Shown here one piece after another: positions 1-64,000 of a stretch of 64,000 nt of DNA (position 1 is the first letter of the stretch; the number at the start of each line of letters is the position of its first letter). The notes beneath the pieces are model-generated. The model did no database searches. It was given only the letters and a program-made list of their open reading frames with translations, and was not told the DNA's origin. A program made the translations under genes and the position numbers. The DNA is from a virus (taxonomy: Duplodnaviria > Heunggongvirae > Uroviricota > Caudoviricetes), in IMG/VR virus record IMGVR_UViG_3300028048_000122; one strand, given 5' to 3'.

Positions 1-31
1 GGAACCTATGGTGTAGATATGGGAGAGAGTT

Positions 32-340
32 ATGGAAATTAAGAATGCTTTCGCTATCGAAGTAGATTTTGATGGCGATATTCGTAGCAAAGCTGCAGGC
101 TTTCACATTTTTGCCGGCGACAATGCCCTGCAAGAAACTCGCGAGGTGCTTAAAACGGCTTTGCGCGATTTGAGTAAACGTATGACAGAAAAATGTTGGG
201 ATCCTGTTGTAACGGTAGACGTCTATGATTACCCTATAGCACAAATTCTTGAAAACGGCAATTTGCTTGATAGCATAATTTATAATGGCGGATTCAGCCG
301 CGGTAACTGGGAGATAAACATTCGCTGCACAGAGGAGTAA
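32..340 (+). CDS. hypothetical early protein (102 aa)
   Basis: Complete ORF; GGGAGAGAG Shine-Dalgarno 8 nt upstream; first of a tightly packed +strand gene series. Confidence 0.5.
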   Translation: MEIKNAFAIEVDFDGDIRSKAAGFHIFAGDNALQETREVLKTALRDLSKRMTEKCWDPVVTVDVYDYPIAQILENGNLLDSIIYNGGFSRGNWEINIRCTEE

Positions 341-345
341 AGAAG

Positions 346-666
346 ATGATTGATGAGGTATACATTGTTTGCGCAACTGGTTATGAACAATACGGCATTC
401 CGAGTTATGAAGTATATAACCACGCAAATAAAACGCAAACCGGCGCCGAAAAGACATTCCTTGGTTATCTTGAAGAGTTTTACGGTAAGGAAGGCCTGGA
501 AGGAATTCGCCAAGAATATCCAGACGAATTCAATCGTATGCTGGAAAGAGGATATTATCAGCAAGGGTACGAGGCGTGGTCAGATGAATATGATAAAGAA
601 GCATTGGAAAACGCAGAATTTCAACTAAACACCGTGTCCGTTCAGGCGTTGGAAGTAGGAGAGTGA
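346..666 (+). CDS. hypothetical acidic protein
   Basis: ORF with AGGAG RBS (gaggagtaaagaagATG); overlaps neighbours by few nt as in phage operons. Confidence 0.5.
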   Translation: MIDEVYIVCATGYEQYGIPSYEVYNHANKTQTGAEKTFLGYLEEFYGKEGLEGIRQEYPDEFNRMLERGYYQQGYEAWSDEYDKEALENAEFQLNTVSVQALEVGE

Positions 667-866
667 TAGTTATGAAATGCCCCAAATGTGGATGCAAAAC
701 ATTCGAAGCTTATAGGAAAGTAATTGAACGGGTTTTGGTTACAGACGATGATGTTGTATTAAAAGTGTTAGAAAGAATGCCGCCCGAACCGATATACGAT
801 GATGAATTTATCTGCAGTAATTGCCGCGAGGTATACAATGATTTCGATGAAATCGACGTGATTTGA
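663..866 (+). CDS. small Zn-ribbon protein (CPKCG...CSNC)
   Basis: Two CxxC pairs about 45 aa apart; same architecture as 4795..5055 and 7628..7876 (paralog family). Confidence 0.55.
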   Translation: MIVMKCPKCGCKTFEAYRKVIERVLVTDDDVVLKVLERMPPEPIYDDEFICSNCREVYNDFDEIDVI

Positions 867-878
867 GAGGTGAGATAA

Positions 879-1190
879 GTGAATTATGACGTTGTGCTAA
901 AAGAAAAGCCCGATACGGACGGACTGGAAAAAGCTGAAATTATTGTCATGCTTGGCTTAATGTCGGATTTTGAGCAGGTAGTACCCGTAGAGTATAGCAA
1001 TATTAATGGCACAAGCACTGCCATGGGGTTCTTTTCTGTAAAAGCCGCCGACAAGCTTGATTTCCGGATTGCGGATTCGGAAGGTTCACCGTTTGCCTGC
1101 TTTATCGGGAATATTCTTGGCGATATGAATTTGGAGTCGCCCACAGGCGAATATGAATTTGAAGGCTTAAAGATTTTTATGACGAGGTAA
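879..1190 (+). CDS. hypothetical protein, paralog of 2654..2956
   Basis: GTG start after GAGAGGTGAG RBS; shares MxYDVVL...AMGF...KLxF...GxILxD...GxKIF with ORF at 2654. Confidence 0.55.
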   Translation: MNYDVVLKEKPDTDGLEKAEIIVMLGLMSDFEQVVPVEYSNINGTSTAMGFFSVKAADKLDFRIADSEGSPFACFIGNILGDMNLESPTGEYEFEGLKIFMTR

Positions 1191-1242
1191 GAGAAATGAG
1201 TACACATTGGGGCGCCAACTGGGGCTAAAGGAGGCACAGAAT

Positions 1243-1587
1243 ATGATTAATCAAACTGTAATAGTAGAACTTAATACTGAAGCTCTTTTGACAAAGAGGT
1301 TCAACATTTGTAAAGAAATTGTGTCAATTCTTGAGCAGAGCGAAGACGATTATGCAGCACTGATTAAAGCTCTGGAAGATAAAGGCATAACTGATGTCGT
1401 AGACTACCTCAATGAGCATGAAATTCCGTGGGCGTATATTGATGTGGATTACGAGCATGTTGAATTTCATGCGCAAAATGCCTTCAGTAAAACCCTGGAG
1501 TTTCTGATTCCGTTTAGCTTTGATGATGCAGAGTTAGATTTGGACATCGAAGAAAATATGGTTATGACGGAGGATGAAGATGACTGA
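1243..1587 (+). CDS. hypothetical protein
   Basis: ATG at 1243 preceded by AAAGGAGG; acidic C-terminus (EDEDD). Confidence 0.5.
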   Translation: MINQTVIVELNTEALLTKRFNICKEIVSILEQSEDDYAALIKALEDKGITDVVDYLNEHEIPWAYIDVDYEHVEFHAQNAFSKTLEFLIPFSFDDAELDLDIEENMVMTEDEDD

Positions 1588-1858
1588 AAAAGAATGCGAA
1601 ACGCGTATCTATGCTGCTATTGATGCGCTAAATCGGTTAGACCATAAACTGACATTCAGCTTTGAGCAAGATGAATGGAGCTGGCGATTAAGAGCAGAGA
1701 ATGCTCATGGTCACAGCTTTGGCGCTTTTGAGCCCATGGTCATATTTGACGACTATAAACGCAAGAAAGATGCATATGTAAGTTTTATGCGGCAGGTAGA
1801 AATTCTACTTGCCGGCACAACGCTTACAGCTAAAGGTGCGTATCACAACTTATATTAG
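1574..1858 (+). CDS. hypothetical protein
   Basis: ORF overlapping previous stop (ATGA); one of only four TAG-terminated genes in window. Confidence 0.45.
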   Translation: MKMTEKECETRIYAAIDALNRLDHKLTFSFEQDEWSWRLRAENAHGHSFGAFEPMVIFDDYKRKKDAYVSFMRQVEILLAGTTLTAKGAYHNLY

Positions 1859-1878
1859 GGCAGAGGTGATAAATAAAA

Positions 1879-2379
1879 ATGTTTACAGTAAAAAATTACT
1901 TCTTCGATGACGAAGACGATTTGTGGGCGGACATTCACTGTAATGGACGGCGCCAATGGTATGCAGTAATCGGCTGTGATAAAGATCATCCGTTATATAA
2001 AGAAGTGATGGAGCTTGATGAAGTCAATAAAACAGAAACTGCTCGCCATTTAATCGAAAAGTATTGCCGCGAACATGGTCACGAAGAGCGCATGGCAAAA
2101 CTACCGCATATCGAGGACGCCAGTATGCCCATGAAAATGGCTTGGGAAGGTGCAGATGAGTGGGACGGGCCATATACTAGTTCAGGCTACTATCTAAACG
2201 AAGAACAGTTTCAAGAAGATTACATGATGACTTCGGCCGAATTTAAGAAACAGCTGAAGGCTGATATCGACAAGTATGGCATCAGCAATGAGATAATTGA
2301 AGAACGCGACGGTGAAAGCCTGTACAGTGTGACCTGGTGGCTATGCGAATACTTCACCGAAGCAGTAGCTGATGGTTAA
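1879..2379 (+). CDS. hypothetical protein (166 aa)
   Basis: ORF with GAGGTGATAAATAAAAATG RBS. Confidence 0.5.
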   Translation: MFTVKNYFFDDEDDLWADIHCNGRRQWYAVIGCDKDHPLYKEVMELDEVNKTETARHLIEKYCREHGHEERMAKLPHIEDASMPMKMAWEGADEWDGPYTSSGYYLNEEQFQEDYMMTSAEFKKQLKADIDKYGISNEIIEERDGESLYSVTWWLCEYFTEAVADG

Positions 2380-2392
2380 GGAGGAAAAAAGT

Positions 2393-2650
2393 ATGGAAGA
2401 AACAAAATACCCGGAACAGATTGAAATTATCTGGACCGTAGATGATGTTCTCGATTTGCTGGTAGGCATTGATAAGAGCGGTACAGATGTACTTTATCGG
2501 GATTTAGGTATGACCAGACAGGAAGCCGCCCATGTGCTGCACGAAGTAAAAGAACACCATGATGCCAACGAAGGTGTAACCTGGAATACGCTGCATTACT
2601 GGGCGGAAGAGTTGTACGGCGACAAATATAAATATAATGAGGAGGCCTAA
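2393..2650 (+). CDS. hypothetical protein
   Basis: ATG 2393 after AAGGAGG; preferred over overlapping 2372 start. Confidence 0.5.
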   Translation: MEETKYPEQIEIIWTVDDVLDLLVGIDKSGTDVLYRDLGMTRQEAAHVLHEVKEHHDANEGVTWNTLHYWAEELYGDKYKYNEEA

Positions 2651-2653
2651 ATC

Positions 2654-2956
2654 ATGAAATACGATGTTGTTCTCTGCGAATGCACTGGCGTTAGAGGGCT
2701 AAATAAAGCCATCGTAGCTAAAATGGCTAATATGCTTAATGAAGACGAATTCTATCCCGTAATTTTTGATGCTGACTATGCAGAAGCATCGGCTATGGGT
2801 TTTATCTCTCGTACAACTGCCGAGAAACTGAAATTTGACTACTACGAATTAAAAGCGTATATCGGCGGCATCCTCGATGAAGACCATAAAAAGGTTTACG
2901 AGATTGACGGAGTAAAGATTTTCATCGGGAATAATGAAGAAGACGAGGATAAGTAA
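2654..2956 (+). CDS. hypothetical protein, paralog of 879..1190
   Basis: Shared motifs with ORF 879 (see there); acidic tail EEDEDK. Confidence 0.55.
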   Translation: MKYDVVLCECTGVRGLNKAIVAKMANMLNEDEFYPVIFDADYAEASAMGFISRTTAEKLKFDYYELKAYIGGILDEDHKKVYEIDGVKIFIGNNEEDEDK

Positions 2957-2957
2957 G

Positions 2958-3287
2958 ATGGCAGAGAACAAATGGATTGTCGATGGACATCATTACATGT
3001 GTCCAGTTTGTAAAAAAACGATGGCTATCGTGGTTAACGAGAGCGATGAGGGTTTTGAATTTTGTCCATTTTGCGGTAAAAGAATGTCAGGTCAGATGAC
3101 AGAAGATGAATTACTTCCATGCACTTGTGGCGGAGAAGCGTATATCAGAACTGCAGTAAGTCTGGATGATTTATATTCGGGTCATGTTATTGTTACGTGT
3201 GCATCATGTGGTGCATCGGTTTTTGGACAAACGATAGAACAGGCAAAAGCGCGATGGAACGGGGGAATTAAGAATGGCAACAGATAA
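2958..3287 (+). CDS. Zn-ribbon protein, Lar-family restriction-alleviation-like
   Basis: CPVC..CPFCG and CTCGG..CASCG..AKARWNGG; C-terminal CxxC plus ARWN resembles Lar family signature (from memory, not searched). Confidence 0.4.
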   Translation: MAENKWIVDGHHYMCPVCKKTMAIVVNESDEGFEFCPFCGKRMSGQMTEDELLPCTCGGEAYIRTAVSLDDLYSGHVIVTCASCGASVFGQTIEQAKARWNGGIKNGNR

Positions 3288-3549
3288 ACACATGTGGGCA
3301 GGCTGCGAATGTCTTGCTCACCTAGATAACATTAAATGCTGGCAAGAACGATGCGGTGACCCTATCGAAAATACGCTCATGGACGCCGTTAAACTTATTT
3401 ATTCGATGACTTATGGAGTTTCCTCTCTTCAGGTAGACGAAGATAAATTATGGCCCGTCGTGAAAGAAGTAATGCCTGCGCTCATCAAGGAGATGCGGGA
3501 TAATGATATCCCCGTGTGGAATCCGGAGGCTGATAACTATGAGTTCTAA
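3274..3549 (+). CDS. hypothetical protein
   Basis: ORF with GGGGGAATTAAG RBS. Confidence 0.45.
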   Translation: MATDKHMWAGCECLAHLDNIKCWQERCGDPIENTLMDAVKLIYSMTYGVSSLQVDEDKLWPVVKEVMPALIKEMRDNDIPVWNPEADNYEF

Positions 3550-3856
3550 TGTGCCTTTATTGATTGAATTACATGAAACAGTCTTTGTAAGAAAAGAAGA
3601 AGACGTCTGGAGCGGCGCATTCATGGCTGATATTTGCCACATCGAGCATATTGAATCGGCGCAGCCAGAATCTTATGTGGACGATAAACAAGCATGGATT
3701 AATAGGCGTAAAAAGCACGATATCGAAAAATGTTGGGGGGAATACTCTATACCGCATACAACTATCGTAACGATAGATGGTCGCAAAATCAAGGTTATTG
3801 AAACCTACGAAGAAATCAGAGAAAAAATAGCGAAGGCTGGAGTAGTAGTGCCATAA
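3539..3856 (+). CDS. hypothetical protein
   Basis: ATG 3539 after CCGGAGG; start chosen over 3503. Confidence 0.45.
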   Translation: MSSNVPLLIELHETVFVRKEEDVWSGAFMADICHIEHIESAQPESYVDDKQAWINRRKKHDIEKCWGEYSIPHTTIVTIDGRKIKVIETYEEIREKIAKAGVVVP

Positions 3857-3872
3857 AATAGGGGGTGTTTTT

Positions 3873-4562
3873 ATGAGCAAAGAATTGAAAGTAACCTTTT
3901 TTATAAAAGTCCCGGACGAAGAAGTCGAGTCCATTAAAGATGATTTAAAAGAACATGGTGATGAAATCATCGAGAAAGAGTTCCCGAAAATTGAACTATG
4001 CGATGTATTTCAGGCAGAAGACGTATATCATACAGAAAAGATGGTTTCTTATGGCGAAATCACGCTCGGCAAAAAGGTTCAGGTAACTGACCCTTGCTAT
4101 CACCTTGATGTTTGGTGTACAGAAACTATTGAGAATATGCTGCCGGGTGAATACGGCACATTTGCCTTTATTGCAGATAGAGGGATGATGGGCCGTCGTG
4201 TATCAAAATTAATGATTATTCATAAGAGCGTAGAATTAGGCGACCTGAAATTTAAAGTTGTTACCGGCGATATCGGCGTAGATAGCGGAAACTGCGGCTT
4301 TTTTGATTATAATAAGTATAAAGAAGCTAAGGAAGCTGATGCTAAGTTTGAGGCTGAACACAACAATATTGGTCCATTTACGAATAAATGGTGGTTAGTT
4401 TCAGACAACCTAAGAACACTTGGCGGCACACTGGATAACTGGGGCGTATTTTCTCATAGCGGTTATGGCGATGGCAGTTATGATCTGTATCTAGCTTACG
4501 ACGAAAGCGGAGAAAATGTAATCGCGGCTAAAATCGTTTACCTGTATGACGAGGAGGAATAA
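3873..4562 (+). CDS. hypothetical protein (229 aa) with SGYGDGSYD motif
   Basis: Clean ORF with GGGGG RBS; motif reminiscent of DUF4241-type proteins (unverified). Confidence 0.5.
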   Translation: MSKELKVTFFIKVPDEEVESIKDDLKEHGDEIIEKEFPKIELCDVFQAEDVYHTEKMVSYGEITLGKKVQVTDPCYHLDVWCTETIENMLPGEYGTFAFIADRGMMGRRVSKLMIIHKSVELGDLKFKVVTGDIGVDSGNCGFFDYNKYKEAKEADAKFEAEHNNIGPFTNKWWLVSDNLRTLGGTLDNWGVFSHSGYGDGSYDLYLAYDESGENVIAAKIVYLYDEEE

Positions 4563-4564
4563 CT

Positions 4565-4792
4565 ATGGAACAGAAATATAAATGGTTCAATTTCGGTTTG
4601 GAATATAAGATGTATGGCACAAAGTCTGTAAAAGTACCAGCAGATTTCACCAAGGAACAGGCTGAAGAATATGTACGTGAACATTGGGATGATATTGACC
4701 TACCCTGCAATGCCGGTTATCTGCCCAACAGCGCTGTCGCTGATTTTAACTGCAGCAATTTTGAAGAGGACCTTTTTAAGGAGGAGGAATAA
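4565..4792 (+). CDS. hypothetical protein
   Basis: ORF; acidic tail. Confidence 0.45.
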   Translation: MEQKYKWFNFGLEYKMYGTKSVKVPADFTKEQAEEYVREHWDDIDLPCNAGYLPNSAVADFNCSNFEEDLFKEEE

Positions 4793-4794
4793 TT

Positions 4795-5055
4795 ATGGCT
4801 ATTAAATGCCCTAATTGCGGCTATAAATCTATGATATTGGTGGCCCGTACCGATGCCCATTTCGCGGTAGACGAAGACGGTACGATGGGCAACGTCATTC
4901 TGGATGACGAAAGCATCGACTGTATCAACGAAGCCGTGGAATTGGCCAGCGCAGAAGATGGCGATATCGAATTCAAATGCCGTCATTGTCGTAGTAGTTT
5001 CGCGGCTAAGACTACCGACCATGAATATACCTACGAAATAGGCGAAGAGTTGTAA
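4795..5055 (+). CDS. small Zn-ribbon protein (CPNCG...CRHC)
   Basis: Paralog-family architecture with 663 and 7628. Confidence 0.5.
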   Translation: MAIKCPNCGYKSMILVARTDAHFAVDEDGTMGNVILDDESIDCINEAVELASAEDGDIEFKCRHCRSSFAAKTTDHEYTYEIGEEL

Positions 5056-5070
5056 AGGAGGCGAAATAAG

Positions 5071-5334
5071 ATGAATGGCTATTTATTAATCGAATATGGC
5101 CGGGATGAAAACGGCTATGATGTATACTTTCATCGTGAGGATGCTGAAAAAGATTTTATTAAGAAGGCAAAAGATTATGCTAGTGTCTTCGGTGACTCCG
5201 AGGTTCTGGCCAACGATAAAGATGATATGGAAGAACTTGCAGCAGGTGGCATTTATGCGCCTGACGGTGAAATAGTTCTTGAAATTGCTTCCTGTAATAT
5301 TATCGGCGAATACTTCTATCCGCAGGAGGGGTGA
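5071..5334 (+). CDS. hypothetical protein
   Basis: AAGGAGG RBS. Confidence 0.45.
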   Translation: MNGYLLIEYGRDENGYDVYFHREDAEKDFIKKAKDYASVFGDSEVLANDKDDMEELAAGGIYAPDGEIVLEIASCNIIGEYFYPQEG

Positions 5335-5336
5335 TC

Positions 5337-5636
5337 ATGGCTACAGTAAGAACCTGGATTATCAGCGCACACAACTCAGAAAATTGCGGCGCAAAAATAT
5401 TCCGTAAATTCGGCGATGAATATGATATCAAAAAACAGTTGGTCAAAATGGTAAAAGAGGCCAGTAAAGACTACGAAGATACTTTCGACAAAGACGCGAG
5501 CACCACTCGTGTAGCTGATTTCGAGGAAGATATAGACGATTATATCGTGGCTGTTGCGCAGTTCGAAAATTTCCATATCGACTTCACGGCTATTCCTTTG
5601 GATTACATTAACGACGTAGATGTAGAGGAGGATTGA
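5337..5636 (+). CDS. hypothetical protein
   Basis: CAGGAGGGG RBS then ATG 5337. Confidence 0.45.
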   Translation: MATVRTWIISAHNSENCGAKIFRKFGDEYDIKKQLVKMVKEASKDYEDTFDKDASTTRVADFEEDIDDYIVAVAQFENFHIDFTAIPLDYINDVDVEED

Positions 5637-6091
5637 ATAAAGTGAACCGATACTGGATGAACTATCTGATGCTTTCGGGCGGCAATGTATGCAATATCCC
5701 CTGTACGGACAGTCTGGACTGGAAAGAAGTAAGCAAGGCCGTTAACAAGATAAAGCAAAGAGAAGATATTGCAGCTGTCTTTGTTCAAGACGAAAGTCAT
5801 AAGCTGGTGTATCATGAAATCTTTGTTGATTTCTGCGGCCAGAAAACACCCTATAAGCCGTTTACTATGGCAGAGCCAGGCAGCGACAAAATCGTAGTTC
5901 AATGTACACAAACTTATGTTGAAGGTGATAACGAATATTGGACTGAGGGTCGCTACTATGAAGCCGAATATCTTAGCGACGAAAAATGGACATACGCTAT
6001 TGAAACAAACTTCGGCGGCGTAGGAAAAGTCGGCCCGGACTATATATTGGATGACTTCGATGAGTATTTTAGAATTATGGAGGAAGAATAA
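5633..6091 (+). CDS. hypothetical protein
   Basis: ORF; start uncertain (TTG 5633 / GTG 5642 / ATG 5657) after GAGGAGGA. Confidence 0.45.
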   Translation: MNKVNRYWMNYLMLSGGNVCNIPCTDSLDWKEVSKAVNKIKQREDIAAVFVQDESHKLVYHEIFVDFCGQKTPYKPFTMAEPGSDKIVVQCTQTYVEGDNEYWTEGRYYEAEYLSDEKWTYAIETNFGGVGKVGPDYILDDFDEYFRIMEEE

Positions 6092-6300
6092 TGTTTGCTG
6101 ACAATATTGTATGGGATATTGACCTGGAAGAGGGCGAAACCTATGAAGCCGCCCGCGCTGAACTGAAACTTCCTAAATGCGTAGAACTGCCTAAGCGGTT
6201 CTGGGATCCCGATGCGAATTCATCGGAGTACTACGAAGATATTTCGAACTGGCTCAGTGACGAATACGGATACTGCGTTAAAAGCTTTGCTCTATGCTGA
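6091..6300 (+). CDS. hypothetical protein
   Basis: ORF overlapping upstream stop (TAATG). Confidence 0.4.
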   Translation: MFADNIVWDIDLEEGETYEAARAELKLPKCVELPKRFWDPDANSSEYYEDISNWLSDEYGYCVKSFALC

Positions 6301-6315
6301 TAAAGGAATGATATA

Positions 6316-6843
6316 ATGCAAGATAGAATTCAATTAACGGCTACTCTGAAATACTATGCTAGAGATGTTCTATTTGAGAATATGGTAGAGCGCGCTGTGT
6401 CAGATATAGTAGGTCATCTTTTCAAGGACATCGTTGACAGTTTTAAAGTTGTCCGCAAAATGAGGGAAGCAGGCTATGAAGAGCTTGCCAACGCTTGGAA
6501 GAACGATAAAATTGATGATGAAGACGTCAGATGCTGCATCTATTTAAATCAGGCAACGCCAGAGTATATTAGAGCTGACAACGCTATCGTATTTTCTGTT
6601 ACATATATGCTGGATCTGAAAGAGCTGGAAGAATTGGTAGATATTCGCCGGCGCCAGCGGGAGCTTTCCTATGACGCAGAGCATTTTAAACAGCTATTAA
6701 AGGGAGTAATTCTCTATACTTCGGCATGCTGCAATACTCAGCAGCAACTGGAACAGTTAACAGCCATGGGATTCGAAGAACCGGATTTGCGCTACTTTGG
6801 CTTCAAAGATTATGACTTAGCCAAGTTTTATGAAACTGATTAA
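6316..6843 (+). CDS. hypothetical protein (175 aa)
   Basis: ORF with AAGGAATGATATAATG. Confidence 0.5.
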   Translation: MQDRIQLTATLKYYARDVLFENMVERAVSDIVGHLFKDIVDSFKVVRKMREAGYEELANAWKNDKIDDEDVRCCIYLNQATPEYIRADNAIVFSVTYMLDLKELEELVDIRRRQRELSYDAEHFKQLLKGVILYTSACCNTQQQLEQLTAMGFEEPDLRYFGFKDYDLAKFYETD

Positions 6844-6864
6844 TGGAAAGGTGATTGAACAAAA

Positions 6865-7182
6865 GTGAAAGCGTGTGATATTGAATGGAATGTATCAGAC
6901 CTTGAAATCTTCTGTAAGCTAGATGAAATGACAACAGAAGGCGCAGCAGAAATCTTGGGATTATCTCCACAGGCTTATGACAATATGACGGATGAAGAAC
7001 GCCATGATGCAGCATCAGAGTATTTTCACCGTCGCCATGAAAGCTGCCGCGCCGACTTCGTAGGCCTCCCCTCAGAAGTAGAACTCGATGATATCTTTAA
7101 CAGCTTGGATAAAGAAGATGCAATCGATTGGTTAGAACAGCAGTACGGCAACTACGTATTAAGTTGCAAGTTGGAGAGGTGA
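6865..7182 (+). CDS. hypothetical protein
   Basis: GTG start after GGAAAGGTGA. Confidence 0.45.
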   Translation: MKACDIEWNVSDLEIFCKLDEMTTEGAAEILGLSPQAYDNMTDEERHDAASEYFHRRHESCRADFVGLPSEVELDDIFNSLDKEDAIDWLEQQYGNYVLSCKLER

Positions 7183-7187
7183 AGACA

Positions 7188-7613
7188 ATGATCAGTATCG
7201 CTGATATGCGGAATATCGCTACCGCAGAAAAAGAAGCAGAGGAAAAGGCTAAAGAAGCCAAGTTCCAAAAAGATTTGGCTATGTACCGCGACAAGATTAG
7301 AAAAGTTCAGCCTAAAGTCGTAGAGTATATCCAGCAACAAATTGTTAATGCGATGAAAAATAACTGGTCCCAGGCAGGATTGCGTAGATATAGCATGGAA
7401 AAGATTTTCAAGGATATTCTTAGATATCCAAGCGAATCTGGCATGATTTATTATTTCTTGTGGAGTCCAGATTCTGAGGCTCATAGCGCTCTTGATACCG
7501 CCTTTAAAGAAATGGCACTGGAAATTCGCGACGAACTTTTTGAAGCCGGCATCAAAGAAATTCGTAAAGGCGGCCCGTTCGCAGGCGACCCTAGCGCCGT
7601 AGTTATTTTCTAA
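7188..7613 (+). CDS. hypothetical protein
   Basis: ATG 7188 after GGAGAGGTGAAG; earlier 7128 start overlaps previous gene. Confidence 0.5.
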   Translation: MISIADMRNIATAEKEAEEKAKEAKFQKDLAMYRDKIRKVQPKVVEYIQQQIVNAMKNNWSQAGLRRYSMEKIFKDILRYPSESGMIYYFLWSPDSEAHSALDTAFKEMALEIRDELFEAGIKEIRKGGPFAGDPSAVVIF

Positions 7614-7627
7614 CAGGAGAAAACGAT

Positions 7628-7876
7628 ATGGTTAAAATAGCTATTAACAAATGCCCTATGTGTGGTGGTTGGGTTACACTTGATACCCGTGTAGATATAA
7701 TTTATATGCTACATGAGGATGATGGTGAACTCATAACAGAAGCTGATGATATCGTCGATAAGGTATACAGAAGTACGCCGACTAAAGCATTCTGTGAAGA
7801 TTGCGGAAAAGTTCTGGATGTTATCAATGTAAATACAGAAAAAGAAGAATTTACGTTTAGGGCGAGGGTTGAATAA
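7628..7876 (+). CDS. small Zn-ribbon protein (CPMCGG...CEDCG)
   Basis: Paralog-family architecture with 663 and 4795. Confidence 0.5.
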   Translation: MVKIAINKCPMCGGWVTLDTRVDIIYMLHEDDGELITEADDIVDKVYRSTPTKAFCEDCGKVLDVINVNTEKEEFTFRARVE

Positions 7877-8190
7877 TGGTTAAAATCAATGTCGAAAAAC
7901 AAACAATGGAAATCAAAACTGCTCACGGCACACTCGTCGTAACAGCCTTTGATAACCCGGATTATCCGGGTGTTTACGTAGACTTCAAGCTTGCTGGCCA
8001 CGAAAACGAGCCAGCCATATCTATTACCATGGTTGAAGATGTTGCAGAAGAGCATACAACTCCTGAAACCAATGGTCATGCCGTAGTTGTTCGTACGTAT
8101 GGCAACTGTAATATCGATGAATATACCGATAGGACAGATATTTCCATCAAGGATATTGAAAGGTTTTATGAGGAGGAAGACAATGAGTAA
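7876..8190 (+). CDS. hypothetical protein
   Basis: ORF, acidic tail EEDNE. Confidence 0.5.
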   Translation: MVKINVEKQTMEIKTAHGTLVVTAFDNPDYPGVYVDFKLAGHENEPAISITMVEDVAEEHTTPETNGHAVVVRTYGNCNIDEYTDRTDISIKDIERFYEEEDNE

Positions 8191-8587
8191 CTGGACACAT
8201 GTAGCGGGTATTATCCGTGTCGATGGCTTTCGCGTCGGCGCAGACACCGAACCGGATTGGGATGGTATTATCGGCAAAGAGCTCCGATATGAAGATGATT
8301 TCGAAAAGTGGAAAGAAGCCGAAGACCATCCTGAACGCTTTATGCCTCTTGGTAGTGAAGGCTCGTTAACCAAAAGCATATGGGCAAATCTTAACAAGAG
8401 CTGTATCGCGGCCTATACCGTAAGCATCTTCGGCGACCTGCGCGACCATGATGATCCGGACGAAATTATCGCATGGTTCAAAGATAAATGCGACAAGATG
8501 TTCGTAAGACAGGCTACTATTACGGTTAAAAACGAATGGAACGGCATGAAAACATGGAGCATCGATGATGAGGACGGGGAGGAATAA
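8183..8587 (+). CDS. hypothetical protein
   Basis: ATG 8183 after GAGGAGGAAG. Confidence 0.5.
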   Translation: MSNWTHVAGIIRVDGFRVGADTEPDWDGIIGKELRYEDDFEKWKEAEDHPERFMPLGSEGSLTKSIWANLNKSCIAAYTVSIFGDLRDHDDPDEIIAWFKDKCDKMFVRQATITVKNEWNGMKTWSIDDEDGEE

Positions 8588-8589
8588 AA

Positions 8590-8997
8590 ATGGGTTTGGA
8601 TCAGTACGCATACCGCATTAAAATGGCTAACATAAAGGATGATCTCAGCTTCAAGACCGGAACGCTTTATGATAACGTCACAAAGCTGGACGATTTAGGC
8701 AACGACATGGACTTTGCCTACTGGCGTAAGTTCTATCCTTTAGACCAATGGATGAGAAATCTCTATTTTAATAAAGGCGGCAAGGGCGAATTCAATCGCG
8801 ACTGCATACGTTTGGACAAAGAAGAACTGGATAAGCTTTATAACGAAGCTCAAGGCGTTGACTTCTATGAGGGCGGCTACTGCAGCTCAGCGCAGGAAGA
8901 AAAAGAATGTGAGTATTCTTATCTAATGAATTTTATCCGGAGAGCTAAGGAAGCCATCGACGAAGGCGATGCTATCTATTATAGTAATTGGTGGTAA
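8590..8997 (+). CDS. hypothetical protein
   Basis: GGGGAGGAATAAAAATG RBS. Confidence 0.5.
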   Translation: MGLDQYAYRIKMANIKDDLSFKTGTLYDNVTKLDDLGNDMDFAYWRKFYPLDQWMRNLYFNKGGKGEFNRDCIRLDKEELDKLYNEAQGVDFYEGGYCSSAQEEKECEYSYLMNFIRRAKEAIDEGDAIYYSNWW

Positions 8998-9052
8998 TCC
9001 GGCGGTAAGCATAGAGAATACACCCTTAACAGCTCTTAAGAGAGGTGCATAT

Positions 9053-9202
9053 ATGTATATATATAAAGTAAGATGGGTAGATCACGACGGCGAAAAACAT
9101 GAATCAGCAGTAAGAGCAGATGCATTGTCAGAAGCGGAAATTAAGGTATGGGAAGCTAATGCCGAATGTCTCGGCATAGAAGGTTCCTATCAGATAAGTT
9201 AA
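9053..9202 (+). CDS. small hypothetical protein (49 aa)
   Basis: ATG 9053 preceded by palindrome CTCTTAAGAGAGG acting as RBS/operator. Confidence 0.4.
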   Translation: MYIYKVRWVDHDGEKHESAVRADALSEAEIKVWEANAECLGIEGSYQIS

Positions 9203-9204
9203 CT

Positions 9205-9235
9205 TGGCGGCCTTACGGCCGCTACTAACAAACCC
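9205..9235 (+). repeat. conserved hairpin-plus-tail element copy 1 (TGGCGGCC-TTAC-GGCCGCTACTAACAAACCC)
   Basis: One of three near-identical copies. Confidence 0.5.
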
Positions 9236-9340
9236 TCTTACGCAGTCATCATATGCGGCTTGTATATTTTATCTTAAAAAGCGGTAATAAAATATTAGAA
9301 CAGTCGCGGGTAAAAGTAACATCAAAAAAGACAAAAGGAA

Positions 9341-9583
9341 ATGATGCACGTGATGACTGCAAAAGTGGTAATCGATCTCGCGGCCTTAAAAGAGCTTCGG
9401 GACCAGAATGGTTATAGTATTTCAGACTTAGCAGCCAAGCTAGGTTATAAAACGCCAACAGGGTACTGGCTCATTGAGCAGGGGCAACGCAAGGTGTCTA
9501 TCGATACGCTGTACCGCCTGGCGGAGATCTATGATTGCACTATGGAAGACCTGATTACGGAAAATCCAGAAGCAGACGAATAA
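9341..9583 (+). CDS. XRE-family helix-turn-helix transcriptional regulator
   Basis: ELRDQNGYSISDLAAKLGYKTPTGYWLIEQGQRKVSIDTLYRLAEIY matches Cro/C1-type HTH pattern. Confidence 0.6.
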   Translation: MMHVMTAKVVIDLAALKELRDQNGYSISDLAAKLGYKTPTGYWLIEQGQRKVSIDTLYRLAEIYDCTMEDLITENPEADE

Positions 9584-9635
9584 CGGGGAAGGGGATATTC
9601 TCGAGGAAGGAATATCAACCGCACTGTTCGTCAAA

Positions 9636-9680
9636 TCGTTAAGAGAGTTGACATACTCTTAATCAATAGTGTAAACTATA
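9636..9680 (+). promoter_or_regulatory. TTGACA -35 box flanked by inverted repeat TTAAGAGAGT/ACTCTTAA (operator-promoter)
   Basis: Same TTAAGAG half-site family as 11456, 23322, 56278 and 27830. Confidence 0.45.
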
Positions 9681-9715
9681 GGAGAACCATTTTAAAGGTG
9701 GTTCTCCTTTAACTT
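9681..9715 (+). terminator. hairpin GGAGAACCA-9nt-TGGTTCTCC followed by T-rich tract (terminator/attenuator in leader of 9754 gene)
   Basis: Perfect 9-bp stem then TTTAACTTATATTTTATTCTT. Confidence 0.5.
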
Positions 9716-9753
9716 ATATTTTATTCTTAAGATGGCAGGAGGTAAATCTTATT

Positions 9754-10701
9754 ATGAATAACATGCCTACGCAATTACCTACGGTCTCACCGCAGGTCTG
9801 GGACAATAAACGGGTAGTATCTTACGATGATATCGCTCGCCTGCATAAGGTTTCTAAGAACCGGGTAATAAAAGCTTTCCAGCGGCACAGCGAAGAGCTC
9901 TTAAAGGGAGAGGATTACTATGATCTTACCCGACAGGAGATGCTGGAATTCAAGGAAAACAATGCGCTGGACAATTTGTCCATCAGTAATCAGTCCACCG
10001 GTATGCGCGTATTTACGGAATCTGGTTACCTGGTACTGGCATGCACTTTTCGCGGCGCAGAAGCAGCATATGTCCGCCGCCAACTGGTGAACTCTTACTT
10101 TAAAGTGAAAGAGTTAAGAGCTACGGGAGTAAGCAGTCAGCTCCTTATCAGCCTTGAAAAAACCATTATCAATCAGAATAAGATGCTCGCGGCAATTAAC
10201 GAGTCTCTTGACAGACTGTTCAATAAGCCGGTGGAAGAAACAAAAACTATTGCCGCGCCGCAAGAAGAATCTATTCCCCAAAATCCTCCTGAGCTGCAGG
10301 ATGGGGAAGCTACTACGACATTCTTGGCTGAACGCTGCCGCTGGTATAGTACGCAAGGAAAGCCTCATACGGCGTTTACCGAACACGTTCTTAGAACGTT
10401 GGGTGTTCATACCAATAAATGCTATGAATATAACAACCCGTACAGCCGTTGCGTAATACAAGAAGTAGACGGTAAGATTGTTCCGTCACTTTACATTAAG
10501 CCGGCCGGCATCCAGAAGCTCTTAGACTGGTGCCGCAAGACGGATTATGCCCGTTCTATCAGAAAGGTGGAACGTTATCAGCGTGATTTCGGTATCCATA
10601 AAGCAGGAGACGTAAAATCCGTTTACTACTTATTGGAAACCGACGGGGTTAAAGGCGTTTGCCGCGCTGATAAGAAGAGGTATAATCTTAAGGACTTCTA
10701 A
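9754..10701 (+). CDS. ORF6N-domain / phage antirepressor-like protein
   Basis: N-terminus VVSYDDIARLHKVSKNRVIKAFQRHSEELLKGEDYYDLT resembles ORF6N domain; AGGAGGT RBS. Confidence 0.5.
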   Translation: MNNMPTQLPTVSPQVWDNKRVVSYDDIARLHKVSKNRVIKAFQRHSEELLKGEDYYDLTRQEMLEFKENNALDNLSISNQSTGMRVFTESGYLVLACTFRGAEAAYVRRQLVNSYFKVKELRATGVSSQLLISLEKTIINQNKMLAAINESLDRLFNKPVEETKTIAAPQEESIPQNPPELQDGEATTTFLAERCRWYSTQGKPHTAFTEHVLRTLGVHTNKCYEYNNPYSRCVIQEVDGKIVPSLYIKPAGIQKLLDWCRKTDYARSIRKVERYQRDFGIHKAGDVKSVYYLLETDGVKGVCRADKKRYNLKDF

Positions 10702-10704
10702 TCG

Positions 10705-10735
10705 TGGCGGCCTTCGGCCGCTACCATAAACCCCA
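10705..10735 (+). repeat. conserved hairpin-plus-tail element copy 2 (GTGGCGGCC-TTC-GGCCGCTACCATAAACCCC)
   Basis: Immediately downstream of a stop codon and upstream of the RBS of gene 10779. Confidence 0.5.
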
Positions 10736-10778
10736 TTTTGCCGTATCCACTATCTATTATGTTCACAGGAGGACGAGA

Positions 10779-11450
10779 ATGACTCTGGAAAATATCAGGC
10801 AAGAACTGAAACGAAGACACCTGAATCCCAAAATTGCTAAAGGTTTAACGGCGGCCATAATGATTGGTTCGCTCGTAGCCGGAGGAAGCGCTTATTATCA
10901 TAGCCATAAGACTATGGCTGAAGCGGCCGCTATGAGTGAAGAAGCTCAGCAGAAGATGGATGTATATCAGCAGTCCGTCGCCAAATATCAGGACGATATT
11001 GCCCGGCTCGAGGATGCTAATAAGCATCTCTTAGAGGAGAACCATGAGCTTAAGAACGAAGTGGAGGAACTCCGCCGGGAAGTAAACAGGGGATACTCAA
11101 TCGATGACGGTTTCGAAGTAGAAGTTACGGCCTACACGTTATCCGAAAGCGATTGTAATAAAGGCGCGAGTCACCCCGGTTACGGTTTAACAGCCAACGG
11201 CACCAATCTCGCGGGTCATACTCTGGAATCCGCCCGCGCTATAGCGGTGGATCCAAATGTTATCCCGCTCGGTTCTCAGGTACAGGTCGTATTCAAGGAC
11301 GCTTCCATGCAGCAGTATAACGGCGTTTATACCGCCTGCGATACGGGCGGCGCCATTAAAGGCAATATTATCGACCTGTTTGCCGGCGAAGGTGCCGATG
11401 ACCTGGCCATGCAGATTGGCCGCCGTCAGGCAACGGTAAAAATTCTTTAA
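10779..11450 (+). CDS. membrane-anchored 3D-domain (MltA/YocH-like) cell-wall hydrolase
   Basis: N-terminal TM helix and coiled coil; C-terminal AVDPNVIPLGS...YTACDTGGAIKGNIIDLF carries the three conserved Asp of the 3D domain. Confidence 0.6.
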   Translation: MTLENIRQELKRRHLNPKIAKGLTAAIMIGSLVAGGSAYYHSHKTMAEAAAMSEEAQQKMDVYQQSVAKYQDDIARLEDANKHLLEENHELKNEVEELRREVNRGYSIDDGFEVEVTAYTLSESDCNKGASHPGYGLTANGTNLAGHTLESARAIAVDPNVIPLGSQVQVVFKDASMQQYNGVYTACDTGGAIKGNIIDLFAGEGADDLAMQIGRRQATVKIL

Positions 11451-11455
11451 AAACG

Positions 11456-11498
11456 TTAAGAGTATATATTGACTTTAAGATACTCTTAATATATAATA
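11456..11498 (+). promoter_or_regulatory. consensus sigma70 promoter TTGACT-17-TATAAT inside 10-bp inverted repeat TTAAGAGTAT/ATACTCTTAA
   Basis: -35 at 11469-11474, -10 at 11492-11497; it faces the 1.1 kb ORF-free region and the tRNA array. Confidence 0.6.
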
Positions 11499-12636
11499 AA
11501 GTCATCAGGTAAAAAGACTCATGATAAGGGTAAAACATTGAAGGCTCCTTTCAGCGGGCGTGATGCAGACGCGTCCGCTATCATCTGGGCTCAAAGGTGA
11601 AAGTCTTAAGAGCTCGGCATTTTATCACACCTCCTCAATTATTTCTCTACATTTCTCTTTTTATCGCGATCATTTCACTGGTCGTATTCCTCCATCTGGT
11701 TCCCGGACAAGACACAAAACTGTCTAATTCATAATGACCTCCGACCAGCTTTCGGGCTGGTTGATACTTGAAAGAGCTTGTATCAAAACCTTGTTACCCC
11801 CTTGGCATAGATACTGGTGTACTCCTTTCTGATTTTGTTTGTGGTGATTGGCTCCTTTTCATTTTACCTCTCACTCTTTCAGGTATCAACGAACCCGAAA
11901 CATGGGTTCCATGGTGATTTGCCTTTCTTTCTAAGGCCAGCTTCTAGGCTGGCTGATATTCACGATAACTATAATAATCATGGATATCAGCGACCCTAGA
12001 GGTCGAAAAAATTTAACAAACAGAAAACTATGGCAAAGCATACCTCGGTTATAAAACGCAATATCATGCGTCCGAGAATGGCCCCGTAATTGATACTAAC
12101 AAACTGCAGTAGATATGCCTGCAGTGAGTATGTCCTCTCTTAGTGATAAAAGCGGGCGGCACGTAAAGTGTAAACGCGCGTATCTTGAGGTCATGTGCAT
12201 GCAATGCCGAGCATTAAAGCAGGAACTGACAGGGTTCCATAAGTGCGTGAATGCAATTGGTGCATTCCTCCGCCGCCAGTTAAGGCTCAAGGCCTGATAA
12301 ACCTTGAGATACACGAGGTATTTATCGAGATGAAACTTTGCTGTGATGTCCTCAAAAAGGACTATAACTGTCAGTCGCCGTACAAGTAGCCCAAGGCAAT
12401 GATACAGATCAGTATGCAGCTTTATAGCAATCTATAATTCTGAATGACGGGTGAAAGTTGAGGGTCACAATCCCTTTGGAGCTAGAAAGAGGCAAGAAGC
12501 GCGTGTCGACGGGCGCGTTGCTCAGACTTGTCTTCTCCGTGGCTGAATAAATGCAGAGCATCAAGTTGTGTATAGGGAAACCTGATGTTTTGCCGTAGTT
12601 TTGTGTTTGTTAATAACACAGGTGAACTAACTATTT

Positions 12637-12729
12637 GGAGTTGTGGCTGAGAGGCTGAAAGCGGCGCCCCGCTAAGGCGTTATACCCCGCTATAGGGTAT
12701 CGTTGGTTCGAATCCAACCAACTCCGCCA
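12637..12729 (+). tRNA. tRNA-Ser (anticodon GCU), type II, CCA encoded
   Basis: Acceptor GGAGTTG/CAACTCC, 3-bp D stem, anticodon stem GCGCC/GGCGT, loop CCGCTAA (C at position 33 is unusual), long variable arm, T arm GTTGGTTCGAATCCAAC. Confidence 0.7.
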
Positions 12730-12733
12730 TGAT

Positions 12734-12809
12734 GTACCTTTGGCGTAATTGGTAACACGGCAGTCTCCAAAACTGTAAGATGTTGGTTCGAGTCCAGCAG
12801 GGTATGCCA
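12734..12809 (+). tRNA. tRNA-Trp (anticodon CCA), CCA encoded
   Basis: Folded by hand; all positions fit standard 76-nt numbering (U8, A14, G18G19, U33, CCA, A37, T54T55C56). Confidence 0.85.
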
Positions 12810-12813
12810 TTAT

Positions 12814-12888
12814 GTTGATGTAGCTCAATGGGGATAGAGCACCGAAACTGTAACTTCGGAGACTCAGGTTCAAGTCCTGACATCGGCT
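12814..12888 (+). tRNA. atypical tRNA, Tyr-like anticodon loop aCTGTAAc (GUA) with 8-nt loop, type I body
   Basis: Acceptor GTTGATG/CATCGGC (2 G-U pairs), D arm GCTC-AATGGGGATA-GAGC, stem CCGAA/TTCGG encloses 8 nt, T arm TCAGG-TTCAAGT-CCTGA. Confidence 0.5.
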
Positions 12889-12997
12889 TAGCTAATTTAG
12901 TCTGACTGGTCTGATCAGCCGGTTAGGCGAAACACTACTGTAGTGGCCCTAAAGGGCGTGCTCGAAATCCCGAAGTACGTAAAATATGTCGGGATGT

Positions 12998-13072
12998 GGT
13001 TCCGTAGTATAGTGGTCAGTATATCGGCTTGTCACGCCGAGGACACGAGTTCAATTCTCGTCGGAACCGCCA
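12998..13072 (+). tRNA. tRNA-Asp (anticodon GUC), CCA encoded
   Basis: Acceptor GGTTCCG/CGGAACC; loop TTGTCAC; T loop TTCAATT. Confidence 0.85.
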
Positions 13073-13199
13073 TCATGTCCCAGTATCAGGCTAACGTCTG
13101 ATCAGAGGCATACATTTTTCAGGGCGCCCACCGCAGCGCGGCACCACCGTTAATTACACGCCTAATGCCAAATGCGGTTAACTTGAATAATTCCCTGTA

Positions 13200-13475
13200 A
13201 AGGGATTAGATATAGTTGTTGACTCAGACGGTCGGCAACAAAACGGTCACTATCCGGCCGCTCCGTTAACTAAAATCCGTCAGCTACCGGAGGGAAATAC
13301 GATAGGTCCTGAGTAAGACCGAACTGCTCGCTTCTAATGTCCTTCTCCCAGGCTAACGTCTGGTAGGGGATACAAAAACAATCCGGTCACCGTCCGGCCA
13401 CTTATATCGGCTCACAACGGCCCTGATATAAGGGAAACAAGACGGATCCTGGGTACGATATAACTGCCCACGCCC
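13200..13475. repeat. degenerate tandem duplication (~140 bp units) in non-coding DNA
   Basis: Units near 13255-13330 and 13393-13470 share CCGGCC...GGGAAA-ACA..GG-CCTG-GTA-GA...AACTGC...CTAATG; the motif CAGGCTAACGTCTG also occurs twice (13087, 13339). Confidence 0.4.
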
Positions 13476-13479
13476 TAAT

Positions 13480-13555
13480 GGTGCTCATCGTCTAATGGTT
13501 AGGACAGCAGTTTGTGGCACTGCTAATCCCGGTTCGACTCCGGGTGATCACCCCA
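13480..13555 (+). tRNA. tRNA-His (anticodon GUG) with encoded G-1, CCA encoded
   Basis: Extra 5' G pairing with discriminator C; anticodon stem GCAGT/ACTGC, loop TTGTGGC; T arm CCCGG-TTCGACT-CCGGG. Confidence 0.8.
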
Positions 13556-13585
13556 TTTAAAAATATAGGAGAGGAGTTGCTCCTT

Positions 13586-13828
13586 TTGTATAAGAAATAT
13601 AAGGAATATTTTCTGGCCGGCGGCGCGGCAATGAATATCATGAACGCCCTATGGTGGATCGTAGATCCTGAAAGATTCACTGAGATGCTCGAATGCTCCA
13701 CGGTATATGGAGTACTTTTGCTATTCGAGGCCTTCATCATCTTACCAGCCGTGCTATTCGTAGCTGATAAGGCATTCGATAAGTTACACGAGAAGCTCAA
13801 GAAATACCTGGTGATTAACGACAAATGA
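13586..13828 (+). CDS. small hydrophobic membrane protein
   Basis: TTG start after AGGAGAGGAG; two predicted TM segments; the track ORF start overlaps tRNA-His, so it was trimmed. Confidence 0.35.
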   Translation: MYKKYKEYFLAGGAAMNIMNALWWIVDPERFTEMLECSTVYGVLLLFEAFIILPAVLFVADKAFDKLHEKLKKYLVINDK

Positions 13829-14043
13829 AGAAAAAACTGGTTATCACCCAAGATACGATAGATAAGTATATAGCATACGTCATAGCGATGTGCGGCATAA
13901 TCGTGGCCACCTTAATGGTTTACGCTACGGCTAAAGCTGAGTATAACGTAGCTATTGAGTTGACTATGCTGACATTCGTTATCGGGCCGGCACTCGGCTT
14001 TCTGATAGAAAATATAGTTAATTTCATCAAAGAAAGGTTTTGA
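13825..14043 (+). CDS. small membrane protein (72 aa)
   Basis: ORF overlapping previous stop; two hydrophobic helices. Confidence 0.4.
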   Translation: MKKKLVITQDTIDKYIAYVIAMCGIIVATLMVYATAKAEYNVAIELTMLTFVIGPALGFLIENIVNFIKERF

Positions 14044-14201
14044 TTTTCTATGGTAAAAACTTATTCTAACAATACGAAAGATTATAAAGTAGGCAAAAGT
14101 CTCTTTTTCCCCAAGGCTAAATGTTGCGCTACAGTAAATAAGCCAGTTCAGGAAGGCCGCTTAATGGGCCGTTATGTTGCAACTACAGGCAACAAACACT
14201 A

Positions 14202-14426
14202 ATGTTTATCGATAAATACGGCTATTACGCCGTGATTTATAGTCTAGCATATTTTGTTAACATCACTATTTCTGTTCATAACGGCAACAATCCGCCACCC
14301 GAATGGTTTTGGCTTATAAGTTGTTTTTTATTCGGCCCAATTTGCTTAATGATTTTTTATAGAATAGCAGACTGGGTTGAAAAGAAATATCATATTTATA
14401 AGAAGCGAAAGAACAGTGAACTTTAA
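14202..14426 (+). CDS. small membrane protein (74 aa)
   Basis: ORF with two hydrophobic segments, basic C-terminus. Confidence 0.4.
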   Translation: MFIDKYGYYAVIYSLAYFVNITISVHNGNNPPPEWFWLISCFLFGPICLMIFYRIADWVEKKYHIYKKRKNSEL

Positions 14427-14585
14427 CAAGATATACATATTTGGCGCAACATATATGATTATCTGTTGCGTTGCAGCAATAATTATTTGTTCAAAAGCGC
14501 CAATCTAAACCCCCCTCCATGTGACCAACAAGGAAAAGTTGTTAAAACCTGCCATTGTAAAAATTCTATTCTAGGAGAGAAGAAC

Positions 14586-14855
14586 ATGACAGTATACATT
14601 GTTGCTGAGCATACTTTAGTAGATGATTGCGATCAGGACATTCTGGGTGTATTCGATAACGAAGAAGCTGCCAAAGCATGCCTTAAAGCCTATGTGAAAT
14701 CACGTTATTGGGGCAATGAAGACGAGATAGAAGATGACGGTACTTATTATCGCGATAGTGAATGGATGGTTGAAATCCATGAATGCGATATCAAAAAAGA
14801 ATTCAAACCTGAAGATTATTACTGGTATGAAGAACCCGAAGAAGACGAAGATTGA
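14586..14855 (+). CDS. hypothetical acidic protein
   Basis: ATG 14586 after TAGGAGAGAAG; acidic tail like early genes. Confidence 0.45.
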   Translation: MTVYIVAEHTLVDDCDQDILGVFDNEEAAKACLKAYVKSRYWGNEDEIEDDGTYYRDSEWMVEIHECDIKKEFKPEDYYWYEEPEEDED

Positions 14856-15243
14856 TTAATCTTCTCGCGTGACCTGACTGTTAGTTGCCAAGAGAACTAC
14901 ACAGCGAATAAAGATATACAGTGAAATATCAAGTAACTGATTGCAGTGAATGTCAAGTAACTGTATAGCCTCGGAGAGCCCCGAAAGAAACTTGGCCTGT
15001 GGCATCTCCAAAGGACACCGTAAACGCTAAAATGAATTACGGTATCATCCGGCCCTAGAGGACAAGCCGGATAAACGGAAATCGCCCCGGTTAAGTGCGA
15101 GGCTAAAATGACTTCATGTCTTCGGGCATGGTCACTGGACAAGGAAAAGTCTTTAAAACCTCTCACGGCTTTGGATGAGCGATAGATAAAAATCCAGACC
15201 ATCCTAAGGCGGTAGGATGTAAAATAAAGCCGCCCTCGATAAT

Positions 15244-15324
15244 GAGGCAGTAGCTCAAATGGCAGAGCAGACGGGAAAGCAAATGGGGCTTTCTTATGAT
15301 GGTGGTTCGACTCCTCCCTGCCTC
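15244..15324 (+). ncRNA. tRNA-like element with non-canonical anticodon arm
   Basis: Perfect acceptor GAGGCAG/CTGCCTC, normal D arm GCTC-AAATGGCA-GAGC, T arm GGTGG-TTCGACT-CCTCC. The anticodon arm is replaced by an 8-bp hairpin GGGAAAGC-AAATGGG-GCTTTCTT. Confidence 0.3.
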
Positions 15325-15429
15325 CCCTATATAATGCTCATAGTCTGGGGAACACCGGCCGGTAGACAGGTTCGATTCCTGTAATGAGCGCATGTTTCCC
15401 GATATCAAAGAATCGGGCACCAATGGCTA

Positions 15430-16235
15430 CGGGTGCGTATAAGTAGATAGCCAGCTTGAGTCACCGTGGACACTGGATGCCCCTATGTGTAGGAGCATGC
15501 CAGCTTTGCCCGAAGAAGGGGCGCGATCCACGACACAAAAGCTTTCCTTGCGGTGATAGGTTAACCGAAATAAGGGTCTCCATTAACCCTGGCATAGCGC
15601 CAAAAGAGATGACCATTATCGAAGCTTTCACTACCGTCTAACTGGGGAAGTAAGAACTGGATGGCCACGGTTTTTAGCACCCAGCAATAGACGATGTGAC
15701 AGCATTCCTTTCGGTGAAAGGTAAACCGAAAACCAACATTAAACCTGGTCCGCCCCGATAACGCCGTGACGTACAAACGGTAGCTCGGTAAAGTGGTAGC
15801 AAGGTTGCGCCAAGCGTACCTGGATTACTTTTATCTGGATAAACTAAAGTACACGGTTTATCAACTTAAGGATAATAACAGGCACGAAGGTGATTTAGCC
15901 TCCAAGGCGAAAAACGGCGTAGGTTAAGGGCACTACGTAATAAGCCGCCCGAGTCGGAAAAGCCGACATTAAACCTGCATAAGATATCTGCTTGTTATGG
16001 GGATAGAGCAGAGAAACCGGTGGCTACGGCATTAATCCGGTAAACGTCAAAGACATGTAGGGCTCCCCTGCGGGGTGAGTAAGGTACTTGACGGCCGCAA
16101 AAAGACTTTTAGACATCTCAAAGCGAGAACTCGGTCATGAAGACTAACCCATCTTCAAATTCTCCAGATGCTGCTTATCTTTTCGGGCATCAAAAATATG
16201 GTCTTGGCGAATATAATGTAATAGAAAGGTCAATA
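15430..16235 (+). ncRNA. candidate large structured ncRNA (ORF-free ~0.8 kb inside tRNA island)
   Basis: No ORF above 60 aa on the + strand; internal recurring motif CCGAAA...ACATTAAACCTG occurs three times; many local helices; context inside a phage tRNA array. Confidence 0.25.
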
Positions 16236-16239
16236 GTTT

Positions 16240-16536
16240 ATGACGGTTTTAGATGCTCCGTCTACTGTCGAAGTAGATAGAAAAATGCTTTATTGCCTGG
16301 CAAGACGCTTTCAGTCGCTTGAGGCAACAGCAGGCAAGGAAAATTCCCCATTTATGGGATGTGCATGGTGCAAGCTAACTAATGGGGACGAAAAAAAGAA
16401 CTGCATTCATTTCACGAAAGGTGTGGAGTTTTATAAATATTTTAGGGAACTCACTGGAGTGAATCTGTCTATTATTGCGCCAGAAGGCAACAAAATGGAT
16501 AAAGAAGTTGAAATCGGCGAAAAAACCTGGTATTAA
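16240..16536 (+). CDS. hypothetical protein (98 aa)
   Basis: ORF with AGAAAGG RBS. Confidence 0.45.
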   Translation: MTVLDAPSTVEVDRKMLYCLARRFQSLEATAGKENSPFMGCAWCKLTNGDEKKNCIHFTKGVEFYKYFRELTGVNLSIIAPEGNKMDKEVEIGEKTWY

Positions 16537-17119
16537 AGTCTATTATATCATATTCGCCAAGACTAGGCAGGACGACTAGTTATCGTCAATTGCCGTGCCG
16601 CCTTACGAAGCGAGTAGCGCCATGATTCTCTACGGGGGCTTGGCGCGGGCGACAAACATTCAGACCTTGTAAGCGAAGGCAGAAGGGACGCCTTCAATCA
16701 AATCGGTGAAGCTTACTCCTAGTAATGGCCATTTGGCAAAGCTCGGTGGAAAATCCGACAAGGTGCTGCTAATGCTTCGGGCACTAATTAATCACATAAC
16801 TGCTTGTTATAAGCGCGTGTATGACTACCGTGGAGGGGCTGCGCGTGATGGGAGAGGCTCTGCCCGATAGTGGCCAAAAGGTTCAACTACCGTGAGTCCC
16901 ACGGAGAAACAATAAGCCCTGTACCTTATGAAAACAGGCAAAGTGCTGCTTTATGAGAGTTGTTCGGGCACTAAAAACCTGCACTGGCAACTTCATCATC
17001 TTTCAATGCCAGTAAAAGCGTTTGATAACGTTCATCAGCCATTTCGGCTGATTAAGATAAATCTACTAAAAGATAGGTTTGTTTTAATGAACCGATATGG
17101 AAAGAAAGGAAGGGCGGCA

Positions 17120-17680
17120 ATGCCACAAAAAGTTAAATTGTATCTTCTTGGCGGTACTGCTGTCATGGATTTAGTATATTCAGCAACATCTCCTGTTATT
17201 CAAGTGTACTTTATAAGCTTAATAAGTTCCAGCGTTTTAGCGGCGGCCAACATTCTGACGACTGCTTTAGCTGCAGGAGTTAATGCATCTATCCAGTCTG
17301 ATAGACTTAAGGATTTCTACAGACGTCATTTTCTCGGGATAATCGTAATAGATATTGTCTGTTTTGCACTTATTAATTTCGAAGGAATTTCTATTCCTGA
17401 AGTAAGATTTCTCGGTCTAGCGATATTAAATGCGGTATCTTCTACGTTATGGTTTACTGTAGTAACTGATGCTATTAACCATCAGATTGAAGGCGACAAG
17501 TTAACGAAATGGAATAGCTTATCTAAAACAGTTAATCTTACGGCGGCACTTATCGGCAGTGTAATCGCGATAGTATTCACTACGCATATCGGTGTAGAGT
17601 TCTGCATCGCGGCACAGTGCCTAGCGAACTTATTTATGGGCGCAACCGACTGGCTGGCATATAAAAGAATACGATACTAA
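17120..17680 (+). CDS. polytopic membrane protein
   Basis: ATG 17120 after AAAGGAAGG; at least 5 hydrophobic helices. Confidence 0.5.
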   Translation: MPQKVKLYLLGGTAVMDLVYSATSPVIQVYFISLISSSVLAAANILTTALAAGVNASIQSDRLKDFYRRHFLGIIVIDIVCFALINFEGISIPEVRFLGLAILNAVSSTLWFTVVTDAINHQIEGDKLTKWNSLSKTVNLTAALIGSVIAIVFTTHIGVEFCIAAQCLANLFMGATDWLAYKRIRY

Positions 17681-17694
17681 AAGAGGTGCGATTT

Positions 17695-17862
17695 GTGTTT
17701 TTATTTATTGTGGATGCAATGTTCATTTTGACAGAACTTTTTTGTGCGATGAGTATACCGCCTCTTCTGCTTAACGGATATTTTATGTATAGCCTTGTTC
17801 TTGCTTTAACTTTATACGTGGTTTTTCAACTAGATAGGGAATTTCATGTGCGGTATTGGTAA
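17695..17862 (+). CDS. small hydrophobic peptide (55 aa)
   Basis: GTG start after AAAGAGGTG; not in ORF track (below cutoff). Confidence 0.25.
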   Translation: MFLFIVDAMFILTELFCAMSIPPLLLNGYFMYSLVLALTLYVVFQLDREFHVRYW

Positions 17863-18061
17863 GAAAAACAAGATAGTTAGTCTCCAAGACTATAAAGAAG
17901 AGAACAGCCCGCATGAAGTAGCCGAAGTAATCTGCCTGCATTGTATGAATCGTTGGATATCTGTACATGAACAAGGAGAATGGCTTGCTAATTGGGAATG
18001 TCCTAAATGCGGTAAAGCGGGCGGCATTATATATACGGGGCAGCCATTGCCGGAGGAATAA
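17846..18061 (+). CDS. small Zn-ribbon protein (CLHC...CPKCGK)
   Basis: Two CxxC pairs. Confidence 0.45.
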   Translation: MCGIGKKNKIVSLQDYKEENSPHEVAEVICLHCMNRWISVHEQGEWLANWECPKCGKAGGIIYTGQPLPEE

Positions 18062-18243
18062 TGGAATTCAAATTAAACTCAAAGCTCGAAGAATGGGTAA
18101 AAGAACATAATAAAATCTGTCATTCAAATGCTTCAGCCGGCGAACATTATCAGTTTGAGTTCCTGCCGACAGGCATTATGGAAATCCAGACCGTAAAATG
18201 CCTTTGCTGCGGAGAAGAAAGGACAGAATACGATGGTTGGTGA
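18061..18243 (+). CDS. hypothetical small protein
   Basis: ORF overlapping prior stop (TAATG). Confidence 0.4.
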   Translation: MEFKLNSKLEEWVKEHNKICHSNASAGEHYQFEFLPTGIMEIQTVKCLCCGEERTEYDGW

Positions 18244-18466
18244 ATGGGCGCAAAAGTTAACAAAAGAACAAGTCATTAAACATATTCAAGACGGCATAAA
18301 AAAAGCGCATAAAGCATTTTTGGCTCAACAAGCTATCCGTTCAATGAATAAATCCCATAGAAGGCGCCGGCAGATAGCAAAAGCTTACAAGCTGATTTGC
18401 CCAACGGTAGAAATTTGGCTACCGTGCAAGATACATCAAGTTGCAACAACTATAAAATTGTCATAA
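18233..18466 (+). CDS. hypothetical basic protein
   Basis: ORF; weak signals. Confidence 0.3.
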   Translation: MVGEWAQKLTKEQVIKHIQDGIKKAHKAFLAQQAIRSMNKSHRRRRQIAKAYKLICPTVEIWLPCKIHQVATTIKLS

Positions 18467-19714
18467 CAATTGACAAGGAAAAGTCAGTAAAACCCATCAC
18501 AGCAGGAGTGTCTGTGAATACGTTGAGCTCGCACCCAGGAGTCAATAGCCGTGTTGAAGTCCGGCAACGTAGAGGCCAAACACTTAGTCATAATAGCAGT
18601 GGCAGCCCGCAAGGCAAGTGTACGGTGCAAGTCCGTACAGACATTGGCAAGAGAGCTCCAGAACCTGCAGTAAAGCAGCAAAAATCCTCCGCCCACGTTC
18701 GCAACAGGTAAAGGGCGTAAAAGATGTAAACCTGTCCGGCCGAACGCAAAACCTGCCGATGTGCACTTAAGCAGGAAGGTTACTGCCGCCTTAAGAGAAG
18801 AAAAGTGACTCCATGGAGAACTCCCGTATGGTCCGTTCCGCTCCATGGTATAGCTATTGCGTTATGCTATGTAAAAAGTACGCACGTTCGGGCAAACGAA
18901 AGAACCCGCGTAAGGAACAACGAGAGAGATTCCTGTTTTCCCAGCGTTTTTGGTAGAAAAATGTTGCGCGCCTCTTGACCTGGCCAGTCAAGAAAAAGTC
19001 AGCGATATGACCAGGGGGTAATTGGCTTGAGCCCCCGTTATCATGGGAGAATAGACCTGGAATGGAGCCAGGACGGCATTTAGCGTCGTGCAGGGTACGC
19101 GCCCTCAGCGTAAGTTCAAATCTTACATCTCCCGCCTTCAAAATAAATTAAACAGGAGATAAATCGAATGTCTTATCCAGATTGGCTTGACGACGAGGAA
19201 GACAAGATTGACTTCTTTGTTTGATAAGGGGCCATCAGTAGTCCACTGCAAAGGACGAGTCTGTAGAATGATGGGTTGGCATCCTCCGTTTCGGGCGCTT
19301 CGTAAAAGTACCACGGGAGTTGCGGTAGAATTTGCAGCTACCGCAGAATTACTCCCGTAATTATCATGAGCACGAGGCCCAGAGGGCGATACCAAGCAAA
19401 AAGCTTGCAGTGCTCTTTCTATCATGTCCCTAATGAGGTTAACGTCTCGGCGGGGAGGAATCCGTTTTAGTTTATCCTGAGGAATAGGCAATGATGAGTG
19501 CGCACTTATCAGCTGAAACGAAGGGTAAATGAGAGCCCGTCGGCAACCGGGTGCGGAAATAGTATGCAGAGAACTATAACCTGCCGGAGACTCGATTGCC
19601 GTCATAGTTGTCGAGCGTAGAATACCACGTCAGGTGTATCGAAGGAGCTGGTAATCTCCTGACGTCAGCCAAAAACTTACCAGAGGCGGCACATGCCATG
19701 TCGTCTCGCCTTAC

Positions 19715-19789
19715 GGTTCCAAAGCTCAACGGTCGAGCAAACGCCTCATAAGCGTCAGGCTGAGGGTTCAAATCCCTCTGGAACCACCA
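19715..19789 (+). tRNA. tRNA-Met (anticodon CAU), CCA encoded
   Basis: Acceptor GGTTCCA/TGGAACC; D arm GCTC-AACGGTC-GAGC; loop CTCATAA; T arm GAGGG-TTCAAAT-CCCTC. Confidence 0.85.
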
Positions 19790-19992
19790 TAATGGAATAA
19801 GCGAGGTAAAAGTCTCGCGAATTCCTCTCTTTTCCTAAACACACATGAACAACTGCGCCCAGACAGTATAACAGCTGGGTAGTGTTTCGGTGTGCTGAGC
19901 ACGAAAGAAATTCAGCCTTCCACTTATGAGGGGTCGTTAAGAGGCGGGCGCATCGTCGTCGTAGGTTCGAACCCTACCGTCCCTCAACTCAT

Positions 19993-20062
19993 GTCAGCGT
20001 CGGCATAATGGTAATGCCAGGGCCGCAAGCCTGAAATGCGGGTTCGACTCCCGCCGCTGACC
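19993..20062 (+). ncRNA. tRNA-like element with truncated anticodon arm
   Basis: Perfect acceptor GTCAGCG/CGCTGAC, D arm GGCA-TAATGGTAA-TGCC and T arm GCGGG-TTCGACT-CCCGC, but only 19 nt between the D and T arms. Confidence 0.35.
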
Positions 20063-20215
20063 GTACGAGCCATATGGCGCGTCATTCTTTTCGAGGTTTT
20101 CAAGACTTAAACAAGAGAATCTTCGCAACATTATAGGCTTTGACTGGCGTCTGCTTTATGGCAGGAACACAGGGAGGCAAAGCTAGGGGCAGTTGGCAAC
20201 AGCTGCTCCGGTACT

Positions 20216-20297
20216 AGGGGTATCGCCAAGTGGCTAAAGGCACGGGACTTTGACTCCCGCATTCTTCGCGCTGGTTCGAATCCAGCTGCCCCTGCCA
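20216..20297 (+). tRNA. tRNA with anticodon UUG (Gln by anticodon) but type-II-like body, CCA encoded
   Basis: Acceptor AGGGGTA/TGCCCCT; 3-bp D stem with 11-nt loop; stem CGGGA/TCCCG; loop CTTTGAC; 10-nt variable region; T arm GCTGG-TTCGAAT-CCAGC. Confidence 0.55.
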
Positions 20298-20303
20298 TAT
20301 CAT

Positions 20304-20380
20304 GCGTCACTTAGCTCAACAGGCAGAGCCTACGGGTCTAGCTCGTAGAGATTCGGGTTCAAATCCCGAGGGACGCACCA
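20304..20380 (+). tRNA. putative amber-suppressor tRNA (anticodon CUA), CCA encoded
   Basis: Acceptor GCGTCAC/GGGACGC (one mismatch); D arm GCTC-AACAGGCA-GAGC; stem TACGG/TCGTA; loop GTCTAGC with U33 and centre CTA; T arm TCGGG-TTCAAAT-CCCGA. Confidence 0.5.
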
Positions 20381-20385
20381 TTATT

Positions 20386-20497
20386 ATGGGAAGCACCCAA
20401 GGTGGGTTGTAAGTGCCAAAGCAGGTTCGACTCCTGCCACCTCGTAAGAGGTTTGAGGAAAACAGCGGCCCGGTTCGATTCCGGGGCTTCCCGCTTT
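20386..20497 (+). ncRNA. composite tRNA-like element (two T-arm hairpins inside perfect GGGAAGC/GCTTCCC stem)
   Basis: Hairpins GCAGG-TTCGACT-CCTGC and CCCGG-TTCGATT-CCGGG; CCAAGGTGGG motif. Confidence 0.3.
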
Positions 20498-20907
20498 AAA
20501 ACTACCGTAGGGACTACGGAAAGTTACGCCTGTGGAGAGAGTGTAAGACGGATATATTCCAGTTCTCGACGAATCAGGAAGCTCACGCCTCTATAGGCGG
20601 GGGTAGTTCACCATGAAGCTGATGTATTGGTGTCAGTTTGTCTGGTGTGATAACGACACGAGATAAACTATATGGCCATATATTGGCACCGGCAAAAGCT
20701 CAAAACAAAAGTAAGTAGCCGGGGCAAGACCAGGACACCTCCTGGATTTTATTATGTACATCGAGGTTATTATGCATATGCTAATTATCCGAAAAGTTAG
20801 GTGTGGCTTCCGACTCGATGCGGCGAAGAGAGGGTAAAAGGCATAGTGAAGATATCTACAAAGGGCAACCGCGTAAGCGAGCTCCCCGCGAACCGGATAT
20901 CTATCAT

Positions 20908-20982
20908 GGCTTGGTAGTCTAGTGGTTAGGCGACGGTCTGCAAAACCGTTTTACGCCGGTTCGATTCCGGCCCAAGCCTCCA
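20908..20982 (+). tRNA. tRNA-Cys (anticodon GCA), CCA encoded
   Basis: Acceptor GGCTTGG/CCAAGCC; stem ACGGT/ACCGT; loop CTGCAAA; T arm GCCGG-TTCGATT-CCGGC. Confidence 0.85.
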
Positions 20983-20994
20983 TATCATGGGAAA

Positions 20995-21105
20995 CGCCAT
21001 GGTGGCGGAAAAGAGCATTCGGGTTCGATTCCCGACGCCCTGCGGGGTCCGTGGTGGTCAGCCTGGTTCGAGTCCAGGGTTTCCCTCGTTAATCATTTAG
21101 CCGTA
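20995..21105 (+). ncRNA. two tandem tRNA-like minihelices (GGTGG motif + T-arm hairpin)
   Basis: CCATGGTGGCG...TCGGG-TTCGATT-CCCGA and CCGTGGTGGTCA..CCTGG-TTCGAGT-CCAGG; no D/anticodon arms. Confidence 0.3.
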
Positions 21106-21556
21106 GTAATTCTGCGTATGTGAACCTTCCGATACAGCGCCTTAAACGCTCGGAAGCACGGGCTCACAACCCGTGGCAGCTAATATCCTCTGGTTTAAGC
21201 AGAGAACCGGCGTCAGCGAACTACTTTGCATGCGAGAGTTCATTAAGCTGACGAAAAATGGTAGCGGCGGCGAAGTCCTTGCGGTGGATGAGTAGCCAAG
21301 GAGTTCCTATATTGGACAGTAAGAGCGGGTTCGATTCCCGACACGTCGGCAGGCGTCCTGGTGGTAATAAGTGCTGGTGCGCGCAGACTTCAATTCTAGA
21401 TACGAAGTCTGTGCAATTCCAGCAGCTCCATGTGCGTAAACACATAAAAAGAAGCTGATAACCGTGGCGTCAGTTTTCCCTGGCCCGATGGGGACAATAA
21501 TATCATCGGGTTTTGCCGTAGGTGAGGGCGGATACTCATCGTTCACGGGCTATTAT

Positions 21557-21646
21557 GGAGATGTACCCAAGTGGTTTAAGGGGACTGCTTTGAAAGCAGA
21601 TAGGCCGCAGTGATGCGGTGCGCGGGTTCGAATCCTGCCATCTCCT
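21557..21646 (+). tRNA. tRNA-Ser (anticodon UGA), type II
   Basis: Acceptor GGAGATG/CATCTCC; 3-bp D stem CCC/GGG; loop TTTGAAA; variable-arm hairpin CCGCA-GTGA-TGCGG; T arm GCGGG-TTCGAAT-CCTGC; no CCA. Confidence 0.75.
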
Positions 21647-21692
21647 CTCTGTCACGACAAACGCCTTGACGTGGCGACAGAGCTTTTTACCA
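21647..21692 (+). terminator. hairpin + T-run after the tRNA array
   Basis: TCTGTCACG...CGTGGCGACAGAG followed by GCTTTTTACC. Confidence 0.4.
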
Positions 21693-21726
21693 AGATTTGT
21701 CAAAAAAGAAAAGGGGGAAGTTCTCT

Positions 21727-21852
21727 ATGATGAGAGCAATGTTACTTTGTTTGACGGTAGCATTTGTCGGATTATTCGTATATTTCGGTATACACTATGC
21801 CAAAGATGTCGGCCACGAAATAAAGAACACCCTGAAAAAGTTATTCGGTTAA
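21727..21852 (+). CDS. small membrane peptide (41 aa)
   Basis: ATG after AAGGGGGAAG; one TM helix; below ORF-track cutoff. Confidence 0.3.
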   Translation: MMRAMLLCLTVAFVGLFVYFGIHYAKDVGHEIKNTLKKLFG

Positions 21853-21876
21853 AAGCCGAGAAAGGGGATTTTTCTT

Positions 21877-22758
21877 TTGGAGGAAAAAAACATTGGTTTG
21901 GTAGGCATCTTGGTAGGCATGGTAATCTTCGTGGTCGCCGCATTCATGTGCGTCACGAGAATCGGTCCGGGTTATGCGGGCGTCATCTATAACATGGATG
22001 GCGGTATTCAGGACGAAACACTCGCGCAGGGCTTCCATATGGTAGCTCCGTGGAAACACGTAATCGAGTATCCGATTTCTACCGAAACGGTTTACTACAC
22101 CAAAAACAATGTTGACGGCGACGACAAGGACAAGAAGACCGATAAATCCGTTAATGTCAACACGAAAGACGGCAAGCAGGTAAATGTAAGCGTTACTTAC
22201 GCTTATCACATGGATGTGGAAAAGTTACCGACAGTATTCGCTAAGTTCCGTGGTCAGGACATTGAGGTAATTCAGAATGGCTATATGAAGAATGCCATGT
22301 ACGAGGCCTTGAACAACGTGACCTCCCAGTATTCCTTGATGGAACTGGTGGGCGATAAGCGCCCCGAAATCAATCAGAAAATTTTCGAAGCGTTTCGCAA
22401 TGAACTGGAAGAATACGGTATCGTAATCGAAACCTTCAATCTGTCCGACGTAGTTCCCGATGAAGCCACCGCTACGGCCATCCAGAACGTAGTAAATGCA
22501 CAGAATGCTCTGCTGCAGGCAAAAATCGAGAAGGAACAGGCTGAAGTAGAGGCTGAAAAGGCCCGCGTTACCGCTAAAGGTAAAGCTGATGCTGCCCTGA
22601 TCGAAGCTGAAGGTACAGCACAGGCTAATGCTAAACTGCAGCAGTCCTTGACGCCCGGCGTACTCCAGCAGAGAGCCATTGAAAAGTGGAACGGCGAGCT
22701 CCCGAAGATTGGCGGCAATGGTAGCGGCCTGATTCTCGGAGCTGATTTCCTGAAATGA
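21877..22758 (+). CDS. SPFH/Band-7 (prohibitin/flotillin-like) membrane protein
   Basis: N-terminal TM, SPFH core (GYAGVIYNMDGGIQDETLAQGFHMVAPW...), C-terminal coiled-coil AEVEAEKARVTAKGKADAALIEAEG. Confidence 0.7.
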   Translation: MEEKNIGLVGILVGMVIFVVAAFMCVTRIGPGYAGVIYNMDGGIQDETLAQGFHMVAPWKHVIEYPISTETVYYTKNNVDGDDKDKKTDKSVNVNTKDGKQVNVSVTYAYHMDVEKLPTVFAKFRGQDIEVIQNGYMKNAMYEALNNVTSQYSLMELVGDKRPEINQKIFEAFRNELEEYGIVIETFNLSDVVPDEATATAIQNVVNAQNALLQAKIEKEQAEVEAEKARVTAKGKADAALIEAEGTAQANAKLQQSLTPGVLQQRAIEKWNGELPKIGGNGSGLILGADFLK

Positions 22759-22910
22759 GTAAGGAAACCATTAAAAGCATATTCGCCGTAGCACTGTCAG
22801 TAACCAGCGTAGCCGTTTTAGTAACCATGACATTCAGTCCGCAAGAATTTTGTTTCTCGTGGATAATCTGGATCGGAATGTTCTTATGCGGCATCGATAT
22901 GCTTAATTAA
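22755..22910 (+). CDS. small two-TM membrane protein (51 aa), translationally coupled to SPFH gene
   Basis: ATGA overlap with SPFH stop; hydrophobic. Confidence 0.4.
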   Translation: MSKETIKSIFAVALSVTSVAVLVTMTFSPQEFCFSWIIWIGMFLCGIDMLN

Positions 22911-22914
22911 TCAC

Positions 22915-22934
22915 GACCAGCCTTCGGGCTGGTT
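22915..22934 (+). other. very stable hairpin with cUUCGg tetraloop (GACCAGCC-TTCG-GGCTGGTT)
   Basis: 8-bp stem; a near-identical hairpin occurs at 11742-11763 and a similar one at 11935-11956; a T8 run follows at about 22980. Confidence 0.45.
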
Positions 22935-23010
22935 AATCTATGGAAGCTCTTAAGGTTTTCATGGATTAACGAACCCGAAGGTCTATTTTTTTTAGAGGAG
23001 GTACGAAAAA

Positions 23011-23319
23011 ATGACCGAGCAGGAAGTAAAGGATTATCTAGTGGAAATGGGATATGAAGATACCATCGTGTACACCAATCCCAGCTATTCCGAAGCATTT
23101 GTCGGCGTAACGCCTGACGGGACAGCCATCTACGACTACGAAGGCATGGTTGAATGTCTGATTCAGGAAGGCATGTCTGAAGAAGATGCCGTGGAATGGA
23201 TCGACTATAATTGCGTCGGCTGTTGTGGAGAAGGTTTGCCCATGATTATCAACATAGGCAACGACCGCTATGCGGCGCAGAAGGAAGTCTTACCCGTTAA
23301 GACGGATAAAGTCGCTTAA
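23011..23319 (+). CDS. hypothetical protein
   Basis: AGAGGAGGT RBS. Confidence 0.5.
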   Translation: MTEQEVKDYLVEMGYEDTIVYTNPSYSEAFVGVTPDGTAIYDYEGMVECLIQEGMSEEDAVEWIDYNCVGCCGEGLPMIINIGNDRYAAQKEVLPVKTDKVA

Positions 23320-23321
23320 TG

Positions 23322-23360
23322 GTTAAGACTTGACTTTTTCGTTAAGACTATGTTAATATG
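23322..23360 (+). promoter_or_regulatory. sigma70-like promoter (TTGACT-18-TAATAT) embedded in TTAAGAC repeats
   Basis: TTAAGA(C) occurs five times in 23300-23395, including inverted pair TAAGAC/GTCTTA around the -10. Confidence 0.45.
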
Positions 23361-23400
23361 TCTTATGGGTTAAGAAAGCTTAAGAGGAGGTAAAAACCAA

Positions 23401-23985
23401 TTGCTGTATACGCTTACCGGCCCGTCGGCCTCAGGTAAAAATGCGCTTCTTAACAGCCTGTTAAAGCATTATCCCGACCAGGTGGTACGGGTAGTGTCTA
23501 CGACAAGCCGCCCGCCGCGCGATAAGGAAAAAGACGGAGTGGATTATCACTTTATTTCCGAATCGGATTTTACGGCGGCCATCGTAAGAGGCGAGTTCGC
23601 CGAATTTACCAAGTTCGACGGCAACTATTACGGCCTGCGCCGTTCTGACATAGAAAACGCTATTACCGCTGATATCGGTATAGTCATAGTAGAGCAGAAT
23701 GGACGCAGGAAACTGAAGGATATGTACGGTGACGATATTCGTTGCGTGCATATCGGTATCGATCCCGGCAAGGCCATGATCCGCATGAAAAATCGTGATG
23801 GCTGGAGCAAAGCCAAGAAACGTTTAAAAGCGGATTTGGATAGCGGACTTTATGATGCCACAGGATTTGACTGCACACTGAAGAATGATTCGACTAAGAA
23901 AGAACTCTTAAATAATTTCATGAATTACGTCGAAGCGATTAATCAGTGGCAGGCATTATACGAAAAGCACCCTAAAAGTGCTTGA
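23401..23985 (+). CDS. guanylate kinase-like nucleoside monophosphate kinase
   Basis: TTG start after AAGAGGAGG; P-loop TGPSASGKNALL and STTSRPPRDKEKDGVDYHF typical of GMP kinase fold. Confidence 0.55.
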   Translation: MLYTLTGPSASGKNALLNSLLKHYPDQVVRVVSTTSRPPRDKEKDGVDYHFISESDFTAAIVRGEFAEFTKFDGNYYGLRRSDIENAITADIGIVIVEQNGRRKLKDMYGDDIRCVHIGIDPGKAMIRMKNRDGWSKAKKRLKADLDSGLYDATGFDCTLKNDSTKKELLNNFMNYVEAINQWQALYEKHPKSA

Positions 23986-23988
23986 ATG

Positions 23989-24017
23989 TGGCGGCCTGTC
24001 GGCCGCTACCATAAACC
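23989..24017 (+). repeat. conserved hairpin-plus-tail element copy 3 (GTGGCGGCC-TGTC-GGCCGCTACCATAAACC)
   Basis: Immediately downstream of the gmk-like gene stop and upstream of the RBS of gene 24061. Confidence 0.5.
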
Positions 24018-24060
24018 TTTTTGTACGGTACTGAAGAAAACCATGATGGAGGAAAAAATT

Positions 24061-25338
24061 ATGTTATTAACGTTTAAGAGCATTGACGCCGATAGTATAT
24101 CAATTCATGCTGATAACAAGCATGGTTTGATCATGGCGTCTTTTTTGTGTCCTTGCACGGAACTGGTTAGCCAGGACATCAATAAGCACGCGAATCTTCG
24201 CGGCGCCAATCCCTTGCAGGCACAGACGATTCGCCTGATTAATTCCCTTAAGAAAGACCCGTCGCATTTCGTTTATAAATGCGATGCCATTACGCTTACG
24301 GCACAGGATATCTATACTTCTAAGACGTTAGCTACGGGCAAAACCGAAGTCGTATTGGAATACCCCGATGATATGGACAAAGAAAGCAATAAGCTGACGT
24401 TCGGTCTGATTAACGGCGGGCATCGCCTGGAAGCCATGAACTTCCTGAACAATATCGACGCTCTCCCGGAAGAAGCCTATATCAAGGTAGAAGTCGTAGC
24501 TGGCCCCGGCGTAGACAACGAGTTCGTAAATGAGCTGGTCGTTACCCGTAACAGCAATATGGCTATCGCCAAGAATGACGTATATAACAAGCAGGGAAAA
24601 TATGACGTCTTACGCGAAATCGTCGAAGAACTGGACTTCTCTGAAGAAGTCGCTTATCAGTCCGGCGACATCAGCAAGAACATCAATCCGGCTCAGTTAT
24701 GTGCTATTATCGCCACGTTCTCGGAACAGTGCCATGCTTATCATCCAGTACTGCATACCGTCATAGAGACGAAGCGGAATACCATGCAGATTTTCCATCA
24801 TGCAGGTCAGTATGCCGTAGAATGGGTGGACCGCAACAAAGATATTGTCCGTAAGAATAAGGAATTCTTCACTCAGGCAATCGTTCTCGCAGGCGTAATG
24901 GACGAGGTAGCAACCGAGTTTGCTACGAAATATCCGAACAATCGTTTGGACCTCAGCCGCGCAAAACGTTATCCCATCGTAAAACAATCCGAAGAAAAAT
25001 GGGATAAAATCCGCCGGCCGGCAACGCAGAAACTGTCCTGCCTGATCGCCGGACTGTCTGAGCTCACTCGTTATGATGAAACGACGAAAACTTATGATTT
25101 CGTGCCATACGCATCGGAATTTGTTACCAAGAAGCGTCTGACGGATTACGTAAAGCAGTTCCTATCCAGTTCGGAAATCTTCCCTGATAAGAACTTCAAG
25201 AAAGATATCGCGGAATACACGAATGCGGAATTCCGCAGTAATCCTAAGTATTTCCGTGAAGCGGCGCGCATTATGCGCAATGAGTATGCTGCCTTTATCG
25301 TGCAGAAGGAAACCAAGGCGGCTAACAGCGTAGCGTAA
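24061..25338 (+). CDS. hypothetical protein (425 aa) with ParB/DGQHR-like motif (NGGHRLEA)
   Basis: ATG 24061 after GATGGAGG; motif resemblance only. Confidence 0.45.
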   Translation: MLLTFKSIDADSISIHADNKHGLIMASFLCPCTELVSQDINKHANLRGANPLQAQTIRLINSLKKDPSHFVYKCDAITLTAQDIYTSKTLATGKTEVVLEYPDDMDKESNKLTFGLINGGHRLEAMNFLNNIDALPEEAYIKVEVVAGPGVDNEFVNELVVTRNSNMAIAKNDVYNKQGKYDVLREIVEELDFSEEVAYQSGDISKNINPAQLCAIIATFSEQCHAYHPVLHTVIETKRNTMQIFHHAGQYAVEWVDRNKDIVRKNKEFFTQAIVLAGVMDEVATEFATKYPNNRLDLSRAKRYPIVKQSEEKWDKIRRPATQKLSCLIAGLSELTRYDETTKTYDFVPYASEFVTKKRLTDYVKQFLSSSEIFPDKNFKKDIAEYTNAEFRSNPKYFREAARIMRNEYAAFIVQKETKAANSVA

Positions 25339-25362
25339 GCTAATACAATCGGAGGTTATTTT

Positions 25363-25947
25363 ATGTTTAACAGCATTCCAATGGTCATTGAACGGGAGGG
25401 AAATGGCGAGCGCGCCATGGATCTTGGTTCCCGGCTCTTAAAAGACCGTATTATTATGTGTTCTGGCCAGGTAAATACCGCCATGGCCGAAGTCATCAAG
25501 ATGGAACTTTACTATCTTGAAGCAGAAGACCCGACGGCAGATATTACCATGTATATCAATTCGCCGGGTGGCAGCGTAGTGGACGGCATGGCCATCTACG
25601 ATGCGATGCAATATATTAAGCCCGACGTATGTACCATCGTAAATGGTTTGGCGGCAAGTATGGGAAGTCTCCTGCTTATGGCCGGCGCCAAAGGTAAGCG
25701 TTTTGCCCTGCCTAACGCTGAAATCATGATTCATCAGCCCAGCGGCGGCTCCGAAGGAAAAGCTTCCGATATGGAAATCAGTTGGGAACATATGAAACGA
25801 ACTAAAGAAAAACTGCATAACCTGTACGTAAAGCATACGGGCCGCAGTTTGGAAGAAATTAAAGCAGCAATGGATCGCGACAATTGGCTTACTCCGCAGG
25901 AAGCGGTGGATTTTGGCCTGATTGACGCCATCCAATATAAGAGATAA
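25363..25947 (+). CDS. clpP: ATP-dependent Clp protease proteolytic subunit ClpP
   Basis: Catalytic Ser (GLAASMG), His (MIHQP), Asp context; full-length alignment to ClpP pattern. Confidence 0.85.
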   Translation: MFNSIPMVIEREGNGERAMDLGSRLLKDRIIMCSGQVNTAMAEVIKMELYYLEAEDPTADITMYINSPGGSVVDGMAIYDAMQYIKPDVCTIVNGLAASMGSLLLMAGAKGKRFALPNAEIMIHQPSGGSEGKASDMEISWEHMKRTKEKLHNLYVKHTGRSLEEIKAAMDRDNWLTPQEAVDFGLIDAIQYKR

Positions 25948-25964
25948 GAGATGAGGAATGTGAT

Positions 25965-27248
25965 ATGGAAAAGAGCAAGCTTGACGTCGTATGTTCGTTT
26001 TGCGGCAAGAAAATCCCTAGCGACGTCATGGTAGCCCAGGGCATAGATGAAGATACGTTCATCTGCCAGCATTGCTTAATAGCCTTGGAAGAAACATTTC
26101 GGGCGGCAGACACCTTGATCGAAAACGAAGAGGAAGAGCATAAGAAAGATGATAAGAAGCATAAGAGACTTCCCAGGCCGTCGGAAATCAAAGCTCATCT
26201 TGACCAGTACATTATCGGTCAGGAATATGCCAAGAAGGTATTGTCCGTAGCGGTGTATAATCACTACAAGATGCTCGGCGTGAAATTCGGTAATAAGGCC
26301 GTCAATAAGGACGTAGAACTGGAAAAATCGAATGTTTTGCTTGCTGGTCCGAGCGGCTCGGGAAAGACGGCTATCTTAAAAGCTTTGGCTAAATTCCTGA
26401 AAGTCCCCTTCGTGATAGCCGATTCCACGGAATACACAAGCGCGGGATACGTAGGGAAGGATGTTGAATGCATTGCCCGCGATATGATCAGCGCTGCCAA
26501 CGGTGACATCAAGAAGGCTGAACGCGGTATCGTCTATATCGACGAAATCGATAAGACTTCCCGTAAGGGCGAAAACTTATCGACGACATCCGATCCCGGC
26601 CACGAAGGAACTCAGCAGGCGCTCTTAAAGCTTCTGGAAGGTACTATGCTCGACGTACCGATGGATGGCCGCCGATTAAATCCCGAAAGCCGTAATGTTC
26701 AGAAAATCAGCACGGAAAATATGCTGTTTATCGTAGGCGGTGCGTTTGAGGGAATCGAAAAGATTATCGCTAAACGCAAGCGTCAGGGCCAAAACACCAT
26801 GGGCATCGGCGCTAAACTGGTAGACCGTAAAAACGATAAGTATAATGACTTTATCGAAGACCTGGCTACCGAAGACCTTAAGAAGTTCGGCATGTTGCCT
26901 GAACTCTTAGGGCGCGTCCCCGTCATCGCTCCTCTTAAGGAATTGACGGAAGACCAGTTAGTACAGATTTTACATGAGCCAAAGAATGCTTTGGTTAAGC
27001 AGTATCAGGAACTGTTTATTCAGGACGGCATTCAGCTCGAAGTCACGGAAAACGCTATGAAGGCTATTGCTCGTAAAGCAATTAAGAGAAAAACTGGCGC
27101 CCGTGGACTTCGCGGCATCATGGAAAATATCCTGAACCCCGTCATGTTCTCCGCTCCTGACAAGGATATCGATTATGTCCTCGTTGACGCGGAAGATGAC
27201 GAAATCAAAATCAAAGGTAAAAAGAGAAAAGTTAAGGAGGCCGTTTAA
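25965..27248 (+). CDS. clpX: ATP-dependent Clp protease ATPase subunit ClpX
   Basis: N-terminal C4 zinc finger (CSFCGKK...CQHC), Walker A GPSGSGKT, sensor/arginine finger region, ClpP-binding loop. Confidence 0.85.
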   Translation: MEKSKLDVVCSFCGKKIPSDVMVAQGIDEDTFICQHCLIALEETFRAADTLIENEEEEHKKDDKKHKRLPRPSEIKAHLDQYIIGQEYAKKVLSVAVYNHYKMLGVKFGNKAVNKDVELEKSNVLLAGPSGSGKTAILKALAKFLKVPFVIADSTEYTSAGYVGKDVECIARDMISAANGDIKKAERGIVYIDEIDKTSRKGENLSTTSDPGHEGTQQALLKLLEGTMLDVPMDGRRLNPESRNVQKISTENMLFIVGGAFEGIEKIIAKRKRQGQNTMGIGAKLVDRKNDKYNDFIEDLATEDLKKFGMLPELLGRVPVIAPLKELTEDQLVQILHEPKNALVKQYQELFIQDGIQLEVTENAMKAIARKAIKRKTGARGLRGIMENILNPVMFSAPDKDIDYVLVDAEDDEIKIKGKKRKVKEAV

Positions 27249-27251
27249 ATT

Positions 27252-27809
27252 ATGGCAACAGTAAAAGACACATTCAATGCAGTTATTTCCGAGGCAGTAA
27301 AAAATGCTGATCTTATCAGCGACAATTACCAGAAGGCTCGCGCCCTGGCCGCCATCGCTCATGCTTTGGCTGCTACCGGTCTGGTGAGCGATGTTACCGC
27401 CGAAGCTCCTGCTAAGGCAGAAAAGGAAGAAAAGAAGGAAACCAAGGCTAAGAAGACGGCTGATAAGATGAAGCGTCAGCCGAAGGAACTGCCGCCCGAG
27501 GAAGAAGTAAAAGAAGAGCCGAAAGCTGAAGAATCCAAAAGCGAAGAGAAACCGGCTAAGAAAGAAGAAGCTCCTAAAGGTGACTTCACCGAGGAATGGA
27601 CTGATGAAGCTACTGAAGCTTTCGCCGAGGAACTTCAGTATATCATGGATTTCACTGAAAAGTGGGGCGAAGAAGCGGCAAATACTTGCCTGGCAGACTT
27701 CTCCGAAGGTGTCCTGACCGATATCAGCTCCGACGTAAATCCGCTCAATATCGCCGGCGTGGTAGCAGCGTTTCGCAAGCTTGAAGCTGACGCAGAATCT
27801 GTCGCTTAA
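27252..27809 (+). CDS. hypothetical K/E-rich protein
   Basis: ORF immediately after clpX. Confidence 0.5.
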   Translation: MATVKDTFNAVISEAVKNADLISDNYQKARALAAIAHALAATGLVSDVTAEAPAKAEKEEKKETKAKKTADKMKRQPKELPPEEEVKEEPKAEESKSEEKPAKKEEAPKGDFTEEWTDEATEAFAEELQYIMDFTEKWGEEAANTCLADFSEGVLTDISSDVNPLNIAGVVAAFRKLEADAESVA

Positions 27810-27903
27810 TAGCGATCCCTATAAAGAAGTATTAAGAGAGTTAAAAACGGGCAAGTATCGAGGAATCGCCTTGCCGTTCTAATCAAGAAAGGAAGTATAC
27901 ATA

Positions 27904-28362
27904 ATGAACGTACGCAACATTGTAAATCTGATTGGTTACTATCCGGATCCGGAAAAGATGGGCAAATCCATCATGTACAAGGAAGGCGAAGGCGAAAAGA
28001 AATCCTTCTATCGCGGCAAGCTTAGCGTAAAGCGCGCCTTCAAGACCAAGGACGGCGAAAACAAGTATGATTTCATTCCGTTCACGGCCTTCGGTCACAA
28101 CGCTGATTACATCAATCAGTACGTAAAGGCTCATGACATCATCGCTATCCAGGGCGAAATCCAGATCAGCGAAAATTATGAGGATAAGAACGGTAACACC
28201 GTATATGGCCAGCCGTTCGTACTGGTTGATAACGTATCTATCATCAGCTCCAATGGCGGCGCGCAGGAAGGCGGCAACTCCGGCAGTAAGACAGCTCCCA
28301 AGAGCAGTACTCCAGCCGCGAAGAGTAACCCGCTGGCTAAGCTTCGCAACCGCGCAAAATAA
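27904..28362 (+). CDS. ssb: single-stranded DNA-binding protein (OB fold)
   Basis: OB-fold pattern (FIPFTAFGHNADYINQYVKAHDIIAIQGEIQISENYEDKNGNTVYGQPFVLVD), G/S/A-rich tail. Confidence 0.6.
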   Translation: MNVRNIVNLIGYYPDPEKMGKSIMYKEGEGEKKSFYRGKLSVKRAFKTKDGENKYDFIPFTAFGHNADYINQYVKAHDIIAIQGEIQISENYEDKNGNTVYGQPFVLVDNVSIISSNGGAQEGGNSGSKTAPKSSTPAAKSNPLAKLRNRAK

Positions 28363-28399
28363 TCAGGCTTTAACGGCTTAAAAGGGAGGAGGTGTTTTC

Positions 28400-28774
28400 T
28401 TGACTGAAGAAGAATTGGCAAGGCTTCAGGATCAGATGTATCAGGAAGCAATCAACGCGCCGGAAGAACAGGAACGCGAACTTATCGACATCGCTGAACA
28501 GGTAGGCAGCAAACTGTATTTCCATCCAGACCGTAAGACCGATTTTGAATTCTTGGGTCATCAGTATATCGTTCGCTGTGAAACGGTACTGCTGGCTTTT
28601 AAGAAGATTATTCTTATGGTTATGGATGACAGGACAGAAATGCGCCGTATCAAGGCCCAGGTTGAAGTCGACAATGGTTTGTCCGAGCTCGAAAATTATC
28701 GGGCAACCATTGCCGCTATGCTCAGGCATCATATCGGTGGCGTAGAAATCGGCGAAATCGAAGAAGGAGAATAA
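28400..28774 (+). CDS. hypothetical protein
   Basis: TTG start after AAAGGGAGGAGG. Confidence 0.45.
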   Translation: MTEEELARLQDQMYQEAINAPEEQERELIDIAEQVGSKLYFHPDRKTDFEFLGHQYIVRCETVLLAFKKIILMVMDDRTEMRRIKAQVEVDNGLSELENYRATIAAMLRHHIGGVEIGEIEEGE

Positions 28775-28775
28775 C

Positions 28776-30740
28776 ATGTCAGAACAGGCTAGTATTAGCG
28801 TCCTGGACTATCCCGAAAATGTACGCCTCCGACGAGGCATGTATTTGAAGGATCCGGACCACACCGTGTTTGAAATCGTGGATAACGCCGTGGATGAATA
28901 CGCGGCAGGCCACGGTGACACCATCGCGGTAGGCATTATCGGCGACGAAGTTATCGTAGAAGATAACGGTAACGGTATTCCGATTACGCCGCATAAAGAT
29001 CCTCGTTATAAAAATAAGTCTCAGGCTGAAGTGGCATATACCGTATTACACGCTGGCGGAAAATACTCCGTAGACGGCAGTTATAAAACGAATACGGCAG
29101 GCCTAAACGGGGTCGGCGCTTCTTGTGTAAACGCGGTAGCGTCTAAAACAAATCTGATTATCCGCACGGGCGGCAAAGAATATCAGATTGACTTCGTGCG
29201 CGGCAAGACCGTTAAGCCGCTTTACGAAACAGGAAATAAGATTGAATCAGGTAAAACTGGCACAGAAGTTCACTACGTGCTGGATAAAGAAGTCTGGGGT
29301 GAAGAATGGTTTGATTTTGTCCATATTAAAAATCGTCTTAAAGAGCTTGCTTATCTCAATCCAGGGCTCACTATTCCGTTTTATGTTGAATCTCATGACG
29401 CAGAAGGCAAAGAAGTACGTATCGAAGAAACTTATTGTTTTCCCGATGGCGTAAGAGAATTCATCGCGGATACGGCCAAGAATAAAGAACTCTTGGCAGA
29501 CCCCTTGGTTACCAGCTCTAAGGTGAAATACACCGTTAAGGTGCATCCGTCCAAGGTAGTTGCCGGCAAAGTAGTTACGGATTATTCCAAGAACGTGGAA
29601 GAAAACCGTTCCATGGATATTGACGTAGCTATCGCCTATACTGACGCTTTCAGTTCCAACGTTATCTCCTTCGTGAATAACGTTAAGACGGAATATGGTG
29701 GTGACCATGAAACGGGCTTTAAGATGGGTATTTTCGCGGCCGCAAAACAGTACCTCCTCGACAAGAAATTCATTAAGAACGATAAAGAGGTGGAATCAGA
29801 TGATTGCCGCGAAGGTATGATTGCCATCGTATCGGTCAAATTGCGTGATCCGAACTTCGAAGGCCAGGGTAAGGGCAAAATCCGAATGGCCATCGTACGC
29901 TCCAGCGTTAAGCAGGCGGTCGAAAAAGCTTTCGCCCAATTCTTAAACGAAGATGACAATCGGGCTAACGCTATCATGGAAAAAATCATGAGAGCTGTTA
30001 AGGCCCGAGAAGCGGCGCGCAAGGCAAGAAATATCGCCCGCGGTATTAAGAGCATCGAGAAGGCTCAAGTAGTAGACGATCTGGCTGACTGTACCTGTAA
30101 AGACCCGGAAAAGAGCGAAATCTTTCTGGTTGAAGGCGATTCAGCAGGCGGCTCAGCTAAACAAGGACGTGACCGTAACTTCCAGGCAATATTGCCGGTA
30201 TTCGGTAAAATTCTTAACGCCGAGAAAGCCAATATTGAGCAGGTTCTTAAGAGCGTTAAAATTAAGGATTTGGTCAAAGCTTTGCGTTGCGGTATCGGAG
30301 AAGCTTTCGATATGGACAAACTTCGCTATCATCGTATCATCTTGATGGCAGATAGCGATTCGGATGGCGGACATATACAGTGTTTGCATATGGTAAACCT
30401 GTTCCGTTATATGCGCCCATTAGTCGAAGAAGGGTACTTGTACGCAGCATGCCCTCCGCTTTACAAGGTAAGCAGAAAAAAGGGCAAGAAAGAAGAAGTG
30501 ACTTATCTCTATACCAAGGAAGAGTTAAATGCGTTCGATACGGACGGATGTGTCGTACAGCGCTACAAAGGCCTTGGGGAGATGATGCCTGAACAGTTAT
30601 GGGAAACTACTATGAATCCCGAAACCCGTAGGCTTATTCAGATTACCGTAGATGATCTGGAAGCGGCAGAAGAAGCTATCGCGCTCTGCATGGGCAAGGA
30701 CGTCGAATCGCGCAGGGAGTTCCTTCTGCAGACAGCGTAA
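28776..30740 (+). CDS. gyrB: type IIA topoisomerase ATPase subunit (GyrB/ParE-like)
   Basis: GHKL ATPase motifs, Toprim EGDSAGGSAKQGRDR and DSDGGHI. Confidence 0.85.
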   Translation: MSEQASISVLDYPENVRLRRGMYLKDPDHTVFEIVDNAVDEYAAGHGDTIAVGIIGDEVIVEDNGNGIPITPHKDPRYKNKSQAEVAYTVLHAGGKYSVDGSYKTNTAGLNGVGASCVNAVASKTNLIIRTGGKEYQIDFVRGKTVKPLYETGNKIESGKTGTEVHYVLDKEVWGEEWFDFVHIKNRLKELAYLNPGLTIPFYVESHDAEGKEVRIEETYCFPDGVREFIADTAKNKELLADPLVTSSKVKYTVKVHPSKVVAGKVVTDYSKNVEENRSMDIDVAIAYTDAFSSNVISFVNNVKTEYGGDHETGFKMGIFAAAKQYLLDKKFIKNDKEVESDDCREGMIAIVSVKLRDPNFEGQGKGKIRMAIVRSSVKQAVEKAFAQFLNEDDNRANAIMEKIMRAVKAREAARKARNIARGIKSIEKAQVVDDLADCTCKDPEKSEIFLVEGDSAGGSAKQGRDRNFQAILPVFGKILNAEKANIEQVLKSVKIKDLVKALRCGIGEAFDMDKLRYHRIILMADSDSDGGHIQCLHMVNLFRYMRPLVEEGYLYAACPPLYKVSRKKGKKEEVTYLYTKEELNAFDTDGCVVQRYKGLGEMMPEQLWETTMNPETRRLIQITVDDLEAAEEAIALCMGKDVESRREFLLQTA

Positions 30741-30849
30741 CATAAACTTTGCGCTGATAAAAAAGCCCAAAATAATATTATTACCCTATTATGAGCCGTT
30801 TTTACAATTTTTCGCGGAAAAAATTTGGAAAAATACGGAGAGATAACTT

Positions 30850-31551
30850 TTGAATCAGCTTAACGAAGTAAATATCGCTGGCGTTATTGATGCGATAGAA
30901 GAAACTTACGCTCATTACAATCAGAGAACAGGCAAGAACGAGAAATATTTTACGATTACCGTTATGGTCCCCCGCTTAAGCGAGAATTTCGATTGTGTGC
31001 CAGTTATGGCCCCAGAGAAACTCCTGAAGCAGATTAATGCTAAAGTGGGCGACAAGATAGCAGTACTGGGCACGATGAGAACGCGCAATTATGGAGAGAA
31101 AATCCATCATGTCAGCGTTTACACGTATGCCCATGATTTATTTCCTCTTAGTGATGAGGAGTACGATGATATCCAGAATAAGAATATCGTACGGATGGAA
31201 GGCGTCGTATGCAGAGAGCCTAATCATCGTACGGTTAATTCCGGGCGCATTATCACCGACCTCCTCATCGCGAATAACCGCCAGTGCTATTGTAAGTTCA
31301 GTAAAAACGGCCACGGCAAAAAAATCCGTAAGAGTTCCTATTTTCCTTGCATCGCATGGAACGCTACGGCTAAAGCCGCTAATCATTTATTGGTCGGCCA
31401 GGAAATCAGCATAGTAGGTCGTTTCCAGTCCAGAACATTCCGTCGTAATAACGATGTACTGGATGAACATACGACCTACGAGATTTCCATGCTGGACTAT
31501 GAACTAGTTGAGAAAAACGATACTATAGAGAACAACGAAAGCAAGAGGTGA
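30850..31551 (+). CDS. hypothetical protein (233 aa)
   Basis: TTG start after GGAGAG. Confidence 0.45.
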   Translation: MNQLNEVNIAGVIDAIEETYAHYNQRTGKNEKYFTITVMVPRLSENFDCVPVMAPEKLLKQINAKVGDKIAVLGTMRTRNYGEKIHHVSVYTYAHDLFPLSDEEYDDIQNKNIVRMEGVVCREPNHRTVNSGRIITDLLIANNRQCYCKFSKNGHGKKIRKSSYFPCIAWNATAKAANHLLVGQEISIVGRFQSRTFRRNNDVLDEHTTYEISMLDYELVEKNDTIENNESKR

Positions 31552-31557
31552 TTTGAG

Positions 31558-34053
31558 TTGGCAGAGATGCCCGTAGAAGAATCCGCACAGGATTCAATAG
31601 GTAAGGTTGTGCAAGTCCCCTTTGCTGACCATATGGTAGATAAATTTACGACTTATGCGATGGACGTAATTAAGGAGCGAGCGCTTCCCGATATTCGCGA
31701 CGGCTTGAAGCCCGTACATCGTCATATCCTGTATGCTATGAAGCTGTTAGGATTGCATTATAACAGCCCCTATAAGAAATGTGCTCGCACGGTGGGCGAA
31801 TGTCTCGGTGTGCTGCACCCGCACGGAGACCAAAGCGTTTATGATGCGATGATCGTGGCATCACAGGATTGGAAAATGCGTTACCCTCTGGTGGATGTGC
31901 ATGGCAATAACGGCAGCATAGATAACGACCCTGCCGCCGCTATGAGATATACCGAAGGACGTTTAAGTCCTATCGGTGAACTCATGATGGCTGATCTGGA
32001 TAAGAATACCGTTCAGTTCGTTCCTAATTACGATGAATCTGAGCAGGAACCGTCCGTCATGAGCGGTTTGTTCCCGAATCTTTTATGCAACCCGGTGGCG
32101 GGAATAGCGGTCGGGATGGCATGCTCCTTCGTGCCGCATAGTGCTAAAGCCGTTTACGAAGCTTTGGATAAAACCATTGAATATGCTTTGAACGGCGAAG
32201 ACATTACGGAAGACGAGATAATTAATACAATTTTGGCGCCGGATTTCCCTACGGGCGGCGTCATCATTAACCTTCCCGAGGTTCATAAGGCTTACCGCGA
32301 AGGTCAGGGGCGTTGCATCGTGCGCGCCGTATATCATATTGAGCCTTACGGCAAACGTAAAGACCGCGAAGCTATCGTAGTAACGGAGATTCCTTACGGC
32401 GTAAATAAGGCTAAGCTGGTATCCTCCATCGGCCATCTAGCTTCTGAAGATGAAGACTTTACCCAGATTCATGAAGCTCGTGACGAATCCGACCGTAACG
32501 GTATGCGTATCGTTATCGAACTGGAGAAGAACGCGCCGGCCAATATCATTATCAATAGGCTGTTAAAACGCACTGAGCTTCAAAAATCTATTCCGATTAA
32601 CCATACGGTGCTTATCGACGGAAAGCCTTATCCTAAGGCACCACTTAAACTTTTGGTAGATAAGTTCCTGGAACATGTTACCGAAGTCCTGCAGAATAAG
32701 GCGCAGTATGAACGCGACCGACTGGAAAAACGCTTGCATATTATCATGGCTTGCTTAAAAGCTTTGGAAGATGTAGACGCTACGTTCGAGCTTATGAAAG
32801 CTAAGAACCGTAAAGCTGCCTGCGATAATCTTAAAGAAGCTTATGATTTCGATGACGAACAGGCGCAGGCCGTATCCGCCATGCATCTTTATTCCTTCTC
32901 CGAAGAGGACCAGGAGAAATTATGCGGCGAATATGAATCTCTTGACAACGAGTTCAAAAGGTACGATAATATTTTAAGAGACGAAATGGAGCTCTTAAAA
33001 TATGTACGTGAAGAACTGGCCAAGATTGCCGAACGCTTTAAGAATGAAAAGCGCTTGACTTCTATCTCCACCGAGACAGATGACCGTGATACCATCCCGG
33101 ATATCGACGTGGTAATGGCTTACACGCATAACGGTTATATCAAGAGCGTCAAGCTCGACGAATATAACTCTCAGAAACGTAATGGTACGGGTACTTCCTT
33201 TAAGACCAAGGAAGATGACTTCGTGGAATCCATTAAGACGTTATCCACGCAGGATGACCTGGTATTTATCGGCGCATCCGGCAAAGCATATGTATTGCCC
33301 GCCTACAAGGTGCCGACGGTATCCAAGAGCTCTATAGGCAAACCGCTCAATAACTATATCCCGCTGGATAATGACGAGCGTATCATCAAGTTCTTCGTCG
33401 TAACCAAGGAAGATAAGGAAGATGAAAATCTTTCCCTGCTTCTCGCTACCAAGAAAGGTATCGGAAAGCGTATGCTGCTATCCGATTTGCCGCAGACGCG
33501 TAACGGCGCCAAGATTATGAATCTCAGAACCGAAGATGATATGCTGGTATCTGCCGTCTTAGTAAATAACGACGCGGAAATGCTGACCATTTCTCTTAAA
33601 GGACAAGGACTCAAGTTCCCCGTAGATAAGGTGTCTATTATGGGACGAGCCGCGGCCGGCGTACGTATTATGGGCCTTGAAGACGGCGATGAACTGGTAT
33701 CTGCTTTTACGGTTACCGAAGAAGATCAAATTCTTCAGGTTATGGCAAGCGGCGCGGCGAAACGTATGAAATCCTCCGATATCCCCGCCAAGCTCAATCG
33801 CGGCGGCAAAGGCGTAAAAGTTCTTACCGCTATTAACCGAGTGGGTGGAGTAGTAACGGCAGGAGTAGTCAAGGAAACCGACGACTGTATCATCGTCACT
33901 AAGAACGGCATGGTTATCCGCACGCCGGCTAAAGGCATCAGCCTTCAGTCCCGTATAAGCAATGGCGTAAAAGCTATTAGTCTTAACGGAGAGGATACCA
34001 TCGCGTCAGTAACGGTAGTTGATACCAATGAGGATAATAAAACCGATGAGTGA
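31558..34053 (+). CDS. gyrA: type IIA topoisomerase DNA breakage-reunion subunit (GyrA/ParC-like)
   Basis: HPHGD, catalytic Tyr region, C-terminal beta-pinwheel repeats; TTG start after AAGAGGTGA. Confidence 0.85.
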   Translation: MAEMPVEESAQDSIGKVVQVPFADHMVDKFTTYAMDVIKERALPDIRDGLKPVHRHILYAMKLLGLHYNSPYKKCARTVGECLGVLHPHGDQSVYDAMIVASQDWKMRYPLVDVHGNNGSIDNDPAAAMRYTEGRLSPIGELMMADLDKNTVQFVPNYDESEQEPSVMSGLFPNLLCNPVAGIAVGMACSFVPHSAKAVYEALDKTIEYALNGEDITEDEIINTILAPDFPTGGVIINLPEVHKAYREGQGRCIVRAVYHIEPYGKRKDREAIVVTEIPYGVNKAKLVSSIGHLASEDEDFTQIHEARDESDRNGMRIVIELEKNAPANIIINRLLKRTELQKSIPINHTVLIDGKPYPKAPLKLLVDKFLEHVTEVLQNKAQYERDRLEKRLHIIMACLKALEDVDATFELMKAKNRKAACDNLKEAYDFDDEQAQAVSAMHLYSFSEEDQEKLCGEYESLDNEFKRYDNILRDEMELLKYVREELAKIAERFKNEKRLTSISTETDDRDTIPDIDVVMAYTHNGYIKSVKLDEYNSQKRNGTGTSFKTKEDDFVESIKTLSTQDDLVFIGASGKAYVLPAYKVPTVSKSSIGKPLNNYIPLDNDERIIKFFVVTKEDKEDENLSLLLATKKGIGKRMLLSDLPQTRNGAKIMNLRTEDDMLVSAVLVNNDAEMLTISLKGQGLKFPVDKVSIMGRAAAGVRIMGLEDGDELVSAFTVTEEDQILQVMASGAAKRMKSSDIPAKLNRGGKGVKVLTAINRVGGVVTAGVVKETDDCIIVTKNGMVIRTPAKGISLQSRISNGVKAISLNGEDTIASVTVVDTNEDNKTDE

Positions 34054-34405
34054 AACCAGGAATGAAGCTATTCGTAACGGCTTATTGCAGTACGTAGGGG
34101 CTTTGATGGCAGAAACTCATAGGGAAGGAGCTGAGGCGGCACATGTCGCCTTGGCACAACTCTCCGAAGTTTGGCTTGAAGCTTCCAAGACCAAGGATGA
34201 TAAGCATTACGATACCTACAAGGCGAAGCCTATCTTAAGAGCTGCAGTCCTGGTGCTGAATGATTATGTCAGTCAACTCCAAGAGCAATTCAAAGATGGC
34301 GAAATACCTCAAATGGTCAGCACAAAAGCGGCTGAATATTGCATGGCCGCCGAATCAATTAACGAAATCATTGAAGCAACGAAGGAGAGTATGGATGACA
34401 ATTGA
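34046..34405 (+). CDS. hypothetical protein
   Basis: ATG overlapping gyrA stop (ATGAGTGA). Confidence 0.45.
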   Translation: MSETRNEAIRNGLLQYVGALMAETHREGAEAAHVALAQLSEVWLEASKTKDDKHYDTYKAKPILRAAVLVLNDYVSQLQEQFKDGEIPQMVSTKAAEYCMAAESINEIIEATKESMDDN

Positions 34406-34577
34406 CGCCCAAAAGAAAGTGGAATTCTCACTCGAGATGACACAACAAGAGTTTGCTAACTTTGTTCATGCATGCGACCAACTTATCTCGTTAACGTTAA
34501 CGGATAAAGATGGCCTGAATGCGGTATCCGTAGTTCAGGGGGTCAAAAACTCCATGTTGCTCGCATTAAATGATTAA
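34395..34577 (+). CDS. hypothetical small protein
   Basis: GAAGGAGAG RBS. Confidence 0.4.
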   Translation: MTIDAQKKVEFSLEMTQQEFANFVHACDQLISLTLTDKDGLNAVSVVQGVKNSMLLALND

Positions 34578-34596
34578 AAGAAAGGAGGCAGATAGA

Positions 34597-35799
34597 ATGG
34601 CTAGTATCGTTCCCGAAAAGAAAATGTCTCTTAAGGAAAAGTTGAAGGTACTCGATGCGGTTGCCGCCAAGACCAACAAACAATACGGCAAGACCATTAT
34701 GGGGCGCATCGGCAAGACTCCCGAAATTATGGATAAATTGATTATTAAGTTTGTCAAAACTCCGTCATCGCGATTAAATCGTGATTTAGGCGGCGGCATT
34801 CCTCGTGGACGCTGTACCATTATTACGGGTGATCCGGATAGCGGCAAGACGAGTCTCTTATTGGAGACTATCGCGGTCAATATGAAAGAAGACCCCGATT
34901 TCACTGCCGGCTGGTTAGAATCAGAACACTCTCTGGAAAAGAATTACATTTGTGAAACCTTCAAGATTGACCCCGATCGCTTTTTCTTTATCCCGTTGGA
35001 CCTTAAGGTCGGTACGGAAAAAACCCTGGACATTGTAGAAGGACTCATCTCTACCGGCGCGGTGGATATGTTCTGCATCAATTCCCTGCGTTGCCTGGTT
35101 CCCGATAAGGAACGTGAGAAAGATATGAGTTCCGAAACCGTAGCTTCTCAGGCACGTATGAATGCTAAGATGATGCGTAAATGGACGGGTACTATCGCTC
35201 AGTACGACACGGCTTTCTGCGTTGTGCAGCACATGACGACGGCCATAGGCGTGATGTACGGCGATCCGAAAGTTCTTGCTGGCGGTGAGGCTTATAGATA
35301 CTGGGCAGCGGTTATCTTGCGCCTTAGCAAGCACTCTGTTCAGGCCAGCGATCCTATCGAGAAAGATGAAGGTCTTAAGATTGGGTATATCATCAAGAAA
35401 AACCATTGCACGCCAGGCGCTAAACGTCAGTACTGCAAAGGTGAGTATTACGTCCGCTTCGGCGAAGGCACCGATGAAATCGCTCCGTCTATTGGCGTAG
35501 GGCTTGAAACCGGATTGCTGGAACGTCATGGCGCATGGCTCTGGTGGATGACGCCTGGAGAAGAAGAACCTCGCCAGAAGTTCAAATCCAAAGCCGAGTT
35601 CGTCGAAATCATGAAGAACGACGAAGAACTCTGGAAAGAGTTTTACGCTCTTGTCCAGGGCGAAGTGCCGCAGGAATCTCTTAGCGACGAAGAAATTGCC
35701 GAGATTGAAGAGGAAGAACGTAACCTGCAGGAAAAGGCTAATGAAACTGAAAAACTATTGGCCGAAGTTGAATCCGAAACCGTGGAGGAAACTGCATAA
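34597..35799 (+). CDS. RecA-family recombinase
   Basis: Walker A GDPDSGKTSLLL; LDxxLGGGxPxGR; loop VLAGGEAYRYWAAVILRL matches RecA L2/strand-exchange region; AAAGGAGG RBS. Confidence 0.7.
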   Translation: MASIVPEKKMSLKEKLKVLDAVAAKTNKQYGKTIMGRIGKTPEIMDKLIIKFVKTPSSRLNRDLGGGIPRGRCTIITGDPDSGKTSLLLETIAVNMKEDPDFTAGWLESEHSLEKNYICETFKIDPDRFFFIPLDLKVGTEKTLDIVEGLISTGAVDMFCINSLRCLVPDKEREKDMSSETVASQARMNAKMMRKWTGTIAQYDTAFCVVQHMTTAIGVMYGDPKVLAGGEAYRYWAAVILRLSKHSVQASDPIEKDEGLKIGYIIKKNHCTPGAKRQYCKGEYYVRFGEGTDEIAPSIGVGLETGLLERHGAWLWWMTPGEEEPRQKFKSKAEFVEIMKNDEELWKEFYALVQGEVPQESLSDEEIAEIEEEERNLQEKANETEKLLAEVESETVEETA

Positions 35800-36452
35800 T
35801 GGCATGTGAGTGGGGCCATACGGACTGCTCAAATGAGGGAATCCGATGTGATACATGCTTCTCGGATTCCCTTCACTACAAACAGGCAGCCGCAAAAAAG
35901 CGTTATGGATTAGCCAAGCATGCTCGCAAACAGGATAAACGTCAAGGTTCGGACTTCGAGGAAAAGACTCGACAGGTAGTGTCTAACGCCATGAGTGACA
36001 AAGCCGTAGTACGTTTAACGATAAACTCGGGAGCTACGGTACACGAGAAAGGCGACGTTCAAATCGAAGGCTTAGTGACGTGCATGATTGAGGACAAAAC
36101 TCAGACTGTCGTTCATAAAGCTAAGGGCGAAAAGACGTTTACTATTCAGCGCGGTTGGCTCACTAAGCTCTTAAAGGAATCTCGTGAAAAACTTAAAGAG
36201 TTTCATTGGCTACTGTTCTCGTTCTATCAGCATGATAACGATATTTATGCTATCACGGAAGCCACCGAGATACTATCCATGGTTAAAACCATGGAGAATG
36301 ATCGGCGCCAATGCAAGATAGAACAGAAAAAAGCTGAAGTAGCTACGCGCCGCAAAGAAATGGTTGAGGCCGAAAACATACGCTTACGGGCAGAAAATGA
36401 GCTGTTAAAAGCTCAGTTGGAGTTAAGAGAGCTCCAGAAACAAGAAAAATAG
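35799..36452 (+). CDS. putative PD-(D/E)xK nuclease / Holliday-junction resolvase-like protein
   Basis: SGATVHEKGDVQIEGLVTCMIEDKTQ fits a D...ExK nuclease core; location after recA; Cys-rich N-terminus; TAG stop. Confidence 0.35.
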   Translation: MACEWGHTDCSNEGIRCDTCFSDSLHYKQAAAKKRYGLAKHARKQDKRQGSDFEEKTRQVVSNAMSDKAVVRLTINSGATVHEKGDVQIEGLVTCMIEDKTQTVVHKAKGEKTFTIQRGWLTKLLKESREKLKEFHWLLFSFYQHDNDIYAITEATEILSMVKTMENDRRQCKIEQKKAEVATRRKEMVEAENIRLRAENELLKAQLELRELQKQEK

Positions 36453-36471
36453 GCGAAAGAGGGATCGCCAT

Positions 36472-37200
36472 ATGGATAATGAGGAGAAAATCCTGGAGCT
36501 TGTTAAAGCGGCGAACCCGGAGAATCCTATCGAATACGTAGATTCTATCGTGCGTCCGTATGCAAGAGCCAAACTGGATAATCTGCTGACAAATTGTCGG
36601 GATTGCCCGGCATGCCAACACAATATAAGGTCTTTGTCTTATGGCGATGATCAGGCCGCGGTGATGATTATTAATGAAGGGATTTATGAGAGCCAGTTAA
36701 ACGGCGACGAAATCATTTATCCGCTAAGAGGTACTCCCGAGATGGAATTGTTGGACACGCTCATCGAGAGCTGTCACGTTAATCCTCGGCAACTCTTTTG
36801 GATGAATGCCGTCAACTGCTATACCTGCAATAAAACGGGTAACGTATTGACGGAAAGGGCTCCTAACAGGCGCGAAGCGGAATGCTGCCGCGGCTTTATC
36901 GAGAGAGCCATTGAAATCATACGCCCCGTAATGGTCATCCTGCTCGGCAATATACCCTTGAGCCTGTTCTTGAGAGGTAAAACCATCGCTGAAATGCATG
37001 GACAGATTGTAGAGGTACATGGCGTAACAGCCATACCGCTATATTCCCCGCATAAGTTAATTCAAATGCGGGAAGACGAAGATCAGTTAGAAGACCTGAT
37101 TGAACAGTATGAAACAGAATTCTGTGAAGACTTCAAAAAGGCCTTTAAGTACATTCAAGATAACTATGGAGGAAATGTGGTATTGGAGCCACTTTCGTGA
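36472..37200 (+). CDS. uracil-DNA glycosylase superfamily protein (family 4-like, SPO1 DNA-pol-related domain)
   Basis: Fe-S Cys ligands (C..C...C), GDDQAAVMIINEGIYESQ...CNKTGNVLTERAPNRRE...ILLGNIPL...PHKL pattern. Confidence 0.6.
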   Translation: MDNEEKILELVKAANPENPIEYVDSIVRPYARAKLDNLLTNCRDCPACQHNIRSLSYGDDQAAVMIINEGIYESQLNGDEIIYPLRGTPEMELLDTLIESCHVNPRQLFWMNAVNCYTCNKTGNVLTERAPNRREAECCRGFIERAIEIIRPVMVILLGNIPLSLFLRGKTIAEMHGQIVEVHGVTAIPLYSPHKLIQMREDEDQLEDLIEQYETEFCEDFKKAFKYIQDNYGGNVVLEPLS

Positions 37201-37215
37201 AAGGAGAAATAAATT

Positions 37216-38361
37216 ATGTCATTTCTGGACAACCTGAAAAAGAGAAAAGCCGAAGAAGCCGCTGCCGCCGCTCAGCAGGAAGCACCCGCAAAGAAGGTTA
37301 ACCCGCTCGCCGCTTTGAAAGCCAAGGCTAAGAAGACAGAGGAAGCTCCGGCTGAAGAAGCGCCGAAAAAGAATTCGATTCTTGAACGTATGAAGGCCAA
37401 GAGAAAAGCCGAGGCTGCCGCCACGGAAGAAGCTCCGGCCGAAGAAACCAAGGAAGTTAAGCGTCTTTCCTTGCAGGAACAGGCAGAAGCCGTAGTAGCC
37501 GAAAAACTGGCCAGTAAATCCGTTCCCGCTGACGGAGAAGATCCTGCTGTAGCCGACGCGGAAAATGAAGCGGATAAGAAGGCGGAAGAAACTGAGCAGG
37601 CTGAAGCTGCCGTAGCTGAAACCGAAGAAGCCAAGAAGGCTGAAGCTGAAGAAACCAAGGAAGAAACCGAGGAAGAAGTCAAGGAAGAGACTAAGGAAGA
37701 AGCTACGGCTGAAGAAGAGCCGGAAGAAAAGCCGAAGAAACGTCGTCGCCGTAAGACCGCTGCCAAAAAGGAAGAAGAAGAGGAAGCTTCCGCAGAACCC
37801 GCCAAGAAAGCGGACGTTAAGGTTCATGAGTACGTGAACAACTACGATATCCTGGGGAAAAAGGTTTCTTATGAACAGATGGCCGGCGCCGTAATGGATT
37901 ATTTCATTGATGATGAATGGAAAGCTACGCAGGAAGAGCTGACCAAGAAGATGAATGATATCCGTATCGAGCCTGACATGAATCCTGGTACGCTCAAGTA
38001 TGCCTTGGCTGAGCTCAATAACCTGAACGACGAAATCGCTCTGGCTCTTATCGAACAGAAACAGCTCCTGGATACCTTGACGGACAAGGAATTTGGCGCT
38101 GCTACGGCCCTCCTGGCCATGAATTCTCGTGGCTCTAATGCTGAAGAGCGTAAAGCCAATGGCTTCGCAGCACTCCAGCATGCCAAATTCGGCGACGACG
38201 AAGAAGTGAATCTCATCGCGCTCATTAATGCGGTAAAGGCACGCTTCGCATTCCTTAATAGCCTGTCCAAACGCATTCAGTATAAGAGCAATACCTGCAT
38301 TACCATGAGCGGCGCCATGAAAATGGAACAGTCTCTCATGACTGGCGCAGGCGTAGCGTAA
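37216..38361 (+). CDS. highly acidic/lysine-rich low-complexity protein with globular C-terminal domain
   Basis: About 180 aa of A/E/K/P repeats, then a 180-aa structured region; antisense ORF 37219..38436 is an artefact. Confidence 0.5.
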   Translation: MSFLDNLKKRKAEEAAAAAQQEAPAKKVNPLAALKAKAKKTEEAPAEEAPKKNSILERMKAKRKAEAAATEEAPAEETKEVKRLSLQEQAEAVVAEKLASKSVPADGEDPAVADAENEADKKAEETEQAEAAVAETEEAKKAEAEETKEETEEEVKEETKEEATAEEEPEEKPKKRRRRKTAAKKEEEEEASAEPAKKADVKVHEYVNNYDILGKKVSYEQMAGAVMDYFIDDEWKATQEELTKKMNDIRIEPDMNPGTLKYALAELNNLNDEIALALIEQKQLLDTLTDKEFGAATALLAMNSRGSNAEERKANGFAALQHAKFGDDEEVNLIALINAVKARFAFLNSLSKRIQYKSNTCITMSGAMKMEQSLMTGAGVA

Positions 38362-38377
38362 AGAAAGGAACAAGTAT

Positions 38378-39037
38378 ATGCTGAAAGAAATTTCCGAAGA
38401 GTTCGTGAAGGGGGTCAACGCCCCCTTAGATCCCACGCTTATCCGTAAGAATTATGGCGGCGAGAAATACATCACGGGTTATACCGTGGTGCGCCTGCTT
38501 AACAAGCTGACCAACGGCGCCTGGGATTTTACCATCGACAAAACCTGGGTCGAGAAATGTACCGATAAGAAGGGCGAGCATGATATCTATCATATGGATA
38601 TCACCCTGAATTGCTACTTCGATGATGGCCACGGGAATCAGCTCAAGCTCAGCAAGACTGGCACGGCTGGCAAGGTACTGGAAAATGGCGCCAAGAATGC
38701 TTCCAATATCTATAAGTCCTTGGAGACTTTGGCTCTTCGCAAGGCCGCCAGCTATTTCGGCGTCGGCGCTGAGCTTTGGCTTAACGAGGATGAAGTGGAT
38801 TACTTCGAACAGGAAGATATCGAACCGATATGGACCGACGAACTTCTGAAGGAGCACGAAGAAACCTGGAATACCATCGGTAACATTCAGAATACCTGCG
38901 AGCTTAGCGACGAAGAGATGAACGACCTGGTTGCCAGCTGGAATTCCGCGTACAAGTCGCTGGATATGATTCAGCCTCAGGATTTGGCCAAGTTCGCGGA
39001 CTTCCTGAACGCGCAGCTTAACGACGGAGCAGCATAA
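38378..39037 (+). CDS. Rad52/Sak-like single-strand annealing protein (tentative)
   Basis: YITGYTVVRLLNKLTNGAWDFTI resembles Rad52-family core Y..G..V...LN..FG..GWS. Confidence 0.4.
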   Translation: MLKEISEEFVKGVNAPLDPTLIRKNYGGEKYITGYTVVRLLNKLTNGAWDFTIDKTWVEKCTDKKGEHDIYHMDITLNCYFDDGHGNQLKLSKTGTAGKVLENGAKNASNIYKSLETLALRKAASYFGVGAELWLNEDEVDYFEQEDIEPIWTDELLKEHEETWNTIGNIQNTCELSDEEMNDLVASWNSAYKSLDMIQPQDLAKFADFLNAQLNDGAA

Positions 39038-39038
39038 C

Positions 39039-39245
39039 ATGGCCATGTTCTTTTCGGACGCTCAGCTTAGATGTCCCAAGTGCGGCGGCACTTTAATGCA
39101 TCGCCGCACTTCCGGCACTTATGAGCAGGATACAAAAGATAAGACGGTCTGGGTATTTTCGCCCGTCAGTCAGGAAATCGTATGCTCTTCCTGCGGCGCG
39201 GTAGCGAAGACGTTAGACCCGTTAGAAAGTACTAGAGGGGATTGA
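39039..39245 (+). CDS. small Zn-ribbon protein (CPKCGG...CSSCG)
   Basis: Two CxxC pairs. Confidence 0.45.
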   Translation: MAMFFSDAQLRCPKCGGTLMHRRTSGTYEQDTKDKTVWVFSPVSQEIVCSSCGAVAKTLDPLESTRGD

Positions 39246-39252
39246 AAAAACA

Positions 39253-39885
39253 GTGGACACGCTTAAGATTTTCAACGTAAAGTGGACATCGAAAAGCGCT
39301 GGCCCTTCTCTTGATAGTAACCGCCGGACAGAAATTTTTCTGGCCGGCTGCCGAAAAGCCAGAGAAGGACACGCTTGTCCCGGATGTTTTAATAAGGAGT
39401 TATGGAGTAAGGATGTCTATTACGGCTCCGATTCTCCAGCTGAAGCTTTTAAGAATATAAAAGCGCACGCTCCTAATAAATACATCACATTCGTAGGCGG
39501 CGAACCGTTGGATCAGGCAGAACCACTGTCTGAACTTTGCCGCCTGCTTCACGAAGATGGTTTTCATATCATCGTGATTACCCATTTTAAAGCACGGGAC
39601 ATTTTGTCCAGTGCTAGAGTTATCCCGTACATGGAAGTCTTAACCAATAACATAGACGTTATCATTGACGGCGAATATCGTGCCGATGACCGCATTTGGG
39701 ACGAAGAAAAAGCCGGCGACGGCCTGCATGACGTAATCGGATCCGGCAATCAGTGTGTAGTGGACTTAAAAGCCCGCCGTGAAGGGCATCCGGATTTCAT
39801 TACGTATGCCGGCAACCTTGAAGGACTTGCTATGAACGTAAATAACGATATGGTATACATACTTAAAGACGGAAAGGAATGGTAA
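39253..39885 (+). CDS. NrdG-like 4Fe-4S single-cluster (radical-SAM activase-like) protein
   Basis: FLAGC-x7-C-x2-C-FN...W and TFVGGEPLDQ resemble anaerobic RNR activase family; second family member in window (see 55039). Confidence 0.45.
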   Translation: MDTLKIFNVKWTSKSAGPSLDSNRRTEIFLAGCRKAREGHACPGCFNKELWSKDVYYGSDSPAEAFKNIKAHAPNKYITFVGGEPLDQAEPLSELCRLLHEDGFHIIVITHFKARDILSSARVIPYMEVLTNNIDVIIDGEYRADDRIWDEEKAGDGLHDVIGSGNQCVVDLKARREGHPDFITYAGNLEGLAMNVNNDMVYILKDGKEW

Positions 39886-39892
39886 ATAAAAA

Positions 39893-40684
39893 ATGGCACG
39901 ACTTATTAAACGTTTTACGGGCAGTGCTATTAGCCACCTGTCCGGCATCGATAATTTGGATATTATATCAGATGATTTTAACTTGGCAGAAGCTCACGCA
40001 TTCACGTTGAATTATCTGACCGAAGATGGTTTTACCTCATCGGCGATTCCTTACTATGTCGAGATTCAATGCTCGGATAAAAAACCGGGTATCACCATGA
40101 AGATACGTGATACCGACATCTTCGTTACGATAGATGAAAAGGATGCGGCGGAACAGATCGTATCCGAGCTTTCAGATAGTCAGGCAAGCCTGTGGGCATC
40201 TGATTATATCTACCATTATGCTCAGGTACTCGGCGATATGTATGCAGCAACTTTGCTCGAGAAAGAAAAGATACTGTATCAGGGTTGCTATTTCGATTGC
40301 CCGACCATATATATTAACGATGTCCCCATCATGATTGCGCGCAAAGCGCGGTCTTATACGGCCGACGACGAAGAGAGAGCCATTATACTGGAAGATACCG
40401 TATCCATACTCGAGAATATGACGGGAAATACCCCCATGCAGCTTCGTATGGATTCGACCAATTATACATGGATCATCGACAATATCAGAATCGTCCATAA
40501 TACCGATACGAAAGTTGGTTACGTAACCGCCGGTAAGATAAATACGGTTCAACCCAAAGAACAAATGACCAACGGTATTCCCGCCGATATCTTTAACGCC
40601 AGCGACGAAGAAGTGAAAGCATATCTTCGTCAGAAGAGCATTATACAGGAAGACAACACCTTTGACGATATAGACTTGTTCTAA
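39893..40684 (+). CDS. hypothetical protein (263 aa)
   Basis: ORF. Confidence 0.5.
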   Translation: MARLIKRFTGSAISHLSGIDNLDIISDDFNLAEAHAFTLNYLTEDGFTSSAIPYYVEIQCSDKKPGITMKIRDTDIFVTIDEKDAAEQIVSELSDSQASLWASDYIYHYAQVLGDMYAATLLEKEKILYQGCYFDCPTIYINDVPIMIARKARSYTADDEERAIILEDTVSILENMTGNTPMQLRMDSTNYTWIIDNIRIVHNTDTKVGYVTAGKINTVQPKEQMTNGIPADIFNASDEEVKAYLRQKSIIQEDNTFDDIDLF

Positions 40685-40704
40685 CGAAGGAAAAGAGGAA
40701 AGAA

Positions 40705-42318
40705 ATGAGAAGCAGTATTGCCGAGGACTTAAAGGTCCTCTTAAAAGCCAAAATAGATTGCGTATGGATTCAGACGCACGAGGAGAAGGAAGTATTGGAT
40801 GACCTCCGCGAACTCCTGTCTCAGGAGGATAAACTCAGCGACATGAACATTCAGCTGTGGTCACGTACGGAAGGCGTAACTACGGTTCCGGTATTTTCTT
40901 ATCAACCGAAAGGGGAACCTGACGCCAAATTAAAAGAACCGCCAGCACTTTTCAGCAAGATTCGCTATGAGCAGACGGATCAGGCCGGTTCTCCTAATAT
41001 CTGGATTCTTCGTGATTTCCATACGGTTATCACGGATCCTAAGGTGCAGCGTTTTGTTCGCGACCTGAAGGAATATAAGAGCAGTCATTATAACCCGCTG
41101 GTAGTAATTTCGCCGGCCATGGAGATTCCGTCCGACGTGGCGCGTCTCTTCCGCGTAATCGAATATGGTTTGCCGACCGAAGAAACTGTGCGCCGCATGG
41201 TTATCACGGCTAACGATAAACTGGCACGTTCGGCTACTCCCGACAACGACGTCCACGTGTGCGACAGCGATGAACTGATTGCCGTTACCCGCGCCTGTAT
41301 GGGGCTTACGGTAAAAGAAATCAGTATGGCACTCAACGAGAGTATGGTCCGTTACCATGCGCTTGATCTGGATTTCTTGTCCCGTAATAAGATCGAACTG
41401 GTTAAGAAGACGGGTGTACTGGATTACAAGATTCCCAACGTTACCTTCGCCGATATCGGCGGCAATGAAGCTATTAAAGCTTGGTTGTTAGAAGCTAAAG
41501 GAGCATTCAGCGACGAAGCTCGCGCATTCGGCGTAGAGAAACCGAAAGGCTATATGAGCGTAGGCGTCCCCGGGGCCGGCAAAACTTTGTTGGCTAACGT
41601 GTTCGCTAATGAACTTCACGTCCCCCTGCTTGAATTTTCGATGAGTAAGGTAATGAATAAACTTGTCGGCGAAAGTGAGCGTAAAATCGATCACGCGTTA
41701 CAGGTGGCACAAGCATGCGCCCCGTGTATCTTGCTGTTTGATGAAGTAGAAAAATGTCTGGTCGGAAATTCTCAAAGTGACGGCGGCGTTACCAATCGTA
41801 TCCTCCAGTCTATCCTGAAGTTCATGAATGATAACGATAGCGGCGTATACGTGGTAATGACCTCTAACGACGTGTCCCAATTGCCGCCGGAATTTACTCG
41901 TGCGGGCCGACTAGATGCAACCTGGTACTTTGGCTTGCCTAATGCTACGGAACGTGAAGCTATCTTCAAGGTACATTTCGGCCACAAGAACAAGACTGTG
42001 GGCGACGTTATCCTCAAGAGAGCCGTAGCAGCCACTAAAGGATATACCGGCGCCGAAATTCAGCAAGTCGTTAAGAATACCATGATTAAGGCTTTCCAGC
42101 GTTATAAAGAAGACGGCAATGCTAATATCACGGTAGATGACGTAGTGGCTGCCGCAGCAGAAGTTATTCCGGTATCGCAGTCTTCCCGCGAGAAAATCGC
42201 GGCGCTGGAAAACTATTGCCGTACCCGTGCCCGCTTCGCTTCCGGTATCGTCGACACGCCGCAGAAGGAGCAGGAAGAAGAATCCGATGAAGAAGGGTTC
42301 CTCTTGGATCTGAACTAA
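40705..42318 (+). CDS. AAA+ ATPase (classic AAA, C-terminal ATPase domain)
   Basis: Walker A GVPGAGKTLLA, Walker B ILLFDEVE, second region of homology; N-terminal substrate domain. Confidence 0.7.
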   Translation: MRSSIAEDLKVLLKAKIDCVWIQTHEEKEVLDDLRELLSQEDKLSDMNIQLWSRTEGVTTVPVFSYQPKGEPDAKLKEPPALFSKIRYEQTDQAGSPNIWILRDFHTVITDPKVQRFVRDLKEYKSSHYNPLVVISPAMEIPSDVARLFRVIEYGLPTEETVRRMVITANDKLARSATPDNDVHVCDSDELIAVTRACMGLTVKEISMALNESMVRYHALDLDFLSRNKIELVKKTGVLDYKIPNVTFADIGGNEAIKAWLLEAKGAFSDEARAFGVEKPKGYMSVGVPGAGKTLLANVFANELHVPLLEFSMSKVMNKLVGESERKIDHALQVAQACAPCILLFDEVEKCLVGNSQSDGGVTNRILQSILKFMNDNDSGVYVVMTSNDVSQLPPEFTRAGRLDATWYFGLPNATEREAIFKVHFGHKNKTVGDVILKRAVAATKGYTGAEIQQVVKNTMIKAFQRYKEDGNANITVDDVVAAAAEVIPVSQSSREKIAALENYCRTRARFASGIVDTPQKEQEEESDEEGFLLDLN

Positions 42319-42334
42319 GGGAAAGGATAAGGAT

Positions 42335-43228
42335 ATGTTAGAATGCATCACCGTACCGCATGAAAAACATCCAGTCCGAGTCGCCGATATTAACGGCGAA
42401 AGATGGATTGTCGTAGCCGATCTTCTTAAAGGACTGGGCATTAATGCCAAGCTCGCGGGACGTACGATACAATGTGTCCCGTCAACGATGAAAAGGCAGG
42501 AACTGATCAGAGGTAACAGCAGTGGCCAGAAGGCATACCTCCTGCACTATAAAGGCTGCAAAGGTCTGCTAAAGATCTACAAGAATCATAAGAATGCCGA
42601 TTTCATTGACTGGATAGAAAAAGAAGTTCTCGTAGCTGATATTAAGGCTGAGCCCACAACAGAAGCAGTCGAAATCAAAACGGAAGAAACGACGCCGATT
42701 AAAATCAATAATACTGACTTCGACCTTAAAAGCCTTGAAAAAGTCTTGGCCGACAATCAGCAATTGGCCGCGACGCTAATCGAAAAATTAGCTCAGGTTA
42801 ACACACCGGCCGACAATGAAACCGTTAATAAACTTGATCCGTATGAAGGAGATAAGATTTATTACCTGCCGGCAAAGCGGAGCAAATGGCGCCTCTGGAT
42901 CAACCGTGTCGTAGACAAACTGGCTATTAAATACAGTAGTGAGCAGGGAGATGCACGTATCGCCGCGGGTAAAATCTGGAACGCGCTTTACGCCCATATC
43001 GAGCAGGAGTTTGATTTTAAAGTCAAGGAAATGATTAGGGAATTTAATTCTACGGCGAGCCGCAGGAATCATATTAAATCCCGCTTGGCATTAGTGGACC
43101 ATAACGACGCGTGGATGATGTCCATGCTGAAACATGCGTATGACATGGCCGTTAACGCCGAAGTATCATTGCCCAATGACTTTGAATTGGTAAAGGTTGT
43201 TACACCCACAAAACGGTGTTCAGCATAA
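42335..43228 (+). CDS. Bro-N domain protein (phage antirepressor-like)
   Basis: N-terminus VRVADINGERWIVVADLLKGLGI...AYLLHYKGCKGLLKIYKNHKNADFIDWI matches Bro-N. Confidence 0.6.
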   Translation: MLECITVPHEKHPVRVADINGERWIVVADLLKGLGINAKLAGRTIQCVPSTMKRQELIRGNSSGQKAYLLHYKGCKGLLKIYKNHKNADFIDWIEKEVLVADIKAEPTTEAVEIKTEETTPIKINNTDFDLKSLEKVLADNQQLAATLIEKLAQVNTPADNETVNKLDPYEGDKIYYLPAKRSKWRLWINRVVDKLAIKYSSEQGDARIAAGKIWNALYAHIEQEFDFKVKEMIREFNSTASRRNHIKSRLALVDHNDAWMMSMLKHAYDMAVNAEVSLPNDFELVKVVTPTKRCSA

Positions 43229-43268
43229 TAGAAGTATTAACGTAGAGACAAGAAAGGAAAGATGTATC

Positions 43269-43673
43269 ATGTCTTGCTGGAGAAGTTACACTTGCGATGT
43301 ATTGAAGAACGTTGACAAAAGCATCGTAGAAGAAGCCCTGAAGGAAATGAATGTTGGTCTGGACACGTCCCAGACTCGTGTGTATGGTCGTTACGAGAAC
43401 CGTAGCAGCGAATGTGACGGTCTGCTGATGCTCAACGGCGAAGCTATCGATGTCGGCATCGTATTCAACGACGAGACCGGCCACCTGCAGCTCGTGGGCG
43501 ACTTCTGGGGTACCGGTCTTGATGCCCAGGAATTCCAGGACAGCCTGTCCCAGACGTATCAGAAGATCAACATCATGCACCAGGCAGAACTCAATGGCTG
43601 GACGGTAGATGAAGAATCTATCGAAACCTGCGCCGACGGTTCCGTGGAGATGGAAGTTTACATGTACGCCTAA
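43269..43673 (+). CDS. hypothetical protein
   Basis: AAGAAAGGAAAG RBS. Confidence 0.5.
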   Translation: MSCWRSYTCDVLKNVDKSIVEEALKEMNVGLDTSQTRVYGRYENRSSECDGLLMLNGEAIDVGIVFNDETGHLQLVGDFWGTGLDAQEFQDSLSQTYQKINIMHQAELNGWTVDEESIETCADGSVEMEVYMYA

Positions 43674-43686
43674 TCAAAAGGTAACG

Positions 43687-43720
43687 CGGGCGGCATTCAT
43701 ATGTCGCCCGTTATTTTTTA
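43687..43720 (+). terminator. intrinsic terminator
   Basis: CGGGCG-12nt-CGCCCG followed by TTATTTTTTA. Confidence 0.55.
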
Positions 43721-43742
43721 TGTAAGCAAGGAGAGATTTGTA

Positions 43743-43943
43743 ATGGAAAAACGTATTAAGATTAAAATCGATAAAAAAGGTAACGTTAACGCTCGCACTT
43801 TGGAAGGCTTCGAAGGAGAAAACTGCCATGAAGCAGTGGACGTAGTATTGGCTACTATTAACGGCACCGGCATGAAACAGGGTGCTACGGATGATGCCGA
43901 TAAGACGCCGGATATGCCGCAGTTCATTAGTGGATTGAATTAA
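43743..43943 (+). CDS. hypothetical small protein
   Basis: AAGGAGAG RBS. Confidence 0.45.
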   Translation: MEKRIKIKIDKKGNVNARTLEGFEGENCHEAVDVVLATINGTGMKQGATDDADKTPDMPQFISGLN

Positions 43944-43956
43944 GGAGGCTGGCTCA

Positions 43957-45885
43957 TTGAGTGCTACAACAGCTTTGGTAGAGCAGAAGGAACAGGAAAT
44001 CTTGGCGCCGCTCAATGAGCAGCAGCGACTGCCCGCTCAAGACTTTAAGGGTTCCATGATTGTGTTGGCCGGTGCAGGTAGCGGCAAGACGGCTACCGTA
44101 GTTGCCCGCACAAAAAACATGATTAATCATGGTATTGATCCCTACAGTATTTTACTGTTTACTTTTACTCGTAAAGGCGCTGATGAAATACGGGAACGTA
44201 TCATCGCCGGAGTAGGAGAAGCGGGAAAACATGTTACCATGGGAACCTATCACAGTTTTTGTGCGCGATTGTTGCGTCGGCATATCGAAAAGTTTGAGAT
44301 ATGGAATAAACATTTCACTATCTTTGATTCAGAAGACAGTCAGAAGCTAATAAGCGAAGTATTATCTGATTACAAGGAAGATAATGACTTGGAAGTAAAA
44401 GCTCCTGCCGCCGCGAAAACCATTTCCCGTTGGAAAGAACGTATGTGGTCGCCCGTAGAAGCCGAAGAAAAGGCTCAGAATAGTTACGAAAAACTGGTCG
44501 CAAAAATCTATAACGAATACGCCAAACGTTTGCGCGAAAATAACGCTATGGATTTCGACGATTTAATTTATTTTACTATTCGCTTGTTCGAACGTTTTCC
44601 TGAAGTAAAAGCGGCAGTTAATAAACGCTGGAAATATATCACGGCAGACGAATCTCAAGACAGCAGCCCCAGAGATCTTGAATTATTGTATCATCTGGGT
44701 GGTTCTGAAATGAACATTTGTCTCGTCGGCGACGATTTCCAAGCCATATATGGCTTCCGTGGCGCCGATATTGATGCCTTCTTCTATTTTGTAGATGAAC
44801 TTAATCTTAAGAAATATGAATTGGGCCGCAACTATCGTTCCACTCAGACCGTAGTTAATGCGGCAGCTTCCTTAATAGCCAAGAATGAAAACCAATTTTC
44901 CAAGAATGTCTTCTCAAAGAATCCCGTAGGTATGCCTATCGTATCTTACACTATGCGTACTCAGAAAGCTGAAGCGCAAAGAGTAGTGCAGATCGTTAAG
45001 GCCATGTTTAAACGGGGAGTTGACGCTAAAGAAATCGCCGTTCTCTATCGCATGTCTTTCCTGTCTCGGGCCGTAGAAGAAGAATTCATGGCAAATTCTA
45101 TTCCGTATCAGATGAAGTCCGGCACGCCATTTTATGCGCGCAAAGAGATAAAAGATCTCTTAGCATATTTGAAGTTTTATCTCAATCCGAGCGATCAATT
45201 ATCGCTTGAGAGAGCCCTTACTCGCCCTAAGAGAGGCATTGGAGAGAAGGCTCTTAACAAAATTTCTTCTTGCCTTTTTAGCGTCGACTGTGATATACTA
45301 TCACTGAAAGATATAGATAGAATCTACAACGAATCTAATTTTGGTTTAAGAGGGAAAGCGAAACAAGGCTGGGAAAACTTCTTTGAGATACTGACACAAA
45401 TAGATAGCTTAAGAGACGATAAGCCCTCAGAGATACTGGAATGTTTGGTAGCTTTAACGGGATATTTAAAATTTATCAAGGATGAAGACCCGGATAGCTT
45501 TGAAGATAGAAAAAGAAATATTGAAGAGCTGTGCAATATCGCGGATACATACGCTGACCTGGAAGACTTCGTAGCTAATATGACACTAAACGAAGCAGAT
45601 CAGTCAGATGAAGCTTTGAACAAGGTAAATCTGATGACAATTCACGGCAGTAAGGGCGGAGAATGGAAGGCAGTCATCGTAATTGGCTGCGCCCAGGGAA
45701 TTCTGCCTCATTGCCGTTCAGACCTTGAAGAAGAGCGACGTCTGATGTATGTGGCTATGACCCGCGCCAAGGAGTACCTTTTCCTCACGCACCCCGAAAC
45801 GATGATGAATCGGGGGCAGATAACACTACAAGAACCGTCTATTTTCCTGAATGAGATAGACCCACAGTACATTAGAAAACAGTAG
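43957..45885 (+). CDS. UvrD/PcrA/Rep-family superfamily-1 DNA helicase
   Basis: Walker A GAGSGKT, motifs II-VI; TTG start after TAAGGAGG; TAG stop. Confidence 0.8.
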   Translation: MSATTALVEQKEQEILAPLNEQQRLPAQDFKGSMIVLAGAGSGKTATVVARTKNMINHGIDPYSILLFTFTRKGADEIRERIIAGVGEAGKHVTMGTYHSFCARLLRRHIEKFEIWNKHFTIFDSEDSQKLISEVLSDYKEDNDLEVKAPAAAKTISRWKERMWSPVEAEEKAQNSYEKLVAKIYNEYAKRLRENNAMDFDDLIYFTIRLFERFPEVKAAVNKRWKYITADESQDSSPRDLELLYHLGGSEMNICLVGDDFQAIYGFRGADIDAFFYFVDELNLKKYELGRNYRSTQTVVNAAASLIAKNENQFSKNVFSKNPVGMPIVSYTMRTQKAEAQRVVQIVKAMFKRGVDAKEIAVLYRMSFLSRAVEEEFMANSIPYQMKSGTPFYARKEIKDLLAYLKFYLNPSDQLSLERALTRPKRGIGEKALNKISSCLFSVDCDILSLKDIDRIYNESNFGLRGKAKQGWENFFEILTQIDSLRDDKPSEILECLVALTGYLKFIKDEDPDSFEDRKRNIEELCNIADTYADLEDFVANMTLNEADQSDEALNKVNLMTIHGSKGGEWKAVIVIGCAQGILPHCRSDLEEERRLMYVAMTRAKEYLFLTHPETMMNRGQITLQEPSIFLNEIDPQYIRKQ

Positions 45886-45905
45886 TGCGGAGAGGAGAGG
45901 CGTCT

Positions 45906-47267
45906 ATGAATACCGCAGTGGCTTACAAATTATGTGGAACAAACGAGAGTAAGATACAGCGCCGTAAAGAAACTGAAGAGAAAAAATATGGAGACTCAAG
46001 ACTGCTTAATGTTTACAAGAATATATTTGCGAACATTAAAAAAGCTAAAGGATGGTACAAAGTAGCATTCGAAGAGTGGATGAATGATAAGTCCCTCGAA
46101 GTAAAAGCTACTGACCGTGGTCCCATAATGTATTGGCTGCAGGAAAATGATAACATCATTTCTCGTCCAGTAACTCCAGGAAACTCTACGGATGAAACAA
46201 TTCCGCATACGGTACCACTCGAGTATAAATACGTAGACGCTTCTACCAAGCGCAAGATGGCCGCTGACGCGATATGTTTTCGTCAAGTGCAAGGAGCTAA
46301 CAAAGAAAGAATAGTCAGCGCTATTAGTCAGGGGAAACAAACAAGAAGCAAGTGGTCTGAACTATTCGCTGTTTCCGAGTTCCTAATAACCCGCGGCGCA
46401 AAAAAAGCATGGATATATACCCGCCCATTGGAAATGGCCTCCATGACTAATGTTTCTATAGATAAAGTTATGGACGTATTGATCGACTTATACGAAGCAA
46501 AAGTGTTGGCATTACGAGAATTTGACCGTTCTCTCGACGGAGAATCTTCACGAACTAAGTCCATATGTCGTATAGCTAACACGGATCAAGAGTTCGAAGA
46601 CTTTATGGCTATTCCCCTAAGTCAAATAGACAGCGTAGGCGTAGAGAAGAAACGACGCGCAAGTAGAAGCAATAAACTGGCAGACGATGCCATAGAGGCC
46701 GCCGCGAAAGCTATAGAACAAGAAACTTTTGCGGAGGAAAGTATAATATCTACAGAAAAAACCGTGGACATTGAAACACCTTCTATGTCTCAATATGTGG
46801 CAGATGAAAACGTCAAAAAAGCCTTCGATGCTATTATAGAACAAAGCATGAAAGCCTTCACGAAAGATATAGAAAAAGAACTATCTACTATAACAAAGGG
46901 ATATAAAGATAAAATAGCCGAAAAAAATAGTCAGATTACTGAACAATCTATAGAAACTGCCGACCTTCGCGATGAAGTGAAAAGACTTCAAGCGGAATTA
47001 GAGAAGTCCAAGAAGATGCAGAAGAAGCTAATAGAGTTTAATGACGGCATGATAGCCGCTGCGCAGGATGCGATGTTCACCTTTACGGGCGAAATATCCG
47101 GGATTGTAAAGAAATACGCCGAAGCTGCGCTAAGGGATAGAACCTTATTAGCTGATAAGGCGAAGGTTAATAATCTGTCCGGTCAAATAATTAAGGCCGC
47201 GGGAATAATCAGCGACAGTATGACGCAGTATAAAAAAGATGTATTCCCGCCGGCCGAAAAAGCATAA
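45906..47267 (+). CDS. hypothetical protein with C-terminal coiled coil
   Basis: GGAGAGGAGAGG RBS. Confidence 0.5.
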   Translation: MNTAVAYKLCGTNESKIQRRKETEEKKYGDSRLLNVYKNIFANIKKAKGWYKVAFEEWMNDKSLEVKATDRGPIMYWLQENDNIISRPVTPGNSTDETIPHTVPLEYKYVDASTKRKMAADAICFRQVQGANKERIVSAISQGKQTRSKWSELFAVSEFLITRGAKKAWIYTRPLEMASMTNVSIDKVMDVLIDLYEAKVLALREFDRSLDGESSRTKSICRIANTDQEFEDFMAIPLSQIDSVGVEKKRRASRSNKLADDAIEAAAKAIEQETFAEESIISTEKTVDIETPSMSQYVADENVKKAFDAIIEQSMKAFTKDIEKELSTITKGYKDKIAEKNSQITEQSIETADLRDEVKRLQAELEKSKKMQKKLIEFNDGMIAAAQDAMFTFTGEISGIVKKYAEAALRDRTLLADKAKVNNLSGQIIKAAGIISDSMTQYKKDVFPPAEKA

Positions 47268-47273
47268 AGTATT

Positions 47274-47300
47274 ACGGCCCGCTATAATAGCGGGCCTTTT
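47274..47300 (+). terminator. intrinsic terminator
   Basis: GGCCCGCTA-TAA-TAGCGGGCC followed by TTTTAT. Confidence 0.6.
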
Positions 47301-47315
47301 ATAAAGGATGGAAAC

Positions 47316-49187
47316 ATGAAATTATTTGAAACGCAAGAACTGGAAAACGGCAAATTGCTGGTAACATTTAAGGGCAAGCCCAATATGCGTAAGTATTATA
47401 ATGAGTTTATGAGCCTAATGTATAAGCTTCCCGAAGAACCCGAACTGGATATCGTTTCCCGCGGCCTGATTATCGACCCTCGCTACCTGTCTTACGTCGA
47501 AGACATTGATGTCAAGGCTTTTCCCAAGAAGAAAACCATGAAGGAAAAGATGGCGACATTAGTTAAGACTAATAAGAAGAAGGAAGTCACCGGATGGGAA
47601 TCTATAGGGCAGGGCATGAAGCTCCAGCCATATGATTATCAGAAACAGATAGTCAAGTTCATCGTGGACGCTCATGGTGACAACAGCCACGACACGCTTA
47701 TTATAGCACCCTGCGGAGCGGGCAAGACGCCCAGTCTATTAGCCGCATATCTTGAATGTCATAATCGCGGCATTATAGAAGGCCCCGGCATGATTGTAGT
47801 GAAGGCTTCGCTTAAGACTCAATGGGCAAAAGAAGTAAAAAAGTTTACCGACCTTGTTCCGAAAGTCATTAAGACTTATAAGGATTGCGTAGGCAGGGAA
47901 GAAGCTATGCTTGCGCGCCGCGAAAAGAAATTGGAAACGGCTTTCGGCGAAGGCAAAAGAGAGATAGAAGAAGAGATCAAAGATCTTAAACGTATTATTA
48001 AAGATAAATTTAAGAAACAGTTTGAAGGCGCTGATCTCTATATTCTGAACTACGAAACTCTGAATGACGAAAAGGTTCAGAAGGCAATGCTTAAAGTCGC
48101 GCCGCAATTCGTGGCTTCGGATGAGACGCAGTACGTGAAAGGCGCCGGCAATAAGCGTTCCAAATCTCTGGCTAAGTTTAATAGCGCCAAGGTAAAGATA
48201 GGCGCTACGGCTACTCCGGTACAAAGAGACCCCCGAGATATTTACGGTATTTTTAAGTTCGTGCATCCGGAACTGTTTAAGACGGCTAAGGACTTTAATG
48301 CCTTATACGTCCGTTACGGTTATGGCTATCAAGTAATCGGTGCCAAGAATGAAAAGCAGCTTAACCAAAAGATAGATCCATATATGTTTATCTTAACCAA
48401 GGAAGAAGTATCTTCTCACCTGCCTAAACTGGTAGTATCCCAAAGATACTGTGATTTCTCGCCGGAACAGGCTGAAGCTAATCAGGCCATGATGGATGAA
48501 CTAGAGGAACTTAACGATAAGATTATGGCCATATCGCGCGGCAAATCTGAAGAAGCCCTTAAAAATAATCAGGAATACCTGGAAACACAGATGGCCGTTC
48601 AAGCACGCCAGACCTTTCTACAGGAACTTACTCTCTCGGAAGAGCTGTTAAAGAGTGCTCCTAGTGAGATAGCCAAAAAGCTGATTACCGGCGCACCCAG
48701 CGAAAAATTGGAAGTACTGAAAGATATGGTAGAAGAAATCATCGAGTCTGGCGAGAAAGTATGTATTTTCTCCCGCTTCGCTAAAATGCAGGAGATTATC
48801 ACAGAAGCTATCCATTCCGTGCCGGCACTTAAAAACGTGGGCATAGCCTACATTCGCGGCGAATTGTCATCCGAACGCCGTTACGAAGAAGCTTATGATA
48901 AATTCCGCGATAACGATGAATATAAAGTGCTCCTCTGCTCAGATGCTGGCGCCGAAGGCTTGAATCTTTCATTGTGTAAATACATGATAGAGATGGAGCC
49001 TGCCGTAAGCTACGCTATTCAGACCCAACGTCATGGAAGACTGGAACGCGCCGACAGCGTGCATGATACCGTATTCGTTACTCAGCTTATCACTGAAGGT
49101 AGCTGGGACGAAATCATGATGAAGAGTATAGCTAAGAAAGAGAAATACGACGGAAGTATCATTCACGGGCTCATCGAGGCCGAATGA
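47316..49187 (+). CDS. SNF2/DEAD-like superfamily-2 helicase
   Basis: DEXDc motifs (APCGAGKT, DETQ), HELICc (SDAGAEGLNL, QRHGRLER). Confidence 0.75.
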   Translation: MKLFETQELENGKLLVTFKGKPNMRKYYNEFMSLMYKLPEEPELDIVSRGLIIDPRYLSYVEDIDVKAFPKKKTMKEKMATLVKTNKKKEVTGWESIGQGMKLQPYDYQKQIVKFIVDAHGDNSHDTLIIAPCGAGKTPSLLAAYLECHNRGIIEGPGMIVVKASLKTQWAKEVKKFTDLVPKVIKTYKDCVGREEAMLARREKKLETAFGEGKREIEEEIKDLKRIIKDKFKKQFEGADLYILNYETLNDEKVQKAMLKVAPQFVASDETQYVKGAGNKRSKSLAKFNSAKVKIGATATPVQRDPRDIYGIFKFVHPELFKTAKDFNALYVRYGYGYQVIGAKNEKQLNQKIDPYMFILTKEEVSSHLPKLVVSQRYCDFSPEQAEANQAMMDELEELNDKIMAISRGKSEEALKNNQEYLETQMAVQARQTFLQELTLSEELLKSAPSEIAKKLITGAPSEKLEVLKDMVEEIIESGEKVCIFSRFAKMQEIITEAIHSVPALKNVGIAYIRGELSSERRYEEAYDKFRDNDEYKVLLCSDAGAEGLNLSLCKYMIEMEPAVSYAIQTQRHGRLERADSVHDTVFVTQLITEGSWDEIMMKSIAKKEKYDGSIIHGLIEAE

Positions 49188-49199
49188 GGAAGGAAAATA

Positions 49200-49697
49200 A
49201 TGAAAATAACAATTAATGGCCATGAACTCAACTACTCTGGCTCGGGAAATATATCCATCAATGGTAACAATGTAGTAATTAACGGCCAGACTGTCAACGG
49301 TGAATTCATAGACGGCAAGTTCATTGATATTTATGTCGAGGGCAACGTAGACAACATCGAAACGACCGGTTCCGTAGCTGTCAATGGCAACGTAAACCAT
49401 GTAGATGCCGGCGGAAGTGTTCGAGTTAGCGGTGACGCTGTTGATGTTGATGCTGGTGGCAGCGTACATGTTGAAGGCCAGGTGCATGGCGATATCAACG
49501 CGGGCGGAAATGTACATTGTGAAGAATTCAAATCATCTCAAACAGACGATCGGCGGTATTACGAAGAGCTCATTAAGGATGCTTATGAGAGTGAAAAGGG
49601 CTTAGAAACCGTAGAGGAAGGCGCACACTTTACGGATACGCTTCGAGCCCTGCTTGGTATAAAGCCGGGCAATAAGAAACGGGGTGACAGAATATGA
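49200..49697 (+). CDS. bactofilin-like beta-helical repeat protein
   Basis: Repeats V.GNV..I...GSV.V.G.V..VDAGGSV.V.G.V.GDINAGGNV resemble bactofilin/DUF583 winds. Confidence 0.4.
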   Translation: MKITINGHELNYSGSGNISINGNNVVINGQTVNGEFIDGKFIDIYVEGNVDNIETTGSVAVNGNVNHVDAGGSVRVSGDAVDVDAGGSVHVEGQVHGDINAGGNVHCEEFKSSQTDDRRYYEELIKDAYESEKGLETVEEGAHFTDTLRALLGIKPGNKKRGDRI

Positions 49698-50125
49698 AAA
49701 CTTGGACATCGCCTAAAGGCGACTACTTAACTCCTGGCGGAGATCCCTTGTATATGTGTCCCGTATGTGGCGAAGAAAGCAAAGAATCGTGGCACGTATA
49801 TGGAATAGAGTCGCCGGAAGCTAGAATGGACAAATGCCCGCATTGCGGTGAGCCATTAAGATATCCTGGAGGATGGATAACCGGCGCCGAAATGGAGCCA
49901 GATAAAGTATACAGAGTAACCAAAGGCAACACTGATGGCAGTGTATTCAAAGGCGATCTGCTTTATATTGACAAAAATGATGGCCGGTTAGTATGTAACA
50001 CTTGTGGATGGCTCGATAAAGAAGACCTTGCCCCAGCTATTATGGACTTTGAATGCGTGTTGGCAAAAGATTACGAAGTATACCGAGAACGCTGGAGTAT
50101 TGGGATAAGAAAAGTTGCCAGATAG
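49694..50125 (+). CDS. Zn-ribbon protein
   Basis: CPVCG...CPHCG...CNTCG; TAG stop. Confidence 0.5.
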   Translation: MKTWTSPKGDYLTPGGDPLYMCPVCGEESKESWHVYGIESPEARMDKCPHCGEPLRYPGGWITGAEMEPDKVYRVTKGNTDGSVFKGDLLYIDKNDGRLVCNTCGWLDKEDLAPAIMDFECVLAKDYEVYRERWSIGIRKVAR

Positions 50126-50136
50126 GGGGATTTGGT

Positions 50137-52053
50137 ATGACAAGAGAAGAACATCTGTCCGCCATCAGAAAGGCTGACACTGAATACTATGATTTAGACA
50201 ATCCTACATTGTCTGATGCAGAGTATGACGAACTTCGCCGTAGTTATATCGACCAGTACGGTGCCGAGGATTTGAACTATGTTCCTGGCGGTGTGGCAGA
50301 TGGTTTTGAAAAATTCCGGCACCCGACACCAGTCACCTCTTTGGGCAAATGGACTAAGGGCGTAGATGATGAAGCTGACCTGAAGAAGCAGATTGAAAAG
50401 CTGTGGCCGGTAGAGATACAGCCAAAGTATGATGGCCTCACGGTGGTGGCTTACCCTAATGCTGATGGCTCATGCCGTTTCGTTACCCGAGGTTTGGGCG
50501 GCAAAATTGGTGAAGTCCTGCCGAACTTTATCCCTGCGTATGAGGGGGCGGGAGTTAATAATAGCGATTATGCTATTAGGGGCGAAGTGTTCATTACCCC
50601 GGCAGATTTTGATACCCTTAACAGCGCATTGAAGCATTACGGTGAAGAACCGATGAAGAATATGCGTAATGCTGCAGCAGGTCTTTTGCGTCGCAAAGAA
50701 CGCAGTCCATATCTGCACCTGCTAAGCTATATCGTTTATGATCTGCCGGGCCAGGATATGACTCCTGCAGAAATGCGCGAGATTATTTCCGAACAGACTA
50801 AGTTTACGTTTACCGATGGCTTTAGCTTCGATACGGCTGAGCAGACCATTGAAGGTGTAGGGCAAATTTACAATGATATCAATAGCTTGCAGGTTTATCC
50901 GATTGACGGCATTGTTGTTAAGAGCTGCCAGAAAAACTCTGGCTATCGGTTCGGAAATACGGCTCACCATCCGCGTAATGCCGTGGCGATTAAACCCGGC
51001 CGAACTGTATTCACTACGGTGGTTCGCGATGTTATTTGGCAGATGGGGCGCTCTAAAGCTACGCCCGTAGCCATCGTAGACCCTGTAGAAATTGATGGCG
51101 CCACCGTAACCAAGGCGTCCTTGCATAATGCAGAGCAGATTAAAAAGCTAGGGCTTAAGATTGGTGCGAAGGTAACTATCTATAAAGCCAACGAAATTAT
51201 CCCGCAGATTGGTGAAGTGCTTGAACAGGGCGATAAGGACATTATTTTAGATGTATGTCCCGCATGTGGCGGCCCACTAAAAGAAGTCAATGGTCAGCAA
51301 TTCTGTACAAATCCTGACTGCACTGAACGTATCGCACAAGACATTGCGTTCTTGGGTCAGAAAGATGTACTGGATATTCCTGGCCTGTCTATTCAGACTG
51401 CTCGTAAGATTGTGGAGAAATATCCTAAGCTCATAGAGAATTATAAGCAATATGCTATTTTTGTTATGGAAGCATCGGAATTTACTGTTTTACCTGGGTT
51501 TGCACAGAAATCTGGAAGTAAGCTTTATAACACTATCCAGAAAACTATTGCGGCTACGGAGTTCTCACATTTTATCAAAGCGCTTTGTGTTCCTGGTATT
51601 GGTCAACATGTAGGCCAGAAATTACAGGAATACTTTGGCTCCGTAGACGATATCTTCAATACTATTTTTGTGACGAAAGACCGTGATGAACTGCTTTGTG
51701 TTGACGGCCTCGGCCCAATGACTGTAAGTGCTCTTCTTAGTGAACAGTTCAGCGATAATTGGGACAGACTGATAGATATTGGTTTTTGCCCGATTATCGA
51801 GAAGAAAAAAGAAGCTCCAGCTGGAGAGTTTGTGAATAAGGTGTTTGTATTGACAGGCAAGATGGAGCACCCACGCAGCTATTATGAGGAGCTTATTGCT
51901 AAGGCGGGCGCGAAGACTAGCTCTGGAGTAAGCAAGTCCACGGATTATCTGGTTATCGCAGATGTTAACAGTCAGAGTTCCAAGGCCAAGAAGGCTCGTG
52001 AATTGGGAACCAAACTGATTTCTCCCGAAGAGTTGGAGGAAATGCTGGAATGA
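50137..52053 (+). CDS. ligA: NAD-dependent DNA ligase LigA
   Basis: Ia domain (YYDLDNPTLSDAEYD), KxDG adenylation motif (KYDGLTVV), OB fold, C4 Zn finger (CPACGG...C..C), HhH, C-terminal BRCT. Confidence 0.85.
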   Translation: MTREEHLSAIRKADTEYYDLDNPTLSDAEYDELRRSYIDQYGAEDLNYVPGGVADGFEKFRHPTPVTSLGKWTKGVDDEADLKKQIEKLWPVEIQPKYDGLTVVAYPNADGSCRFVTRGLGGKIGEVLPNFIPAYEGAGVNNSDYAIRGEVFITPADFDTLNSALKHYGEEPMKNMRNAAAGLLRRKERSPYLHLLSYIVYDLPGQDMTPAEMREIISEQTKFTFTDGFSFDTAEQTIEGVGQIYNDINSLQVYPIDGIVVKSCQKNSGYRFGNTAHHPRNAVAIKPGRTVFTTVVRDVIWQMGRSKATPVAIVDPVEIDGATVTKASLHNAEQIKKLGLKIGAKVTIYKANEIIPQIGEVLEQGDKDIILDVCPACGGPLKEVNGQQFCTNPDCTERIAQDIAFLGQKDVLDIPGLSIQTARKIVEKYPKLIENYKQYAIFVMEASEFTVLPGFAQKSGSKLYNTIQKTIAATEFSHFIKALCVPGIGQHVGQKLQEYFGSVDDIFNTIFVTKDRDELLCVDGLGPMTVSALLSEQFSDNWDRLIDIGFCPIIEKKKEAPAGEFVNKVFVLTGKMEHPRSYYEELIAKAGAKTSSGVSKSTDYLVIADVNSQSSKAKKARELGTKLISPEELEEMLE

Positions 52054-52281
52054 TTAAGTCGTGGAAAACGCGCGCCAGGCTAGACATCTTAAAATTTAAG
52101 AAAAGAAAAGGTCCCTTGTGGGATTCAGCCGTAACCGCTATAGCAATAGGTGCAAGACAGGCGATAGCTCATAATCGGCCGCCTCTTTATGTTCATATAA
52201 AAACGAAACGCAGAAGAGCTTATATTGCTGCGCGGATATTGCTAACCGGTTATGCTCATGAAGTTTGGAAGGGATATTGAA

Positions 52282-52725
52282 ATGAGTGATATCATAGACG
52301 AGAAAAAAGACTCTTTTATACATATCAGATGTTGCGGGCTGGAAACTGATGGGTATATCGCAGATTATAAACAGAAAATAAAAAGATTGCCTCGTAATTT
52401 TCACGAGCAGAATCTGTTTGTCGATCATTGTAGAGCAATTGCTCTCTGTATTCCCAAGTGGATGAGCAAAAAAGGCCCGAGGCACAAAGAACTCTTTGTC
52501 TATCAGCAAAATCAAAACGGTTTATTGTTTGAAGTATTTGATGCTGGCAAAGAAAACTGTTCTGCTTATTTTCCGGAGATAGAATATTTTACTAACCCGT
52601 ATTCACCCAAAAGCTGGGAGTGGTATATCAAACGAGGTTTAAAGACAGGGGCTTTAAAAAGAATCAAAGGATTAAATCATACTTATTGGTACTGTGGTAA
52701 CGCTCAGGGGAAGCAAAAAGCTTAG
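52282..52725 (+). CDS. hypothetical protein
   Basis: ORF; GGAAGGGATATTGAAATG. Confidence 0.45.
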   Translation: MSDIIDEKKDSFIHIRCCGLETDGYIADYKQKIKRLPRNFHEQNLFVDHCRAIALCIPKWMSKKGPRHKELFVYQQNQNGLLFEVFDAGKENCSAYFPEIEYFTNPYSPKSWEWYIKRGLKTGALKRIKGLNHTYWYCGNAQGKQKA

Positions 52726-52741
52726 GAGGAAATACCAAAAA

Positions 52742-52939
52742 ATGACCGAGTGGAAATGGATTAGGTGGCCTCGAAGATGCGGAAAACTTAGCATACTTTT
52801 GGCAGAACTCAAAGAGTACGAATATCTTCGACAACTGCAGCCAACATTATTTACGCCGCGTAACTTCTACGCGACAGATATGAGGATACCGTTAGAACGC
52901 AAAGCGTTAACTGACTTGGCTTTTAAGAATTGGTGGTGA
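52742..52939 (+). CDS. hypothetical small protein
   Basis: TAGGAGG RBS. Confidence 0.4.
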   Translation: MTEWKWIRWPRRCGKLSILLAELKEYEYLRQLQPTLFTPRNFYATDMRIPLERKALTDLAFKNWW

Positions 52940-52946
52940 TACTGAA

Positions 52947-53705
52947 ATGAACTACTGGAATGCTAGACAACAGAATGCCGCCCGTGCACAGAGACGGACG
53001 GAAGAATTTGAAGCTAACTCTACTCCAGCCATGAGTCGTGCTTTGGCCAACACGGTTACGTATGGCGGCAAGAATAAAAAACCTGCGTATATACTGAATA
53101 CCAGCCCCTATGCGGATTTTGAAGTCGTACAGATGTCTACGACCGAAGCCATCTACGAGCTTGGTCATAATGATTGTATCGCGCTGAACTTCGCATCATA
53201 TAAGAATCCGGGTGGCGCTTTCTTGAAAGGTTCCTGCGCTCAGGAAGAATCGCTCTGCCACGAAAGCTGGCTATATAATATTCTGGCTCGGCAGACCGAC
53301 TATTATGACTGGAACAAGAAGCATCTGAACCGCGGGCTTTATCAAGACCGCGCTCTTTATACTCCTAACGTAGAGTTTGAACACGATGGCAAACGAGCCG
53401 TAGCTGATATCCTTACTTGCGCAGCGCCCAATCGTAGCATTATCGAGAAAGGATATACAAACTTTACTGAGGAAGAGAATAAGACGGCAATGATTGAGCG
53501 AATGGTTTTCATATCCCAGATTGTTTCTATGCATGCCCATAAAGATGTTCTCATTCTCGGCGCATGGGGATGTGGCGTATTCAAGCAAGACCCCAAATTT
53601 GTAGCAAGAATTATCCGCAATACGCCGTGGTATAATATCAATAAAGTTGTACTGGCGGTTATCGATAAGCCGACATATGAAATCTTTAAGAAGGTGTTTG
53701 CATGA
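52947..53705 (+). CDS. microbial PARG-like macrodomain protein (TIGR02452/DUF2263-type)
   Basis: NFASYKNPGGAFLKGSCAQEESLC matches the conserved PARG-like signature (AxxxPGGGxxxGxxAQEExLC). Confidence 0.55.
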   Translation: MNYWNARQQNAARAQRRTEEFEANSTPAMSRALANTVTYGGKNKKPAYILNTSPYADFEVVQMSTTEAIYELGHNDCIALNFASYKNPGGAFLKGSCAQEESLCHESWLYNILARQTDYYDWNKKHLNRGLYQDRALYTPNVEFEHDGKRAVADILTCAAPNRSIIEKGYTNFTEEENKTAMIERMVFISQIVSMHAHKDVLILGAWGCGVFKQDPKFVARIIRNTPWYNINKVVLAVIDKPTYEIFKKVFA

Positions 53706-54031
53706 CGGAACTTGAAAAACAGTTGGCTTATTTTCAAGGCCTAACAAAAAAATTGACTAGCAAAGATAAGCTGAAGGAGCTTAAAATTAAGCAATTGTCT
53801 AGAAATATTTTAGGCTGCCGCATCCGCTGTGATTATATGTATGATGTCTTTGATTCGACAGGCAAGACAGACGAAGCCGCCCGCTGTATGGTCGGCGTAT
53901 GCGGTACAGTCGAATTTATAGATGATGCTTGCCAGCTCCACGTAAAGTGGGATAACGGCAGTACACTGGCTTTGAATCCCGAATGCGATGAGTTTACTAT
54001 ACTGGAGGCCAGAGACGGTGAGAGTCGGTAA
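53702..54031 (+). CDS. hypothetical protein
   Basis: ORF overlapping upstream stop. Confidence 0.45.
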   Translation: MTELEKQLAYFQGLTKKLTSKDKLKELKIKQLSRNILGCRIRCDYMYDVFDSTGKTDEAARCMVGVCGTVEFIDDACQLHVKWDNGSTLALNPECDEFTILEARDGESR

Positions 54032-54239
54032 TACAATCATCAATCCAAAGCACGTATGCTACGCAGAGATAATTGAGAATAATGACTGGCTTGGTATTCA
54101 AGACGGCTACATTATTCAATGTAAACTGGACGATGGCAGGAAAATTAAAATAAAGGATTCAGACGGTAGAGGCTTTTCTCGCCTCGAAGCCGATGACGCT
54201 TTGGATGAAATTAACGACGCATTGGAGGCTGACGAATGA
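54018..54239 (+). CDS. hypothetical protein
   Basis: GTG start after GGAGGCC (uncertain). Confidence 0.35.
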   Translation: MRVGNTIINPKHVCYAEIIENNDWLGIQDGYIIQCKLDDGRKIKIKDSDGRGFSRLEADDALDEINDALEADE

Positions 54240-54679
54240 TGAAGTATTTATTTCTCGACATTGATGGCGTAATGAATTCTGCCGCTGACCGGTTTTCTAT
54301 AAAGCTCGTAAACAATGCTCCGTTTGAACGGCTCAAGAAAATTATTGACACTACCGGAGCTAAGATTATCCTGTCTTCTTCATGGCGACATGGATATGAG
54401 CACGGCACTTGCGATTTGCTGAAGCAGCGTTTGGCTGAATATGGTCTATCCATAGAAGACACAACGCCTATTAACAACAATAGGCGTGGAGAACAAATCC
54501 GGGAATGGCTTACGACACATGACTACGATGAAAATGTCGATACCTTTGTCATACTGGACGATGAAGACTTTGATATCTTGGCTCTCTATCCAGAGCAAAT
54601 GGTTAAGACAGATGAAATGATAGGACTGCAGGATTATCAAGTCTGGAAATGTATCGACAAATTAAATCGAAAAAAGTAG
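54236..54679 (+). CDS. HAD-superfamily phosphatase-like protein
   Basis: Motif I FLDIDGVMN, motif II SSSW, later DD; size of PNK-phosphatase/deoxyribonucleotidase type. Confidence 0.5.
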   Translation: MMKYLFLDIDGVMNSAADRFSIKLVNNAPFERLKKIIDTTGAKIILSSSWRHGYEHGTCDLLKQRLAEYGLSIEDTTPINNNRRGEQIREWLTTHDYDENVDTFVILDDEDFDILALYPEQMVKTDEMIGLQDYQVWKCIDKLNRKK

Positions 54680-54704
54680 TAAGAGATTTTTGGAGGAAGA
54701 ATGG

Positions 54705-55046
54705 ATGGCTATCAAACAGATTGCGAAGTGCGTCTACGAAGCGGATGAAGATACCACTCGGGAAGAATTAAAGGAAGCCGGTTGGATTTCGTCCGTCAAA
54801 CTTTCCCGCATGAAAGGTATATGGGCCGTCGCGTTATTGAAGCGCGATATCAATGGGCTTACGGCGGCAGGTTTGGAAATTCTCAGTTTTCATGGCGGCT
54901 ACAGTAAAAAGTATTATTATCACGAAGAGCAGGTTGTTCCTGTTCTAAAAGAGATGCAAAAGTTTCTCGATGAACATTGTGTGCGTTATGCGTGTGAAGC
55001 GCAGATGTGGCATGTCAGAGAATTTTGGAGGCAATATAATGGCTAA
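54705..55046 (+). CDS. hypothetical protein
   Basis: GGAGGAAG RBS. Confidence 0.45.
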   Translation: MAIKQIAKCVYEADEDTTREELKEAGWISSVKLSRMKGIWAVALLKRDINGLTAAGLEILSFHGGYSKKYYYHEEQVVPVLKEMQKFLDEHCVRYACEAQMWHVREFWRQYNG

Positions 55047-55536
55047 GATAAGAATCGCCGGTATTCAAGACGATTCCGTAGTAGATGGCGAGGGCATCCG
55101 TATGACCGTATTTAGCCAAGGCTGTCCTCATCATTGTTGTGGCTGTCACAACCCTGCTACTTGGGATAGTGAGGGCGGCTATGTAACTACTACAGAAGAA
55201 ATTCTGGAACAATATAAGAATAATCCACTTCTGGACGGCATGACGTTTAGTGGCGGCGAACCATTCATGCAGCCGATGATGTTTTTTGACCTGGCCAAAG
55301 AGGTTCACAAAATGGGTGGAAACATCTGGTGCTATACCGGCTACACATTAGAAGAGCTTCTGAAGTACACATATGGCCCGCACAGGATGCTGCTTGAGCA
55401 GATAGATGTACTGGTAGATGGTGAGTATAAAGAGACATTAAGAGATCTTACTCTCCAGTTCCGTGGCAGCAGTAATCAGCGTATCTGGGAACGTCATGGT
55501 GATATGTGGCAACTCTGGAAGCAGAACGTAGCCTGA
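55039..55536 (+). CDS. nrdG: anaerobic ribonucleoside-triphosphate reductase activating protein NrdG
   Basis: GCPHHCCGCHNPATW cluster motif, FSGGEPF; GGAGG RBS. Confidence 0.8.
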   Translation: MAKIRIAGIQDDSVVDGEGIRMTVFSQGCPHHCCGCHNPATWDSEGGYVTTTEEILEQYKNNPLLDGMTFSGGEPFMQPMMFFDLAKEVHKMGGNIWCYTGYTLEELLKYTYGPHRMLLEQIDVLVDGEYKETLRDLTLQFRGSSNQRIWERHGDMWQLWKQNVA

Positions 55537-55585
55537 TAGAAGCGCCCGTTTTCTCGGTAATATAAATGTATGTAAAACATTTATA

Positions 55586-56221
55586 TTGCTCAGAAAGGGT
55601 GTTTTAATTTTGTCACATGTAGTAAGTAAGTACGAACTGCAGCATGTCACTGTAGATGAACTTCGTCAGATGGCAGCAGACTGCAGGGAAAGCATCTGGG
55701 AACAGGCAGAATCCGCCGGTCGTGAACCCAAAATCTACCTGCACTGGACGGCTGGCCATTATGGTCAGTTTTGGGACGATTATCATGTGCAGATTGACGA
55801 AGATGGCGAAATCTATGTGTACGGAGAACTGGATGAAATCCTGTCACACACTTGGCGCCGCAATACCGGCGCAATCGGCGTAACGCTTCTTTGCGGTTAT
55901 CAGGCCAACACTTCCGATCTTGGCCCGGAAGCTCCGACAGCTAAGCAGATTGAGTCCATGGCTCTTGCCGTAGAAGCATTGGCTGATGGCCTGTGGCTTA
56001 CCATCTCAAAAGAGTATGTCGCAACCCATGGGGAAGCGGCAGACAACGAATGCAACGACTGGTGCCATGAAGATTATGGTCCTAAGTCAACCTGCGAACG
56101 CTGGGACTTGGAATACCTGCAGACGGACGAAAGCCCCGTATTTAATCCGTGGGCAGAAGACGGCAGCCGTGGCGGCGATGTAATTCGCGGCAAGGCAAAC
56201 TGGTATCGTAACCAGAGATAA
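55586..56221 (+). CDS. N-acetylmuramoyl-L-alanine amidase (Amidase_2/PGRP fold), endolysin candidate
   Basis: IYLHWTAGHYGQ...YHVQIDEDGEIYVYG...NTGAIGVTLLCG...THGEAADNECNDWCHED (Zn-ligand His/His/Cys pattern); start uncertain (TTG 55586/55609). Confidence 0.6.
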   Translation: MLRKGVLILSHVVSKYELQHVTVDELRQMAADCRESIWEQAESAGREPKIYLHWTAGHYGQFWDDYHVQIDEDGEIYVYGELDEILSHTWRRNTGAIGVTLLCGYQANTSDLGPEAPTAKQIESMALAVEALADGLWLTISKEYVATHGEAADNECNDWCHEDYGPKSTCERWDLEYLQTDESPVFNPWAEDGSRGGDVIRGKANWYRNQR

Positions 56222-56238
56222 TTGAATTATTATAAGAA

Positions 56239-56270
56239 GCCTCTCCTCAAAAGGGAGGGGCTTTGTTGTA
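56239..56270 (+). terminator. intrinsic terminator
   Basis: GCCTCTCC-TCAAAAG-GGAGGGGC then TTTGTTGT. Confidence 0.6.
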
Positions 56271-56277
56271 CGTAAAA

Positions 56278-56322
56278 TGGCTAAGAGTTTTCTTGACAAC
56301 TCTTAGCCATTTGTGGTAACCT
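56278..56322 (+). promoter_or_regulatory. promoter TTGACA(-35)/TGnTAACCT with 12-bp perfect inverted-repeat operator
   Basis: TGGCTAAGAGTT-ttcTTGACA-AACTCTTAGCCA; -35 sits between the arms. Confidence 0.5.
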
Positions 56323-56352
56323 TTAAGATGTAAAAATAAAGGAGAGATCCCA

Positions 56353-57012
56353 ATGGATGTTATAGATTTTGACGCTCTTAACGCCGAAATGGACGCGACT
56401 ATCGCTGCGGCGCAGACGCCCGATTTAACGGAGTCTTTACCGACGAAAGAAGATATTCTCGACGATTTTCTGGCTGACATTGAGCAACAGCAGGTAGAAG
56501 ACCTTAAGCTCGACACCATCGAGACTCACGGCGTATCTTCTGAACGGCAGGCTGACTATCTTATCGGCCGCTACAAACGTCTCAAAGAATCCGTGCGAGA
56601 TATCGATGAATTGGCCGACAGCCGCATTAAGGATTATATGGATAAGGTCAACCGTTGGCGCGATTCAGAGCTTAAGAGCCTTACGGCGCAGATGGATTAT
56701 ATCCAGAACGTATTGGAAAGCTACGCTAAAGCCAATATTACGGGTAAGAAGAAATCCATTAAGATGATTGAAGGCACGTTAAGCCTCAGCAAACAGCAGC
56801 CAAAGATCGATTACGACGAGAAGAAACTCAGGGACTTCTTGGCTACGATTAAAGAAGGAGAACAGTATCTTGAACCGCAAGAACCCAAGCTTTTGTGGGG
56901 TGAGTTCAAGAAAGCTACCAAAGTCGGCGAAGATAATCTGCTTCGTTTTGGCGAGAAGACTGTCCCGGGCGTAGTCGTGACCATTCGACCGGACAAATTC
57001 GCTATTAAATAA
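56353..57012 (+). CDS. hypothetical protein (219 aa), coiled-coil
   Basis: AAAGGAGAG RBS. Confidence 0.5.
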   Translation: MDVIDFDALNAEMDATIAAAQTPDLTESLPTKEDILDDFLADIEQQQVEDLKLDTIETHGVSSERQADYLIGRYKRLKESVRDIDELADSRIKDYMDKVNRWRDSELKSLTAQMDYIQNVLESYAKANITGKKKSIKMIEGTLSLSKQQPKIDYDEKKLRDFLATIKEGEQYLEPQEPKLLWGEFKKATKVGEDNLLRFGEKTVPGVVVTIRPDKFAIK

Positions 57013-58223
57013 TGGCCCGTCTGACTGACGGTTTCATCCAGAGAGTTAAAGAAGCAACAGATCTTCTGGAACTGGTGGGAGAATACGTAGAACTTACTTC
57101 CGCCGGTTCCAATCTCTGGATGGCCAATTGTCCGCATCCCGATCATGATGATCCGACGCCATCCTTCCGCGTATGTCACAACGCAGATGGTAGTTGGTCA
57201 TGGTACTGCGGCGGATGTCATATGGGCCCGAAGAATCTTCACTCTAAAGCATTGAGGAATGTCGGATCGGACTGTTTCGCGTTTATTCAATGGATGAGTG
57301 AATATAAGGGCAGCAAACATGTTATCGGCTGGCGCGAATCCGTAGAAATATTGGCTAAACGGGCCGGTATCCCTATGGAAGAGGATAAATTCGATAAGAC
57401 TTATCAGATGCTGTATACGGTAGCCCGAAAACGTCATAAGAATCTCATGGATTCAGACGAGGCTTTAGATTACATTCATGGGCGAGGCATAACCGACAAC
57501 ACTCTCGACGAATGGCAGATAGGTCTTATGACCGTCCATGAATTTGGGCAAGATGTAAAGAGACTTTCTTTCCCCTTGTTCTCCCGCCATAATCGCGTGA
57601 TAGGAGAATCCGCCAGGGCTATTGAGTACGTTAAGGACGAATCCAAGTTTCCTAAGTACCGTAATTCCGCTAACTCACGTATATTTAATAAGAGCAGCTA
57701 CTTGTATGGACTGCATAGGTATACTTCAGACGTACCTGAACTCCGTATTACGGAAGGAGCTATGGACGTCATTACCGCTAGTCAGTTCGGCGCCTTAAAT
57801 GTTGTATGTTCCCTGGGAACCGCTTTTACCAAGGAACATGTCATGGAAATCAAGACGCTCAAGACGACCCCGTGTTTCTGTTTGGACGGTGACGCTGCCG
57901 GACAAAAAGGAATAAAGCGGGCGGTAGGCATGCTGGCAGAAGCCGGCATCTACGCTAAAGTATGTATCCTGCCGGAAGGAAAAGATCTGGCCGACCTTGC
58001 CTTGGAGCTCAAGGAAGATATAGAAGAATATATCGAGCTTCATTCCATGATGTACTGGGAATATCTCTTAGAAGAACCTCTTAAAGTATTTAACGCTCAG
58101 TTAAATGCCGTAAGAGCCAAGATACTTCCCATGATCATGCAGGCAAGCAAAGGCACTACTACGCCTGAAGACAGGATACTAATGCGAAATTTTGTTAAGG
58201 AAAGGACTGGAATAGAATTTTGA
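57012..58223 (+). CDS. dnaG: DnaG-type DNA primase
   Basis: CHC2 zinc finger (CPHPDHDDPTPSFRV...WYCGGCH), Toprim (EGAMDVITA...LDGDAAGQKG). Confidence 0.8.
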   Translation: MARLTDGFIQRVKEATDLLELVGEYVELTSAGSNLWMANCPHPDHDDPTPSFRVCHNADGSWSWYCGGCHMGPKNLHSKALRNVGSDCFAFIQWMSEYKGSKHVIGWRESVEILAKRAGIPMEEDKFDKTYQMLYTVARKRHKNLMDSDEALDYIHGRGITDNTLDEWQIGLMTVHEFGQDVKRLSFPLFSRHNRVIGESARAIEYVKDESKFPKYRNSANSRIFNKSSYLYGLHRYTSDVPELRITEGAMDVITASQFGALNVVCSLGTAFTKEHVMEIKTLKTTPCFCLDGDAAGQKGIKRAVGMLAEAGIYAKVCILPEGKDLADLALELKEDIEEYIELHSMMYWEYLLEEPLKVFNAQLNAVRAKILPMIMQASKGTTTPEDRILMRNFVKERTGIEF

Positions 58224-58657
58224 ATTCTTTTACTAGCGAAGCCTGCAGCACATGCCGACTACTTCCGATTTGCGCCGTATGCCCGATTATCACGGCTAAT
58301 AAGGCGCTCGATGCCGCCATGATTGGCTGCCGATATTATGAAGAAGGCGAAAATTCCATGATGCCGTTCGGCCAGAACGTAGAAGAAGCGCCGTCCATTT
58401 CGGTAGACGAACGCCTGAAAATCGCTGAACAGATCAGGGAAGAAAGTATCGCCGCGGAAGAGGAGAAACAGAAGGAAGTGTTCGGCCCGGCAGAAGGCGT
58501 AGAATGTTCCGCCTGCCATAAGGATAACGTTCAACTTATCCGTTGCGACAGTTGCGGAAAAGCCTGCTGCGCAGATTGCCTAACCGATACTCTCGATGGC
58601 AAGACACTTTGTCCGGACTGCTATGATTCAGAGGATACCCCGTCTTTTTCTTTGTAA
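58220..58657 (+). CDS. Cys-rich putative metal-binding protein
   Basis: 12 Cys in CxxC-type spacing; start uncertain. Confidence 0.4.
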   Translation: MNSFTSEACSTCRLLPICAVCPIITANKALDAAMIGCRYYEEGENSMMPFGQNVEEAPSISVDERLKIAEQIREESIAAEEEKQKEVFGPAEGVECSACHKDNVQLIRCDSCGKACCADCLTDTLDGKTLCPDCYDSEDTPSFSL

Positions 58658-58670
58658 AGGGGAATAGACA

Positions 58671-59024
58671 ATGACTTTAAATGATTTTTTCGCCCGCAAT
58701 AATATATGCGGGTTCACTCCGGAAGAACTGCGTGATATCTTATCTTTACGCAGCGACTTTCGCGTAGATGTATCGCCGCCCGCGGGAGTTATCTTGCGCG
58801 GCGTTACCATAAAGCCTTTAGGCTGCGTCGCCGATTATTTTACCGATGATGAAAACGGTAAGAAAATCAAGACAAATAAAAGTTCTTCCGCTACGGGAGC
58901 GTGTTATTATATCCAAAAAGAACTTGGCTGTAATCATCACGCCACCCCGGGAGAATGCCGTACATGCTTTTTGTCCTGCCTAGCTTTACTGGAAGCTGGA
59001 GAGGTATATAAAAGGAAAAGATAA
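58671..59024 (+). CDS. hypothetical protein
   Basis: GGGGAATAGACAATG RBS. Confidence 0.45.
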   Translation: MTLNDFFARNNICGFTPEELRDILSLRSDFRVDVSPPAGVILRGVTIKPLGCVADYFTDDENGKKIKTNKSSSATGACYYIQKELGCNHHATPGECRTCFLSCLALLEAGEVYKRKR

Positions 59025-59056
59025 ATCATAACCAAATTTTAAGGAGGAAGATATCT

Positions 59057-59332
59057 ATGAGTAAAACTGATATCATTAACATCGTAGCAGAGGAAGCAGG
59101 CATCGCAAAGAAAGACGCCGAGAAGGCAGTTACCGCGGTACTGAACGCCATCGTCAAGGCAACGGCTGAAGGCGATAAGGTAGCACTGGTCGGCTTCGGT
59201 ACGTTTGAAGCTAAGGAACGCGCCGCACGCATGGGACATAACCCTAAGACTGGCGAACAGATTCAGATTCCCGCTTCCAAGAGCGTGTCGTTCAAGGCAG
59301 GCAAGCCGTTTAAAGAGGCTGTTAACGCTTGA
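59057..59332 (+). CDS. HU-family histone-like DNA-binding protein
   Basis: Full-length HU/IHF pattern (MSKTDIINIVAEEAGIAKKDAEKAV...GFGTFEAKERAARMGHNPKTGEQIQIPASKSVSFKAGKPFKEAV). Confidence 0.8.
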   Translation: MSKTDIINIVAEEAGIAKKDAEKAVTAVLNAIVKATAEGDKVALVGFGTFEAKERAARMGHNPKTGEQIQIPASKSVSFKAGKPFKEAVNA

Positions 59333-59964
59333 TCGATCCGGCCTTAAAAGCGACACTGCAGAAAAAATATGGAACCGAGCAGGTTTACACCATCCCGCTT
59401 GCTTACGCGACATCAGTTTCCGATAAGTTTGCGCCCGAAAAACCGCGAAATGCTTATGGCGGTTCCTTCGTCCTTCGCAGTGACGCTGAGTACAATGAGG
59501 CTTTAATTCAGATTATCCCGTACATCCTGGTAGTCAATAAGGCTCATAACAAGATGTATGTAACCAAGAGAATCGCCGGGGAAGAACGTTTGCGTGATTC
59601 TCTGGCTCTTGGTTGCGGCGGGCATATCAACCCCTGTGATTTCGGCGCTGACTTTATTGGCAATGCCGCCCATAGGGAAATGAATGAAGAACTCAATATC
59701 CGTCTGGCCAAAGATACCGACCTTGTTACGATAGGCACCGTAAGAGATTTAAATTCGGCGACGAAAGAACATCTCGGCATCGTCATGATCGCTACGGCTG
59801 GAACGGTAAGCGTCAAAGAGAAGGATACTTTAAAAGGATATTGGATGACTTACGATGAGTTGGTCGCTAACTACGCCAACTTCGAGAGCTGGGCCAAGCA
59901 TATATTAGATTATATGTTTGAAAATGGCGGCTCCATCGAAAGCATCGTTGAAGGGGGCAAATGA
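59329..59964 (+). CDS. divergent Nudix-like hydrolase (tentative)
   Basis: GGHINPCDF...AAHREMNEELNI approximates Nudix box Gx5Ex7REUxEExGU; start uncertain. Confidence 0.35.
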   Translation: MIDPALKATLQKKYGTEQVYTIPLAYATSVSDKFAPEKPRNAYGGSFVLRSDAEYNEALIQIIPYILVVNKAHNKMYVTKRIAGEERLRDSLALGCGGHINPCDFGADFIGNAAHREMNEELNIRLAKDTDLVTIGTVRDLNSATKEHLGIVMIATAGTVSVKEKDTLKGYWMTYDELVANYANFESWAKHILDYMFENGGSIESIVEGGK

Positions 59965-61335
59965 ATGGAAGAACTTCGTATCGTCGTCAAGAGGAATGGC
60001 GACAAGGTTCCATATCAGACAAAGAAAATTTACGCGGCAATCGCCGGCGCCAATAAAGATTCCCGCGGAGAAATGTCTGCTCATGCCATTAGCAACGCGG
60101 TAATGCAGACAGACGTTAAGCTTCAGGGGAAGAGAGAAATCTCCGTGGAGCATATCCAGGATATGGTCGAAGAAACACTTATGGACAATAAGTATTTTAA
60201 GACGGCCAAGCAGTTCATTATCTACCGCGATCTTCACAATAAACGTCGGGAAGCTAATAAGAAGCTGATGGCATCGTACAGCGACCTCCTGTTTACCGAC
60301 GCAGAAGACATGGATTTAAAGCGTGATAATGCTAACATTAACACGGACGCCCCTATGGGCATCATGCTGAAACTGGGGACGGAAGGCGCCAAGTCATGGG
60401 CTTTGTCTTATGGCTTGCCGGAAAAATTCGTTAAGGCGCATAAAGAACATGCGATACATTATCATGACCTTGATTTCAGCTTTATCACTCTTAACTGTTT
60501 GCAGCAGGACTTGGGCAAAACCCTTAAGAATGGTTTTAATACCGGTCATGGTTTTTTGCGTGAACCGAACTCTATTCGTGCCGCAGCTTCATTGGCATGC
60601 ATCGCCATTCAGAGTTCTCAGAACGATTGTTTTGGAGGCCAGTCTATTAACGCCCTGGATTACGCTCTGGCTCCTTACGTAGAGAAGAGCTTTAAGAAAG
60701 CTCTTAAAAAAGTGCTTTTGAGAGCAGAGGATTGGTTGGGACGTGATACATATCATCTTATTCCTCAGTCAATCAAGGAAGATATCATTGATAAACTGAT
60801 TCAGGGAAACAATATTCGCTACGGCTTAAAAGGCGAAGAGTTAGAAGCTGCGGCAAAAGCAATTCATGCCGAGATATTCGGGAAAAAAGATATAGAGCAA
60901 TATCAAAGTTTTCGAGAGGCTAAAAAACTTTATCACATGGCTTGTCAAGACGTAGAAGAAGAAACCAAGCAGGCTATGGAAGCTATGATTCATAACTTCA
61001 ACAGTTTACATTCGCGCGCCGGATCTCAGGTCCCCTTCAGTTCTATCAATTTTGGTATGAACACTACCCCTGAAGGACGCTTGGTTATCGCTAAAACGTT
61101 GGATGCTATCGACGCCGGTCTTGGTCATGGCGAAACGCCGATATTCCCTATCTCGGTATTCACCTTAAAAGCCGGGGTTAATTACAATCCTGGAGATCCC
61201 AATTATGACTTATTTCAGCGGGCATGCGAAGTAAGCGCTAAGCGCTTGTATCCTAATTTCACTAATTTGGATGCGCCATATAATCTCAAGTACTATAAGC
61301 CCGACGATTACAACTCTTTCTTCGCATGCATGGGT
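59965..61335 (+). CDS. nrdD: anaerobic ribonucleoside-triphosphate reductase NrdD, exon 1
   Basis: N-terminal ATP-cone, class III RNR core; reading frame stops at TAA immediately after inferred 5' splice site. Confidence 0.75.
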
Positions 61336-62410
61336 TAACTGAAAAAGTTACACGATTTTCTACAGCCCATGTAAAACTCCTTAAATTGCTGGAAACCTAA
61401 ACAATATTTGTCAGCATCCCATAGTGACAAATCTATGGGTAATAAATTTGACGAAAAATATATTGCATGGCAATCAGCAGCCAAGCTTTAAGGAGTTCGT
61501 CAAATTGCATAAAGAAAACGGAAAATATTTTGTGGATTGCTCTTGTTGTAACAACGAATTTGAAGTAGGAAAAAATACATATTTTAAAAAGAAAGAACAC
61601 ATATGTCCTAAATGCCGCGTTAAAAACCAAAAAATGCCATTATATCCGTCGGAATATAGTCGGATTTTGATTTTGGTAACATGCCAAGAATGCGGCAAGG
61701 AATTTGCTATGAAAAAAGAGAATGTAGATAGCAGATTCTTAAAATATGGCAAGCATTTGTGCCCTTCATGTTCGAAAAAAGGCGACAAAAACCCATTCGC
61801 TGGGAAAAATTTTTCAGAAGATCAGCGAAGCAAGCTCTCCAAGATAAGAGCTGCATATTATAATGATGCAGAACTTGGAGAGCAACGGCGGCAAGAAGTA
61901 TCTCGAAAGACAACAGGAGAAAATAATCCAATGTATAAAGGCGCTGCTTTGAAAAGTGACTATACATGGAGAAATAAAGCCTTTCGAGAAAAGGTACTTA
62001 AACGAGATAACTATACTTGTCACAAATGTCACAAAAGGAAACAAGACAAAGAATTAAAAGCTCATCACAAAAATAGTTGCAACTGGGACATTAAAGGTAG
62101 ACTTGATATTGATAATGGCGCAACTCTTTGCGATGAATGTCACAAATTATTTCATCGTCTTTATGGCTACGGCGATAATACCGTAGAGCAATTTGAAGAA
62201 TTCCTTAAAGAAGGTTCAGAGACTATCGAAATTGCTGAAGAAGCAAAAGTAGAGTAGGCCGCAAGTGCGGTCCAAAAAGGGAGTACAATAAAAATAGTAT
62301 ATTTATTGTAATGATATAGTCCGACACCTGTAGAAATACAGGTCACATGCGGAAACGGTATGTGAAAAAACTGAAAGTGTAGAACAAGAACTATGGACAA
62401 CGTTAACGGG
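61336..62410 (+). mobile_element. group I self-splicing intron in nrdD carrying an HNH homing endonuclease ORF
   Basis: Exon-1 end CATGGGT pairs with intron GCCCATG at 61365-61371 (P1 with U-G at the splice site). The intron ends in G at 62410. The downstream frame continues NrdD (GSRGNFSFATINLP...CGF glycyl-radical region). The insert is AT-rich. Confidence 0.6.
61424..62257 (+). CDS. HNH homing endonuclease (intron-encoded)
   Basis: Several Zn-ribbon CxxC pairs; HNH core TCHKCHKRKQDKELKAHHKNSCNWDIKGRLDIDNGATLCDECHKLFH. Confidence 0.75.
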   Translation: MTNLWVINLTKNILHGNQQPSFKEFVKLHKENGKYFVDCSCCNNEFEVGKNTYFKKKEHICPKCRVKNQKMPLYPSEYSRILILVTCQECGKEFAMKKENVDSRFLKYGKHLCPSCSKKGDKNPFAGKNFSEDQRSKLSKIRAAYYNDAELGEQRRQEVSRKTTGENNPMYKGAALKSDYTWRNKAFREKVLKRDNYTCHKCHKRKQDKELKAHHKNSCNWDIKGRLDIDNGATLCDECHKLFHRLYGYGDNTVEQFEEFLKEGSETIEIAEEAKVE

Positions 62411-63262
62411 CCGTCCCAAAGCGGCTCTCGTGGCAATTTCTCGTTTGCGACGATAAATCTTCCCATGGTAGCTCTGGACGCTAAGGGCGATATCAATAAG
62501 TTCTTTGAATTATTCGATGAACGTATCCTGTTAGCCAAGGAATACTTGGAATATCGTTATAACATTATCGCTCATAAACAGGTGAAAAATTTCCCGTTTT
62601 TAATGGGCGAAGGGCTTTGGCTCGACAGTGAAAAATTGGGACCGGAGGATGAAATCGGGGAGGTATTGAAGCATGCGTCTATTTCGATTGGCTATGTCGG
62701 CCTTGCGGAGTGTCTTGTTGCTCTTACCGGTGCTCATCACGGAGTATCGGAAGATGCGCAAAAGCTCGGGCTCAAAATAATTGGTCATCTCAGAAACATG
62801 ACGGACAAATTCACGGAAGAAACTCATATGAATTGGTCAACCTTCGCTACTCCAGCCGAGTCATTCGCCGGCGTTGCGTGCCGCGCATGTAAGAAGAAAT
62901 ACGGCCAGATTAAAGGAGTAACTGATCGTGAATATTTCACGAACGGAAACCATGTTCCCGTATATTATCCCATCAAGGCTATTGATAAGATTCGTATTGA
63001 GGCGCCATACCATGCACTGGCTAACGCCGGAAACATTTCGTATATTGAGATGGATGGCGACCCTACTAAGAATGTGAAAGCGTTCGAGAAAATTGTACGG
63101 GCCATGCATGACGCGAATATGAGTTATTTTTCTATCAACCATGCTGTAGATCGCGACCCCGTATGTGGGTTCACGGGCATCATCGAAAACGAATGTCCGC
63201 ACTGCCATCGTCACGAAGAAACTGTTATTAACAGCATCAAGAATGTAAAGAGGGTTCAATAA
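62411..63262 (+). CDS. nrdD: NrdD exon 2 (glycyl-radical and Zn-ribbon C-terminus)
   Basis: GSRGNFSFATINLP (class III RNR signature), DPVCGFTG glycyl-radical motif, CPHCH C-terminal Zn site. Confidence 0.7.
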   Translation, partial: PSQSGSRGNFSFATINLPMVALDAKGDINKFFELFDERILLAKEYLEYRYNIIAHKQVKNFPFLMGEGLWLDSEKLGPEDEIGEVLKHASISIGYVGLAECLVALTGAHHGVSEDAQKLGLKIIGHLRNMTDKFTEETHMNWSTFATPAESFAGVACRACKKKYGQIKGVTDREYFTNGNHVPVYYPIKAIDKIRIEAPYHALANAGNISYIEMDGDPTKNVKAFEKIVRAMHDANMSYFSINHAVDRDPVCGFTGIIENECPHCHRHEETVINSIKNVKRVQ

Positions 63263-63425
63263 CTTTGAGTTTACAGGAACAGCTTAAGTACATTAAAGAA
63301 AACATGCCCGAAGCATACGAGTATTTGACGAAGGAAGATTCTTCTGATATATCTCTTCCAACATTCGATGATAACGACGACCTGGTAGGTTACAGGGCAG
63401 TTTGATTTAGAAGGAGCAATAGCCT

Positions 63426-63524
63426 ATGGAATTTGAGCTGGGATTGGTAATAGGCGGTTTCGTAGGATGTCTAAGCACAGCCATCGTGCTGTGTTTATTC
63501 GGAGGGGGAAACGGAGATGTGTGA
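63426..63524 (+). CDS. tiny hydrophobic peptide (32 aa)
   Basis: GAAGGAG RBS; single TM. Confidence 0.25.
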   Translation: MEFELGLVIGGFVGCLSTAIVLCLFGGGNGDV

Positions 63525-63609
63525 ATTTCTGGCCGGCATCTTTGTCGGCATAGCGATAGGTATAGCAATTGAATTGCGGGAGGAACATAACAAGCATGAT
63601 ATGTATTAA
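63517..63609 (+). CDS. tiny hydrophobic peptide (30 aa)
   Basis: GGAGGGGG RBS; ATGTGTGA overlap with previous peptide. Confidence 0.25.
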   Translation: MCEFLAGIFVGIAIGIAIELREEHNKHDMY

Positions 63610-64000
63610 TTTCTACGGCGGTCCAGGGATCGGCAAGTCCACCCTGGCAGCGCGCGTTTACACTCAGTTGAAAATGGAAGGCATCAAAACCGAGTTGGTA
63701 GGCGAATTCGCTAAAGACTTGGTTTACGATAAGGCATATAACGTCATGGCTGACCAGCATTATCTGTTTGCTCAGCAGGCACATCGCCTGTGGCGATTGG
63801 CCCAGTCGGGAGTAGAAGTGGCCGTATGTGATAGTCCGCTGCTTCTGAATATGGCTTATAATCAGGATCCGAATAACGGTTACTTTAACCAGTTCGTTAT
63901 CGATACGTACAAGCGTTACGATAATTTCGATTATGTCCTGGCCCGAAACGTAGAATACTGGGAAAAAGACAAGCGCAACGGCGATGTTAAAGATGCCATT
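63596..64000 (+). CDS. P-loop NTPase / nucleotide kinase-like protein (partial, continues past window)
   Basis: FYGGPGIGKST Walker A at the N-terminus. Confidence 0.5.
   Translation, partial: MICINFYGGPGIGKSTLAARVYTQLKMEGIKTELVGEFAKDLVYDKAYNVMADQHYLFAQQAHRLWRLAQSGVEVAVCDSPLLLNMAYNQDPNNGYFNQFVIDTYKRYDNFDYVLARNVEYWEKDKRNGDVKDAI

Follow-up and report, generated by a model that had tools for sequence, protein, structure and literature searches.

The nrdD (sunY) gene of phage T4 carries an IA-type group I intron of 1033 nt with an internal homing-endonuclease ORF, which encodes the GIY-YIG enzyme I-TevII; its ribosome-binding site is sequestered in RNA structure, a pattern documented for all three T4 intron endonucleases (PMC2988022). 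The RB3/T4 nrdB gene, another ribonucleotide reductase gene, harbours a group I intron whose endonuclease, I-TevIII, combines an HNH domain with two zinc fingers (PMC1865063). HNH introns of Gram-positive phages, such as those in the SPO1 DNA polymerase gene (I-HmuI) and Twort nrdE, lie at highly conserved catalytic-site codons (PMC3653736). In the gut 'Jug' jumbo phages, group I introns together with genes for HNH or other endonucleases break up nrdD, and splicing of the Jug nrdD introns is supported by metatranscriptome reads (Sci Adv 2026, PMC12880540).

The window, the whole 64-kb stretch of phage DNA analysed here, contains an nrdD gene (59965-63262, intron included) that is interrupted between Gly457 and Cys458, at the catalytic cysteine codon, by a group I intron spanning 61336-62377. 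The element belongs to an already known kind, the mobile group I intron with an HNH gene. Judged from its sequence, it is very probably a 1042-nt IA-like intron with an HNH homing-endonuclease gene that would splice to ...ACMG/CRTRTMDNVNGPSQSGSRGNF, the slash marking the junction here and below. The locus is organized as follows.

59965..61335, + strand: nrdD exon 1, 457 codons, with the ATP-cone and the N-terminal half of the NRDD barrel, ending in ...FFACMG with U61335 as its last base
61336..62377, + strand: group I intron, 1042 nt, IA-like, starting with an in-frame UAA (61336-61338) and ending with ωG62377
61505..62257, + strand: HNH homing-endonuclease ORF, 250 aa, with a TTG start 9 nt past the Shine-Dalgarno sequence and a UAG stop
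62378..63262, + strand: nrdD exon 2, 294 codons plus stop, ending in ...CPHCHRHEETVINSIKNVKRVQ without a glycyl-radical motif

As the initial annotation had stated, the NrdD frame stops directly after ...FFACMG (GGT at 61333-61335, then TAA at 61336-61338), and the insert is low in GC (36% vs 44-45% in the exons). Exon 1 matches the Pfam ATP-cone (E 5.5e-19) and positions 1-263 of the 562-position NRDD profile (E 7e-76), while exon 2 covers positions 272-538 of the latter. The ATP-cone, the NRDD barrel and, via splicing, the finger-loop cysteine are the class III NrdD features found; the spliced protein shows 60-69% identity to cellular NrdDs over its full length and matches NCBIfam NF005497 at 911 bits (cut-off 764).

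With the T4 nrdD system the locus shares the host gene, an IA-type group I intron of similar size, an internal homing-endonuclease ORF and a sequestered ribosome-binding site. It is nevertheless not the T4 sunY intron, as site, endonuclease family and ORF location all differ. Specifically, the T4 intron interrupts ...AFQAYE/YEVNTLF, about 115 codons upstream of MG/CR and near residue 340 of the window NrdD; the T4 endonuclease is a GIY-YIG enzyme and that of the window an HNH enzyme; and the window ORF lies in the P6 loop, unlike the T4 nrdD intron ORF, which lies near the intron 3' end. The parallel with sunY drawn in the initial annotation thus holds in its generic part only, and orthology is ruled out by the site and by the GIY-YIG versus HNH ORF. 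No nucleotide similarity to the T4 nrdD intron was detected in the phage collection, and tblastn with the window HNH ORF gave no significant match to T-even phages. The system of I-TevIII is similar in placing a group I intron with an HNH enzyme and two zinc fingers in a ribonucleotide reductase gene, and differs in its host gene, nrdB, and in domain order: the HNH of I-TevIII is N-terminal and its zinc fingers C-terminal, an order reversed in the window protein, where NUMOD3-like motifs stand between them. The SPO1 and Twort introns resemble the window intron as phage group I introns with an HNH endonuclease at a catalytic-site codon; host genes and sites are different. A likeness to the Jug phages appears in L009, a locus with a copy of this intron: on its 344-kb contig, nrdD additionally has a LAGLIDADG insert, and a C-terminal fragment of 89 aa stands apart; the window represents a different phage, with HU-NUDIX-nrdD synteny and a Selenomonadaceae-like NrdD. 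Against annotated phages, a near nucleotide search returned nothing and a distant one a single 130-nt nrdD match; the phage is therefore absent from the annotated-phage collection.

The sequences themselves show where the intron begins and ends, how it folds, that the fold is conserved and covaries, and that the intron recurs at one site in diverged nrdD genes. Nine distinct copies, that of the window and eight others from metagenomic phage and bacterial contigs (loci L004-L015), all occupy the nrdD position ATGGGT/TAA...G/TGTAGAAC and measure 1013-1052 nt. Their fold comprises P1, P1.1, P3-P9.1, P7.1/P7.2 and P10, with the following elements in the window.

61329..61371, + strand: P1, exon CAUGGGU (61329-61335) paired with guide GCCCAUG (61365-61371), U·G at the 5' splice site
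61336-61339/61347-61350, + strand: P1.1, hairpin UAAC/GUUA in the P1 loop, with a double-sided change at one pair (CG to AU)
61358..61364, + strand: P10 guide half UUCUACA, pairing with UGUAGAA at 62378-62384, the first 7 nt of exon 2
61376..61382, + strand: P3 5' strand ACUCCUU, pairing with AGGGAGU at 62278-62284, two double-sided changes, 96.8% of cells paired
61387..61479, + strand: P4-P5 domain, P4 at 61387-92/61474-79 and P5 at 61396-97/61469-70
61402-07/61460-65, 61408-13/61449-55 and 61418-24/61433-39, + strand: P5a, P5b and P5c of the extended P5 arm
61486..61498, + strand: P6 5' strand CUUUAAGGAGUUC, pairing over 13 bp with GAAUUCCUUAAAG at 62198-62210
62221..62321, + strand: 3' half of the catalytic core, with P7, P7.1, P7.2, the P3 3' strand (62278-84), P8 and J8/7
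62221-25/62317-21, + strand: P7, GACUA/UAGUC, invariant in 9/9 copies
62232-36/62242-46, + strand: P7.1, 5 pairs changed on both sides
62257-62/62267-72, + strand: P7.2, 4 pairs changed on both sides
62286-92/62302-08, + strand: P8, 6 pairs changed on both sides
62326-32/62337-43, + strand: P9, GAAA loop, 4 pairs changed on both sides
62344-50/62358-64, + strand: P9.1, 6 pairs changed on both sides, followed by a 12-nt tail and ωG62377

The P1 helix of the initial annotation, formed between CATGGGT and GCCCATG at intron positions 30-36 with a U61335-G61365 wobble, is borne out: 93.7% of its cells pair, and all nine copies keep the U·G. The P10 guide segment directly adjoins the P1 half (UUCUACA/GCCCAUG, 61358-61371), and P10 is paired in 100% of cells across the nine sequences, G·U occurring as a variant at two pairs. 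Only UAAA (61372-61375) separates P1 from P3 in all copies, leaving no P2. The P4-P5 domain is based on Rfam model positions 60-138 together with the minimum free energy (MFE) fold; P4 is 100% paired with one compensatory pair, and the P5 arm differs in length among copies. P6 (helices 7 and 8) closes the ORF-bearing loop and holds the Shine-Dalgarno sequence of the ORF, AAGGAG (61490-61495); it is 95-100% paired, shows double-sided changes at 5 pairs and in L014 is rebuilt from different sequence. Additionally, J6/7-P7 and J8/7-P7' agree with the Rfam consensus UCAaAGACUA / GAUAUAGUC, and the terminal G, G62377 in the window, is present in 9/9 copies. The MFE fold of an ORF-less mini-intron recovers P1, P3, P4, P5, P6, P7.1, P7.2, P8, P9 and P9.1.

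A group I core, as the initial annotation implied, is also recognized by the Rfam Intron_gpI model (RF00028), through two half-matches that together span it: a 5' half at 61387-61533 (P4-P6; 18.2 bits, E 0.073) and a 3' half at 62142-62343 (36.7 bits, E 2e-7). Both lie below the gathering score of 50 bits, probably because the ORF of about 700 nt splits the model. Subgroup IA, as reportedly set out by Michel and Westhof in 1990, is marked by the extra hairpins P7.1/P7.2 between P7 and the P3 3' strand, and both occur here, at 62232-46 and 62257-72. Introns of subgroup IA2, the T4 td/sunY type, have a P2 helix between P1 and P3; the window intron lacks P2 and is therefore filed as IA-like rather than IA2.

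On the nine-copy alignment, 94.6% of the cells of the full fold are paired, against 36-41% in slid-partner controls, and 35/83 pairs are changed on both sides, against 2-9 after sliding; 0/500 shuffles reach the observed values. P7, being invariant, receives no covariation support. Intron-less alleles are continuous at the same point, reading ATGGGT/TGTCGC (GCGATGGGT/TGTCGCACG) in the syntenic relative L017 and ATGGGT/TGCAGA in S. ruminantium. An alternative reading is that nothing is spliced and that a free-standing endonuclease gene has split nrdD into two polypeptides that assemble, as for nrdA/mobE of Aeromonas phage Aeh1. Gene callers do return separate ORFs, a fragment of 289 aa could begin at the ATG at 62393, and intron-free split ribonucleotide reductase genes are known in phages (PMC3653736). 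Such a fragment, however, would lack Cys458, encoded upstream at 62378-62380; moreover, the flanks fold completely as a group I intron, P1, P10 and ωG included, and compensatory changes keep this fold in nine diverged copies, for which a mere intergenic spacer gives no reason. We consider a split gene of this kind very unlikely.

It is similarly improbable that the intron has lost its splicing through decay and that nrdD has thereby become a pseudogene in this phage. The sub-gathering Rfam score could be read in that direction, as could an NrdD without a glycyl-radical motif in a window where no gene for a glycyl-radical domain (GRD) was found. Against this, both exons are intact and conserved at the identity to cellular NrdDs given above, all core helices pair in the window's own copy, the HNH ORF is intact and nrdG is present; absence of a fused GRD is common to cellular Selenomonadaceae NrdDs, which marks it as a clade trait and not as decay.

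The group I intron ends at G62377/T62378, giving the length of 1042 nt. This 3' splice site is assigned because it restores the finger-loop motif MGCRTR gap-free, is preceded by a terminal G (ωG) and allows a perfect 7-bp P10. The first codon of exon 2, UGU, encodes by translation Cys458, the finger-loop cysteine. At the DNA level ...GCATGCATGGGT is joined to TGTAGAACAAGAAC..., the ligated RNA reads AUGGGU/UGUAGAAC and the protein ...FFACMG/CRTRTMDNVNGPSQSGSRGNF. The motif with its catalytic cysteine is thereby restored in register with more than 100 uninterrupted NrdDs; M456, G457, C458, R459, T460 and R461 are invariant and ungapped in an alignment (A1) with 11 uninterrupted homologs, and NrdDs in the PDB read MGCRTR or MGCRSF at the junction point. 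The initial annotation was right about a group I intron with an HNH gene in nrdD, to which the fold and the eight other copies testify, and wrong about its 3' splice site, length and protein junction: its end at G62410 (1,075 nt) lies 33 nt, or 11 codons, too far downstream, and 'GSRGNFSFATINLP', which it took as the point where the frame resumes, sits well within exon 2. That 1075-nt version with the junction ...ACMG/PSQSGSRGN... can hardly be correct, since, even though 62410 is a G and the downstream ORF can be read in frame from the CCG at 62411, MG/PSQSG would remove CRTRTMDNVNG with the invariant catalytic cysteine and leave an 11-residue gap against every homolog, UUCUACA finds no complement at 62411 (CCGUCCC) and so forms no P10, and the sole conserved element past P9.1 in the nine introns is G/TGTAGAAC. 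For annotation this matters, as that junction, or the two ORFs of the gene callers, yields an NrdD without its catalytic cysteine.

Read from the N-terminus, the ORF in the P6 loop encodes two CxxC...CxxC zinc ribbons and a pair of NUMOD3-like motifs, followed by an HNH at the C-terminal end, with the motif residues C172HKC...H186H...N203...C209DECH and flanking CxxC pairs. Its identification in the initial annotation is upheld by matches to PHROGs HNH families (up to E 1e-13) and to the HNH endonuclease of PDB 5h0m (E 9e-4); the Pfam HNH (E 0.002, 18.7 bits against a cut-off of 21.4) and NUMOD3 (E 8e-4) matches lie slightly below their cut-offs. The last ~60 nt of the ORF overlap the P6 3' strand, the P7 5' strand and P7.1. 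Thirty homologs of 139-426 aa were found, most full-length ones having 234-277 aa; the eight examined for context (45-88% identity) all lie within nrdD, and the ORF family was seen only inside nrdD at this site (12 loci). Among annotated HNH proteins, the closest relatives of this ORF come from Staphylococcus and Bacillus phages and are only 28-51% identical to it, along a portion of its length. Within the intron, the + strand showed no promoter-like site for the ORF, the counts not exceeding those of shuffles.

For catalysis, translation control and homing we infer the following course. The 5' exon end CAUGGGU would pair with the guide GCCCAUG to form P1 with the U·G at the splice site, and an exogenous guanosine held in P7 would attack 3' of U61335. 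The neighbouring guide UUCUACA would then pair with the exon 2 start UGUAGAA in P10, ωG62377 would take the place of the guanosine in the P7 pocket, and the U61335 hydroxyl would attack 3' of ωG62377, yielding a ligated message that regains the finger-loop cysteine. The in-frame UAA at intron positions 1-3 would halt ribosomes at the splice site. Since the Shine-Dalgarno sequence lies within the P6 helix and the ORF 3' end runs over P6', P7 and P7.1, the ribozyme is expected to fold only when the endonuclease is not being translated, and vice versa. By analogy with other HNH endonucleases of phage introns, the protein would cut or nick intron-less nrdD alleles near ATGGGT/TGY, and repair would copy the intron in; the finding of the ORF family at this site alone and the intron-less alleles of relatives speak for this indirectly.

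With this locus, phage nrdD gains a second group I intron site, an independent one that coincides with the codon of the catalytic cysteine, in line with the rule by which homing elements aim at invariant codons of active sites. The intron and its HNH ORF make up a family that diverged phage genes from gut or rumen share with at least one nrdD gene of bacterial appearance. The nine copies provide a ready covariation data set, and natural pairs of intron-plus and intron-minus alleles are available for homing tests.

The C-terminal glycyl-radical motif (RRxxGY...) is absent from the spliced NrdD, which ends after the zinc ribbon and reaches only position 718 of 746 in NF005497 and 538 of 562 in Pfam NRDD; splicing alone therefore gives no self-sufficient enzyme. 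Selenomonadaceae NrdD homologs in alignment A1 end at the same place, likewise without the motif. Tentatively, with a little less than an even chance in our judgement, the spliced NrdD, like the Selenomonadaceae proteins, is the body of a two-polypeptide class III reductase whose radical resides on a protein of ~94 aa. If so, the intron sits at the thiyl-radical cysteine of an enzyme built from three separately encoded pieces, and a large NrdD clade with a separate small glycyl-radical protein may interest enzymology more widely. The same phage encodes a putative activase.

54970..55536, + strand: NrdG-like activase gene, Fer4_12 + Radical_SAM, Pfam E 4e-40

Neither a regular-expression search nor phmmer queries of the six-frame translation with the GRDs of T4, PFL, L007 and L009 turned up a GRD gene in the 64-kb window, and the ORF upstream of nrdG (54690-55046) has no glycyl-radical motif. 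Because the window holds nrdD and nrdG without a GRD gene, the phage may depend on a radical subunit encoded elsewhere in its own genome or borrowed from its host. A 46-aa ORF at 63265-63405 was rejected as a glycyl-radical domain, having no PHROG match and no GRD similarity. Since the frame closes with ...KRVQ at the place where RRxxGY would be expected, while ...LVGYRAV ends the next ORF, a second intron, a frameshift or a bypass leading to a glycyl-radical motif at the NrdD C-terminus was considered; all three were dismissed, as the cellular homologs end alike and mnmA begins 58 nt further on in S. ruminantium. The literature searched contained no description of a separate-GRD NrdD architecture, which is not proof of absence. 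In relatives, the motif lies on a separate, conserved protein of ~94 aa; its gene follows nrdD immediately in L007 and L009 and sits just upstream of nrdG in a Selenomonas genome.

The class III (anaerobic) ribonucleotide reductase gene nrdD is present in two pieces, as the initial annotation had it: two ORFs match the first and second halves of the NRDD domain, and the low GC content noted within the insert also holds for the stretch between them (36%, against 44–45% in the exons).

59965-61338, nrdD exon 1 ORF: ATP-cone and first half of the NRDD domain
Frame of 62393-63262, second NRDD-matching ORF: second half of the NRDD domain

The exon 1 ORF runs into a TAA directly after ...FFACMG. Joined at 61335|62378, the exons give a NrdD of 751 aa that aligns to 11 uninterrupted homologs with zero gaps, residues M456, G457, C458, R459, T460 and R461 being invariant. 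The insert is very probably a 1042-nt group I intron (IA-like, without P2) that carries an HNH homing-endonuclease gene in its P6 loop and interrupts nrdD at Gly457|Cys458. A rival reading, in which nrdD is divided into two polypeptides and no splicing takes place, is very unlikely.

The Rfam group I intron model matches twice, once on each side of the HNH ORF, with neither match reaching the 50-bit gathering score.

61387-61533, P4-P6 part, E 0.073
62142-62343, P7/P3'/P8/P9, 36.7 bits, E 2e-7

With the ORF loop removed, the minimum-free-energy fold of the window copy contains P1, P3, P4, P5, P6, P7.1, P7.2, P8, P9 and P9.1, including a long P5a-c arm on P5 and a P6 of 13 bp; P7 (GACUA/UAGUC) and P10 are pseudoknots and were entered by hand. 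An 83-pair core structure was tested for covariation on alignment A3, which comprises nine ORF-less mini-introns (the window copy and eight others). Standard pairs occupy 94.6% of cells, against 36–41% when the 3' partners are slid by 1–3 columns, and 35 pairs are changed on both sides, against 2–9 when slid and 15.6±2.5 in shuffles; the observed values are equalled in 0 of 500 shuffles. Compensatory changes are abundant in P7.1, P7.2, P8, P9 and P9.1, P3 and P6 have several each, and the P6 of locus L014 is rebuilt with a sequence of its own. No variation occurs in P7 or in most of P1 and P10, so covariation neither supports nor contradicts them. A decayed intron that no longer splices is very unlikely. 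P7.1 and P7.2 together are the mark of subgroup IA, by which criterion the modelled intron would be IA-like; the P1–P3 spacer is UAAA only, so there is no P2, and for this reason the label IA2 is withheld.

The initial annotation stands in part, both as observation and as interpretation: its P1 pairing (CAUGGGU/GCCCAUG, with U·G at the 5' splice site) is borne out, whereas its 1,075-bp intron ending at G62410 has the wrong 3' boundary. A product spliced 61335|62411 shows an 11-residue gap relative to solved NrdDs, coinciding with Prevotella copri NrdD MGCRTRVFEDRWGEKTSIARGNLSF and T4 MGCRSF, in the finger loop bearing the catalytic cysteine. The exon 2 frame 5' of 62411 reads CRTRTMDNVNG, starting from TGT at 62378, with a G at 62377 preceding it. 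The guide sequence 5'-UUCUACA|GCCCAUG-3' (61358-71) pairs through its 3' half with the end of exon 1 to form P1, and its 5' half is perfectly complementary to the seven bases that open exon 2, UGUAGAA, forming P10. Because the homolog alignment is ungapped and P10 forms at UGUAGAA, with no pairing between guide and sequence at 62411, the intron is placed at 61336-62377, and the 62411 junction is extremely unlikely. The same 7 nt with which exon 2 begins, UGUAGAA, recur in the 5' strand of P9 (62329-62335), giving the P10 guide segment a second potential partner; homologous introns have UGCAGAA or UAUAGAA instead, so this match is probably coincidental.

The ORF between the nrdD halves (250–277 aa) matches HNH endonuclease families, upholding the HNH gene first noted in the insert (PHROGs, E 1e-13; PDB 5h0m, E 9e-4; Pfam HNH and NUMOD3 slightly below cut-offs). 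The gene caller's start is a TTG (61505) shared by most homologs, and a perfect AAGGAG (61490-95) lies 9 nt upstream, within the P6 5' strand; no promoter-like site was found on the + strand within the intron. The stop is UAG at 62255-57, so the last ~60 nt of the ORF also encode the P6 3' strand, J6/7, the P7 5' strand and P7.1. The folded ribozyme would hide the ribosome-binding site of the ORF, and a translating ribosome would unfold the ribozyme core. Sequestered ribosome-binding sites are documented for all three T4 intron endonucleases (PMC2988022). The protein comprises two N-terminal CxxC...CxxC ribbons, two NUMOD3-like motifs and a C-terminal HNH; I-TevIII has the same module types in reverse order (PMC1865063). 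Annotated phage relatives share only 28–51% identity over part of the length.

Thirty database homologs of the HNH protein were found, and on every contig looked up the gene lies inside nrdD (proteins 45–88% identical). Twelve loci yield nine distinct intron sequences, the window's included, with lengths of 1013–1052 nt; all nine start ATGGGT|TAA and finish G|TGTAGAAC, reading MG|CRT(R/K). Carriers are diverse, comprising close phage relatives with the same HU-NUDIX-nrdD synteny (L004, L006, L010), a 344-kb contig (L009) and a bacterial-looking locus with nrdG adjoining (L014). In the syntenic relative L017, nrdD is uninterrupted and reads ATGGGT|TGTCGC across the site, and S. ruminantium is also intron-less (ATGGGT|TGCAGA). 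Given these alleles and the single-site recurrence, the element is optional and tied to one position, the distribution that a homing intron should show. Against window 59000-63420, L017 shows 89% identity for the first 1.7 kb (to about 60675) and ~76% beyond, a mosaic suggestive of a recombination event in nrdD on the 5' side of the intron site. Related contigs carry further nrdD inserts elsewhere, namely HNH_3/NUMOD4 ORFs, a LAGLIDADG ORF and inteins (L007 694-1344; L009 972-1835; L012 1520-2095; L013 1982-2659; L015 69-2075; P0096); the gene is a hot spot, hit independently by several mobile elements.

Among sequenced phages, nrdD is the commonest split ribonucleotide reductase gene (PMC3653736), and splicing nrdD introns are reported from gut jumbo phages (PMC12880540). 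The T4 nrdD intron differs in encoding I-TevII (GIY-YIG) within 1033 nt and in interrupting ...AFQAYE|YEVNTLF, ~115 codons upstream of the window's site; the two introns are independent insertions into one gene. No description of the catalytic cysteine codon of nrdD as an intron site was found in the literature. The window element is an ordinary, well-documented mobile intron, and the missing glycyl-radical subunit is the more unusual lead.

The spliced NrdD ends ...CPHCHRHEETVINSIKNVKRVQ* directly after the zinc ribbon (window 63200-63262), without the RRxxGY glycyl-radical motif, and family profiles are matched only as far as this end. Its best ~120 homologs, from Selenomonas, Anaerovibrio, other Selenomonadaceae and metagenomes, end likewise, so the motif-less end is not peculiar to the phage. 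An unrelated gene follows nrdD after 58 nt in S. ruminantium. Directly after nrdD, L007 and L009 have a separate ORF (94 and 89 aa) ending ...RIRRITGYLVGT(V/L)DR(W/F)N(D/T)AKRAE..DR.KH, the canonical glycyl-radical motif; separate glycyl-radical proteins are observed at L007 4319-4603, L009 4259-4528 and L016 4001-4285. The stand-alone ~94-aa protein carries RRITGYLVGT..DRWN.AKRAE and belongs to a large conserved family from the same taxa as the motif-less NrdDs, its gene lying directly upstream of nrdG in a Selenomonas genome. A limited literature search found no paper describing this split architecture; a jumbo-phage nrdD fragment pair of 230 and 91 aa shows no splicing between its members (PMC12880540).

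54970-55536, NrdG-like activase gene

No sequence resembling a glycyl-radical domain was found in any frame of the window. Directly after nrdD, a 46-aa acidic ORF (63265-63405) ending ...DDLVGYRAV* occupies the slot of the separate glycyl-radical ORF and has a conserved counterpart in the close relative L004 (4261-4401); no PHROG family matches it, nor has it detectable similarity to glycyl-radical domains. The region upstream of nrdG contains a gene resembling microbial PARG (52947-53705), one for a protein with HAD_SAK_2, the 'Swiss Army Knife RNA repair' domain (54236-54679), and an unassigned 118-aa ORF (54690-55046) that overlaps the annotated nrdG start.

Elsewhere, a full-length ROOL RNA (12020-12603; Rfam RF03087, 215 bits, gathering threshold 99) sits directly upstream of a tRNA cluster, one of two with about 10–13 genes (12637-13555 and 19715-21647). 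The tRNA at 20304-20380, labelled tRNA-Pyl by ARAGORN, has a CUA anticodon and is therefore a potential amber suppressor; the HNH ORF is one gene with a UAG stop.
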